Assembly: GCA_903842855.1 (NCBI GenBank)
Contig: CAIMNT010000096.1
Location: 1-37,355, forward strand
Source: an uncultured Actinomycetes bacterium
GTDB lineage: Bacteria; Actinomycetota; Actinomycetes; Nanopelagicales; Nanopelagicaceae
Reading direction: 5' to 3'
DNA: 37,355 nucleotides
The position numbers and the translations under genes are program-made. The notes below the pieces were generated by a model. The model did not search any database, was not told the origin of the DNA, and saw nothing but the letters and a program-made list of their open reading frames with translations. This document shows, piece after piece, positions 1 to 37,355 of the stretch; position 1 is the first letter of the stretch, and the number at the start of each line of letters is the position of its first letter.

Positions 1-1295
1 AGTGGCAAGAAATACAAGAAGTTAAGAACAACGAGCGCTAAGAATCCATAACTTGCATAGCGCTTAAATTTTGTAACAAAACCAAACCTGTCGGGTTCCA
101 GCAATTTGGATAGGGCAAACACAACGATCAGAATAATAAATGGCTCAAAGGCGATGGTGTAGAAATTAAAGATGGTGCGTTTTTGCCAGTTAAACCAGGG
201 AAGATAACCCGCAGCCAAACTCAGGAGAAGTATGCCGCTCTGCCATTCGCGTCTGGATATCCAATAGCCAAAGGTCACGGCAATCGCGGCAACTGCTGAC
301 CACCAGAGCAGTGGAGTTCCCAGTGCCAAAACTTCTTGGGCACATGCCGGCGCACCACATCCATGCGGGGCTTGGTAATAGAACGAGGTGGGCCTGGCCA
401 TTATTAACCAACCCCACGGATTTGCGGAGTATGGATGCGAGGCTGTCAAAGTGGTATGAAAATTCCACATCTCTGAGTGATAGTGCCAGAGGGAGCGCAC
501 CGGTGCAGGAATAAAGTTGAAGAATCCATGGTGTTGGGAGTTGGCCCAATTGCGATCGTAGCCAGAGGTGTTCAACAACCAACCCATCCAACTCAGGAAA
601 TATATGAGGATAGGGATAAGGATGTACTGCAAAATTCTCTTCCAGAGTTTTTCTCGCAACAATACTTTGATTGGAGTTTCAAGTTCCAACGCTTTATTCC
701 GTCGATAATCCACGTATAAGGTGAAGAGGAGATATGCAATCAAATAGTAAAGACCACTCCACTTCGTAGCCGCTGCCAAGCCCAGTGAGATTCCGGCAGC
801 CCAGTGTTGATTTCGCAGGAGAAAGAAGAATCCCAGCAAAGTAAAAAACATTAAGAAAATATCAAGTAGCGCGGTTCGCGACATGACGAGATGTAATCCA
901 TCTGCGCTCATCAATATTCCCGCAGAAAGTGAGAGGAAATAGTTGTTGAAAAGGCGTTTTGCGATATAAAAAATCATCACAATGGATAGGGAGCCGGCGA
1001 CAGCCGCGGCAATACGCCAGCCAAATTCGTGATACCCGAATAATTTAATTCCGAGCGCGATCATCCATTTGCCTACCGGAGGGTGAACGATAAATTCTGC
1101 CGCTGCCGTTTTTGGGTCTAACTCCACACCGTGGTGAAGTAGAGAGTTGGCGTTTTGAGCGTAGTAGACCTCATCAAATACAAAACCTTTAGGGCTTCCC
1201 AGGTGCCAGATTCTGAGGAGGAGCGCGGAAACTCCGAGCCCCAGCGCGGTCAGGTGATCGCGAAAGCGGTTAACACCGACCTCAAAGGTTGTCAT
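1..1295 (-). CDS. pmt: Protein O-mannosyltransferase (GT39/PMT family); the 3' end runs off the left edge of the window
   Basis: Absent from the ORF track because there is no stop inside the window. Manual reverse-strand translation from the ATG (complement of 1293-1295) gives an uninterrupted frame of about 431 codons: MTTFEVGVNRFRDHLTALGLGVSALLLRIWHLGSPKGFVFDEVYYAQNA...WNFHTTLTASHPYSANPWGWLIMARPTSFYYQ... It is polytopic and hydrophobic. The FDEVYY acidic loop motif and the HPY-x-x-NPW motif are typical of PMT enzymes. It is divergent to rsmI, as Rv1002c/Rv1003 are. Confidence 0.8.
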   Translation of the reverse strand, partial: MTTFEVGVNRFRDHLTALGLGVSALLLRIWHLGSPKGFVFDEVYYAQNANSLLHHGVELDPKTAAAEFIVHPPVGKWMIALGIKLFGYHEFGWRIAAAVAGSLSIVMIFYIAKRLFNNYFLSLSAGILMSADGLHLVMSRTALLDIFLMFFTLLGFFFLLRNQHWAAGISLGLAAATKWSGLYYLIAYLLFTLYVDYRRNKALELETPIKVLLREKLWKRILQYILIPILIYFLSWMGWLLNTSGYDRNWANSQHHGFFNFIPAPVRSLWHYHSEMWNFHTTLTASHPYSANPWGWLIMARPTSFYYQAPHGCGAPACAQEVLALGTPLLWWSAVAAIAVTFGYWISRREWQSGILLLSLAAGYLPWFNWQKRTIFNFYTIAFEPFIILIVVFALSKLLEPDRFGFVTKFKRYASYGFLALVVLNFLYFLP

Positions 1296-1327
1296 GTGCC
1301 AAGCGTAAAGCCTGCGACAATTACCTC

Positions 1328-2167
1328 ATGCTGATCCTTGCCTGTGGACCCCTTGGAAATGTGGGAGATACAACTGCTCGGATTAAATCTGTATTGGAGA
1401 GCGTTCCCTATATTGCTGCGGAGGATTCGCGGAAATTAAACCGCCTCACCAGCGACCTGGGGATTCGCTACTCGGGAAAGGTCATCTCATATTTTGAGGG
1501 TAACGAGAATGAGCGCTTAGAGCAGCTCAGCGCGATTTTAGTGAGTGGCGATGATCTCCTGGTGATCACTGATGCGGGAGCCCCTGGAATCAGCGATCCT
1601 GGATATCGTCTCATACGTGTGGCAGTTGAACTTGGAATCGACATCCAGGTTCTGCCAGGTCCAAGTGCTGTAACAACAGCCCTTCTGCTTTCAGGGCTTG
1701 CCACAGATCGTTTCTGCTTCGAAGGCTTTGCACCCCGAACTTTGGGGGCGCGACAGAGTTGGTATGAAAAACTCAGCAATGAAGAGCGCACCATAATTTT
1801 CTTCGAGGCACCCCACAGATTGCACGACTCTTTGACTGATGCGGTTGCGGCATTTGGAGCCGATCGAAAAGGCGCAATCTGCCGCGAGATGACCAAGACG
1901 TACGAAGAGACGATTCGAGGTTCTATCTCCGAACTTCTTGAGTGGAGCGCTAATCGTGAGATCTTGGGTGAAATAACCATCGTCTTCGAGGGTTTTGATC
2001 CGAGCTCGCAAAGTTATACCTCGGCTCAACTGGTTGAAATGGTCCGTGCCCGCGAGGTGGCCGGAGATGCACGCAAAGATGCCATTGCCGCAATCGCCAA
2101 AGAGGTTAACCTTCCCAAACGGTTTGTCTTCGACGCTATGGTCGGTGCCAAGCCTGCTGAAAGATAA
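1328..2167 (+). CDS. rsmI: 16S rRNA (cytidine1402-2'-O)-methyltransferase RsmI
   Basis: ORF 1289..2167. The TTG at 1289 would overlap the pmt start. The conserved N-terminus begins at ATG 1328 (MLILACGPLGNVGD, the family's PIGNxxD-type motif), followed by IAAEDSRK and a tetrapyrrole-methylase-like fold pattern. Confidence 0.85.
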   Translation: MLILACGPLGNVGDTTARIKSVLESVPYIAAEDSRKLNRLTSDLGIRYSGKVISYFEGNENERLEQLSAILVSGDDLLVITDAGAPGISDPGYRLIRVAVELGIDIQVLPGPSAVTTALLLSGLATDRFCFEGFAPRTLGARQSWYEKLSNEERTIIFFEAPHRLHDSLTDAVAAFGADRKGAICREMTKTYEETIRGSISELLEWSANREILGEITIVFEGFDPSSQSYTSAQLVEMVRAREVAGDARKDAIAAIAKEVNLPKRFVFDAMVGAKPAER

Positions 2168-2176
2168 GATCGCCTT

Positions 2177-3742
2177 ATGAGCGCCGATTCCAAATCTTTT
2201 TACCTCACGACGCCGATTTATTATGTGAACGATGCCCCACATATCGGTACCGCTTACACCACAGTTGCTGGGGATGTACTTACGCGCTGGCATCGTCAAC
2301 GCGGGGAGTCTGTCTGGTTTTTAACGGGCACTGACGAGCATGGTCAAAAGGTTCTGAGTGCGGCGCAATCCAATGGAGTAGCTCCTCAAGAGTGGTGCGA
2401 CCGCTTGGTGGAGGAGTCTTGGAAGCCGGTCTGGAAAGACTTGAACATTGCTAACGATGATTTTATTCGTACAACTGAACCTCGGCATATGGAGCGAGTA
2501 CAACGCTTTCTTACCGGACTCAAAGATGCGGGCTATATCTACTCAGGCAAATATGAAGGTCCATATTGCATTGGTTGTGAAGAATTTAAACTTCCTGCAG
2601 ATTTGGATGAAGGACGCTGTAAAGTCCATGGCACTCCAGTCGAAATCTTGAGTGAAGAGAATTGGTTCTTTAAATTAAGCGCTTTCGTGCCACAAATATT
2701 GCAACACTACAAAGACCATCCAGAGGCATGCGAACCAGCTAGTGCCCGAAATGAAGTGGTTTCATTCTTGGAGAGCGGTGTAGAAGACCTCTCGATCTCT
2801 CGCTCTACCTTTGATTGGGGAATTCCCGTTCCTTGGGATACCAAGCAAGTGGTCTACGTCTGGTTTGATGCGCTGTTGAACTATGCGACTGCAGTTGGGC
2901 TCGGCGATGAAGCTGGAAGCGATGGTGCGCAGAAATTTCTGAGAACGTGGCCAGCAGATGTGCATCTAGTCGGTAAAGATATTTTGCGCTTTCACGCTGT
3001 TATCTGGCCCGCCATGTTGATGGCCGCGAATTTGCCGCTACCAAAGAAGGTTTTTGCGCACGGATGGCTATTGGTCGGCGGCGAGAAGATGTCTAAATCA
3101 AAGGCGAACAAGATCGCTCCATCTGAGATCACCGATCATTTCGGCGTAGATGCATTTCGATATTACTTCCTACGTGCAATTCCATTTGGAAGCGATGGAT
3201 CTTTCTCCTGGGAGGATATGTCGGCTCGTTATACATCTGAGCTAGCTAATGATTTTGGAAATCTTGCCTCACGTTTAATAGCGATGATTGAGAAATATTG
3301 TGATGGGCTGATCCCCGCTGTGGCTTATGACGAAACACTAAGTAACGCCTTAAGCCTTGCTGCAAGTACCGCCGATAGCGCGATTGTCGCTTTGGATTTT
3401 CAAACTGGCATAAATGCGATCATAGATTTTTGCAAACGTGTGAACGGGTATGTGACTGAACAGCAACCTTGGGTGCTGGCTAAAGATCCCGCCAACGTCG
3501 TTGAGCTAGAGAAGGTCTTGTACAACACCGCAGATGCGCTTCGCGCGTTAGCGGTACTCCTGCATCCCATCATGCCTGCCACCACCGAAATCTTGTGGGA
3601 GAGTTTGGGCGCCAATGAAACTCTAGGTGAGATCTCCAAGCAGTTGATCGGTGATGTGGGCCGTTGGGGACAGTTGCCCAAAGGGTCCAAGGTCACGAAA
3701 GGTGCAGTTCTCTTTCCGCGGCTAGAAGAAAAAGCGGAGTAG
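2177..3742 (+). CDS. metG: Methionine--tRNA ligase (short form, no C-terminal tRNA-binding extension)
   Basis: 521 aa. Class I motifs are visible: PHIGTAYT (HIGH-type) and KMSKS. A CxxC...C zinc knuckle is present in the CP domain. Confidence 0.95.
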   Translation: MSADSKSFYLTTPIYYVNDAPHIGTAYTTVAGDVLTRWHRQRGESVWFLTGTDEHGQKVLSAAQSNGVAPQEWCDRLVEESWKPVWKDLNIANDDFIRTTEPRHMERVQRFLTGLKDAGYIYSGKYEGPYCIGCEEFKLPADLDEGRCKVHGTPVEILSEENWFFKLSAFVPQILQHYKDHPEACEPASARNEVVSFLESGVEDLSISRSTFDWGIPVPWDTKQVVYVWFDALLNYATAVGLGDEAGSDGAQKFLRTWPADVHLVGKDILRFHAVIWPAMLMAANLPLPKKVFAHGWLLVGGEKMSKSKANKIAPSEITDHFGVDAFRYYFLRAIPFGSDGSFSWEDMSARYTSELANDFGNLASRLIAMIEKYCDGLIPAVAYDETLSNALSLAASTADSAIVALDFQTGINAIIDFCKRVNGYVTEQQPWVLAKDPANVVELEKVLYNTADALRALAVLLHPIMPATTEILWESLGANETLGEISKQLIGDVGRWGQLPKGSKVTKGAVLFPRLEEKAE

Positions 3743-4600
3743 ATGTCCGACCGCCACTCTCTTAAGGAGCCTCGTCCAGACGCACCCGTTCCTGAACCGC
3801 TTAAGAGGCCTTGCATAGATGTGCATGCACATATGGAACTTGTTACAGAGAGCGCACCAGATGCACCGGAAGTTGCTGAACTTCTCGCATCCGCGGCTCG
3901 CGCTGGTATAGATCGCGTCATTCAAGTTGGCTATTCCGCAGCTCAATCCCGTTGGGGAGTTAAGTGCGCTGAAAGCTTTCCTGGGCAGGTATTGGCTGCG
4001 GTAGCACTCCACCCCAATGAAGCTCCCGTAGTAGCAGATTTAGAGGCGGATCTCGCTGTTATTGAGGAACTAGCCGCTCATCCACGCGTACGCGCTATCG
4101 GTGAGACTGGTCTTGATTTCTTTAGAACTGAACCGGAGCTGCGTGATCGACAGATTTACTCTTTCAAGCGACACATTGCACTTGCGAAAGAGGTCGACAA
4201 AGCCTTGGTAATTCATGATCGCAATGCGCATCGCGCCGTTCTTGATACCTTGCTTGATGTTGGTGCCCCTCGTTTGACTATTTTTCATTGCTATTCCGGC
4301 GATGCCGAGATGGCACGCGAATGCGTCGATGCCGGGTATTTCTTATCATTCGCAGGAACCGTGACTTTTAAAAATGCGCCAGAGTTACGCGAGGCCGCCA
4401 AACTAGTTCCAGTCGAGCAATTGTTGATCGAGACCGACTCTCCTTTCTTGGCGCCTGCACCACATCGCGGAACTCTTAATACTCCAGCACAAGTGGCAAA
4501 CATCATTAGGTTTGTAGCTGATCTGCGCGATGTGAGCGTCGAGTATTTATGCGATCAGGTAACAGAAAATGCGTTACGTTTGTTCGGAAGTTTTGATTAA
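3743..4600 (+). CDS. tatD: TatD-family metal-dependent DNase/hydrolase
   Basis: Motifs seen: IDVHAHM, HPNEA, IGETGLDFFR, VIHDRNAH, FHCYSGD, ETDSPFL. It starts directly after the metG stop, and its TAA overlaps the rsmA ATG (TAATG). Confidence 0.9.
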   Translation: MSDRHSLKEPRPDAPVPEPLKRPCIDVHAHMELVTESAPDAPEVAELLASAARAGIDRVIQVGYSAAQSRWGVKCAESFPGQVLAAVALHPNEAPVVADLEADLAVIEELAAHPRVRAIGETGLDFFRTEPELRDRQIYSFKRHIALAKEVDKALVIHDRNAHRAVLDTLLDVGAPRLTIFHCYSGDAEMARECVDAGYFLSFAGTVTFKNAPELREAAKLVPVEQLLIETDSPFLAPAPHRGTLNTPAQVANIIRFVADLRDVSVEYLCDQVTENALRLFGSFD

Positions 4601-5433
4601 TGACCACGCTGCTGGGTGCGGCAGAAATTCGCGAGATTGCAGCGCGCATCGGAGTTAACCCAACTAAAAAGTTGGGACAAAATTTTGTGGTTGACGCTAA
4701 TACTTGTCGTCGCATCGTTAAGGTCGCAGATGTGAATTCCGACGATGTTGCACTTGAAATTGGACCAGGGCTCGGTTCGCTCACACTTGCGCTGCTAGAG
4801 ATCGCGAAATCGGTGATTGCAATTGAGATCGATCCGCGGCTAGCGATGGAGTTACCGAATACCGCTTCCACCCACGGATTCGATAGTGCGAAGTTGCTCA
4901 TGATTAATGAAGATGCTCTGGCAACGCAATCACTTCCACTGGAACCCACAATCTTGGTGGCAAATCTGCCTTACAACATATCTGTCCCGGTTCTGTTGCA
5001 CTTCCTTGAGAAATTTCCAACAATCCGTTCGGGTGTAGTGATGGTCCAAAGCGAAGTCGCCGATCGTCTCATTGCAAGGCCCGGAAATAAGACCTATGGG
5101 TCGCCTTCCGTAAAAGCCACTTGGTGGGCAGATATGAGTGGAGCAGGAAACGTTGCCAGGCAGGTCTTTTGGCCGATCCCCAATGTGGACTCTTCACTGG
5201 TTCGATTTGTGAGACATGAAGCTGCGGGCAGTGAATCGGAGCGAGCTCTCACCTTTTCAGTGATTGATGCGGCATTCGCCCAACGCCGCAAAATGCTCAG
5301 AAGTGCTCTATCTCAATTATTCGCAGGCGAGGCAGAGGTAGCCATAGGTGAGGCCGGAGTAGATCCCACTGCCCGCGGTGAGACTTTGCTTCTCCGCGAC
5401 TTTATGGCGATTGCCAATACGCTAGAGCCATGA
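4600..5433 (+). CDS. rsmA: 16S rRNA (adenine1518/1519-N6)-dimethyltransferase RsmA/KsgA
   Basis: Motifs seen: KKLGQNFVVD, the EIGPGLGSLT SAM-binding motif, and NLPYNIS. Confidence 0.92.
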   Translation: MTTLLGAAEIREIAARIGVNPTKKLGQNFVVDANTCRRIVKVADVNSDDVALEIGPGLGSLTLALLEIAKSVIAIEIDPRLAMELPNTASTHGFDSAKLLMINEDALATQSLPLEPTILVANLPYNISVPVLLHFLEKFPTIRSGVVMVQSEVADRLIARPGNKTYGSPSVKATWWADMSGAGNVARQVFWPIPNVDSSLVRFVRHEAAGSESERALTFSVIDAAFAQRRKMLRSALSQLFAGEAEVAIGEAGVDPTARGETLLLRDFMAIANTLEP

Positions 5434-6350
5434 GGCGTAACGGAGTAGTTGTGCGAGTTCCCGGAAAGGTGAACTTGCAACTCTCGGTTGGCCCGCTTGA
5501 ACCAGATGGCTATCACGAAGTCACAACCGTTTTTCAAGCAATCGCAATTTACGATGATGTCTCAGTGAGATTTGCAGAGCCAGGTTCTGGAATCACTTTG
5601 ACGATCAGTGGCCCAACTGCAGCTGGCGTCCCTATAGATTCAACAAACTTGGCTTATCGCGCTGCTCAACTCATGATTGATCTGCACGACCTTGATTCCG
5701 ATATCTCGATTCATATCAAGAAAGAGATTCCTGTCGCGGGTGGAATGGCTGGTGGGAGTGCCGATGCGGCAGCGGTGATCGTTGCCTTCGATGCCCTCTT
5801 TGAACTTGGCTTATCGCGCGATGGTATGGAGAAGATCGGTGCACAACTAGGTAGCGATGTTCCTTTCGCCATTACAGGCGGCATCGCAATTGGACGTGGC
5901 CACGGGGATCAACTCACCCCCGTTCTGGCTCGGGGAAGTTATAACTGGGTCTTAGCGATGGCGCCTCAAGGGCTATCTACACAGTCGGTTTATAGGGAAT
6001 GCGATCGACTTCGCACCGGGTTAGATATCGCTCGGCCTCAAGTCTCGGATCAGATCTTGCAGGCGCTACGTGCTGGGGATGCCGAGCTTGTGGGTAGGTC
6101 CTTGGCTAACGATCTCCAGTCGGCAGCCTGTTCGCTGCGCCCAGCACTACGCCTAGTCCTCGATGTGGGAATTGATTATGGCGCCCTAGGTGCAGTCGTT
6201 TCGGGTAGCGGCCCCACGGTTGCCTTCTTGGTCGCCGATGAAGAGCGGGCTCTTGATTTAACCGTTGCTCTTAGCGCGAGCGGTGTGGTTGCAGGAGTTA
6301 TTAGAGCCACAGGTCCCACACATGGAGCTCGCGCAATCGAAACTCTCTAG
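5430..6350 (+). CDS. ispE: 4-diphosphocytidyl-2-C-methyl-D-erythritol kinase
   Basis: The GHMP kinase motif PVAGGMAGGSADAAA and the N-terminal PGKVNLQLSVG are present. There is a 4-nt overlap with rsmA. Confidence 0.9.
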   Translation: MRRNGVVVRVPGKVNLQLSVGPLEPDGYHEVTTVFQAIAIYDDVSVRFAEPGSGITLTISGPTAAGVPIDSTNLAYRAAQLMIDLHDLDSDISIHIKKEIPVAGGMAGGSADAAAVIVAFDALFELGLSRDGMEKIGAQLGSDVPFAITGGIAIGRGHGDQLTPVLARGSYNWVLAMAPQGLSTQSVYRECDRLRTGLDIARPQVSDQILQALRAGDAELVGRSLANDLQSAACSLRPALRLVLDVGIDYGALGAVVSGSGPTVAFLVADEERALDLTVALSASGVVAGVIRATGPTHGARAIETL

Positions 6351-6429
6351 AGGCCTCAGTAGAACCACCCTAAAACACCGTAAATTCTGCGTATTTGTCG
6401 CAATGGCACTTATAAGGGAGAATTCAGGT

Positions 6430-6504
6430 TCCGCCATTGTGTAGTGGCTAGCACATGGGCCTTTGAAGCCCAGGGTCCAGGATCGATACCTGGTGGCGGA
6501 GCCA
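6430..6504 (+). tRNA. tRNA-Gln (anticodon TTG), CCA encoded
   Basis: Manual cloverleaf: acceptor TCCGCCA/TGGCGGA, D stem GTGT/GCAC, anticodon stem TGGGC/GCCCA with loop CTTTGAA, T stem CCAGG/CCTGG, discriminator G followed by CCA. The U1:A72 first pair is typical of tRNA-Gln. Confidence 0.85.
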
Positions 6505-6538
6505 TAACGCAGCCGCCGAAGCAGTGAGGGGGAGAGCA

Positions 6539-7987
6539 GTGAAGCAGCTCGACCTCGTAATCGTCTTAGCTGCCGGCGAGGGAACTCGTATGAAATCTGC
6601 CCTTCCAAAGGTTCTCCATCAAATAGCTGGTCGCCCAATCGTCGATCACGTTATCAATGCAACAACGCCCTTACATGCCAAAGAGTTACGGGTAGTCGTA
6701 GGAGCCGCACGCGAACTAGTTGAGGAGCACCTCCTTACCCAATTTCCAGGGACGACCATCGTGGTTCAAGAGCAGCGCAATGGCACGGGCCATGCGGTTC
6801 AGGTGGCTCTTGAGGGAGCGCCTCAAATCGGCACAGTTTTGATTTTGGCAGGCGATACTCCTTTGCTCACCTCTGTAACCCTTCAAGAGTTTTTTGACGC
6901 CCACACTGGGCTAGAAGTCGATGCATCAGTACTTAGCGCTTTTGTCCCAGACCCTTTCGGCTATGGACGAATAGTGCGAGCCGAAGATGGATCGCTCGAA
7001 GGAATTGTTGAGGAGCGCGACGCCGATCCACTGCAAAAAGAGATCGATGAGATTAATACAGGTGTCTATCTCTTTGATATTGCCGTACTCCGCTCTGCGC
7101 TCGCTGGACTCAAGAGTGGCAACTCGCAGGGCGAGCTTTACCTCACCGATGTATTGGCGCTTATCAAGGAAGCTGGAAAGAGCGCTCTCGCTATTGCCTC
7201 TAGCGACTATACCGAGACGCTCGGGGCAAATGACCGTAGCCAGTTGGCAGAGTGCGCTGCGATCATGCGCGATCGCATTAATGAGACCCTTATGAAAAAC
7301 GGTGTCAGCATTATCGATCCCACAACCACGTGGATAGATCTGGGGGTTGAAATCGCCCCTGATGTCACCATTCATCCAGGTAGCTCCATTACTGGAAATA
7401 CCAAGATCGAAACAGGGGCCACCATCGGCCCGCGCACGACACTGCAGAATGTTTTTGTAGGGGCTGGAGCGAGTGTCATAGAAAGCCGTGCCACCGATTC
7501 TGCAATTGGAGCTGGGGCGAACGTTGGGCCCTTTAGTTTTATCCGGCCTGGAACTACCTTGGCGGAAGGCAGCAAAGTCGGCGCCTATGTCGAAGTCAAA
7601 AACTCCAGCATTGGAGCCGGCTCCAAAGTGCCTCATCTTTCGTATGTTGGGGATGCCACTATCGGTTCGGGGACCAATATTGGAGCGGCCACCATATTTG
7701 TGAATTACGACGGGGTGGAGAAGCACGAGACCACTATTGGCAATGACGTGCGGATAGGTAGCGACACCATGTTGGTGGCACCGGTAAACATTGGCGATGG
7801 CGCCTATACAGCGGCTGGCTCTGTCATCACCGAGGACGTTCCAGCAGGTTCCATAGGAGTTGCTAGGGCAAAACAGAGAAATGTCTTAGGGTGGGTTCTG
7901 CGTAAGCGGGCGGGCTCGAAGTCGGCCGAATCTGCCAAAAAAGCCGGAGCCACTGATGGCTCTACTAAAGCACAGGGGGAAGCATGA
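6539..7987 (+). CDS. glmU: Bifunctional GlcNAc-1-phosphate uridyltransferase / glucosamine-1-phosphate acetyltransferase
   Basis: [11 protein letters not shown] nucleotidyltransferase motif plus C-terminal left-handed beta-helix hexapeptide repeats. The track start is 6524. I prefer GTG 6539, which is preceded by a GAGGGGGAG Shine-Dalgarno sequence. Confidence 0.92.
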
Positions 7988-8964
7988 GCGAACTTCGACT
8001 TAGCTCGGAAAAGCGATTACGGATCTTTACCGGTCGCGGATACCCCGAGTTAGCAGAAGATGTCGCCGCTGAACTAGGCATTCCTATCACCCCAACATCC
8101 GCATACGACTTCGCCAACGGTGAGATCTTTGTTCGCTTCGAAGAATCTGTGCGCGGCTCCGATGCCTTTGTAATTCAAAGTCACGCTGCACCAGTAAATA
8201 AGCAGATCATGGAACAACTCATCATGGTCGATGCCCTTAAGCGCGCATCGGCAAAGCGGATCACAGTTGTCGCACCGTTTTACGGATATGCCCGTCAAGA
8301 TAAGAAGCATCGTGGGCGAGAGCCAATCTCTGCTCGTTTGATGGCTGACCTTTTTAAGACCGCCGGTGCCGATCGTTTGATGGTCGTTGATCTTCACACC
8401 TCACAAATTCAAGGTTTCTTCGATGGACCAGTAGATCACCTCTTTGCACTTCCGCTTCTTACAAATTATGTGGGAAGTAAAGTTGATCGTTCGCGTCTGA
8501 CTATCGTTTCACCGGACTCTGGCCGGGTACGCGTTGCTGAACGTTGGTCAGATATGTTGGGTGGCGCTCCAATCGCATTTATTCATAAGACTCGCGATCC
8601 GCGGATTCCAAACGAATCTGTGACAGGTCGCGTGGTTGGAGATGTACAGGGTCAAACCTGTGTCGTTATAGATGACATGATCGATACAGCTGGAACAATT
8701 ACCAAGGCAGTTGATGCTCTCTTTGAAGAGGGTGCATCTGAGGTAATAGTTGCTGCAACACATGCAGTCTTATCCGGTCCAGCAGTCGAACGTTTACGTA
8801 ATTCACGAGTCAGTGAAGTCGTTGTCACCAACACTCTGCCGATAGCGGAAGAATCTCGCTTCGATAAATTGACCGTGCTCTCCATTGCACCCCTACTCGG
8901 GCGGGCAATCAAAGAGGTATTTGAAGATGGCTCAGTCACTAGCCTCTTCGATGGCCATTCCTAA
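7984..8964 (+). CDS. prs: Ribose-phosphate pyrophosphokinase
   Basis: 326 aa. Motifs seen: [11 protein letters not shown] and [12 protein letters not shown] (PRPP-binding loop). ATGA overlap with glmU. Confidence 0.95.
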
Positions 8965-9131
8965 AAGGTAGTTATTTTTAGGGGATTTATGGGCCTTTTT
9001 CGAGGCAATTTGTTATAACGACTCCTAATTCGCTAACCTTAGGCTTCGTTCCGGCGAGGGATAGAAATATCCGTGATCGACGGTCTCTCTCTTGGAACGT
9101 GTTGCGTCCGTTCACTACAAGGGAGTTTTAA

Positions 9132-9737
9132 ATGGCCGAGATTCAAATCAACGGTAGCAAGCGCACCAACTTTGGTAAGGGCGCCTCACGCCGCGATCGT
9201 AAGGCTGGTTTAGTTCCTGCCGTTATCTATGGTCACAATGCAGAACCACAGCACATTGCTCTTCCATCACGCGAGTTGGCTACAGCCCTTAAGGCTTCAA
9301 ACGTTCTTCTCAACGTTAATTTTGACGGAAAGTCAGAACTCGTACTTCCAAAGTCAGTCTCTAAGAATCCTCTGACTGGAATCTTTGAGCATATCGATCT
9401 TCTCGTTGTCCGTAAGGGTGAGAAGGTAACTGTCGAAGTTCCTGTTCACACAGAGGGACAGTTCGACAAGGATGGAATCCTCGAGCACGTAAACAACACC
9501 ATCGAAGTGGAAGCAGAAGCAACTTCGATCCCATCATTCTTGGTACTTGATCTCACAGGTATGCCTGCTGGAACCAGCAAGACCGCTGCAGACGTACAAC
9601 TTCCTGCGGGAACAACCCTCGTCTCTGATCCAGAGCTCGTTGTTGTTCACTTATCTGAGCGTTCAACCTCATCTGATGCTGATACTCCTGCGGCACCTGC
9701 AGCTGAAGCAACTCCAGCTGCTGCTCCAAAAGAATAA
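9132..9737 (+). CDS. rplY: 50S ribosomal protein L25 (long Ctc form) with an Ala/Pro-rich tail
   Basis: N-terminal R..FGKGASRRDRKAGLVPAVIYG, a two-domain length (201 aa), and a GGGAG ribosome-binding site upstream. Confidence 0.9.
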   Translation: MAEIQINGSKRTNFGKGASRRDRKAGLVPAVIYGHNAEPQHIALPSRELATALKASNVLLNVNFDGKSELVLPKSVSKNPLTGIFEHIDLLVVRKGEKVTVEVPVHTEGQFDKDGILEHVNNTIEVEAEATSIPSFLVLDLTGMPAGTSKTAADVQLPAGTTLVSDPELVVVHLSERSTSSDADTPAAPAAEATPAAAPKE

Positions 9738-9758
9738 GTAGCGACTTAACACTTCACC

Positions 9759-10322
9759 ATGGCTGATCGCTGGCTGGTTTTCGGACTCGGAAACCCCGGC
9801 GATCAATATGCCAAAACTCGCCATAACATCGGCCATATGGTCATCAACTACCTGGCGAGCAATTCTAAATTTACCTCACATAAATCTCGCACAGAGATTG
9901 CCGATATCTACCTCGGGCAGATCCCTCTCACCGTTGCAAAATCAAAGTTGTATATGAACGAGTCAGGTGGGCCACTTAAAGCACTTGCTGACTTTTATAA
10001 AGTCCCAGTTGATCGCGTAATCGTCGTTCAAGATGAGATTGATCTACCCTTTGGTGCGATCCGCATTAAACAAGGTGGTGGCGATAATGGCCACAATGGG
10101 CTTAAAGACATCACTAAACACTTTGGGGGTCCCGACTACTTCCGGATTCGTCTCGGAGTTGGTCGTCCATCAGGCCCACAAGCGCCAGCGGATTGGGTCT
10201 TGAAACCTTTTTCAAGTGCAGAGCAGAAAGAGCTGCCCGACTTTGTAGCGCGTAGCGCAGATGCAGTTGAGCGGCTCATTGAAAAGGGCTTGATGCAGGC
10301 GCAACAGGATTTCAATAACTAG
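9759..10322 (+). CDS. pth: Peptidyl-tRNA hydrolase
   Basis: Motifs seen: LVFGLGNPGDQYAKTRHNIGHMV and GGGDNGHNGLKD. The rplY-pth pairing is conserved. Confidence 0.95.
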   Translation: MADRWLVFGLGNPGDQYAKTRHNIGHMVINYLASNSKFTSHKSRTEIADIYLGQIPLTVAKSKLYMNESGGPLKALADFYKVPVDRVIVVQDEIDLPFGAIRIKQGGGDNGHNGLKDITKHFGGPDYFRIRLGVGRPSGPQAPADWVLKPFSSAEQKELPDFVARSADAVERLIEKGLMQAQQDFNN

Positions 10323-10360
10323 TTCGTTAGTGCATGTGCATGGAAGCAAGCGCGCAACAA

Positions 10361-10903
10361 CTAGAGCAAACCCAATTCCGTACAGAGCCATCTCTTATCA
10401 ACTCCCTCAAATCGTAAAACCAATGAGCGAACTCGATCATTGAATCGCAAAGTGACCGTCGTTTCCGCAACTCCTTCTATCGGTTCGGATATGTAAATCT
10501 TCCGAATTTTTGGAATCTCTTTATGGCTCCCAGCCATCGCCGTTATCTTCGAGTAAACCATCCGATGGGAGAGTCTCGCCAATTGCATGGGTTGGCGTCT
10601 CCCACCCCAAATTTCAACTATTCCTAGTACGTATCGATTTACTGTCTCTTGAAGAGGTGGTAATTCCGATAAGGGTGATGGCTTGGGGAGGTACTCGCTA
10701 TCTGCATCTTCACCGTCAAGATGTTGAGGAGTAGGTACAAGAAAGAGCTTGCGTGAATGGACTTGAACTTCAACCCGAGTAGGTGTTAAAAGTTGAAGAG
10801 TTGGAGCAATGTGTATATCTACACTTGGTTCTAGTTGTCCTGGCCGTGGAAAACGAATCACACGAGGAGTTAAATCTTTAGCTTGTATTAGTTCTGCGCT
10901 CAT
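10361..10903 (-). CDS. Conserved actinobacterial protein of unknown function (Rv3235-like family)
   Basis: The C-terminal pattern IVEIWGGRRQPMQLARL...IRKIYISEPIEGVAETTVTLRFNDRVRSLVLRFEGVDKRWLCTEL resembles the Rv3235-type family as I recall it. No homology search was possible. Confidence 0.5.
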   Translation of the reverse strand: MSAELIQAKDLTPRVIRFPRPGQLEPSVDIHIAPTLQLLTPTRVEVQVHSRKLFLVPTPQHLDGEDADSEYLPKPSPLSELPPLQETVNRYVLGIVEIWGGRRQPMQLARLSHRMVYSKITAMAGSHKEIPKIRKIYISEPIEGVAETTVTLRFNDRVRSLVLRFEGVDKRWLCTELGLL

Positions 10904-11009
10904 TGGGCAAAACTCTCACTTCGCTACCAGGTTCAAATCATCCGAAAGGATGAAAATTCATTGTGGATAACTAAGAGCGGATTTATCTGAGATTAGGTAT
11001 CCATCTCCC

Positions 11010-11600
11010 ATGGATGAATTGCAGAAATTTATACAACGAAATTTCCGTCGGATTTTAGCTGGCGGAGGCCTGGTGCTTTCACTCTTAGCAATATCGCTAT
11101 TGCTAAATACGACTCCTTCAACGTTCGTCTGGATGGCAACGAGCTCAATTCCTGGGGGTAGTCGGATCACTGCAAATAACGTAAAACTTGTGAAGGCAGA
11201 TCTCGCAGAAGACGCCACTCATTTTGAGAGCAAAGGCGATTTGTTGGTAGGTCATTTTGCTACCCGAATGCTGCAGCCCGGTGATTTGATTGCGGTGACT
11301 GATGTGACAAGTGAAAGTGCAAACTCGACCGCAACTTACCTGCCTATAGGTGTCGCCGTCGATGATCTCCCCGCTGATCTAGCGATTGGGGATTTAGTTG
11401 ATATCTATGTAATTCCAAAGGATCAGGGAGTTTTGCCAGCCGTTATCGCGCGTAGGGTCCCGATCCAGAATATCGACGTCAAATCTCGTGCTCTTGGTGG
11501 AAGTGTCGCCGTGAGTGTCACAGCGAGCCCCACAGTCACTTCAATAATTGTTACCGCAGAAGCGCAAGGAAGGCTGGTGTTAGCCCGTGACCCGTTCTGA
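11010..11600 (+). CDS. SAF-domain membrane protein, CpaB/RcpC-like Flp pilus assembly component
   Basis: N-terminal TM helix (GGGLVLSLLAISLLL) followed by a SAF-like beta-rich domain (GSRITANNVKLVKAD...MLQPGDLI). It overlaps the TadZ-like gene by 14 nt. Confidence 0.6.
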   Translation: MDELQKFIQRNFRRILAGGGLVLSLLAISLLLNTTPSTFVWMATSSIPGGSRITANNVKLVKADLAEDATHFESKGDLLVGHFATRMLQPGDLIAVTDVTSESANSTATYLPIGVAVDDLPADLAIGDLVDIYVIPKDQGVLPAVIARRVPIQNIDVKSRALGGSVAVSVTASPTVTSIIVTAEAQGRLVLARDPF

Positions 11601-12690
11601 GATTCCGCAACTTGAAGTAGTCACTGCGATTCCAGATGCAGATCGCGAGGATTTTTTGGCACAACTTCTATTCTCCCAAGGGTGGAACATTATCTTTAGG
11701 GCATTCGATGCCACCTCGCTGATGACATTCATGAATCAACGCGGTTTGCAAATGCGTACCGTCATCATCTACGAGAGTGAACTGCCCGGATTTTCGCCAG
11801 AACTAATTCAGGAACTTGACCACCCTACTATCACAACCATCTCTCTAGATTCGGTTGGATTTACCTCTCACGAAATGATGGTGGCAATCCGCGGAAAGCT
11901 TCGAGCTCCCATGTTGCAGGTTGTATCCCCGAGTGAAGAGTCTGTATCAACAGAAGCGCAGATCGCGGATTTTTCATCTTTTCCGCAAGTTCGGCAGTCA
12001 AGAGCTCTTCCTTTGACTTCAACAAAAAGATTTAATCGCACTTCACGAGTGCAGCCTCGAGATCGTAAAGTAATCGCAGTTACCGGAAGCACAGGCGCAC
12101 CTGGTCGAACAAGATTTGCTACAGCCCTTTCACGAGAGCTGGCGCTCAAGGGAGCAACGCTCTTAATAGATGCGGATATTAGGTCTCAAGGAGTGGCACC
12201 TTTGCGCGAAGAGTTAGAGAAGAGTGCGGTTGAAGTAATCCCTCTCGATCGAGAGAAGCGGCCAACTCATCTTCCCGAAGGCGATGAGACAGCGGTTGTA
12301 GACCTTGGTGTTTTACCTGGATTAGCGGAGGCAACTGCTGACCGACGCTGGCACGGGTCGCTGGTAAACAATGTCTTGGATAAGGCAACACATCTGATTT
12401 ATTTGAGCAAGTCAACCGCTTCGAGCATGGCTGAACTCTCTCAATTTATGCGCGAGTACCCGTTGTTACAAAAGCGCTTACCAATTGTTTTTGTCTGTAT
12501 CTTGACTGGACATTCAAGAGAGTTGCGGGAGTGGGAAGCCAAATTCCTGACTCTGACCACAGGGGAGAGCAGGTACATCTTGCGCGAAAGCCAATTGGCC
12601 CCTTCGCATGAAAGCAAGATATTTGGAGCATTTATGGGCAAAGATCCAAAGAGAAAAGAGATTGCTAAGATTGCCGCTTCACTGGCATAG
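11587..12690 (+). CDS. TadZ/CpaE-like (Ssd-like) ParA/MinD-superfamily protein with a receiver-like N-domain and a degenerate Walker A
   Basis: Architecture: a pseudo-receiver of about 110 aa, a linker, then a ParA-like domain. The P-loop position reads VIAVTGSTGAPGRT (12085..12111), with no GK[ST] lysine. It is paired with a SAF protein, as in actinobacterial tad loci (Rv3660c-type). Confidence 0.6.
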   Translation: MTRSEIPQLEVVTAIPDADREDFLAQLLFSQGWNIIFRAFDATSLMTFMNQRGLQMRTVIIYESELPGFSPELIQELDHPTITTISLDSVGFTSHEMMVAIRGKLRAPMLQVVSPSEESVSTEAQIADFSSFPQVRQSRALPLTSTKRFNRTSRVQPRDRKVIAVTGSTGAPGRTRFATALSRELALKGATLLIDADIRSQGVAPLREELEKSAVEVIPLDREKRPTHLPEGDETAVVDLGVLPGLAEATADRRWHGSLVNNVLDKATHLIYLSKSTASSMAELSQFMREYPLLQKRLPIVFVCILTGHSRELREWEAKFLTLTTGESRYILRESQLAPSHESKIFGAFMGKDPKRKEIAKIAASLA

Positions 12691-12719
12691 CCAGTAACTG
12701 CAACAGATAGGTGTGAACA

Positions 12720-14189
12720 TTGGCGATTAGCTCCCGAAGTGATCTCGCCTATTCGCATACCGCTTTAACGGTCAAAGACCGAGAGCGTTTGTCGGAGTTA
12801 GTCTCCGAATGGCAGTTGCTCTCAGATATCTCTTTTTCGGACCTCATCTTGTGGGTGCCACGCCGCAAGGATTATCAGAGCTGGCCCGAAGGTCATACTG
12901 CGATTGCGCATATCCGACCCACCACCGCGCCTACTGTGTTTGCTCAAGATGTAATCGGCCAGGAGCTGATCTGGGGTAAGAACGCACGCATCGACCAGAC
13001 GCTTTCGACTGGGTTAATTATCAGAGATGCCGAACCAGAAATGGTCGGTGATATCTTGATAAAAGAAGAGACCGTCCCAGTTCACTTTGATGGCCGAACG
13101 ATCGCGGTAATTTCTCGTCACCGCAATGCCGTGGCAATGCGTTCTGCATCACCCCTGGAGATCAATTATCGCGAGATCGCGCATAAGGTCTTTCGCATGA
13201 TCGCTGAAGGAACCTTCCCGATTCAAGACAGTATTTATCAGGCCGAATATGCCCCTCGCGTTGGAGATGGTCTAGTTCGCCTCGATGCACTCGGCGCTGC
13301 AACGTATGCCAGTCCAAATGCTCGTTCAGCCATTAGCCGACTAGGTTGGGATAACGAGATAGAAGGAACACAACTCGGCGCAATATTTGATTCTCTGCAG
13401 CGGCCGCAATCTATTCCGAGTGAAGAGAGCTGGAGCTCGATTCTGAGCGGCAAGACACTTCGCCGCGCTGACTTTGATAACGGCAATGGAATCGTAGATT
13501 TGTTAGTTATTCCGTTGATCGAAAGTGGAGATCGCATCGGATCTATCGTGCTGGTACACGATGTGACTGAGTTGCGTCGTCGCGATCGAGCGCTTGTATC
13601 TAAAGATGCAACTATCCGTGAAATTCATCACCGCGTTAAGAATAATTTACAGACCGTATCGGCGTTGTTGCGATTGCAGTCTCGACGCGTCGAAGATCCA
13701 ACCGCTAGTGCTGCTCTTGCAGAAGCGGTGCGACGCGTGGCATCGATTGCGATTGTGCATGAGACTCTTTCAACGAGTTCCGCTGAGTCCGTCCTCTTTG
13801 ATGAGGTTTACGATCGCATCGTTCACAATGCAATTGAATTGAGCCCAAGGCCAATTACTCCCGTAAAGATCGGCGACTTTGGAATCTTAGATTCGCAGGT
13901 TGCAACGCCTTTGGCACTTGTTGTCACTGAGTTGATTCACAATTCACTAGAACATGGGCTGGCAGATTCTGGTGACATTGTTCGGGTGGAGGTGACTCGA
14001 GCCGAGACCACCTACACAATCAAAGTGATCGATAATGGAAGCGGGTTGCCGGAGGATTTCGACTGGGAGAGATCATCCAACCTGGGACTTCAAATTGTGC
14101 GAACTCTGACTGAAAATGAACTTAAAGGCAGCATCTCGCTAAATCGAGTCAATGATGAGACCGTAGCGATGATTGTTTTTAAGGTCTAA
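12720..14189 (+). CDS. pdtaS: Soluble GAF/PAS sensor histidine kinase, PdtaS-like (HisKA_2/HWE type)
   Basis: The N-terminus LSELVSEWQLLSDISFSDLILWV matches the PdtaS-type start. The H-box is EIHHRVKNNLQTVSALLRLQ, followed by a C-terminal HATPase (DNGSGLP). It is convergent with whiB, as Rv3220c/Rv3219 are. The start codon (TTG 12720) is uncertain. Confidence 0.75.
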   Translation: MAISSRSDLAYSHTALTVKDRERLSELVSEWQLLSDISFSDLILWVPRRKDYQSWPEGHTAIAHIRPTTAPTVFAQDVIGQELIWGKNARIDQTLSTGLIIRDAEPEMVGDILIKEETVPVHFDGRTIAVISRHRNAVAMRSASPLEINYREIAHKVFRMIAEGTFPIQDSIYQAEYAPRVGDGLVRLDALGAATYASPNARSAISRLGWDNEIEGTQLGAIFDSLQRPQSIPSEESWSSILSGKTLRRADFDNGNGIVDLLVIPLIESGDRIGSIVLVHDVTELRRRDRALVSKDATIREIHHRVKNNLQTVSALLRLQSRRVEDPTASAALAEAVRRVASIAIVHETLSTSSAESVLFDEVYDRIVHNAIELSPRPITPVKIGDFGILDSQVATPLALVVTELIHNSLEHGLADSGDIVRVEVTRAETTYTIKVIDNGSGLPEDFDWERSSNLGLQIVRTLTENELKGSISLNRVNDETVAMIVFKV

Positions 14190-14246
14190 CCCATCCCAGC
14201 GCTGAAACCAAAAATCAGGATTTAGCGGAGGTCGATCCCTAAGGGA

Positions 14247-14516
14247 TTAGAATTGGTTCTGACTCTCCAGCATACGGGCGCGGTTACGAGCTGCGCGACG
14301 CTTCAAGGCACGGCGTTCATCCTCAGATAGCCCGCCCCAAACTCCAGCATCCTGACCGCTCTCTAGAGCCCAGGCAAGGCAAGCCTCTTTAACCGGGCAG
14401 CGCTGGCAGACCTTTTTTGCCTCTTCAATTTGGGCCAAGGCTGGACCAGTATTTCCAATCGGGAAGAAGAGTTCGGGATCCTCATCGCGGCAGGCCGCCT
14501 CGTGTCGCCAATCCAT
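14247..14516 (-). CDS. whiB: WhiB-family [4Fe-4S] transcription factor, WhiB1/WblE-type
   Basis: MDWRHEAACRDEDPELFFP...CQRCPVKEAC...GVWGGLSEDERRALKRR contains the four Cys residues and the GVWGG turn. The track ORF extends to 14558. I prefer ATG 14516 because AAGGAG lies 7 nt upstream and the family N-terminus is MDWRH. Confidence 0.9.
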   Translation of the reverse strand: MDWRHEAACRDEDPELFFPIGNTGPALAQIEEAKKVCQRCPVKEACLAWALESGQDAGVWGGLSEDERRALKRRAARNRARMLESQNQF

Positions 14517-14758
14517 CGTAATCTCCTTCAATTTAGGGAAGTTCTTCCAGCGGGCCAATGGGCGGATCTGGCCTTCCGGAGGTGCTAATTCAGACTAAAA
14601 CGGCTCATACCTCGCTAGTTCTACCGAAGCCGAGCGCAAATAGTGGTGAATACGGGGCTATTCTCTCGTAGGTCACCCGAGATAACAAGGATATAGAGTA
14701 AAAGATTCCTCACATTCGCTGAGAGTCTGCCTGTTAGAGCCTCTGGGAACCCATCTAG

Positions 14759-14830
14759 TGCCCCCGACAGGAGTCGAACCTGCGCACCCGCCTCCGGAGG
14801 GCGGTGCTCTATCCACTGAGCTACGAGGGC
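14759..14830 (-). tRNA. tRNA-Arg (anticodon CCG), no encoded CCA
   Basis: The reverse complement folds as: acceptor GCCCTCG/CGGGGGC (one G-U pair), D arm GCTC-AGTGGATA-GAGC, anticodon stem CCGCC/GGCGG with loop CTCCGGA, T arm GCAGG-TTCGACT-CCTGT, discriminator A. Confidence 0.85.
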
Positions 14831-14922
14831 TAATTTCAACAAGCCCCCCTAGGGTATCAGTGAAAGAATCTTGCCTTTAGAAGTGCAATATTTAGTAGTG
14901 ACATAGGGATGAGGTAGTTGAA

Positions 14923-15459
14923 ATGACTGGACTGATCGAGAAGGCATACTTTGCCACCGGATGTTTCTGGGGAGCCGAGCGCCGTTTCTGGAACCTTCCT
15001 GGAGTGATCTCCACCTCCGTCGGATATATGGGTGGCCATACCACCGCGCCTACCTACAAAGAGGTCTGCACTGGCAAAACCGGCCATGCTGAAATCGTTG
15101 AGGTCGTCTTCGATCCAAGTCAGATTTCATATCATCGCCTTCTTGAAGAATTTTGGACAATGCACGATCCAACATCTTTAAATCGCCAAGGTGGAGATAT
15201 CGGGACTCAATATCGCAGCGCTATTTACGCCAGTACTGAGCGCCAGTTAGAAGAGGCGCTAGCGACTCGTGAAATTTATAACGATGTTCTTCTACAGAAC
15301 GGACTTGATGAGATTTGTACAGAGATCAAGAGCGCTCATGGAATGGTGTACTGGCCAGCTGAGGAATATCACCAGCGCTACCTCGAGAAGAATCCAAATG
15401 GATATGACTGCCATTCTTCAACAGGCGTTCCTTATCCCGATCAATTAACTATCGGATAG
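14923..15459 (+). CDS. msrA: Peptide-methionine (S)-S-oxide reductase
   Basis: GCFWG active-site motif (YFATGCFWGAERRFW), then GHAEIVEVVFDP and YHQRYLEKNP. Confidence 0.95.
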   Translation: MTGLIEKAYFATGCFWGAERRFWNLPGVISTSVGYMGGHTTAPTYKEVCTGKTGHAEIVEVVFDPSQISYHRLLEEFWTMHDPTSLNRQGGDIGTQYRSAIYASTERQLEEALATREIYNDVLLQNGLDEICTEIKSAHGMVYWPAEEYHQRYLEKNPNGYDCHSSTGVPYPDQLTIG

Positions 15460-15499
15460 TTGATATTACTGAGTGCTTATCAATTTCTACTATTAGGCG

Positions 15500-16138
15500 C
15501 TACCAACTAGACGAATCCCCTTCAGTGGCACGCCAGCAGTACCAAGCAACAATGCTCTGACGCCCCGCAAATTTATCCCCAACTAAATCCAGCTCCTTTG
15601 GCGCAATCTCAGAATCAAGTCGATGAATTTTCTCCCAACCTCGGCGCATGGCTAAATCACCAACGGGCCATAAATCAAGGCGTCCAAGATGGAACATGAG
15701 AAACATCTCGACTGTCCAACGTCCTATTCCCCAGAGCGCAGTTAACTCCGCAGATATCTCCTCATTACTCAATTTTGAAAATTTCTTAAATTCAACTGCA
15801 CCAGAAAGTGTGGCTTGTGTGAGCTCATCGATGGCGCGAGCTTTTGCACCGCTAACTCCAGCGGTACGTAGATCAGCTGCAGAGAGGTTAACGAGCGCTT
15901 CAGGTTTCAATGAACCACCTGCTAAAGCACGCACCCGGTCGCGGATTGTGTCAGCTGCCTTCACTGCCAGTTGTTGCGAGATGATGGACGTGACCAGATT
16001 TTCATAATGTCCCTGACGCGGCCGCTTCTGATTTATTGTGCATAATGGGCTCGCTTTGATGACGGGAGCAAAGGCGGGATCTATTTTTGCGATTGCACGA
16101 ACGTGTTTACGCATCTCTTCAACGGTCGTTAGTGCCAC
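15500..16138 (-). CDS. HhH-GPD DNA glycosylase, DNA-3-methyladenine glycosylase II (AlkA-like)
   Basis: Helix-hairpin-helix segment LWGIGRWTVEMFLMF followed by WPVGDLAMRRG (catalytic Asp region). 212 aa. Confidence 0.75.
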   Translation of the reverse strand: MALTTVEEMRKHVRAIAKIDPAFAPVIKASPLCTINQKRPRQGHYENLVTSIISQQLAVKAADTIRDRVRALAGGSLKPEALVNLSAADLRTAGVSGAKARAIDELTQATLSGAVEFKKFSKLSNEEISAELTALWGIGRWTVEMFLMFHLGRLDLWPVGDLAMRRGWEKIHRLDSEIAPKELDLVGDKFAGRQSIVAWYCWRATEGDSSSW

Positions 16139-16167
16139 GGCAATAGCCTAGTGAGTAGGCTAACCTC

Positions 16168-17076
16168 GTGATCACAAATAGTACGAGTGCGCTCGCTTGG
16201 GCGCTGACACTTGGTGGTCTAGCCGTAGTACTTGTCGTTGATTTTTTCTTCGCCTATCGAAATAGAGCCAAACTCACCTCTCTGCGCAATGTGGGTCTGT
16301 GGACGCTCTTCTACATAGCCGCAGCGATCGCATTTGGTTTTTTTCTTGGAATTTGGTCTACCGGCCAAAGTCGAGGCGAATTCTTTGCTGGGTGGATCAC
16401 TGAATATTCGCTCTCGTTCGATAATCTTTTCGTACTTCTATTGATCATGGCCAAACTCAAGGTCGCGAAAGAGCGCGAAGAGATCATTCTCTTCTGGGGC
16501 ATCCTTTCATCCCTCTTACTTCGTGGAGTATTCATCGCGGGGGGAGCAGCCCTGGTAAATAGGTATGAGTGGATCTTCTTCTTCTTCGGGGGCTTCCTGA
16601 TCTACACCGCCTTGCAACTCTTTCGAGAGAGCGAATCTGAGGAGTGGGAAGAGGGCCGCGTTACTAAATTCCTTAAGCGCAAAGGCGCATCTGTCGGAGC
16701 CGTCGCCTTAGTTGCCATTGCACTCACCAATCTGCTCTTTGCCTTTGACTCCATTCCAGCAATTTTTGGATTGACTCGCAATCCCTACGTAATCGTTACC
16801 GCCACAATCTTTGCCTCAATGGGCCTACGTCAGCTTTATTTCTTGATTGGCGATCTCATGGGGAAGCTGATCTACCTCAGCGAAGGACTCTCAATCATTC
16901 TCGCCTTCATTGGCCTAAAACTTATCTTTGAGGCGGCCATTGCCGAAGGTCATACCAAGATTGCGGGGATTAAAGTTCCCGATGTTTCACTTGGGGTATC
17001 GCTCGGCTTTGTTATCGCCACATTGGCCTTGACCGCTCTTCTAAGCGCACTCAAGAGACCCAAAGAGCCGAAATAA
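16168..17076 (+). CDS. TerC-family integral membrane protein
   Basis: About 8 predicted TM segments. Two repeated motifs, EYSLSFDNLFV and FAFDSIPAIFG, are typical of TerC/Alx. Confidence 0.8.
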   Translation: MITNSTSALAWALTLGGLAVVLVVDFFFAYRNRAKLTSLRNVGLWTLFYIAAAIAFGFFLGIWSTGQSRGEFFAGWITEYSLSFDNLFVLLLIMAKLKVAKEREEIILFWGILSSLLLRGVFIAGGAALVNRYEWIFFFFGGFLIYTALQLFRESESEEWEEGRVTKFLKRKGASVGAVALVAIALTNLLFAFDSIPAIFGLTRNPYVIVTATIFASMGLRQLYFLIGDLMGKLIYLSEGLSIILAFIGLKLIFEAAIAEGHTKIAGIKVPDVSLGVSLGFVIATLALTALLSALKRPKEPK

Positions 17077-17161
17077 TTTCTCCCTGCGCACCATCCGGCT
17101 CCAACTTCTGATTTAACACTTCGACCCGCGCGCCTTTTCCCGCCTAGGTTAGGCTTCACCC

Positions 17162-18319
17162 ATGTCGACACCCGCGCAGTCATCAGATTCACCCTTTGAA
17201 CCCCACGACGGTTTGAGTTTAGAGAGTCGAGTCGTCGCGGCTGGGCGACCAACTCGTATAAGTGATGCGGGAGTAAATGTAGGCATCGATCTCAATTCCA
17301 CATTTCTTGCCCCGGGCTCTGCGGGCTATGGCAGATTCGGAAATAGCACCTGGAGCGCACTAGAGGATGCGATCGCATCCCTGGAGAATGGACCAACTCT
17401 GGTCCTATCTAGCGGAGTCGCCGCAATCACCGCGCTCTTCTCTATCTTGCCCCGCGGAGCAGTTATTACGGCATCGCGAAATGGATATTCAGGAACCATG
17501 GTCTTGTTGCGACAGGCTGAAGCATCAGGCGCCGCCGAAGTTCGTTATGTTGATGTATCAAACAGTGAGGAGGTGCTTGCAGCGCTTCCCGGCACAACCT
17601 TGCTTTGGTTAGAGTCCCCAACCAATCCCGCACTTGAAGTTGCCGATCTTCCAAAGCTCATTGCCGCCGCCAAAGTCCAAAATATTGGCGTAGGGGTCGA
17701 CAACACATTTGCTACTCCGCTTCTGCAACAACCGCTCGAGCTTGGCGCTGACGTCGTCATCCATTCGCTTTCAAAGTACATTGCTGGACATAGCGATGTG
17801 GTCTTAGGTTCGATCTCAACCAAAGATCCAGCCCTTTATCAGCGCCTTGCTGATGTGCGCAAGATAAATGGTTCCATTCCTGGACCCTTTGAGGTTTGGC
17901 TAGCCTTGCGCGGAATTCGCACTCTTGGAGTCCGGCTCGAAAGAGCCCAGAAGAACGCGCATGAGATCGCCATCCGCCTCTCCCTGCACCCAGCTGTTGA
18001 GCGCGTTCGCTACCCAGGTCTTCCCACCGATCCTCATCACGCCACTGCAAAGAGTTTTATGAAGGGCTTCGGTGCGGTGATCGCCTTTGATCACAGGGGT
18101 GGCGCGGAAGCTGCAGATAGAGCTTGCGCTGCCTCAAAGTTAGTGGCCCATGCCACTTCGCTGGGCGGCGTGGAATCTCTCTGGGAGCGTCGTCACCGTT
18201 GGAGTACCGAAAGCCCAACGATCCCCACGAATCTCATTCGCCTCTCTATCGGTATAGAAGATCTTGAGGATTTGTGGCGCGATATCGACTCCGCACTGCT
18301 GGCTTCGCTTAAGAGTTAA
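17162..18319 (+). CDS. PLP-dependent Cys/Met metabolism enzyme (cystathionine gamma-synthase/lyase family, MetB-like)
   Basis: PLP-lysine motif HSLSKYIAGHSD, DNTFATP, and C-terminal LIRLSIGIEDLEDL. 385 aa. Confidence 0.75.
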   Translation: MSTPAQSSDSPFEPHDGLSLESRVVAAGRPTRISDAGVNVGIDLNSTFLAPGSAGYGRFGNSTWSALEDAIASLENGPTLVLSSGVAAITALFSILPRGAVITASRNGYSGTMVLLRQAEASGAAEVRYVDVSNSEEVLAALPGTTLLWLESPTNPALEVADLPKLIAAAKVQNIGVGVDNTFATPLLQQPLELGADVVIHSLSKYIAGHSDVVLGSISTKDPALYQRLADVRKINGSIPGPFEVWLALRGIRTLGVRLERAQKNAHEIAIRLSLHPAVERVRYPGLPTDPHHATAKSFMKGFGAVIAFDHRGGAEAADRACAASKLVAHATSLGGVESLWERRHRWSTESPTIPTNLIRLSIGIEDLEDLWRDIDSALLASLKS

Positions 18320-18397
18320 CCGATTGTTCATACCTCACTCGGCACGCTCTAAGGTTCCTTCCAGCGAGTAACAAGGATGAAGGAGTAGATTTAGTTC

Positions 18398-18550
18398 ATG
18401 TTCAAGAAGATTCGTCGCGCAGTTGGATTGGTCACCGTTCTGGTGGTAATCCTTGGTGCCTTGAAGTCCGTCTTTGCATGGCTCGCCGATAGCGAACATG
18501 GAACGCACGAACTCTTTGCAGACGAAGAAGAATCTGAACGTCAGTTCTAA
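18398..18550 (+). CDS. Small (50 aa) single-pass membrane protein, not in the ORF track
   Basis: The ATG at 18398 is preceded by AAGGATGAAGGAG. The product is MFKKIRRAVGLVTVLVVILGALKSVFAWLADSEHGTHELFADEEESERQF*: a basic N-terminus, one TM helix and an acidic tail. It ends 14 nt before the next gene. Confidence 0.4.
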   Translation: MFKKIRRAVGLVTVLVVILGALKSVFAWLADSEHGTHELFADEEESERQF

Positions 18551-18564
18551 ACTGACTTTTACAT

Positions 18565-18984
18565 ATGAGTGATAATTTTTTAGGTGAAGGCGTGCCCGAT
18601 GAGGTCGAGTACATCCCAGGCGTCTGCAATATCGGAGTACGAGAGATTCGTCGTCGCCAACTTGTGGGTGGAATCGGTTTATTTTTAACTATCTCAACGG
18701 TCTTTGGTTTCTATCATCAGCACTCCTCGCAGCTAGCCAGACTTGGAACCTTTTTACCGGCGCTGGTGATGTCCATTGGGTATCTGCAAAGCCGAAAGAA
18801 ATTTTGTCTCGCCTTTGGACTCTCCGGTTTGTTTAATTTTGGAACTTTAGGAAATACCAAGCGCGTCATTTCAGAGGCAGATCGCAAAATTGATAGAGAT
18901 GCAGCGATCAAACTCTTCGTTCAAGCGACGTTGCTTGCTGCAGCGGTCACCGCCTTCGTATTTTTGCTTCCAAGTTCTAAGTAA
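18565..18984 (+). CDS. Membrane protein of unknown function with two conserved-looking Cys residues
   Basis: 139 aa with three hydrophobic segments. The Cys contexts are GVCNIGVREIRRR (before TM1) and KKFCLAFG (in TM2/3). No family could be assigned by eye. Confidence 0.55.
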   Translation: MSDNFLGEGVPDEVEYIPGVCNIGVREIRRRQLVGGIGLFLTISTVFGFYHQHSSQLARLGTFLPALVMSIGYLQSRKKFCLAFGLSGLFNFGTLGNTKRVISEADRKIDRDAAIKLFVQATLLAAAVTAFVFLLPSSK

Positions 18985-19089
18985 GCGTGAGGCATTTACT
19001 TAAGCATTGGTTTCCTTACCAACTGATTCTAGAAAAGAACCCTCGATAGAAAGATCTAGGATCGAACTCGATATAGATAAGATACCGCT

Positions 19090-20445
19090 ATGAGCTCAAC
19101 TCCAAAGACACTACATATTGTGTTGAATGGAGTCACAGAAGATTCTCGAGTCCTTAAATGCGCTTGGTCGCTTGGAAATGCTGGCTGGGATGTGCTCGTC
19201 ATCGGAGCGACAGCGCAAAACTACTCTGACGAATTGAGCATTGGCTATGCACGTATTTTGCGTTTGCCCCTCAAAATTGTAATTACCAAAAATCAAATTC
19301 CACGCGTGCTTCGCTTCATGATGCGGGGTGAAACGCTGGAGAGGCTGGTTTTGGGATCTTTGCGACGTTTGCGTAAGTATCGCCGCAAATTATTTGAAAA
19401 AGTAAAGGTTAAAGAAGAGGTAGTAGTTCCAAATTTGAATAGGTCGGTAAAGGTAATTACACCAGTCGCTCTGGAGTTTGCACCGGATGTAGTTCACGCC
19501 CATGATTACACAGCTCTACCTATCGCAGGTGCAATCGTAGATAAATTGCGCGCAGCTGGAAAACCGGCCGCACTCGTTTATGACGCCCATGAATATGTTC
19601 CTGGAGTCGCTCATCTCACCAAACCGATGGCCGCGCTCTATACCAAGATCGAACGTCAATATTCCAAGAAAGCTGCTGCCGTTCTCTCAGTGAGTGATCC
19701 AATGAACGACCTATTGCTTGATCAGTTACAAGTAACAACGCGTCCGACAATAGTTGCGAATGATCCATTAGTTGATGGGCAAGAAGTATCTGCCAGAAAT
19801 TTACGTGAAGATATAGGGGTAGCAGCCGGTGCGCCACTTATGGTCTACTCCGGGGCGGTGGCACCGCAAAGAGGAATTCAGACTGCGTTGTCAGCGCTGC
19901 ATAATCTCCCAGGAGTGCACTTAGCCCTCATTGCCAATCCAAAGAACAAGTCGGTGCAAGATTTAGTTGCTAGCGCACCTGAATTAAGCGATCGCTTCCA
20001 TGTAGTGCCATATGTGCCAAACTCTGAATTAGTCTCATATCTTTCAACAGCTGATATCGGTTTGATTCCTATCTTGCATCGCCTCAACCACGAGATCTCC
20101 CTCATAACAAAGTTCGGCGAGTATATGCAGGCTCACTTACCGATCATTGTGAGTGATGTGAAGACCATGTCAGCGGAGGTAAATCGGCTTGGAAACGGGG
20201 AGGTGTTTGTTGCAGAGGATGTAGATGATTTTGTCCGGGCCGCAAAGTTAGTACTCGCCGATCCCGCTAAATATCGCGCCGCCTATACAGGCGAAGTATT
20301 GTCAGAGCGCTCATGGGAGCGTCAGGCAGAGATTCTTCTCGATACTTACAATGCAATTGCGCGCGCCACACCTGTCGCACGAACCCACATGCCATTTGTG
20401 GTTACAGAGCCGGTGGTTCTACAGAGCAACAGTGAAATTGCTTAG
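19090..20445 (+). CDS. GT-B fold glycosyltransferase (GT4-like)
   Basis: 451 aa. Motifs seen: DVVHAHDY..., AHEYVPG, and C-terminal GLIPILHRLNHEISLITKFGEYMQAHLPIIVSD (EX7E-like region). Confidence 0.7.
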   Translation: MSSTPKTLHIVLNGVTEDSRVLKCAWSLGNAGWDVLVIGATAQNYSDELSIGYARILRLPLKIVITKNQIPRVLRFMMRGETLERLVLGSLRRLRKYRRKLFEKVKVKEEVVVPNLNRSVKVITPVALEFAPDVVHAHDYTALPIAGAIVDKLRAAGKPAALVYDAHEYVPGVAHLTKPMAALYTKIERQYSKKAAAVLSVSDPMNDLLLDQLQVTTRPTIVANDPLVDGQEVSARNLREDIGVAAGAPLMVYSGAVAPQRGIQTALSALHNLPGVHLALIANPKNKSVQDLVASAPELSDRFHVVPYVPNSELVSYLSTADIGLIPILHRLNHEISLITKFGEYMQAHLPIIVSDVKTMSAEVNRLGNGEVFVAEDVDDFVRAAKLVLADPAKYRAAYTGEVLSERSWERQAEILLDTYNAIARATPVARTHMPFVVTEPVVLQSNSEIA

Positions 20446-21734
20446 GCTCCAGCTCCAATAACTCGGAAAGAGACTCCCTCAAAGTTCTTACGGTCCATCG
20501 TGCGACGGCCATCTACAATCGCTTGCACTCCAGGGAAATCAGATTTAGTGAGCGATTTGTACTCCTTGTGATCGGCTTGCAAAATTACAGCATCTACCTT
20601 TTGGCCGATTGCGTAAGGAAGAAATCCAAGTCCAACAATCTCTTCGTCGGTATACATAGGATCATTCACAACTACATTCGCCCCACGGGCTTTGAGGGCA
20701 GTTACTACTCCAAAAATTCCAGAGAATGCCGACTCTTTAACTCCACCGCGATATGAAATACCAAGTGCTGCAACTGTCTTTCCAGTGAGATCTCCAAAGT
20801 TATCCGATAATAGTTTTACTGCATGTTCGGGCATGGCAGCGTTCGCTTCACGCGCCGATCGAACGACGGTGGCCTCGGGATCATTCCACAAATAGAAGCG
20901 TGGATAGATAGGAATGCAGTGTCCACCGACGGCGATACCAGGTTGGTGGATGTGGCTATAAGGCTGTGAATTGGAAGCGGCGATTACTTTGGCGATATCG
21001 ATATTTGCACCCTCCGCAAAGATCGCAAACTGGTTAGCTAGTGCAATATTTACATCGCGGTATGTCGTTTCAGCCAACTTCGCCATTTCGCTGGCTTCAG
21101 ATGTGCCTAGATTCCAGACGCCATTTTTCTCAGAGAGGTCTGGGCGATCGTCAAAATCAAGGACCGCTTGGTAAAATTCGATTCCCGCAGCGGTACTTGC
21201 ATCGTTGATACCGCCGACAAGTTTTGGATATTTACGTAGATCGGCAAAGACGCGACCAGTAAGAACCCGCTCTGGTGAGAAGACGAGGTGGAAATCAACT
21301 CCGGCCTTCAACCCTGAACCATTTTCTAGTGCTGGAGCGAAGCGATTGCGGGTTGTGCCAACTGGGAGAGTGGTCTCGTACGAAACGAGTGTTCCTGGCT
21401 TAAGACCTGCAGCAATCTTCTCTGTTGCATCATCCATCCAACCAAAGTCAGGGATCCCATCGTTATTCACGAAGAGCGGAACAACAATCACGACTGCATC
21501 GGATTCACTAACTGCAGCGGTGGTATCCACTGTGGCTACCAGGTGTCCTGAGACGACAACCTCCGCGAGGTATTGCGCTAAAAAGTTCTCGCCAGGAAAT
21601 GGCTCGAGCCCAGCATTGATGAGATCTACGGTCTTCTGATTAACATCGCACCCAATGACTTGGTGACCTTTTTTAGCGAATTGAACGGCTAGCGGAAGAC
21701 CAATTTTTCCTAGTGCAACTACAGCGATCTTCAT
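20442..21734 (-). CDS. wbpA: UDP-sugar 6-dehydrogenase (UDP-glucose/GDP-mannose dehydrogenase family), WbpA/WecC-like
   Basis: N-terminal Rossmann motif MKIAVVALGKIGLPLA and a catalytic Cys region (GGHCIPIYP). Its context with WbpB/E/D-like genes supports a UDP-GlcNAc 6-dehydrogenase role. Confidence 0.65.
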   Translation of the reverse strand: MKIAVVALGKIGLPLAVQFAKKGHQVIGCDVNQKTVDLINAGLEPFPGENFLAQYLAEVVVSGHLVATVDTTAAVSESDAVVIVVPLFVNNDGIPDFGWMDDATEKIAAGLKPGTLVSYETTLPVGTTRNRFAPALENGSGLKAGVDFHLVFSPERVLTGRVFADLRKYPKLVGGINDASTAAGIEFYQAVLDFDDRPDLSEKNGVWNLGTSEASEMAKLAETTYRDVNIALANQFAIFAEGANIDIAKVIAASNSQPYSHIHQPGIAVGGHCIPIYPRFYLWNDPEATVVRSAREANAAMPEHAVKLLSDNFGDLTGKTVAALGISYRGGVKESAFSGIFGVVTALKARGANVVVNDPMYTDEEIVGLGFLPYAIGQKVDAVILQADHKEYKSLTKSDFPGVQAIVDGRRTMDRKNFEGVSFRVIGAGA

Positions 21735-21739
21735 TTACG

Positions 21740-22753
21740 TCAGCGACCTTTCGAAACTGTGACAACCGAACGAGTATTTGCGCTCTCGATCATTGCGCTA
21801 GCCACTCGTACCGTGGCTAAACCTTGCTCCATCGTAACGATCCGTTCTACCGCCCCTGGTAATCCAAGTACGGCATCGCGGAAGGCTTCATGCTCCATCT
21901 TGAGAGGCTCGGGCTTGGCAAATGCGTAGCGGATTACATCGCCCTCACTCACTCCGCGGAAGGAGGCGACCGCATCCCACTGTGTATCCACGGAGGCGTT
22001 GGCATAGAAGGTGAGGTCCGCTGTCAAAGTATCAGCGACAAAAGTTCCACGCTCTCCAGTAACAATCGTGAGTCGCTCCTTAAATGGGGTTAACCAGTTA
22101 ACTAAGTGGTTGGTAATGATGCCATTCTCGAGTTCTCCAACTGCTGCCACCATATCTTCGTGTGGTCGGCCGGACTTGAGGGCGGTCTTTGCCGAAACAT
22201 TGATGAATGGCGAACGGGCAACCCACGCTGTGAGATCGATATCGTGAGTTGCAAGATCTTTGATTACTCCAACATCTGCGATGCGAGCAGGGAATGGCCC
22301 TTGGCGACGTGTAGCAATTTGATAGACGCTGCCCAACTCACCGGCATCAAGCTTTGAACGCAGCTGTTGTAGCGCAGGGTTGTAGCGTTCGATATGACCA
22401 ACGGCTCCTACTAATCCTCTTGCCGCAAAGGCATCGGTAATTCTCTGCGCTGATTCATTATCAACCGCGAGCGGCTTTTCTATTAGTGCATGAACCCCAG
22501 CCTCAGCTAGAGCTAGCGCTAGATCCTCATGAAAAGCGGTTGGAGCTGCAACCATTGCATAATCAATGCCGAGAGCAATCAACTCTTCAACCTGGGCTAC
22601 TAGTGGTCGACTTCCAGCGACCCCGTGTGGGTCGCCCATTGGGTCGCAGACTCCGACTAGTTCAACACCGTCCAAAGAGCCAAGTACTCGAGCATGGTGG
22701 CGACCCATCATGCCAAGTCCTACAAGACCGGCACGTAATTTCTTCTCAGCCAT
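21740..22753 (-). CDS. wbpB: Gfo/Idh/MocA NAD-dependent oxidoreductase, WbpB/WlbA-like (UDP-GlcNAcA 3-dehydrogenase)
   Basis: N-terminal GLVGLGMMGRHHARV Rossmann motif and an EKPLA motif. It sits between the dehydrogenase and aminotransferase genes. Confidence 0.65.
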   Translation of the reverse strand: MAEKKLRAGLVGLGMMGRHHARVLGSLDGVELVGVCDPMGDPHGVAGSRPLVAQVEELIALGIDYAMVAAPTAFHEDLALALAEAGVHALIEKPLAVDNESAQRITDAFAARGLVGAVGHIERYNPALQQLRSKLDAGELGSVYQIATRRQGPFPARIADVGVIKDLATHDIDLTAWVARSPFINVSAKTALKSGRPHEDMVAAVGELENGIITNHLVNWLTPFKERLTIVTGERGTFVADTLTADLTFYANASVDTQWDAVASFRGVSEGDVIRYAFAKPEPLKMEHEAFRDAVLGLPGAVERIVTMEQGLATVRVASAMIESANTRSVVTVSKGR

Positions 22754-22766
22754 GTGATCTGCTCGC

Positions 22767-23849
22767 TTAGATTCTGGTTACAACGTCATTGACGACGCTA
22801 ACAATTTGTTCGAGTTCGGATTGTGTTAGTGATGGGTGAACAGGAATTGAAATAACTTCCTTAACTAATTCCTCAGTCACCGGTAGATCATGAACCGAGT
22901 CGAAGGAAGGCAAGCGATGAATAGGTGTTGGGTAGTAAACATCGCATCCAACCCCACCTGCTTTAATGAGCTCAATCGCTTTATCGCGCGCCTCGCTGGT
23001 GGCACCCTCTAAACGAATTGTGTACTGGTGGTATGAGTGCTCGCTACCTGGGCGAACGTAGGGAGTGATTACTCCCTTGAGGTTGGCATCTAGGTAGGCA
23101 GCGTTCTTGCGACGGGTCGCAGTCCAAGCCTCAACCTTCGTAACCTGCACGCGGCCAATGGCAGCATGGATATCGGTCATGCGGTTGTTAAATCCGACAA
23201 TTTCGTTCTGGTAGCGAACGACTCCACCTTGGTTGCGCAGCATTCTGCTCTGATGTTCTACATCGGCATCGTTTGTAACAATCATTCCGCCTTCACCCGC
23301 AGTCATGTTCTTAGTGGGATAGAACGAGAATGAGGCTACGACCCCCCACTCACCGGCCATACGACCGTTAAGAGAGGCAAGGTGCGCCTGCGCTGCATCT
23401 TCAAAGATAGTCAAGCCATGCTTCTGTCCGATTTCTTCGAATCGATCCATATCGGCGATATGTCCATAGAGGTGAACAGGCATGATGGCTTTAGTGCGTG
23501 GAGTGATAAGTGATTCCACATGGTCAGGGTCTAGGTTGAAAGTCTTCGGATCAATATCGCCAAAGACCGGGATACCACCAGCGAGTGCGACAGAGTTAGC
23601 AGTTGCAGCAAATGAGAATGAAGGAACGATGACCTCATCGCCTGGCTTAATTCCCGCTGCCAAGAATCCCAAGTGAAGCGCGGATGTACCAGAGTTCACA
23701 GCGATGCAACGACGTCCACCTACAAAGCGGGAGAACTCTTCTTCAAAGGCTTTTACTTCTGGACCTTGCGCCATCATTCCACTGCGTAGGACGCGATCTA
23801 CTGCTGCGCGCTCTTCGTCTCCGATGATTGGACGGGCTGCTGGAATCAA
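22767..23849 (-). CDS. wbpE: DegT/DnrJ/EryC1-family PLP aminotransferase, WbpE/WlbC-like
   Basis: MIPAARPIIGDEE..., FEEEF..., SGTSALHL, and SFYPTKNMT (PLP Lys). TTG start at 23849 with a GGAGAAG ribosome-binding site. Confidence 0.8.
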   Translation of the reverse strand: MIPAARPIIGDEERAAVDRVLRSGMMAQGPEVKAFEEEFSRFVGGRRCIAVNSGTSALHLGFLAAGIKPGDEVIVPSFSFAATANSVALAGGIPVFGDIDPKTFNLDPDHVESLITPRTKAIMPVHLYGHIADMDRFEEIGQKHGLTIFEDAAQAHLASLNGRMAGEWGVVASFSFYPTKNMTAGEGGMIVTNDADVEHQSRMLRNQGGVVRYQNEIVGFNNRMTDIHAAIGRVQVTKVEAWTATRRKNAAYLDANLKGVITPYVRPGSEHSYHQYTIRLEGATSEARDKAIELIKAGGVGCDVYYPTPIHRLPSFDSVHDLPVTEELVKEVISIPVHPSLTQSELEQIVSVVNDVVTRI

Positions 23850-23936
23850 TTGACTCTCTTCTCCACTAGGTACTTCTGTTGTACGTTGAATGTCACTTAA
23901 TTTATTCTTACAAATTCGATAATTCCGCTAGAACAA

Positions 23937-23965
23937 TATTTAGTTTTGCCATCTTTGAACTTCAA
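23937..23965 (-). promoter_or_regulatory. Possible sigma-70-type internal promoter in the AT-rich gap between the wbpD-like and wbpE-like genes
   Basis: The minus strand reads TTGAAG-17 nt-TAAATA (-35 = complement of 23960-23965; -10 = complement of 23937-23942). This is a pattern match only. Confidence 0.25.
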
Positions 23966-24001
23966 CATATATCTATGCAATCCTCTGTTCACCGATCTTT
24001 T

Positions 24002-24595
24002 TTATTCCGCCATCAACTGATCTTCCGAGAGCTCTTTGTAATAACTTTGATCCTGCGGACACTGAAACCGACCCCCGCCTAGATCATTGAGGGGTAGACC
24101 AGCCTTACCAACCCAACGGATTCTCTTGGCTGGAACTCCAGCCACGAGAGCAAAGTCAGGGACATCCTTGGTTACGACCGCACCCGCTGCAACTAAGGCC
24201 CATTTTCCGATTGTGACCGGAGCAATGCAGACGGCGCGGGCGCCAATGCTGGCACCATCATGGATCGTGACTCCTACAGCATCCCAATCGCTCCCACTTT
24301 TTAGCGTGAGATCGGTGTTGACCGCCCGCGGGAATTGATCATTGGTCAATACAGCTGCTGGACCGATAAAAACACCATCTCCGAGCACGGCTGGTTCATA
24401 GACCAAGGCATAATTTTGGACTTTACAGTTATTGCCAAGTGTTACGCCGCTACCAATGTAAGCGCCGCGGCCAATAATGCAATTTGAGCCAAGGACGACG
24501 CCATCACGAATTTGGGCTAGATGCCAGATCGAACTGCCATCCCCGAGAGTTGCAGAAGCATCCACATCCGCGCTTGGAAGGATCCTTACAGCCAT
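24002..24595 (-). CDS. wbpD: Left-handed beta-helix N-acetyltransferase, WbpD/WlbB-like (UDP-GlcNAc3NA N-acetyltransferase)
   Basis: SSIWHLAQI..., hexapeptide repeats, FIGPAAVLTNDQFPRA, and KDVPDFALVAGVPAKRIRWVGKAG. This closely resembles the WlbB/WbpD pattern as I recall it. Confidence 0.75.
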   Translation of the reverse strand: MAVRILPSADVDASATLGDGSSIWHLAQIRDGVVLGSNCIIGRGAYIGSGVTLGNNCKVQNYALVYEPAVLGDGVFIGPAAVLTNDQFPRAVNTDLTLKSGSDWDAVGVTIHDGASIGARAVCIAPVTIGKWALVAAGAVVTKDVPDFALVAGVPAKRIRWVGKAGLPLNDLGGGRFQCPQDQSYYKELSEDQLMAE

Positions 24596-24605
24596 AAATG
24601 GAAGT

Positions 24606-25727
24606 CTAGCGGGTCAACTTCACCATCTCTGCGGCAAAAATCGCGTATTCCCGCTCACTATCGAGGTTCTCCGAGGCCCATTTCCTGCCTTGGCTTCGCA
24701 GTAAATCCAGTTCAGTAGGATTTTCTTGCCAACTCTTTAGCCTCGCTGCAACCCCTTGCGGTGTACTTTGGATAGCTCCTGATCTGCTTGCCTCGATGAG
24801 TGCAACACATCGGGGAAGAGGTGTTGAGATAGTCGCCAAACCAACCGCCATATATTCATAGAGTTTGGAGGGTACCGCCTCTACAAATGCTGGCGTGCTC
24901 TCTAAGAGCGATAGTCCAACCCAAGCACCTGCCGCAAATTTCCAAGATTCTTGTGGTGCTAATCTTCCACGAAAATGGACGCGCGATTGGTTTGGATCAT
25001 GAGCGCGTAACCATTGATCCACAAATTCTTGATCACTGCTTGCGACTCCGCCAACAAAATCAAATTCCCAGTTTGATGCAAGTTCGGCCACTTGCAACAT
25101 ATCGTGTAATCCTCGGCTCTTACGTAAATCCCCTATATAAATAGCTCGCGGGGTGGAACTGCGCTCGCCGCTATCCGTCAAGAGCGATGCATCTGGAAGA
25201 TTGCGGACCACTAGCCGATTTTTTGCATCAAAGGGCGGTACTTGAACATCTGCAACGGTTGTGAGATCGGCGTATTTTGCAAACCAGAGCGCTGACTTGG
25301 TATCGCTTTTGGCAATCCAACCGATAATTCCAAAATAGCGTTTCGTCCACGCCCGATCATTGAGAAGTCGCAGATAATCCTCAAAGAAATCAACCGCTAA
25401 TTTTCTTCTCACCAATTTTGCAAAGCCAAAACTAGGAGCGATCGCCTCTGGTGAGATTGCATATATGACTCGCCCTTTGGATCGAAATACAAAGTAACGA
25501 GAGCGGAAATAGCGGGGACCGAGCGAACTTATCTTCCAATGACTCGTTAAAAATGGTTTGCGAATAAAAAGTTTTGAAGTTTGGGAAGGTGCATCTTTGA
25601 GATTTCCTGGTGCAAATATTTCAACGCTCAGCCCCGCCCGTAGCAGCGCTCTCGTTAATCTGTGCAACCGGGCATCGGCAAGACTGGCTCCCGAAGAGAT
25701 GATCGAGATATCGATTTTCTGCGACAT
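24606..25727 (-). CDS. Glycosyltransferase (GT-B/GT4-like)
   Basis: 373 aa. The C-terminal region SKLYEYMAVGLATISTPLP is an EX7E-type motif. It lies in an operon with the exporter and sugar-synthesis genes. Confidence 0.6.
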   Translation of the reverse strand: MSQKIDISIISSGASLADARLHRLTRALLRAGLSVEIFAPGNLKDAPSQTSKLFIRKPFLTSHWKISSLGPRYFRSRYFVFRSKGRVIYAISPEAIAPSFGFAKLVRRKLAVDFFEDYLRLLNDRAWTKRYFGIIGWIAKSDTKSALWFAKYADLTTVADVQVPPFDAKNRLVVRNLPDASLLTDSGERSSTPRAIYIGDLRKSRGLHDMLQVAELASNWEFDFVGGVASSDQEFVDQWLRAHDPNQSRVHFRGRLAPQESWKFAAGAWVGLSLLESTPAFVEAVPSKLYEYMAVGLATISTPLPRCVALIEASRSGAIQSTPQGVAARLKSWQENPTELDLLRSQGRKWASENLDSEREYAIFAAEMVKLTR

Positions 25728-25739
25728 CTGATCGGCGCC

Positions 25740-26549
25740 TTACATATCTTCGTAATTGGAAGGCTGTGATCCAACATTTAAGAATTTGAGGTAATCATCC
25801 ACGATCTCCTCGGGCTTGCCCTTCGCGAGCATTTGGCCTTTGTGCATCCAGATTGCGGTATCGCAGAGATCGGTGACGGTGGCAAGGGCATGGGAAACAA
25901 TCAAAATTGTGCGTGCCTCAGCGCAGAGTTGGCGCATACGTTCAAATGATTTCTCTTTGAATGCTGCATCGCCGGCAGAGAGCGCTTCGTCAAGTAACAA
26001 GATATCGGGCGTCATGCTGACAGCTACTGCGAAGGAGAGCCGTCCATACATACCGCTTGAATAAGTCCGTACAGGTAGGTCGATGAAACCATCAGGCAAC
26101 GCAGCAAAGTCTGCGATCTCATCTGTCTTGTTGCTGATCTCATCCATGTTGAGACCAGATGCCAGGCCACCCAATATAATGTTGTCGCGACCGGAAAGTG
26201 CGGGATTAAAGCCAACGCCCAGCGCCAGCAAGGTAGAAATCTTCCCGTTAACAACTATTCTGCCTTCGGAGGGCGAGAGAATGCCTGCGATACAACGCAT
26301 AAGAGTTGATTTTCCGGCGCCGTTGGATCCGACGATTCCCAGTACAGAACCATGTGGAACATCTAAAGTTAGATTCTTGATGGCTTCGATAGTACGGGTG
26401 CGCTGCTTCTGCTTGAGACTTGCACGCATGACAGCATTTTTGAGCGTGCGTTTAGCTTCGAGGCTTACCTTGTAAGTAATGGAAAGGTCCTCGATGCGAA
26501 TTGCCAGATCTGCTGGCAGCACGACGGGTGACTTAGATACGGATGGCAA
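25740..26549 (-). CDS. Polysaccharide/teichoic-acid ABC exporter ATP-binding protein (Wzt/TagH-like, no C-terminal carbohydrate-binding domain)
   Basis: Walker A GSNGAGKST, signature YSSGMYGRL (LSGGM-like), Walker B ILLLDEAL, and H-loop SHA. 269 aa. Confidence 0.85.
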   Translation of the reverse strand: MPSVSKSPVVLPADLAIRIEDLSITYKVSLEAKRTLKNAVMRASLKQKQRTRTIEAIKNLTLDVPHGSVLGIVGSNGAGKSTLMRCIAGILSPSEGRIVVNGKISTLLALGVGFNPALSGRDNIILGGLASGLNMDEISNKTDEIADFAALPDGFIDLPVRTYSSGMYGRLSFAVAVSMTPDILLLDEALSAGDAAFKEKSFERMRQLCAEARTILIVSHALATVTDLCDTAIWMHKGQMLAKGKPEEIVDDYLKFLNVGSQPSNYEDM

Positions 26550-27438
26550 AATCGCGCTCCCTTGAGATGAAGAAGTAACCGCCGATCATGATCGACGCGA
26601 CTGCCCAAAAAACGCAGCCCACTAATGTTTGTTTATTGAGGGTTTCGCCACTTACCCATACTCGCGAAGTTGCGTTCAGGACGGGACCGAGTGGATTGAT
26701 CCAAAGCAGGGCCTTCATGCCTCCACGCAAGCTATTTGGCAACCAGAGCACAGGCGAGAGGTACATCCAAATTCTGGTGATATACGTTAAGAGCTTGTTG
26801 GTGTCGCGGAAATAAACATTGAGAGTTGCAAAGACAAGTGCCAGCCCAAATCCAGTTAAGCCAGTGCAGATCAAAATGAATGGGATCCATAGGAAGTGCC
26901 ATGTCCATCCCGGCACGATGGTCGTCGGATATGCCCACTTTCCAACGACGAGAACGAAGATATAGACAGGAATTGTTGGGAGAAATTGTTGGAAGGCCTG
27001 AATTGCACATGAGAAAGGCAGGAGCGCGCGGGGAAAGGCTTGATTTAATATCAATCGTCCACCCATGGTGATGGAGAGGGCACCCGCGGTTACGCAGTTC
27101 TGCGCAAAGTAGAAGGTGAAGAGGCCGATCAAAAGGTGATCTAACCGAGTGAGTCCAGGCAGGGTGCCACCAGGGCGGATGATCGTTACAACGAGGTAAT
27201 AAACAAAGCCCAGGAGCAGTGGATTGAGCACTAACCAAACTTTGCCAAGCCGTGAATCTAGGTACTCCGCCTTGTCATTAAACCGCGCTAACTCTGTTGC
27301 AAAGGCGCGGCGCGTCCAAAACTCCTTGATATAGGGAATAAGGGGTGGGAGGGAGGCGCGGTGCGGCTCGAAAACCTGGATCTTGGGGACGAAATTTTCG
27401 TTCACGGGCATAGGGGTAAGTGTGCCATCCCAAGGCAC
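26533..27438 (-). CDS. ABC-2 type polysaccharide exporter permease (Wzm/TagG-like)
   Basis: About 6 TM segments and an ABC-2 N-terminal pattern (YIKEFWTRRAFATELARFNDKAEY..LG..W..LNPLL). It overlaps the ATPase gene by 17 nt. Confidence 0.85.
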   Translation of the reverse strand: MPWDGTLTPMPVNENFVPKIQVFEPHRASLPPLIPYIKEFWTRRAFATELARFNDKAEYLDSRLGKVWLVLNPLLLGFVYYLVVTIIRPGGTLPGLTRLDHLLIGLFTFYFAQNCVTAGALSITMGGRLILNQAFPRALLPFSCAIQAFQQFLPTIPVYIFVLVVGKWAYPTTIVPGWTWHFLWIPFILICTGLTGFGLALVFATLNVYFRDTNKLLTYITRIWMYLSPVLWLPNSLRGGMKALLWINPLGPVLNATSRVWVSGETLNKQTLVGCVFWAVASIMIGGYFFISRERDFAIRI

Positions 27439-27550
27439 TCTCTATGCACAGGCCCATGTGTGAGCCTGAACGCGCCTGCGCCTAAGCCAGCAGAATCCCA
27501 ACATTCGGGCGGTCTTCCACTGCCTATAACTATGAAAGGTGAAAATCCAG

Positions 27551-28351
27551 ATGGATGTATTCCAGAAGAAGGCGATCCCTGCCGGGGTCAAAAAGAGTTG
27601 GCGGGCTCAAACAATTGCTATAGCAATGATCGGAGCAATCGCAGTTCCAATGATGGTCCAGAGCGAGGGAGCTTACGCTGCGACCGCTGCTAAGTCGCGG
27701 AGCATCCGACAATCTGCTCCCGTAAAGAAGACGGTCGCTAAGAGAGCGGTCGCTAAGAGAGCGGTTGCGAAGAAGGCACCAGTAAAGAAGGCACCAGTAA
27801 AGAAGGCACCAGTAAAGAAGGCACCAGTAAAGAAGGCTGCTATCAAGAAGTCGCCTCTGAAAAAGAGTTCCGGCACCAGAACTGTGAAGAAGGTTGCAAG
27901 TCGATCCACTGGCGTCAAGAAGAGTGCTAGAGCAAAGTCAACCTCCTCTCTTCATAAGGTTGCCAAGATCGGAGCTCAGAGCGCCGCAGTTGCTGCGGGA
28001 ACTGCAGCAGGTGTGGCCGTCTCTAAGAATCTTTCGCACAAGATAGCGAGTGATAAAGCTACATCTACTGCTGAATCCAAATCCGTTGAAACATCCAAAC
28101 CAACTGAGGCAACAATACCTGCTGAGGCAACAAAGCCTGCTGAGGCAACGAAGCCTGTCAACGCCACTACTAAAGGTGACTCAGCAAAGAGTGCCGAGGC
28201 ACCTGTAGTTTCACAAGAGGTTAAGGCTGCTACTAGCAAAGATGTTGCCAAAAGCGCTCAGAAGGGCGCAAAGGGTAGTAAGGCAAGTAAGGCAAGTGCT
28301 GCCAAACCGATGAAGAAGATGCGGATGCGTCGCTTGCACGTAGAGCCATAA
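27551..28351 (+). CDS. Secreted, highly basic Lys/Ala/Pro/Val-rich repeat protein (histone-H1/AlgP-like low-complexity composition behind a signal peptide)
   Basis: The signal-like N-terminus is MDVFQKKAIPAGVKKSWRAQTIAIAMIGAIAVPMMVQSEGAYA|A. It is followed by AVAKR/APVKK pentapeptide repeats, a Thr/Ser/Ala/Pro-rich segment (PAEATK x3), and the tail KKMRMRRLHVEP. The track start is GTG 27539. ATG 27551 has a better AAAGGTGA ribosome-binding site. Confidence 0.65.
   Translation: MDVFQKKAIPAGVKKSWRAQTIAIAMIGAIAVPMMVQSEGAYAATAAKSRSIRQSAPVKKTVAKRAVAKRAVAKKAPVKKAPVKKAPVKKAPVKKAAIKKSPLKKSSGTRTVKKVASRSTGVKKSARAKSTSSLHKVAKIGAQSAAVAAGTAAGVAVSKNLSHKIASDKATSTAESKSVETSKPTEATIPAEATKPAEATKPVNATTKGDSAKSAEAPVVSQEVKAATSKDVAKSAQKGAKGSKASKASAAKPMKKMRMRRLHVEP
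27731..27850 (+). repeat. In-frame 15-nt tandem repeat (8 units; 4 identical copies of GCACCAGTAAAGAAG at 27776-27835)
   Basis: Read directly from the sequence. It encodes TVAKR-AVAKR-AVAKK-(APVKK)x4-AAIKK. Confidence 0.95.
28103..28156 (+). repeat. In-frame 18-nt tandem repeat (3 units), encoding (T/P)AEAT(I/K)P-type hexapeptides
   Basis: The three units are ACTGAGGCAACAATACCT / GCTGAGGCAACAAAGCCT / GCTGAGGCAACGAAGCCT. Confidence 0.9.
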
Positions 28352-28580
28352 CTTAATCGAGATTGCATTGGGTCAATGTGCAAAAGTTCTCATGATTCGA
28401 ACCAGTAGCGTAAAATTGTTGAATCAATGAGTCAGAGGGCTTACCTGCAAGCCTTCTACTAACAGAAGCATCTTGACCCTTGCAATTTTGGGCACTTTTA
28501 AGGGAAATGGACAGGAAATTAACAGCAACTGAGGCGGAGTCCCCCTTGTGGGGGTTATGGATAGGGAGTAACTTCTTTTC

Positions 28581-28916
28581 ATGGAGATCATCTTTCATAC
28601 ACGTAATGCAGTTTTAGCAGAAGATTTTCGTTCCATCGCTTCAGAGAAGCTTCAATCGTTGCAACGGTTTGGTGTCGTCTTGGATGGGATAAAGGTCGAG
28701 ATAATCCACGAATCAAATCCCCGTTTTGGAAAAACCTCTCATGTCGTAACTCTCTCTTCTCACGGCAGTGGGCCATTTGTTCGCGGAGAGGGCCAAGCAT
28801 TTAATGATCTAGCTGCCTTTGATCAAGCGGTTAAGAGCATTGAATTGCAATTGCGCAAGACGCATGAACGCCTTAAGGATTACGGGCATCAATCGCTGCG
28901 TGAAGCAAAGGGTTAA
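28581..28916 (+). CDS. hpf: Ribosome hibernation/sigma-54 modulation family protein, short (RaiA/YfiA-length) form
   Basis: 111 aa. MEIIFHTRNAVLAEDFRSIASEKLQSLQRF...VEI...FDQAVKSIELQLRK fits the S30AE beta-alpha-beta-beta-beta-alpha pattern. No C-terminal dimerisation domain is encoded downstream in any frame. Confidence 0.7.
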   Translation: MEIIFHTRNAVLAEDFRSIASEKLQSLQRFGVVLDGIKVEIIHESNPRFGKTSHVVTLSSHGSGPFVRGEGQAFNDLAAFDQAVKSIELQLRKTHERLKDYGHQSLREAKG

Positions 28917-29060
28917 AAGCGTCAAAAAGCTCTCTCTATGCTTAATTGGGGAGATTCAATTAATTATTGATTGACCTATATGTGACTTGTAGTGACCTTG
29001 TTGATTCAATGAATGCCTCATGTCACGCAAAGTCATGAACCTTGGTGAGATACTAAATCC

Positions 29061-30272
29061 ATGAAGCCGGTCATCAGCGCCCTCAAGGCGGTACGACGAT
29101 TTTTTCTGCGCAAAAAAGCGGTTTATCTTGCATGGCGGGTTCGGTTCGATCGCGAAACTAGACTTCGCATTCTTTCAAAGAAGCGTGGAGTCAAGAGATT
29201 TTTCGGATCACCTTTCCGTTCCAAACCTAGTTTTCTCATCGGGCCAACTAACTCGGCAAACCAGGCGACCCTGTGGGCGAAGGCGTTAACAAAGGCTGGT
29301 CTTGCCTCCCAATCGCTTCGAATTTCTGGCGAGCTAGCCAAGGAGTGGTTCACAACAGATTTTGCACTCACCCGGGAGCAGTGGAGAGATTTTTCTAGCC
29401 GGCAAGAACTTGCTGATTTGGTTGCTTCCACAAAGGATGTTGTCCTCTTTGAATCGCTCCGGCCAATCTTCCGTCTTCAAAACGCAAAGGATGGCAGGAA
29501 TCTCATTCTTGAAGACTTTGAATTAATGAAGTTGCTTGGCAAGAAGAGTGGCATTGTATTTCATGGCAGCGATATACGTGATACCGAGGCGCATGCGAAA
29601 CGAAACCCCTTTTCGCCTTTCCACAAAGAGAGCCCCGAATTAGAAAAATTACGTGCTCGGACTACTGAGAATGCTGCGCTACTTCCTGAAATTCGGCAGA
29701 GGAAAATCCCAATCTTTGTTACTACAAAAGATTTATTACTCGACCTCCCCGATGCGCACTGGCTCCCAGTCGCAATTGATTTTGATCGTTTCCATAAAGT
29801 TGCTCTGGAGTCCCCAATCTATCCAGAGGTGGATGCTCCGCTACGCGTCCTCTTCCTTCCAAGCCGCTCCTGGCTGAAATCCGCTGATTTAATTGAACCA
29901 GTGCTTTTGAAACTTCGCGATGAGGGGGTAATTAGTTACCACAGTTACCTTGCTGGCGAAGAGAGCCTTACTCATGCTGAAGTTCCGGAAGCGATTGCCA
30001 AAGCGGATCTTGTCATCGATCAATTCTTAGGAGTAATCGGAGTCTTCCCACTCGAAGCGCTGGCGGCTGGTCGTTTGGTGATGAGTTACGTTCCGGAGGA
30101 GGCAGGGGAAGTTCCAATCATCAATATCACTCCAGATACTCTCGAATCGGAGATACGCAGGGTTGCCAGTACAAAACCACATCCGCAAGCCGGTATCGAC
30201 TATGTGCGGGAGTGGCACGATGGGCGTGAAAGTCTTCTAGCTCTTGCGGAGGTCTTTGGCTTCAAGATTTAG
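29061..30272 (+). CDS. Hypothetical protein, possibly a GT-B-like glycosyltransferase with a very basic N-terminus
   Basis: 403 aa. The C-terminal half (LRVLFLPSRS...AIAKADLVIDQFLGVIGVFPLEALAAGRLVMSYV) resembles the second Rossmann domain of GT-B enzymes. The N-terminus is Arg/Lys-rich. The function call is weak. Confidence 0.4.
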   Translation: MKPVISALKAVRRFFLRKKAVYLAWRVRFDRETRLRILSKKRGVKRFFGSPFRSKPSFLIGPTNSANQATLWAKALTKAGLASQSLRISGELAKEWFTTDFALTREQWRDFSSRQELADLVASTKDVVLFESLRPIFRLQNAKDGRNLILEDFELMKLLGKKSGIVFHGSDIRDTEAHAKRNPFSPFHKESPELEKLRARTTENAALLPEIRQRKIPIFVTTKDLLLDLPDAHWLPVAIDFDRFHKVALESPIYPEVDAPLRVLFLPSRSWLKSADLIEPVLLKLRDEGVISYHSYLAGEESLTHAEVPEAIAKADLVIDQFLGVIGVFPLEALAAGRLVMSYVPEEAGEVPIINITPDTLESEIRRVASTKPHPQAGIDYVREWHDGRESLLALAEVFGFKI

Positions 30273-30329
30273 TGGATCCAGCGGCCAACCATTGAATCGG
30301 TAAATGATTAGAACGGTCACTACACCCTG

Positions 30330-30947
30330 TTACGGAAGTGGGCCAATATATTTACGATAGCCCTTCTCCCAATTGGAGAGGAAAATAGCCTGTCCCGCTT
30401 TGAGTGAAAGTCGTCCGGAGCATACGAGCCGGTGGATCTGATTTTCGAGCTGGTCTTTAACATAAGAGCTGTACTTGATGTTGTGGGGTTCCGGAAAGAG
30501 GTTTAACGGACTACTGGGATTTCCACCCACCTCGAGAGGAACTATGTGGTCCTCTTCATAATCTCTCATGTTCAAATCACCATCGAGGTTGTACCCCGAG
30601 TGAAGTTGGTTGTACTTCAACTGATTGGTGTAACTAACGGGTGGTCGAACTGTTGCGGTCCAACCCACAACACAAATATTGGCACGAATATTGGCTTGGG
30701 TAACCGCGGGATTTACCGCACCTGGCGTCAATTTTACATTTGGCAATCCAGAACTTTCGGAATAGGTAGCGGCGCCGCATGCGGATAGACCAAGTGTGGC
30801 TGCCAACATCAGACTCGTTACAACCAGAGCTGAGTTTCGAGAGGTGCGACGTAAAAGTTCGGACTCCCAAAGACTGGTTTCACCTTGGCTGAAAGTAGTT
30901 AATGAGTTGGTTCTAGAAGGCTTTCGCACCTTTGAGGTTAAGGACAT
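30330..30947 (-). CDS. Lipoprotein with a C-terminal His-Me finger (HNH-like) nuclease domain
   Basis: Lipobox LGLSAC (Cys57), preceded by LLRRTSRNSALVV (a possible twin-arginine n-region). The HNH-like core is YEEDHIVPLEVGGNPSSPLNLFPEPH...KDQLENQIHRLVCSG (about 30480-30551). There is a 10-nt overlap with the upstream lipoprotein gene. Confidence 0.6.
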   Translation of the reverse strand: MSLTSKVRKPSRTNSLTTFSQGETSLWESELLRRTSRNSALVVTSLMLAATLGLSACGAATYSESSGLPNVKLTPGAVNPAVTQANIRANICVVGWTATVRPPVSYTNQLKYNQLHSGYNLDGDLNMRDYEEDHIVPLEVGGNPSSPLNLFPEPHNIKYSSYVKDQLENQIHRLVCSGRLSLKAGQAIFLSNWEKGYRKYIGPLP

Positions 30948-31588
30948 TGATAACCGAACTCACTCTCCACATTTGTAGGCACTTTGCCGCATCCCACGAG
31001 AGCCGTTCCGAAATCAACGACGCTCCATTTCTTATTTTCTACTGTAGCGAAACCATAAGCGTTGTCGGTGACAGGTAGATAAGGAACTGTGGTGAAGATA
31101 ATCCACTGTGGATCGATTTTTGAACTGCGAATATCAACGACGGCGGCAAAATATTTATCACCCTGCATCTCTGTTTTAATCACGTTTGCCACGAGATCGG
31201 TGCTGGTGGCTTGTGGCACAAGCGCGCCACCTTTGTAGTGATTGAAATAAGGAAGTGGTGAGTTGGGGTATTGCCCCAGCAGAGTCCAGGGAACAACCAC
31301 CTGTGAAAGTTCTCCTTGAGTGGCATTAGGCCACTGCAGGAGCCAACCCGCTTCGGTATCAACTCCCACTGGAAGTTTGCGCGCGAGTTGCGCCTTTACT
31401 TCATCGTTTTTCCAGGTTGCCATCTTGGGATGATTTGCGTTGAAGGTAGAGACCAAGAGGTTAATCCCTGCAATTAAATTGCTATCGGCTGGTCGCTGGT
31501 CACCCGACTGAACTCCGCAAGCAGATGTGAGAAGAATTGAACTCAAAATCGCACTGAGAGCAACTAGAGCGCGAGTTTTTTTAGCCAC
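30938..31588 (-). CDS. Lipoprotein of unknown function
   Basis: The track ORF extends to 31648, where it would overlap tadA. I prefer GTG 31588, which gives VAKKTRALVALSAILSSILLTSAC (signal plus lipobox). The mature part has no recognisable motifs. Confidence 0.55.
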   Translation of the reverse strand: MAKKTRALVALSAILSSILLTSACGVQSGDQRPADSNLIAGINLLVSTFNANHPKMATWKNDEVKAQLARKLPVGVDTEAGWLLQWPNATQGELSQVVVPWTLLGQYPNSPLPYFNHYKGGALVPQATSTDLVANVIKTEMQGDKYFAAVVDIRSSKIDPQWIIFTTVPYLPVTDNAYGFATVENKKWSVVDFGTALVGCGKVPTNVESEFGYQCP

Positions 31589-31638
31589 TTGAGGATAGTA
31601 ATCCCTGCCCGCCTTTCCACAGGCAAAAGTTATCCCCA

Positions 31639-32712
31639 GTGGGTTCACAGGCTGAGCTGATCGATTCGTGCCTGGAGTTTCATCTGCTTGTGAGCGAAAT
31701 GAAGAATGAATTTGGACCCCTTGCCGCTTTGATGGCAGATCCGACCGTGGAAGAGATCTGGATTAACTCGCCACATCGGATCTTTATCGCTCGTGCAGGG
31801 GTGAGTCAGCTCACCAATCTGGTTTTGCAGCAAGAAGATATTCACGACTTAGTAGAAAGGCTCCTCATGTGGGGCGGAAGGCGACTTGATCTATCGCATC
31901 CTTTCGTGGACGCCCGCTTACCGGACGGAAGCCGGTTGCATGTAGCAATTCCCGATGTCACCGCAGTCAACTGGGCGGTAAATATTCGCAAACACCTGAT
32001 CCGAGGTAAATCGCTAGCCAACCTTTCAGAGCTTGGGGTGATGAGTCCTGAGATAGCCGAATACTTAACAGAGTCGGTCCGCGCGGGACTGAACATTCTG
32101 GTGAGTGGATCAACGCAAGCCGGCAAGACCACGCTTTTAAATGCGCTGGTGAGCGCGGTTCCATTTCATAATCGGGTCATAACCATCGAGGAGGTCTTCG
32201 AGCTCAAGCCACAACTACCTGACTGCGTTGCGCTACAAACTCGCCAGGCGAATCTTCAAGGTGAAGGAGAGATTCCGCTTCGAAAATTGATTAAAGAGGC
32301 GCTGCGGATGCGGCCATCACATCTGGTTGTGGGTGAGATTCGCGAAGCTGAAGCGCTAGATCTGCTTATTGCGCTTAACTCGGGTTTACCAGGAATGGCG
32401 ACGATTCACGCAAATTCTGCGCGGGATGCGATTGCCAAATTGCAGACACTTCCGTTACTTGCCGGAGAAAATATCTCCTATCAATTTGTAGCTCCAATTG
32501 TTGCAGCCACCATTGACCTGATTGTTCACTCTACGATCTTGCGCGAAACAGGTGAGAGGCGAATCGTTGAGATCGCCCATGTCACTGGTCGAATCGAGAA
32601 CGATCGCGCCGAGATTGAACCTCTATTTACTTATCGTGACGGTAAATACGAAATGGGTCTCGGTGATCCATATCGAGTATTTGACTCCGGCGGATCGCAG
32701 CGGTCAGCATGA
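31639..32712 (+). CDS. tadA: Tad/Flp pilus assembly secretion ATPase TadA/CpaF
   Basis: Walker A GSTQAGKTTLLNAL, Walker B HLVVGEIR, His box TIHANSA, and N-terminal PTVEEIWIN. The start is uncertain (GTG 31639 or ATG 31699). Confidence 0.9.
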   Translation: MGSQAELIDSCLEFHLLVSEMKNEFGPLAALMADPTVEEIWINSPHRIFIARAGVSQLTNLVLQQEDIHDLVERLLMWGGRRLDLSHPFVDARLPDGSRLHVAIPDVTAVNWAVNIRKHLIRGKSLANLSELGVMSPEIAEYLTESVRAGLNILVSGSTQAGKTTLLNALVSAVPFHNRVITIEEVFELKPQLPDCVALQTRQANLQGEGEIPLRKLIKEALRMRPSHLVVGEIREAEALDLLIALNSGLPGMATIHANSARDAIAKLQTLPLLAGENISYQFVAPIVAATIDLIVHSTILRETGERRIVEIAHVTGRIENDRAEIEPLFTYRDGKYEMGLGDPYRVFDSGGSQRSA

Positions 32713-33443
32713 TGGCCAGAAAAGGAAAACCAAAAAGTATCCATGTGTTTTCTGCGGGAGCCCTCGGTTTCCTCGTTGCGCATGCCCTGATTGGAACCAA
32801 TCTACTTGCCATCCCAGCTGCTGGATTGGGGGCTCTCATCCCGTCAATTCTGATGAAGCGAAAAATGCAACGCCGACAAGAAGCTCTTGCCGGGCTCTGG
32901 CCAGAGATCCTCGATCACATGATCTCAGGTCTACGTTCGGGACTCTCTATTGCCGAAACTATCTCTGGTTTATCTACGCGTGGACCTGAAATTTCCAGGC
33001 CGATCTTTGGAGAGTGCAAAAAGATGCTGCTCTCAGGTGTCGAGATCTCGAAAATATTTGTATTTATCAAAAGAGAATTTAGTGATCCAGTGGCCGATCA
33101 AGTCTGTGAGGTGCTGGATTTTGCGCGAGGGACAGGGAGCCGCGATACCGCAATAACGCTAAGGAAGTTGGGGGACTTTATCCGGAGCGATATTGCGGTT
33201 CGTGGTGAGATTTACGCAAAGTTGGGTTGGATCAAGAATTCTGCAGTAGTAGCAGCTGCCGCTCCTTGGATTCTTCTCGTCATACTTTCAACGCAACCGA
33301 CTACCTTGCAGGCCTTCTCCACTTTAAGCGGCCATCTCATTCTGCTCTTTGGCGTTCTGCTAAGCCTTCTGGCTTATCTCTGGATGTCACGTGTGGGGCG
33401 AGTACAAGAAGTTCCGAGAATATTTAGCGGTGAGCTCGCATGA
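32709..33443 (+). CDS. tadB: Tad pilus platform protein TadB (T2SS-F-like)
   Basis: Polytopic membrane protein with a cytoplasmic helical domain (WPEILDHMISGLRSGLSIAETI). ATGA overlap with tadA. Confidence 0.75.
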   Translation: MMARKGKPKSIHVFSAGALGFLVAHALIGTNLLAIPAAGLGALIPSILMKRKMQRRQEALAGLWPEILDHMISGLRSGLSIAETISGLSTRGPEISRPIFGECKKMLLSGVEISKIFVFIKREFSDPVADQVCEVLDFARGTGSRDTAITLRKLGDFIRSDIAVRGEIYAKLGWIKNSAVVAAAAPWILLVILSTQPTTLQAFSTLSGHLILLFGVLLSLLAYLWMSRVGRVQEVPRIFSGELA

Positions 33444-34027
33444 GATTTCTTATTGCCCTAATGGCCGTTGCTCCGATACTAGGTGTGGCACTTTCTGTCT
33501 TGTGGTCCGAATTCCGCAGCGAACTAATTACGGGCTATAACAGCGCAACTTATAAGGTCGAGAGTAAGAAATCTCGCAAGAAAATCGAATCCGAATTTCC
33601 ACTTGTGGTTGAGTTGTTCGCTATTTTATTGGCCGGCAATCAGAGCCCTGCGACCGCTCTTGATCACATTAGTCGTCGCGCAGAGGGAGAGTTTGCTCTC
33701 TTGCTCCGAGAGTGCGTTTCAGAAATTCACTCTGGTGCAAATTTCTCGCAAGCGCTTGACCTGCTAAATACTCGAATCCAATCTCCCATGGTTCGTCGAT
33801 TCTGCGATTCCTTGATGATCGCTATAGAGCGCGGATCGCCACTTGTCGACGTAGTAAATAGACAGGTCGAGGAAGTTCGCAGTGAAGAGCGATCCCGACT
33901 CCTCGTCACGGCTGGCAAGGCTGAGATCGCGCTCATGATCCCTGTTGTCTTCCTCATCCTTCCTGTCTCAGTTCTCTTCGCACTCTGGCCGTCTTACTTC
34001 GCTCTTGGCCACAGCGTTGGATTCTGA
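33440..34027 (+). CDS. tadC: Tad pilus platform protein TadC (T2SS-F-like)
   Basis: N-terminal TM segment, a helical domain (FPLVVELFAILLAGNQSPATAL...) and two C-terminal TM segments. ATGA overlap with tadB. Confidence 0.75.
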   Translation: MRFLIALMAVAPILGVALSVLWSEFRSELITGYNSATYKVESKKSRKKIESEFPLVVELFAILLAGNQSPATALDHISRRAEGEFALLLRECVSEIHSGANFSQALDLLNTRIQSPMVRRFCDSLMIAIERGSPLVDVVNRQVEEVRSEERSRLLVTAGKAEIALMIPVVFLILPVSVLFALWPSYFALGHSVGF

Positions 34028-34194
34028 GCACTACTGAACAAGCACTACTGAACAAGCACTACTGAACAAGCACTACTGAACAAGCACTACTGAACAAGCA
34101 CTACTCAACAAGCACTACTCAACAAGCACTACTCAACAAGCACTACTCAACAAGCACTACTCAACAAGCACTACTCAACAAGCACTACTGAATA
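34028..34194. repeat. Perfect 14-bp tandem repeat array: 5 x GCACTACTGAACAA, 6 x GCACTACTCAACAA, then one truncated G-type unit
   Basis: Counted directly. Unit boundaries fall at 34028, 34042, 34056, 34070, 34084 (G-type); 34098, 34112, 34126, 34140, 34154, 34168 (C-type); and 34182-34194 (GCACTACTGAATA). The array begins at the first base after the tadC TGA and ends 35 nt before the flp ATG. Confidence 0.97.
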
Positions 34195-34229
34195 CCGCCT
34201 CTATCGACAGCTTTCGGCAAGGAGAGAAA

Positions 34230-34454
34230 ATGATGAATATGGGAAGTCGCCTAATAAATGAACTCAGAGAGAAAGTACTGAAAAGTTCAGTGCAAGTTTT
34301 CCGAGCGCTGAGTGAGGAGCGAGGCGATGTGCCGGGCTGGGTCTTGGTGGTTCTAATGACCACCGGCCTTGTGACAGGAATCTGGACATTAGCCGCGCCA
34401 CGTATTGATGCGATTCTGCGTAATTCACTCGACTCGATGAGTGGCATTCGGTGA
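34230..34454 (+). CDS. flp: Flp-type pilin-like small protein (actinobacterial DUF4244-like), non-canonical processing motif
   Basis: 74 aa. AAGGAGAG lies 4 nt upstream. Basic leader, then EERG|DVPGWVLVVLMTTGLVTGIW (hydrophobic helix). Its position between tadC and the tadE-like genes matches Rv3656c-type pilins. Confidence 0.6.
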   Translation: MMNMGSRLINELREKVLKSSVQVFRALSEERGDVPGWVLVVLMTTGLVTGIWTLAAPRIDAILRNSLDSMSGIR

Positions 34455-34831
34455 GCCCTGCGAAATTCAGGTTTCGCGCCTACCTGAAGAGAAATTTGGG
34501 ACGAGTGATCTCCGTGATAGGAGAGGAGCGTGGAAATGTGGAGAGCGCTTTGACTCTAATTCCCTTGATGCTGCTCTTTCTGAGCGTGCTACAGGTGTGT
34601 ATCTCGGTGTACAGCAGAGACACTTATAGCCAAATTACACAAGGCGCAGTTGCCTTTGCGGCAATGGGCGATGGAGTATCTCAACCATGGAGCTCAAATC
34701 CGATTGCACTTCCTTTGCCTGGCGGAGGATCGGTATTGGTTGGAGAGCGCAAAGAGAAAGTTCCGGCCATTACTCCGCTATTGCCTGTAGGGGATTTATT
34801 TTACACAACGGGAGTAGCGGTTCAAGAGTGA
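34451..34831 (+). CDS. TadE-like pseudopilin
   Basis: GEERGNVESALTLIPLMLLFLSVL is a TadE-type N-terminus. GTGA overlap with the flp stop. Confidence 0.65.
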   Translation: MSPAKFRFRAYLKRNLGRVISVIGEERGNVESALTLIPLMLLFLSVLQVCISVYSRDTYSQITQGAVAFAAMGDGVSQPWSSNPIALPLPGGGSVLVGERKEKVPAITPLLPVGDLFYTTGVAVQE

Positions 34832-34872
34832 GATTGTGCCGAAGTTCAAAATCTCCCCTCACTCGAGGTCGG

Positions 34873-35325
34873 ATGGGTCATCTCCGCAATAGCTTAATTA
34901 GTGATCAAGAAGGAAGCGCCGTGATTGAATTTGTGGTCTTGGCACTCCCACTACTTTTACCCCTCACCGTTTATCTCAATGAAGTCCACCAAAATTCCAT
35001 TATTAACTCCGACCTCCATAATTTAGCTCGTCAAAGTGCCCGTGCATTTGTCACAAGTGGCGATGAAAGTTTTGAAGCAGCTCGTATGCAGACGTTACTC
35101 AATCTCTTTGAAAGTAAAATCCTGAAACCGGCAGGTATTACAGAGACCCCTGTACTCAATATTGAATGTTCTGCCGTTCCGTGTTTAACGCCGGATGCTC
35201 AAGTTAAGGTAACTGCAACCATTACCCACCTTCATAAAAATTTCTCGGGAATCTTCAGATTCATCTTCGCACCATCCCTAGAGTTTTCGGCGAGCGACAC
35301 TCAAATCGTGGACGCCTGGAGATGA
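34873..35325 (+). CDS. TadE-like pseudopilin (second copy)
   Basis: DQEGSAVIEFVVLALPLLLPL is a canonical TadE N-terminal motif. The track ORF (34687) is over-extended into the previous gene. The start is either ATG 34873 or GTG 34828 (a GTGA overlap). Confidence 0.65.
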   Translation: MGHLRNSLISDQEGSAVIEFVVLALPLLLPLTVYLNEVHQNSIINSDLHNLARQSARAFVTSGDESFEAARMQTLLNLFESKILKPAGITETPVLNIECSAVPCLTPDAQVKVTATITHLHKNFSGIFRFIFAPSLEFSASDTQIVDAWR

Positions 35326-35816
35326 TTCGATCGCAGGTGAGGCAATTGCTGCGTGACGAGACGGGCAGCCTTTCGATACTTGTCTTCGCTCTGTTTTTCG
35401 TTCTATTGATATCTTCACTCGGAGTCGTTGATATCTCCGATAATTTCCTCGCCAAACGTCAACTCATTGAAATAGGCGAGGTAGCCATATCTCAGGCTGC
35501 GCACCAAATCTCACTCTCACGCTACTACTCCGGAAATGTCTTAATGGATACATCTGGCGCAGATGGAGCTCAATTTAGAATTCCATTGGATTGCACTAAG
35601 TCCTTCGCAATATTTTCAGAAAAGATCTCTATTTCGCAGTTGAGGGGCGAACGGATAACGATCGACGATTGGAGCTGCGCTAACGATGAGGTGAATGCAA
35701 CTATCTCAGCCCGAATTCCGATTTTATTGAAATTACCGTTAGGCATTGGAACCGATGGAACAACCATCTCTTCTACCGTGGCCGCTACCTCGATTATTGG
35801 TGGGGTGCGACCCTGA
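35322..35816 (+). CDS. Rv3654c-type TadE/TadG-like pilus-associated protein
   Basis: N-terminal RDETGSLSILVFALFFVLLISSLGVV. ATGA overlap with the preceding gene. It is the last gene of the tad operon. Confidence 0.55.
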   Translation: MIRSQVRQLLRDETGSLSILVFALFFVLLISSLGVVDISDNFLAKRQLIEIGEVAISQAAHQISLSRYYSGNVLMDTSGADGAQFRIPLDCTKSFAIFSEKISISQLRGERITIDDWSCANDEVNATISARIPILLKLPLGIGTDGTTISSTVAATSIIGGVRP

Positions 35817-35861
35817 AATGTGCTTCAAATACCGCCCCAGAAAAACCATTACTCTTTGCCT

Positions 35862-36977
35862 ATGGCCGCGCGCGAGTACTTACAAGAGGTAAAGGCCCTG
35901 GACTCCACCTTGGTGAGTATTGAAAAGGTCCTTGATCTGCCTAAATTGCAGGCCGATGCCCTCTCTTTAGAGGCAGAGGCTAGCGCCCCGGATCTATGGA
36001 ATGACCCCGAGAAAGCGCAGGTAGTCACGAGCAAACTATCTCGAGTGCAATCAACCCTCAATCGAATTACGACAATTCGGCGTCGTTTAGAGGATGTTCC
36101 TCTTCTACTTGAACTCGCCGAAGAGGATAAAGATCAGAAAGCGTTGGCCGATGCGGGCCAAGAGCTCGACGATGTTACCCGCGCAATCGGTGAGCTTGAA
36201 GTACAGACTCTCCTGAGTGGGCAATACGATGAACGAGATGCCCTGATGACAATTCGCTCCGAGGCTGGAGGAGTGGAAGCCGCCGATTGGGCAGAGATGC
36301 TCAGTCGAATGTACTTCCGTTATTGCGAGCGAAACTCTTACAAGGTCGATGTACTTGAGACCTCGTATGCAGAAGAGGCCGGCATCAAATCCACCACCTT
36401 TAGAATCAGCGCTCCCTATGCATATGGCAAACTCTCGGTTGAGCAGGGCACCCATCGACTTGTTCGAATATCTCCCTTTGACTCCCAAAGTCGGCGCCAC
36501 ACCTCATTTGCTGGAGTAGAAGTCGTGCCTGTGGTTGAGCAATCCGATCACATCGATATTGATGAGAAAGAGATCAGAGTTGATGTATATCGCTCCTCTG
36601 GCCCTGGCGGGCAAGGAGTGAACACCACTGACTCCGCTGTTCGAATCACACACATTCCAACTGGAATTGTGGTCTCTTGCCAAAACGAGCGCTCCCAAAT
36701 CCAAAATAACGCGACCGCTATGGCTGTTCTGCAATCCAAGCTCTTAGAGCGACGTCGCCAAGAAGAGCGCGCCAGGATCGATGCTCTCAAAGGGGACAAC
36801 TCCGGATCATGGGGCAATCAGATGCGCTCGTATGTACTTGCTCCGTACCAGATGGTCAAAGACCTTCGCACAGATTACGAAGTGGGCAATCCAGCGGCAG
36901 TTTTGGACGGGGACCTCGAGGGATTTATTGAAGCCGGGATCCGCTGGAGAATGAGCGGTAATAAAGAGCAAGGCTAG
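35862..36977 (+). CDS. prfB: Peptide chain release factor 2 (single ORF, no programmed frameshift)
   Basis: The SPF tripeptide (RISPFDSQ) and the GGQ motif (SGPGGQGVN) are present. The track start is GTG 35820. ATG 35862 ([10 protein letters not shown]) fits the family N-terminus. Confidence 0.93.
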
Positions 36978-37168
36978 GGGGATCATGCTGGAGGCCATGA
37001 GGCTGGAAGCGATGGGGTTTTTTACTAATGAACCTCGCATCTTCCGAATTGCCCCCTTTATGTACTTTTTCACAGGCATTTGAAGCCCAATCTCCCCGAC
37101 TTCATTGCGCTCGCAAACTAAACTGTTGGAGTAACTTTGCCCCGTCGCCCACCCTCCAGGAGTCTTTA

Positions 37169-37355
37169 GTGATCAAATTTGAGAATGTCACCAAGATTTA
37201 TCCTAAACAGGAGCGAGCGGCGCTTGATCGAGTCGATTTAGAAATCACGAAGGGGGAGTTTGTCTTCCTCGTAGGGCTCTCCGGCTCGGGTAAGTCGACC
37301 TTCCTACGCTTAGTGCTTCGGGAGGAGCAGCCAACCAGCGGCAGCATCATCGTCG
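37169..37355 (+). CDS. ftsE: Cell-division ABC transporter ATP-binding protein FtsE (5' part; runs off the window)
   Basis: Not in the ORF track. Manual translation from GTG 37169 gives VIKFENVTKIYPKQERAALDRVDLEITKGEFVFLVGLSGSGKSTFLRLVLREEQPTSGSIIV (Walker A GLSGSGKST). The prfB-ftsE order is conserved. Confidence 0.85.
   Translation, partial: MIKFENVTKIYPKQERAALDRVDLEITKGEFVFLVGLSGSGKSTFLRLVLREEQPTSGSIIV

Follow-up and report, generated by a model that had tools for sequence, protein, structure and literature searches.

The locus at positions 30330-35816 of the window, the whole 37,355-nt stretch analysed here (contig CAIMNT010000096.1, GCA_903842855.1, from a freshwater actinobacterium of the Nanopelagicaceae, or acI), places a Tad pilus operon next to a divergent pair of lipoprotein genes, the second of which encodes an HNH-like domain. 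An earlier note on this DNA had proposed that nuclease and pilus form a functional module, and the question raised by the locus is whether its arrangement reflects such a module or just neighbouring genes. We favour the latter with moderate confidence, regarding lipoA-lipoB as a self-contained cell-surface operon with a putative HNH nuclease, and tad as a strain-variable neighbour.

Layout of the locus

ORF calls confirmed the genes at the coordinates given previously. On the plus strand, tadA-tadB-tadC and four pilin-like genes form one operon (31639-35816), and divergent from it on the minus strand are the two lipoprotein genes lipoA and lipoB (31588-30330). That these are co-oriented, as had been claimed, is borne out by the ORF positions and by a 10-nt overlap of the lipoB ATG with the 3' end of lipoA (ATGTCCTTAA), an arrangement consistent with translational coupling. 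Within a few kb of the pair is a cluster of ABC-2 exporter, glycosyltransferase and aminosugar genes, in a conserved gene order.

The assignment of the plus-strand genes to a Tad-type operon likewise holds, with Pfam matches to T2SSE for the tadA/cpaF-like secretion ATPase (31639-32712; E 8.4e-38), and to T2SSF for the tadB-like (32709-33443; E 2.6e-8) and tadC-like (33440-34027; E 1.6e-17) platform proteins. The best NCBIfam match of tadA, TIGR03819 (TadA family ATPase), scores 252 bits, under the cut-off of 373, and the tadB gene overlaps tadA by 4 nt. For the small hydrophobic pilin-like protein termed 'flp' (74 aa; 34230-34454), which shows 63-68% identity in the related loci L001-L004, there was no Pfam, NCBIfam or PHROG match, and inspection of the sequence revealed no Flp G/XXXXEY motif. 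It is followed by a TadE-like pseudopilin (34451-34831; Pfam TadE E 0.0019, weak and under the gathering score), a second TadE/F-like pseudopilin (34828-35325; Pfam TadE merely E 1.6) and a TadG-like protein (35322-35816; 59-71% identity in L001-L004; Pfam Tad PF13400 E 0.011, also weak and under the gathering score), all on the plus strand. For the second TadE-like gene, the likeliest start codon is GTG 34828, which overlaps the upstream stop codon as GTGA; its product carries the processing-type motif G/SAVIEF, and its homologues are 146-158 aa in length.

The order tadA-tadB-tadC-(small pilin-like)-tadE/F-tadG is the same as in tad-1 of Micrococcus luteus, another actinobacterial, monoderm system, and both clusters are without tadV, which in actinobacteria is typically unlinked (PMC4322843). 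The tad genes of M. luteus are required for natural transformation (PMC4322843), as the earlier note had stated. The Nanopelagicaceae operon differs in being a strain-variable cassette.

Between tadC and the pilin-like genes is a tandem repeat with 11.6 copies of a 14-bp unit (34027-34189; TRF score 291, 99% matches). In a comparison of five related tad loci (L001, L002, L003, L004 and L085), unrelated perfect tandem repeats were found in or beside the tadC-to-pilin-gene gap of L003, L004 and L085, and just 3' of the pilin-like gene of L001. The repeats of these four loci differ in unit and copy number, and L002 instead has a 15-bp repeat in the interval ahead of the following gene.

The first possible tadA start is GTG 31639, but comparison with locus L017 and the lengths of homologues favour ATG 31699 as the probable start. 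Depending on which start is used, the lipoA-tadA spacer is 50-110 bp (31589-31698 with the ATG). No sigma-70 consensus promoter was found in this intergenic region. When the window was aligned with three related loci (L001, L003 and L004), a conserved plus-strand element, GGGGATAAC-N-CTGTGGAAA, was seen at about 31604-31640, with DnaA-box-like TGTGGA repeats. The element is present in L085, L017 and L148, and absent from the tad-less loci L143, L086, L087, L007 and L013; it thus accompanies the tad cassette, not lipoA.

The HNH-like domain of lipoB and its partner lipoA

The lipoB gene (30330-30947, minus strand) encodes a predicted lipoprotein of 205 aa with a long n-region, a lipobox (GLSAC57, of which L54, A56 and C57 are invariant among 21 orthologues), and an HNH/His-Me finger-like mature domain (residues ~58-205). 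The window protein itself has no sequence match in Pfam, NCBIfam or PDB. Its family, an extracytoplasmic branch of HNH/His-Me finger proteins, is very large, comprising 7,263 clusters at 50% identity, and has no curated model. An extracytoplasmic location is supported by the presence of lipobox or signal peptides and by fusions that join the domain to DUF3761, DUF2510 and He_PIG, which are surface or secreted domains. Family members are also found on plasmids (60 records). Membrane anchoring is not conserved, as the outgroup lipoB orthologues in L007 and L013 are without the lipobox Cys.

An AlphaFold model built from a 55-sequence alignment (pLDDT 93.1) predicts a beta-beta-alpha core (beta73-77/beta93-97/helix104-119, mature numbering), as in the HNH superfamily (PF01844/SMART HNHc, His-Me finger clan), where D-H ends strand 1 and Asn follows strand 2. 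These residues were compared in 151 sequences, namely the window protein and 150 representatives of clusters at 50% identity. The first part of the DH...N...H core claimed for lipoB stood, with D133 (151/151), H134 (150/151) and N149 (151/151) invariant or nearly so, such that the catalytic-type residues are retained in homologues; the proposed final His, H172, is not conserved (92/151). In place of the final His/Asn of the superfamily, the helix carries a (near-)invariant K-D-x-x-E (K164 and D165, 150/151 each; E168, 151/151). Also specific to the family are a Cys pair (C92 and C176, 150/151 each) and a conserved N-terminal extension of ~70 residues (LP..TPG..N..VTQ..I..TIC..GWT..RPP..YT..LK). 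The superfamily comparators, moreover, are intracellular, phage or restriction enzymes, whereas lipoB is extracytoplasmic.

Further evidence of HNH affinity comes from relatives. For instance, family member P0283, which shares 41% identity with the window domain across 128 aa (E 2e-29), passes Pfam HNH PF01844 (32.5 bits, cut-off 21.4) and hits nine PHROGs of HNH endonucleases and one of endonuclease VII. Of 55 family members, 7 gave a weak match to Endonuclea_NS_2 and 7 to HNH_5. When the lipoB model was searched against viral models with Foldseek, a family member (E 4.6e-15) and two phage 'HNHc domain' proteins (E 7e-8 and 1.5e-7) were recovered, with weaker matches mostly to HNH endonucleases and EssD-like nucleases. 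The best PDB fold matches (Cas9, pyocin AP41 DNase and colicin E9 DNase) were all non-significant.

The upstream gene, lipoA (30938-31588, minus strand), is predicted to encode a 216-aa lipoprotein from GTG 31588, the length of most homologues, with the lipobox LLTSAC and invariant C24 (17 sequences), C200 and C215. No Pfam or PDB match was found for lipoA itself, nor a Pfam domain in any of its homologues (182 by single-sequence search, 268 by profile), the few named ones of which are Actinomycetes MAGs. The gene is thus lineage-restricted.

Independent presence of tad and lipoB

The DNA-capture proposal holds that the Tad pilus captures DNA, that the tethered HNH nuclease nicks or degrades one strand, and that ComEA/ComEC import the product for transformation or as nucleotides. 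The competence nucleases EndA (Streptococcus pneumoniae, Endonuclease_NS) and NucA (Bacillus subtilis, DNase_NucA_NucB) are, as predicted for lipoB, membrane-anchored, extracytoplasmic beta-beta-alpha-metal enzymes of monoderms. This likeness is the mechanistic analogy behind the proposal; however, lipoB has no sequence match to either family (PF01223, PF14040) and is without the DRGH motif. The requirement for tad genes in M. luteus transformation also speaks for DNA capture, but no nuclease is reported for the M. luteus transformation loci, and its tad clusters have no associated nuclease. As to import, the earlier note would have taken an absence of comEC from the genome as evidence against uptake. 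At the level of the lineage this objection does not apply, since a ComEF operon is reported to be almost ubiquitous in Nanopelagicales (PMC12817590), yet no genetic or comparative link of lipoB to competence genes was found in the present comparison.

Linkage was surveyed in 94 loci anchored on lipoA (40 clusters), of which 76 were fully informative (locus states TB 61, T- 3, PB 3, OB 2, P- 2, O- 3, Pb 1 and Tb 1). The two features are adjacent in 61 of these 76 loci, and adjacent, divergent and separated by a short spacer in 26 of 36 informative state-by-cluster records, so lipoAB and tad may be co-regulated in such strains; this adjacency and the divergent layout also speak for DNA capture. 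Every other combination also occurs, including the lipoprotein pair without tad (L007, L013, L142, L143 and L154), tad without lipoB (L167-L169), and neither. Conserved linkage in relatives, whose absence the earlier note had named as grounds for rejecting its idea, is thus largely lacking. One cluster at 90% identity contains both tad-plus and tad-minus strains, and between L143 and L148 the 4.2-kb tad operon is cleanly replaced by ~95 bp with flanks that are 97% and 91% identical. This cassette indel among strains of at least 90% identity leaves lipoA-lipoB unchanged, and in tad-less strains lipoA retains its own proximal upstream sequence. Outside the lineage, 76 loci of lipoB-family members in other bacteria were surveyed, and in none does tadA lie within 8 kb. 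In keeping with this variability, tad genes of Planktophila are reported to reside in a genomic island that is variable (PMC12817590).

Because the tad operon is present or absent as a cassette of its own, the proposed 'DNA capture module' most likely amounts to no more than genes that adjoin one another. The intergenic element that travels with tad and the missing anchor of the outgroup orthologues also argue against DNA capture, which we consider improbable. Absence of lipoB is more frequent in tad-less loci (5/11) than in tad-bearing loci (3/65), which could hint at a tad-lipoB link, these being raw and phylogenetically non-independent counts. Under the neighbour reading, the tad operon, a cassette that varies among strains, would have been inserted between prfB and lipoA, and its adjacency to the lipoproteins would reflect inherited gene order with no shared mechanism.

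Roles considered for the putative surface nuclease

As a self-contained operon, lipoA-lipoB may function as follows. The lipoB protein would be exported and lipid-anchored via Cys57, presenting on the outside of the membrane a ~148-residue HNH/His-Me finger domain, putatively stabilised by a disulfide. If the domain works as other beta-beta-alpha-metal nucleases do, H134 would be the general base, D133 together with the helix residues D165 and/or E168 would hold a divalent metal, and N149 would brace the hairpin, with extracellular DNA or RNA cut non-specifically. The lineage-specific, mildly acidic lipoA could be an accessory factor or modulator. The most likely purpose is scavenging of nucleotides, phosphorus or nitrogen, or clearance of foreign nucleic acid, scavenging being one among several roles possible for a surface nuclease. 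The periplasmic or extracellular His-Me nucleases Vvn/EndoI and Dns of Vibrio, which break down extracellular DNA either as a nutrient or to keep foreign DNA out, are the most likely functional parallel; they resemble predicted lipoB in being small, disulfide-containing, exported non-specific nucleases, but form another family, Endonuclease_1, which lipoB does not match in sequence, and are soluble, whereas lipoB is lipid-anchored in Nanopelagicaceae.

It is also conceivable, but quite unlikely, that the pair is a toxin or defence system, in which lipoB attacks the nucleic acid of competitors or phage at the surface and is restrained by lipoA, an inhibitor or escort exported alongside it. Exported His-Me finger DNases such as colicin E9, pyocin AP41 and EssD/EsaD (Endonuclea_NS_2) show a weak, non-significant likeness to lipoB and its relatives in structure and sequence, lipoA is acidic (mature pI 5.3) and its gene closely coupled to that of lipoB, and the plasmid-borne family members would suit such a role, as would L087 and L144, where lipoA adjoins a different, secreted family member fused to DUF3761. 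Known nuclease immunity proteins are cytoplasmic, however, whereas lipoA is exported, and lipoB has neither a translocation, delivery or receptor-binding domain nor a cytoplasmic immunity gene. In addition, lipoA occurs without lipoB in at least eight loci, and family members in other taxa are mostly stand-alone genes with no recurrent partner.

Very improbable is a non-nuclease role, in which the domain would target some other phosphodiester, such as wall teichoic-acid-like polymers, or would only bind: the nearby polysaccharide cluster, the altered helix motif and the lack of a curated nuclease match for the window protein fit it, but an invariant D-H and N set within a beta-beta-alpha frame mark nucleases, relatives pass Pfam HNH, and the family is widespread in taxa without the cluster. 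The source of a teichoic-acid-like polymer would, in that case, be the neighbouring polysaccharide export cluster.

Gene layout and components of the tad operon

The window represents a housekeeping region (metG, ksgA, ispE, glmU, prs, L25, pth, hpf and prfB) with a G+C content of ~0.50, and the gene layout described in the earlier note is confirmed, with all of the ORFs present and only small corrections needed to start codons and motifs. The annotation of the components as a Tad-type operon, lipoprotein genes and an HNH-like core was likewise right. On the minus strand, the lipoA ORF (30938-31588) precedes the lipoB ORF (30330-30947), with the ATG of lipoB overlapping the last lipoA codons by 10 nt. 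On the plus strand, tadA (31639-32712; Pfam T2SSE, E 8e-38) probably starts at ATG 31699, and the spacer between tadA and lipoA is therefore 50-110 bp. Downstream are tadB (Pfam T2SSF, E 2.6e-8) and tadC (Pfam T2SSF, E 1.6e-17), and by these Pfam matches both the TadA/CpaF ATPase and the TadB/TadC platform of a Tad/Flp (type IVc) pilus are encoded. After tadC come a gene for a 74-aa hydrophobic protein with no Pfam match and genes for two TadE-like proteins and one TadG-like protein that have sub-threshold Pfam support only, the last of these being followed by prfB. For the second TadE-like gene, the most likely start codon is GTG 34828, which overlaps the upstream stop codon.

The tad gene list proposed previously holds for tadA, tadB and tadC, but not readily for the 74-aa protein that had been called Flp. 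In addition to lacking a Pfam match, this protein does not have the G/XXXXEY site of Flp pilins, reading ERG/DVPGW with no Glu at +5, and a G/SAVIEF motif is found in the second TadE-like protein only. A canonical flp is likewise missing from the tad-1 cluster of M. luteus (PMC4322843). Neither the TadV prepilin peptidase nor TadZ/CpaE is encoded in the operon or elsewhere in the window, and the search for tadV, comEA and comEC in the window was as negative as the first reading of it had been. In actinobacteria, tadV is usually not linked to the tad cluster (PMC4322843).

Located 19 kb from tadA is a region (11010-12690, plus strand) encoding a SAF-domain protein that is weakly CpaB-like (E 2.5e-4), beside a 367-aa protein weakly similar to the actinobacterial CpaE-like protein Ssd (E 1e-4), both matches being far below the cut-offs; these could be detached Tad accessory genes. 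The possibility that the tad operon lies on a tRNA-flanked island was rejected, the nearest tRNAs being at 6430 and 14758.

The spacer between tadA and lipoA contains the element GGGGATAAC-N(5-7)-CTGTGGA(A/T)A, which consists of two DnaA-box-like TGTGGA/TTATCC motifs and is positioned at ~31604-31640 (plus strand) in the window, and at ~7190-7225, ~7285-7315, ~5825-5855 and ~85-135 in the related loci L001, L003, L148 and L017, respectively. All of the tad-bearing loci that were inspected have the element, and it is missing from tad-less loci; the proximal upstream sequence of lipoA is kept both with and without tad. The element is probably a promoter or operator of tadA. When the divergent spacer was scanned for promoters, no sigma-70 consensus was found, and an Rfam scan of 28000-37355 gave no matches, indicating that there is no riboswitch (such as one for c-di-GMP) upstream of either operon.

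The lipoprotein genes and the lipoB domain family

The lipoB window protein has no match in Pfam, NCBIfam, PHROGs or PDB sequences; PDB sequence searches with the single sequence and with three profiles (A1, A2 and A4) gave nothing meaningful, the sole match being a spurious one to GST (E 1.9), and tblastn against phage genomes found no match. For 55 lipoB relatives, NCBIfam gave signal-peptide noise only, while weak matches to Endonuclea_NS_2 were found in seven of the 55, and matches to HNH_5 in seven of the 55. A sequence connection to HNH proteins also comes from P0283, a two-domain relative that shares 41% identity with the window domain (E 2e-29). This protein passes the Pfam HNH model PF01844 (32.5 bits versus a cut-off of 21.4), and its PHROG matches comprise nine HNH-endonuclease families and one for endonuclease VII. 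A profile search of the 205-aa protein against HNH families, suggested as a check in the earlier note, is negative for the window protein itself and positive for the relative P0283. In the case of the competence nucleases EndA (PF01223) and NucA (PF14040), the window protein had no match even at E values as high as 10, nor did the 55 relatives have one at E up to 1, and lipoB differs from EndA, whose motif is DRGH, and from NucA in belonging to neither sequence family.

An AlphaFold model of lipoB based on an alignment of 55 diverse members has a pLDDT of 93.1; a 21-sequence alignment of close orthologues reached a pLDDT of only 51, and the diverse alignment was used instead. The predicted core is a strand-strand-helix arrangement (in mature numbering, strand 73-77 ending in D-H, strand 93-97 and helix 104-119) that fits the beta-beta-alpha-metal topology of the HNH / His-Me finger superfamily. 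Among predicted viral structures, the best Foldseek match was to a family member, at E 4.6e-15; two proteins labelled 'HNHc domain' came next, at E 7e-8 and 1.5e-7, followed by weaker matches to HNH endonucleases and EssD-like nucleases. Nothing significant was found in the PDB by Foldseek (E at least 0.9), where the top matches were Cas9, pyocin AP41 DNase and colicin E9 DNase.

Conservation was counted over the window protein and 150 representatives of 50%-identity clusters, giving 151 sequences. D133, N149 and E168 are found in 151/151, and H134, K164, D165, C92 and C176 in 150/151. As in other members of the superfamily, an Asp-His pair (D133-H134) ends the first strand and a structural Asn (N149) follows the second. 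The DH...N...H core read from the sequence is thus upheld for D133-H134 and N149, each in at least 150 of the 151 sequences, but not for the terminal His, as the canonical last His on the helix is not kept (H172 in 92/151 sequences, with N169 in 117/151). The conserved helix residues D165 and E168 could take the metal-binding role, and the conserved C92/C176 pair suggests a disulfide. We conclude with high confidence that lipoB encodes an exported HNH/His-Me finger domain, and with moderate confidence that it is a putative metal-dependent nuclease.

The family to which this domain belongs is a new, uncurated but very large one inside a well-known superfamily. At 50% identity, an exhaustive profile search recovered 7,263 clusters with an E-value limit of 1e-3, and 4,061 when the limit was tightened to 1e-10. 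Actinobacterial members are found in Nanopelagicaceae, Acidimicrobiales and Micrococcales (Leifsonia, Arthrobacter and Sinomonas), and other hosts include Burkholderia, Halothiobacillus, Acidocella and Chloroflexota. Members are also carried by plasmids (n=60), where they are annotated as 'hypothetical' nearly throughout and as 'HNH endonuclease' twice, and the names of ten relatives that were looked up all read 'hypothetical protein'. Literature searches found no characterised member of the family and nothing on exported actinobacterial HNH lipoproteins. Given its presence in Actinomycetota, Proteobacteria, Chloroflexota and plasmids, a family with neither a Pfam nor an NCBIfam model merits curation.

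An extracytoplasmic location of the family is indicated by its signal peptides or lipoboxes and by the fusion of members to DUF3761, DUF2510 and an Ig-like domain. By pattern matching, both lipoprotein genes of the window encode a lipobox of the form [LVI][ASTVI][GAS]C. The lipobox of lipoB (...LAATLGLSAC57) has L54, A56 and C57 invariant among orthologues, but outgroup orthologues (in loci L007 and L013) have ordinary signal peptides with no lipobox Cys, and tethering is therefore a local feature. Export of lipoB by the Tat pathway was rejected as unlikely, as the RR is not conserved among orthologues. Within residues 1-55 (window 30785-30947), the orthologues have an unusually long n-region of ~40 aa before the hydrophobic core, which includes the conserved motif SLWE-x-x-L-x-(R/K)(R/K)-x-S-(R/K).

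For lipoA, no Pfam, NCBIfam or PHROG match to the window protein and no relative in the PDB was found. A single-sequence search gave 182 homologues and a profile search 268, none of which contains a Pfam domain. The pattern-based lipobox (...ILLTSAC24) has an invariant Cys, the C-terminal region has two further invariant Cys residues, and the mature protein has a pI of 5.3. To judge from its homologues, lipoA is a predicted 216-aa lipoprotein confined to the lineage of the window. Close homologues of both lipoproteins come from freshwater metagenomes, those that are named being from Candidatus Nanopelagicaceae or Actinomycetes MAGs.

Linkage between the tad operon and lipoB

The earlier note had envisaged the pilus and the anchored nuclease as one module for DNA capture and uptake. 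In close relatives, the gene order prfB-tad-lipoA-lipoB-hpf-polysaccharide cluster is kept as a whole block, and the adjacency of tad and lipoB therefore says no more in these genomes than background gene order does. Across the wider family, sampled as 80 genome loci by means of a peptide pattern that, as it happens, misses the DHIVPL orthologues, 76 of the 80 loci have neither lipoA nor any tadA within 8 kb. Clustering of the neighbours around these loci revealed no recurrent partner gene; the second-largest cluster consists of antisense ORFs of the family gene, and the rest reflect gene order of close relatives.

A second set of 94 loci was anchored on lipoA; it combined the window and the earlier loci with 80 loci from metagenomes, and fell into 40 clusters when lipoA was clustered at 90% identity. 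Of the 94 loci, 18 are on contigs too short to classify. The proposed co-occurrence of the lipoprotein pair with tadA is seen in most lineages, with tadA adjacent and lipoB downstream at 61 loci (26 clusters), but it is not obligatory, as tadA is also adjacent with no lipoB (3 loci, 1 cluster) or with a convergent HNH-like paralogue (1 locus, 1 cluster). Where tad is absent and prfB is directly adjacent, lipoB may be downstream (3 loci, 1 cluster), replaced by a convergent secreted HNH-like+DUF3761 paralogue (1 locus, 1 cluster) or missing (2 loci, 2 clusters). With another gene upstream, lipoB is present at two loci (L007 and L013; 2 clusters) and missing from three (2 clusters). All four combinations of tad and lipoB presence and absence therefore exist.

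Variation in tad is also seen within a single 90%-identity cluster, where tad-plus loci (L147, L148 and L150) are found alongside tad-minus loci (L142, L143 and L154). The flanks of L143 and L148 are 97% identical on the prfB side and 91% identical on the lipoA side, and ~95 bp (5895-5989 in L143) replaces the 4.2-kb tad operon (1778-5995 in L148), leaving prfB directly beside lipoA; the same is true of L154 relative to L150. The whole tad operon is thus a clean presence/absence polymorphism between strains with 91-97% identical flanks, in agreement with a report that places the CpaF/TadBCG genes of Planktophila in a variable genomic island (PMC12817590). Taken together, these data argue that the lipoprotein operon behaves as one unit and the tad operon as another.

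The most likely reading is that lipoB is a predicted nuclease of the HNH type that acts at the cell surface on extracellular nucleic acid. It would be co-expressed with a lipoprotein specific to the lineage, and is encoded beside a strain-variable Tad cassette. Members of the acI/Nanopelagicaceae are the most abundant freshwater bacterioplankton and have streamlined genomes, and a surface nuclease would bear on how dissolved DNA supplies them with phosphorus, nitrogen or nucleotides.

That the anchored nuclease is instead part of Tad-pilus DNA uptake is kept as a minority rival, on account of the divergent tad/lipoA-lipoB arrangement in most lineages, the need for Tad genes in transformation of M. 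luteus (PMC4322843), a ComEF operon reported as almost ubiquitous in Nanopelagicales (PMC12817590), and the more frequent absence of lipoB from loci lacking tad (5/11, versus 3/65 with tad), although these are raw counts from non-independent loci, several of which come from one or two clades. The comparative evidence argues against such a role: tad and lipoB vary independently across the lipoA-anchored loci, and the window holds no comEA or comEC that would couple lipoB to DNA-uptake machinery, leaving a functional module of nuclease and pilus unsupported and, in our view, improbable. If it were true, lipoB would process the DNA that the pilus retrieves and so prepare it for ComEC, and lipoA would be a partner that presents DNA or regulates lipoB. 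Such a role would be of interest because, to our knowledge, transformation in actinobacteria has not been linked to any nuclease. The broadest proposal, that lipoB is the missing Tad-pilus DNA-uptake nuclease of Nanopelagicaceae with a tad cassette and that its family is a major unrecognised class of environmental extracellular nuclease, is a long shot, under which the more than 7,000 clusters of exported HNH domains would represent unrecognised extracellular nucleases.

Paralogues, repeats and neighbouring genes

At two loci, lipoB is replaced by a convergent secreted, non-lipoprotein HNH-like member fused to DUF3761 (L087, 4520-5185, and L144, 4080-4511, both on the minus strand). The same fusion was found in 4/10 long relatives examined, and literature searches returned nothing on the function of DUF3761. 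Three Nanopelagicaceae-type genome loci (L005, L006 and L061) encode a second HNH-like copy that is 67-69% identical, the one in L005 having an ordinary signal peptide; these copies sit away from lipoA and tad, and are therefore likely paralogues.

The gap between tadC and the gene for the 74-aa pilin-like protein (34027-34189) is filled by a perfect 14-bp x 11.6 tandem repeat. Relatives have unrelated perfect repeats with 15-18 bp units in or near this gap, located inside it in L003 (4464-4551) and L004 (4371-4487), at its tadC end in L085 (3539-3610), and immediately 3' of the gene for the pilin-like protein in L001 (3661-3730). The near-identical L003 and L004 contigs differ in copy number (4.9 versus 6.5). 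Such tandem repeats are also found in many other intergenic spacers of these loci, and those between tadC and the pilin-like gene may represent a spacer that evolves fast, a contingency feature or a region prone to assembly errors.

Between hpf and lipoB, a 403-aa protein (29061-30272, plus strand) with no Pfam, NCBIfam or PHROG match is encoded; it is found in L003, L004 and L085 (48-68% identity) and missing from L001 and L002. A lysine/alanine-rich, repetitive 270-aa protein (27539-28351, plus strand) weakly matches the Rv3852 family and histone H1-like proteins, and its gene holds in-frame 15- and 18-bp tandem repeats (27732-27837 and 28104-28157).

What the first reader, a model, noticed from the sequence alone, without database searches (positions are those of the whole stretch)
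34028..34194. Two-variant perfect 14-bp tandem array fills the tadC-flp gap, directly upstream of the pilin gene
About 12 head-to-tail copies of a 14-mer occupy nearly all of the only sizeable gap in an otherwise start/stop-overlapping tad operon.
- **Structure.** Five GCACTACTGAACAA units are followed by six GCACTACTCAACAA units and a truncated G-type unit. Copies within each block are identical. This block structure is what replication slippage or recent expansion of two sub-arrays would produce.
- **Coding potential.** The period is not a multiple of 3. The G-type unit carries TGA, so the stop rotates through all three frames. The array is therefore non-coding, but it would be transcribed if flp is co-transcribed with tadABC.
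- **Possible roles (all inference).** (a) A variable-number contingency locus that sets the pilin-to-machinery expression ratio or switches piliation on and off. (b) An array of binding sites for a DNA- or RNA-binding regulator. (c) An mRNA processing or stability element that separates the pilin transcript from the tadABC transcript.
- **Side observation.** The half-motif ACTGAA recurs as a perfect inverted repeat, ACTGAA-AAG-TTCAGT, at 34277-34291 inside the flp 5' coding region. This may be coincidence.
- I am not aware of such an array being described in tad loci.
Basis: partly seen in the sequence, partly recalled or inferred. Interest (0 to 1): 0.75.

Follow-up and report, generated by a model that had tools for sequence, protein, structure and literature searches.

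The report
Variable-copy 14-bp repeat before pilin gene
A perfect 14-bp tandem repeat between a pilus-machinery gene and the pilin-like gene of an uncultured freshwater actinobacterium has 2 to 11 copies in strains of the same species, and similar fast-changing repeats fill this spot in many related lineages, but whether it controls pilus production is untested.

Summary
Window 34028-34192 holds 5x GCACTACTGAACAA, 6x GCACTACTCAACAA and a truncated G-type unit. They lie in the 202-nt non-coding gap between tadC and a 74-aa pilin-like gene of an actinobacterial (Nanopelagicaceae-like) tad operon.

- **Copy number varies.** Conspecific contigs, 98.4-99.6% identical in the flanks, carry 2 units, and by gap length 3 and 6, against 11 here. 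Other contigs break inside the array.
- **Relatives.** A sister population (TadC 83%) has an orthologous array, GAAGCACTACCAAA, with 6-10 copies. The closest relatives (86-90%) keep only two degenerate proto-units.
- **Clade-wide pattern.** 34 of 57 TadC lineages have a tandem array between the tadC stop and the near-invariant pilin core. Units are unrelated and periods range from 7 to 108 bp. Arrays inside the leader ORF are always multiples of 3.
- **Background.** A further 20 kb around a relative's tad locus has no intergenic array.

So this is a slippage-driven VNTR at a clade-wide hot spot. Its RNA is structure-free, A/C-rich and G-poor. A graded effect on pilin output is plausible but unproven. 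A sequence-specific binding-site array is disfavoured, and the flp hairpin is chance. I call it a new member of a known kind; the clade-wide pattern is the interesting part.

The parts
31639..32712 (+). tadA-like secretion ATPase, first gene of the operon
   Evidence: PF00437 T2SSE, E 8e-38. Best NCBIfam hit is TIGR03819 TadA-family ATPase, 252 bits, below its cut-off.
32709..33443 (+). tadB-like platform protein
   Evidence: PF00482 T2SSF. It overlaps tadA and tadC by 4 nt each.
33440..34027 (+). tadC-like platform protein; its TGA stop (34025-34027) abuts the array
   Evidence: PF00482 T2SSF, E 1.6e-17. 1393 homologues, several of which JGI names 'tight adherence protein C'.
34028..34097 (+). 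G-type block: 5 identical units GCACTACTGAACAA (ancestral unit type)
   Evidence: Conspecific contigs L135, L137, L136 and L138 carry only this unit type.
34098..34181 (+). C-type block: 6 identical units GCACTACTCAACAA (a derived G>C variant amplified inside the array)
   Evidence: It is absent from the four conspecific contigs with DNA. It is flanked on both sides by G-type sequence.
34182..34192 (+). Truncated terminal G-type unit (GCACTACTGAA) that merges into unique sequence
   Evidence: The same 3' junction (GCACTACTGAATACCGCC) is present in all conspecific contigs.
34193..34229 (+). Unique spacer with Shine-Dalgarno AAGGAGAG (34219-34226), 3 nt before the ATG
   Evidence: CTCTATCGAYAGCT...CAAGGAGAGAAAATG is conserved in the closest relatives L001 and L046. 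The predicted local hairpin is not significant (z 0.71).
34230..34454 (+). 74-aa Flp/pilin-like prepilin: variable 32-aa leader, then the near-invariant core G|DVPGWVLVVLMTTGLVTGIWTLAAPRI
   Evidence: ORF. The core is identical or nearly so in about 100 loci, down to 48% TadC identity. 3865 homologues, all unnamed or 'hypothetical'. No Pfam or NCBIfam hit.
34451..34831 (+). TadE-like pseudopilin 1
   Evidence: Weak PF07811 TadE hit, E 0.002, below cut-off. The gene call in conspecific contigs is 126 aa.
34873..35325 (+). Pseudopilin-like protein 2 (150 aa by the gene call in conspecific contigs)
   Evidence: coordinates shifted by +32729. The motif EG|SAVIEFVVLALPLLL is in the ORF.
35322..35816 (+). 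Pseudopilin-like protein 3, last gene of the operon; prfB follows
   Evidence: prfB is identified by PCRF and RF-1 domains.

Best explanation
The array is a hypermutable minisatellite (VNTR) in the non-coding spacer between tadC and the pilin-like gene of an actinobacterial tad operon. The spacer is presumably co-transcribed with the operon.

**Shown**
- The array gains and loses whole 14-bp units. Strains of one species carry 2, 3, 6 or 11 units between otherwise identical flanks.
- The six C-type units are a single G>C point mutation copied inside the array.
- The array descends from a two-unit proto-repeat that is still visible in the closest relatives. It expanded independently, or was retained, in a sister population.

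**Inferred**
- The mechanism is slipped-strand mispairing during replication, possibly helped by transcription.
- The consequence is quantitative rather than ON/OFF. Unit number sets the length of a structure-free, A/C-rich, G-poor, ribosome-free RNA stretch just upstream of the pilin Shine-Dalgarno.
- Longer alleles should uncouple pilin translation from tadC. They should also expose more naked C-rich RNA to Rho and RNases, and so lower pilin output relative to the machinery (a 'rheostat').
- In this clade the whole tad operon, and above all the region between tadC and the mature pilin, behaves as a tandem-repeat hot spot. This fits fluctuating selection on a surface filament that may serve as a phage receptor or in DNA uptake.

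**My confidence by step**
- VNTR generated by slippage: about 0.95.
- Any effect on pilin expression: about 0.4.
- The Rho/polarity direction specifically: about 0.2.
For: - **Exact structure and statistics:**
- **Same-species alleles.** L135 and L137 have 2 G-type units, with flanks 98.4-99.6% identical to the window. Gene coordinates of two further contigs give gaps of 90 nt (3 units) and 132 nt (6 units), against 202 nt here. L136 has an N-run inside the array. L138 and two other contigs start inside it.
- **Sister population (TadC 83-84%).** The orthologous unit GAAGCACTACCAAA has 5.9, 6.9, 8.9 and 9.9 copies with constant flanks. Three contigs break there.
- **Closest relatives.** L046 (90%), L001/L002 (89%) and L045 (86%) have only GCAATACCCAAAA-GCACTACCCAGCA.
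- **Clade-wide frequency.** 34 of 57 TadC clusters have an array between the tadC stop and the pilin core. Copy number differs within at least 6 multi-member clusters, while array-free clusters have constant spacing.
- **Density.** 1.75 arrays per kb in this interval against 0.26 per kb in the rest of the loci. There are no intergenic arrays in 20 kb around a relative's locus or in the other 33 kb of the window.
- **Period rule.** Arrays inside the leader ORF always have a period that is a multiple of 3. Upstream arrays have any period, which confirms those are untranslated.
- **RNA properties.** MFE is -2.4 kcal/mol against -17.0 +/- 3.0 for shuffles, z +4.8. Composition is C 32%, G 11%. The array is the second-highest C>G 78-nt window on the + strand. 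This matches the published compositional definition of Rho-loading sites (PMC6407284).
- **Precedent.** The H. influenzae hmw1A 7-bp repeat is a transcribed repeat tract upstream of an adhesin gene that grades expression (PMC12721329).
Against: - No expression data exist, so the effect on pilin level is pure inference.
- Arrays of relatives have no common RNA property. About half are G>C rather than C>G, and some are predicted to be well structured (z -2 to -3). A Rho or unstructured-RNA mechanism therefore cannot be general.
- The most abundant relative (P0076 lineage, listed in 307 blocks of the collection) has a compact 48-nt gap with no array. The array is therefore dispensable.
- No promoter or terminator motif lies in or next to the array. 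The transcript architecture is unknown.
- Short-read assemblies can mis-size repeats. The 2-unit alleles come from k141 contigs and look sound, but within-sample heterogeneity was not measured.
- Whether these organisms' Rho would act here is unknown.
Confidence: 0.5

Rival explanations
1. Selectively neutral VNTR. The array is a by-product of replication or transcription-associated slippage in a spacer that tolerates any insert. It has no effect on pilus expression.
For: - The array is absent in the closest relatives and in the most abundant lineage.
- Unit sequences and RNA properties are not conserved.
- Alleles of 2 to 11 units coexist in the species.
- Arrays also sit in cleaved leader peptides, where length should not matter.
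Against: - The clade is annotated as Nanopelagicaceae-like, an order with streamlined genomes under 1.5 Mbp (PMC12817590). In the compact P0076 relative the gaps inside the tad operon are at most 48 nt.
- Yet 34 of 57 lineages carry 50-250 nt of repeats at this one spot, a 6.6-fold enrichment over the rest of the tad loci.
- There are no intergenic arrays in about 53 kb of neighbouring DNA.
- Recurrent birth of unrelated units at the same site suggests either selection or a very local mutational bias.
Confidence: 0.35
2. Translation enhancer or ribosome standby site. The single-stranded A/C-rich array recruits 30S subunits next to the pilin Shine-Dalgarno, so more units give more pilin.
For: - The array RNA is structure-free and ends 27 nt before a strong SD.
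- CA-rich unstructured tails strongly raise translation in E. coli (PMC5934652).
- In some relatives the SD+ATG module itself is tandemly repeated (L018, L028-type). This hints at selection for more initiation.
Against: - The standby effect saturates at 16-18 nt, so 165 nt is unexplained.
- The RBS is not significantly structured (z 0.71), so no standby site is needed.
- Several relatives' arrays are predicted to be structured.
Confidence: 0.1
3. mRNA processing or stability element. The array is a cleavage or decay-entry region that separates a stable pilin transcript from the tadABC message.
For: - The pilin gene lies downstream of the machinery genes and must be made in excess.
- The array is single-stranded RNA, the usual substrate of RNase E-type enzymes.
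- The hmw1A repeat works through RNA processing.
Against: - No Rfam family matches and no conserved sequence or structure is shared among relatives.
- Many lineages do without any array.
- The hmw mechanism needs a long hairpin, which is absent here.
Confidence: 0.08
4. Array of binding sites for a sequence-specific DNA- or RNA-binding regulator, operator- or iteron-like.
For: There are eleven identical direct repeats immediately upstream of a gene.
Against: - The unit differs between the window and the sister population. Unrelated units occupy the site in other lineages.
- The number of sites varies from 2 to 11 within the species.
- The unit has no dyad symmetry.
- The 14-bp period is out of helical phase.
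- No regulator gene is encoded in the operon.
Confidence: 0.03
5. Assembly artefact: the array or its copy number is produced by the assembler.
For: The window is a metagenome contig. Other assemblies break or insert Ns at this position.
Against: - Both blocks (70 and 84 nt) are shorter than a typical read and are anchored by the G/C junction and unique flanks.
- The same unit and the same 3' junction are recovered independently in at least 5 other assemblies.
- An orthologous array is found in more than 10 assemblies of a sister population.
Confidence: 0.02

Closest known systems
Haemophilus influenzae hmw1A/hmw2A heptamer repeat (ATCTTTC)n in the 5' UTR of an adhesin gene (PMC12721329; PMC8262952)
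   Same: Both are perfect tandem repeats with a period that is not a multiple of 3. Both lie upstream of a surface-structure gene, downstream of or within the transcribed region. Copy number varies between and within strains. In hmw1A the effect is graded, with expression inversely proportional to repeat number, rather than ON/OFF.
   Different: - The unit is 14 bp, not 7.
- The array sits inside an operon between two cistrons.
- The hmw mechanism depends on a long RNA hairpin cut by RNase III, whereas this array is predicted to be structure-free.
- No expression data exist here.
- The organism is a free-living freshwater actinobacterium, not a host-adapted pathogen.
Bacterial VNTR/minisatellite loci as used in MLVA typing, including MIRU-VNTR of Mycobacterium tuberculosis (own knowledge)
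   Same: Both are intergenic tandem repeats with units above 9 bp and strain-to-strain copy-number polymorphism. MIRUs also sit between genes of operons in an actinobacterium.
   Different: MIRUs are 40-100 bp, are dispersed over dozens of loci, and carry small ORFs that overlap the neighbouring genes. This unit is 14 bp, has no start codon, and is found at one locus only in the data available.
Promoter or upstream simple-sequence contingency loci of fimbriae and adhesins, such as H. influenzae hifA/hifB (TA)n and N. meningitidis nadA (TAAA)n (own knowledge)
   Same: Both are hypermutable repeats that control a pilus or adhesin gene, giving population heterogeneity in a surface structure.
   Different: Those tracts have 1-4 bp units and act by changing -35/-10 spacing or regulator binding. 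Here no promoter is detectable around the array, and the array is far too long to lie between promoter hexamers.
Rho utilisation (rut) sites and Rho-mediated phase-variable expression, e.g. the C. difficile flagellar switch (PMC6407284; PMC7446863)
   Same: The array offers at least 78 nt of untranslated, unstructured, C>G RNA with regularly spaced C. The C. difficile case shows that Rho acting on a leader can turn a DNA polymorphism into phase-variable expression of a surface organelle.
   Different: Rho dependence is untested. Relatives' arrays are often G>C. The C. difficile polymorphism is an inversion, not a repeat-number change.

Membership tests
Bacterial VNTR / minisatellite | Head-to-tail copies of a unit of about 10 bp or more | tested here: met
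   11 full units plus 1 partial unit of 14 bp, 99% matches.
Bacterial VNTR / minisatellite | Copy number differs between strains while the flanks are conserved | tested here: met
   2, 3, 6 and 11 units in conspecific contigs with 98.4-99.6% identical flanks. 6-10 units in the sister population.
Contingency locus / phase-variable repeat | Hypermutable repeat tract associated with a gene for a surface structure | tested here: met
   The array lies 38 nt upstream of the pilin-like gene of a tad operon. Polymorphism as above. The pilin identity is inferred, with no family hit.
Contingency locus / phase-variable repeat | A change in repeat number alters expression (ON/OFF or graded) | not testable with these tools
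   This needs reporter fusions or allele-resolved transcript and protein data. Frameshift-type switching is unlikely, because arrays inside the leader ORF always have periods that are multiples of 3.
Contingency locus / phase-variable repeat | High-frequency, reversible switching within a clonal population | not testable with these tools
   Only assembled contigs are available.
MIRU (mycobacterial interspersed repetitive unit) | 40-100 bp unit, dispersed at many intergenic loci, with small ORFs overlapping the neighbouring genes | tested here: not met
   The unit is 14 bp. No second locus exists in the 37-kb window, and the metagenome scan for a unit dimer found nothing. The array has no start codon.
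Rho utilisation (rut) site | At least 70-80 nt of untranslated, unstructured RNA with C>G and regularly spaced C | tested here: met
   165 nt, C 53 / G 18, second-highest C-G skew in the window. MFE -2.4 against -17.0 for shuffles. No ORF. Criteria are taken from PMC6407284.
Rho utilisation (rut) site | Rho-dependent termination or polarity at the site | not testable with these tools
   No transcriptome data or Rho perturbation are available. The compositional property is not shared by about half of the relatives' arrays.
Ribosome standby site | A single-stranded stretch next to an RBS that is sequestered in stable structure | tested here: inconclusive
   The single-stranded stretch is present. 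The RBS hairpin is weak and not better than shuffles (-10.5 kcal/mol, z 0.71), and it is absent in L001. The known effect saturates at 16-18 nt.
Operator/iteron-type binding-site array | Unit sequence conserved among relatives that share the regulator | tested here: not met
   The units differ: GCACTACTSAACAA (window), GAAGCACTACCAAA (83% relatives), none in the 86-90% relatives, and unrelated units elsewhere.
Known structured RNA family (Rfam) | Match to a covariance model | tested here: not met
   No hit at E <= 1 in 33800-34500, both strands.

The most novel reading that the evidence does not exclude
The window array is one visible allele of a selection-maintained system. In Nanopelagicaceae-like freshwater Actinobacteria with streamlined genomes, the tad pilus operon is studded with rapidly turning-over tandem repeats. 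The hottest spot is the tadC-pilin spacer and the cleaved pilin leader. Together these act as hypermutable 'tuning knobs' for pilus expression. That would give these abundant free-living plankton a contingency-locus strategy, so far known mainly from host-adapted pathogens, to diversify a phage-receptor or DNA-uptake filament without changing the invariant mature pilin.
Probability: 0.25. Interest if true: 0.75.

Novelty: new member of a known kind. Interest (0 to 1): 0.55.

Why it matters
- **Where contingency loci are known.** Hypermutable repeat tracts that tune surface structures are textbook biology for pathogens such as Haemophilus and Neisseria. They are hardly documented in free-living, genome-streamlined bacterioplankton, which are thought to carry minimal regulation and little spare DNA.
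- **What was found here.** An uncultured freshwater actinobacterial clade tolerates or favours 50-250 bp of perfect repeats at one operon junction in most lineages. Alleles differ between conspecific strains.
- **Biological consequence if it affects pilin level.** It would be a simple, heritable but reversible way to generate cell-to-cell diversity in piliation. That bears on phage susceptibility, DNA uptake and the 'constant-diversity' picture of these populations.
- **Practical use.** The locus is a ready-made strain marker, MLVA-like, for lake time series. It also explains recurrent contig breaks at tad loci in metagenome assemblies.

Tried and rejected
- **Dispersed repeat.** There are no other copies in the window. 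A scan of metagenome contigs for two adjacent units gave 0 hits. That collection evidently lacks this strain, so the test is weak for copy-number purposes.
- **Exact-protein look-up with TadC.** It found nothing. The look-up with the 74-aa pilin-like protein succeeded.
- **Promoter or terminator in or near the array.** Only one weak promoter-like hit overlaps the SD and start codon, and the region has fewer hits than shuffles. It is not conserved in L001 by eye. Rejected.
- **Known RNA family.** None found.
- **SD-sequestering hairpin plus standby model.** The hairpin is not significant and not conserved.
- **A common RNA property of all relatives' arrays** (unstructured, or C>G). Mixed result: about 9 lineages are unstructured or C/A-rich, about 6 are structured, and about half are G>C. 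No universal property was found.
- **Pfam and NCBIfam identification of the pilin-like protein.** None, even at E <= 10. Its homologues are unnamed.
- **Literature.** No paper combines tad/flp with intergenic tandem repeats. No paper on Nanopelagicales mentions such repeats.
- **Three of six folds** used wrong coordinates (L080, L077, L069) and were ignored.

Full report
**1. The observation**

The sequence at 34028-34192 is exactly as described. It holds five GCACTACTGAACAA units, six GCACTACTCAACAA units and a truncated G-type unit. TRF reports period 14, 11.6 copies, 99% matches and score 291. With up to two mismatches the unit occurs nowhere else in the 37-kb window except one chance hit. 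No shuffle of the window reaches 13 matches.

The array begins at the base after the tadC stop codon. It fills 165 of the 202 nt before the next start codon (34230), which is preceded by a strong Shine-Dalgarno, AAGGAGAG. All other junctions of the operon are 4-nt overlaps. The TGA of the G-type units rotates through all frames, and there is no start codon in the pilin frame before 34230. The array is therefore non-coding.

**2. Context**

- The surrounding genes are a T2SSE ATPase whose best NCBIfam match is the actinobacterial TadA family, two T2SSF platform proteins (TadB, TadC), a 74-aa protein, three pseudopilin-like proteins and then prfB.
- The 74-aa protein has no Pfam or NCBIfam hit even at E <= 10. 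Its 3865 homologues are unnamed.
- I call it pilin-like from its position, its size and the motif ERG|DVPGWVLVVLMTTGLVTGIWTLAAPRI.
- Relatives of TadC in GTDB genomes are MAGs labelled Candidatus Nanopelagicaceae or uncultured freshwater actinobacteria.
- In Actinobacteria, tad/Flp pili are required for natural transformation in Micrococcus luteus (PMC4322843).
- In cultured Planktophila, CpaF/TadBCG genes lie in a variable genomic island (PMC12817590).

**3. The same array in the same species**

The exact 74-aa protein is encoded on 15-16 contigs from other samples. Four of them have DNA available, and their flanks are 98.4-99.6% identical to the window.

| Contig | Finding |
|---|---|
| L135, L137 | Two G-type units plus the terminal partial unit; gap 76 nt |
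| L136 | An N-run inside the array, with at least four G-type units on its 3' side |
| L138 | Begins inside the array, with at least four G-type units |
| Two places without DNA | Gene coordinates give gaps of 90 and 132 nt, i.e. 3 and 6 units |
| Two more contigs | Start 203 and 156 nt before the pilin gene |

The array therefore exists as alleles of 2, 3, 6 and 11 units, and it repeatedly breaks assemblies.

The C-type unit is seen only in the window. It is flanked by G-type sequence on both sides. It is thus a derived point mutation that was amplified six-fold inside the array, which is the signature of unit-wise slippage.

**4. Orthologous and analogous arrays**

- **Closest relatives** (TadC 86-90%: L046, L001, L002, L045). 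The gap is 62 nt and reads GCAATACCCAAAA-GCACTACCCAGCA-CACCCTCTATCGA. This is two degenerate proto-units followed by the same unique spacer.
- **Sister population** (TadC 83-84%, 12 contigs from several lake metagenomes). It carries GAAGCACTACCAAA, which shares the GCACTAC core, starting 14 nt after the stop. Copy numbers are 5.9, 6.9, 8.9 and 9.9 with otherwise constant flanks. Three contigs end in the array.
- **All loci.** Across 125 loci grouped into 57 TadC clusters (>= 95% aa identity), 34 clusters have at least one array (TRF score >= 50) between the tadC stop and the pilin core.
- **Unit diversity.** Units are mostly unrelated. Examples are AGAACCAAGTAA x2.5-10.9, a 23-mer x4.1/5.1, AAGTATGAATCAAG x5.4/6.4, CCACACA x17, CCACCCTTCACCTCA x6.3, AGTTGAAGTGAGT x7.8 and GCAAGACCACTTAAA x9+. 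Periods run from 7 to 108.
- **Within-cluster behaviour.** Copy number differs within most multi-member clusters that have an array. Clusters without arrays have invariant spacing, 145 nt in 5 contigs and 156 nt in 10.
- **Conservation contrast.** The distance from the tadC stop to the pilin core ranges from 145 to 623 nt. The core itself is almost invariant down to 48% TadC identity.

**5. Internal control: coding versus non-coding**

I placed the pilin start at the first in-frame start codon with a Shine-Dalgarno. By that placement, every array inside the leader ORF has a period that is a multiple of 3 (9, 12, 15, 18, 24, 36, 54, 90). Arrays upstream of the start have any period (7, 10, 13, 14, 16, 17, 20, 23, 50 and others).

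This confirms that the upstream arrays, including the window's, are untranslated. It also shows that repeat-number changes in the leader are not used for frameshift ON/OFF switching.

**6. Is this a generic feature of these genomes?**

- Array density is 1.75 per kb in the tadC-to-core interval and 0.26 per kb in the rest of the roughly +/-3-kb loci.
- The remaining arrays cluster at the other tad gene junctions:
  - TadA|TadB: 24, all multiples of 3.
  - Flp|TadE1: 20.
  - Upstream of tadA: 15.
  - TadE1|TadE2: 14.
  - TadE2|TadE3: 11.
  - TadE3|prfB: 11, mostly not multiples of 3.
- In 20 kb around the tad locus of the most abundant relative, the only tandem repeat is a coding Ala/Pro repeat.
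- In the window, the only other arrays lie in one Lys/Ala-rich protein.
- The hot spot is thus the tad operon, above all the pilin's upstream region. This rests on limited background sequence, about 53 kb.

**7. Properties relevant to mechanism**

- As RNA the array is essentially structure-free: MFE -2.4 kcal/mol against -17.0 +/- 3.0 for shuffles, and all 200 shuffles fold better.
- Composition is A 42%, C 32%, G 11%. It is the second-strongest C>G 78-nt window on the + strand.
- This meets the compositional definition of a Rho-loading site: untranslated, unstructured, C>G, with regularly spaced C (PMC6407284).
- There is no Rfam match and no promoter or terminator motif.
- The small hairpin that could pair with the SD is no better than shuffles and is not conserved.
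- CA-rich single-stranded tails enhance translation by ribosome standby, but the effect saturates at 16-18 nt (PMC5934652). This cannot explain an array of 165 nt.
- The relatives' arrays share no RNA property. About half are G>C and some are predicted to be structured.

**8. Interpretation**

*Shown.* The feature is a real, non-coding, slippage-type VNTR with 2-11 units within one species. It derives from a two-unit proto-repeat, at a site where tandem arrays arise again and again in the clade.

*Inferred.* The only thing common to all these arrays is their repetitiveness and position. The likely consequence is therefore a change in the length, and here the amount, of naked C-rich RNA in the untranslated stretch ahead of the pilin SD. 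That would give graded pilin output.

I favour 'longer array, less pilin', through loss of translational coupling and Rho or RNase access. The analogy is the hmw1A repeat of H. influenzae, where expression falls with repeat number (PMC12721329). This direction is a guess, with a probability of about 0.2.

A neutral VNTR remains a strong rival (0.35). The array is dispensable in the closest and in the most abundant relatives. A sequence-specific binding-site array is disfavoured by the lack of unit conservation.

**9. Comparison with known systems and novelty**

The feature meets the definition of a bacterial VNTR/minisatellite. It has the genetic hallmarks of a contingency locus, but not the functional ones, which are untested. 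It is not a MIRU, since unit size, dispersion and small ORFs are all not met.

I found no paper describing tandem arrays in tad loci or in Nanopelagicales. I therefore rate it a new member of a known kind.

What lifts the interest above an ordinary VNTR is the clade-wide pattern in a lineage annotated as Nanopelagicaceae-like, an order with streamlined genomes (PMC12817590). The mature pilin is nearly invariant, while everything between tadC and it is built from short-lived repeats.

**10. The side observation**

The ACTGAA-AAG-TTCAGT hairpin in the pilin leader is at chance level. The window has 11 such perfect 6+3+6 hairpins against 9.1 expected, and ACTGAA occurs 9 times outside the array. 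The hairpin is not conserved in relatives.

Noticed in passing
L001-L124, all tad gene junctions (e.g. L007 2182-2258, L008 4335-4413, L021 3982-4061): Tandem arrays sit at every junction of the tad operon in this clade. Counts are TadA|TadB 24 (all periods multiples of 3), Flp|TadE1 20, upstream of tadA 15, TadE1|TadE2 14, TadE2|TadE3 11, and TadE3|prfB 11 (mostly not multiples of 3). The N-terminal leaders of TadB and the pseudopilins appear to be built from in-frame repeats.
   Followed up: partly
L018 3725-3777; L028 3807-4017 and L116-L124 (same lineage): In some lineages the repeated unit contains the Shine-Dalgarno and the start codon itself. Examples are AAGGAGATCAGAAATGTTAA x2.7 and an 18-mer, GAGGGAACGGGATGAATA, up to x14. 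These give several tandem SD+ATG modules ahead of the pilin core. Since the leader is presumably cleaved off, this could multiply initiation sites.
   Followed up: no
window 34323-34409 and all loci with a pilin core: The core RGDVPGWVLVVLMTTGLVTGIWTLAAPRI is identical or nearly so in lineages whose TadC is only 48-58% identical. It is far more conserved than the machinery. It has W rather than E at position +5 after the putative cleavage Gly. The family has no Pfam or NCBIfam model, and 3865 homologues are unnamed.
   Followed up: partly
L003 1003-1188 vs L004 818-1188: Two contigs with identical TadC differ in the divergent intergenic region upstream of tadA, 184 nt against 369 nt. The difference comes from 15-bp arrays: x2.1 in L003, and x3.7 plus x4.1 in L004. 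This is a second VNTR, in the likely operon promoter region.
   Followed up: no
L001 3682-3716 vs L046 (leader of the pilin-like gene): In the closest relatives, which lack the intergenic array, a 15-bp in-frame repeat TCAGAATGAAGACAC (MKTLR) in the pilin leader has 2.3 against 4.3 copies. The variable element has in effect moved from the spacer into the leader.
   Followed up: partly
window 27539-28351: A Lys/Ala/Pro-rich 270-aa protein contains the only other strong tandem repeats of the window: 15-bp AAGAAGGCACCAGTA x4.5 (KKAPV) and an 18-bp repeat x3. It resembles the basic tails of actinobacterial histone-like proteins. It was not analysed.
   Followed up: no
L125-L129, about 3470-4093 (gene upstream of the tad locus in the P0076 lineage): An Ala/Pro-repeat protein (GCAGCACCTGCACCT units) has 165, 177, 195 or 208 residues in contigs that share an identical TadC. 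This is a coding VNTR in a neighbouring gene.
   Followed up: no
L080 and L021, at the tadC stop: The tadC stop codon lies in the loop of a perfect 6-bp inverted repeat, CTCTCG-TGAG-CGAGAG, immediately before the AGAACCAAGTAA array. It was not examined further.
   Followed up: no
Contig ends: L002, L017, L020, L035, L048, L051, L052, L078, L079, L082, L116, L121, L138: Many metagenome and MAG contigs end within 0-140 nt after the tadC stop, inside an array. These VNTRs are a systematic cause of assembly breaks at tad loci in these organisms.
   Followed up: partly
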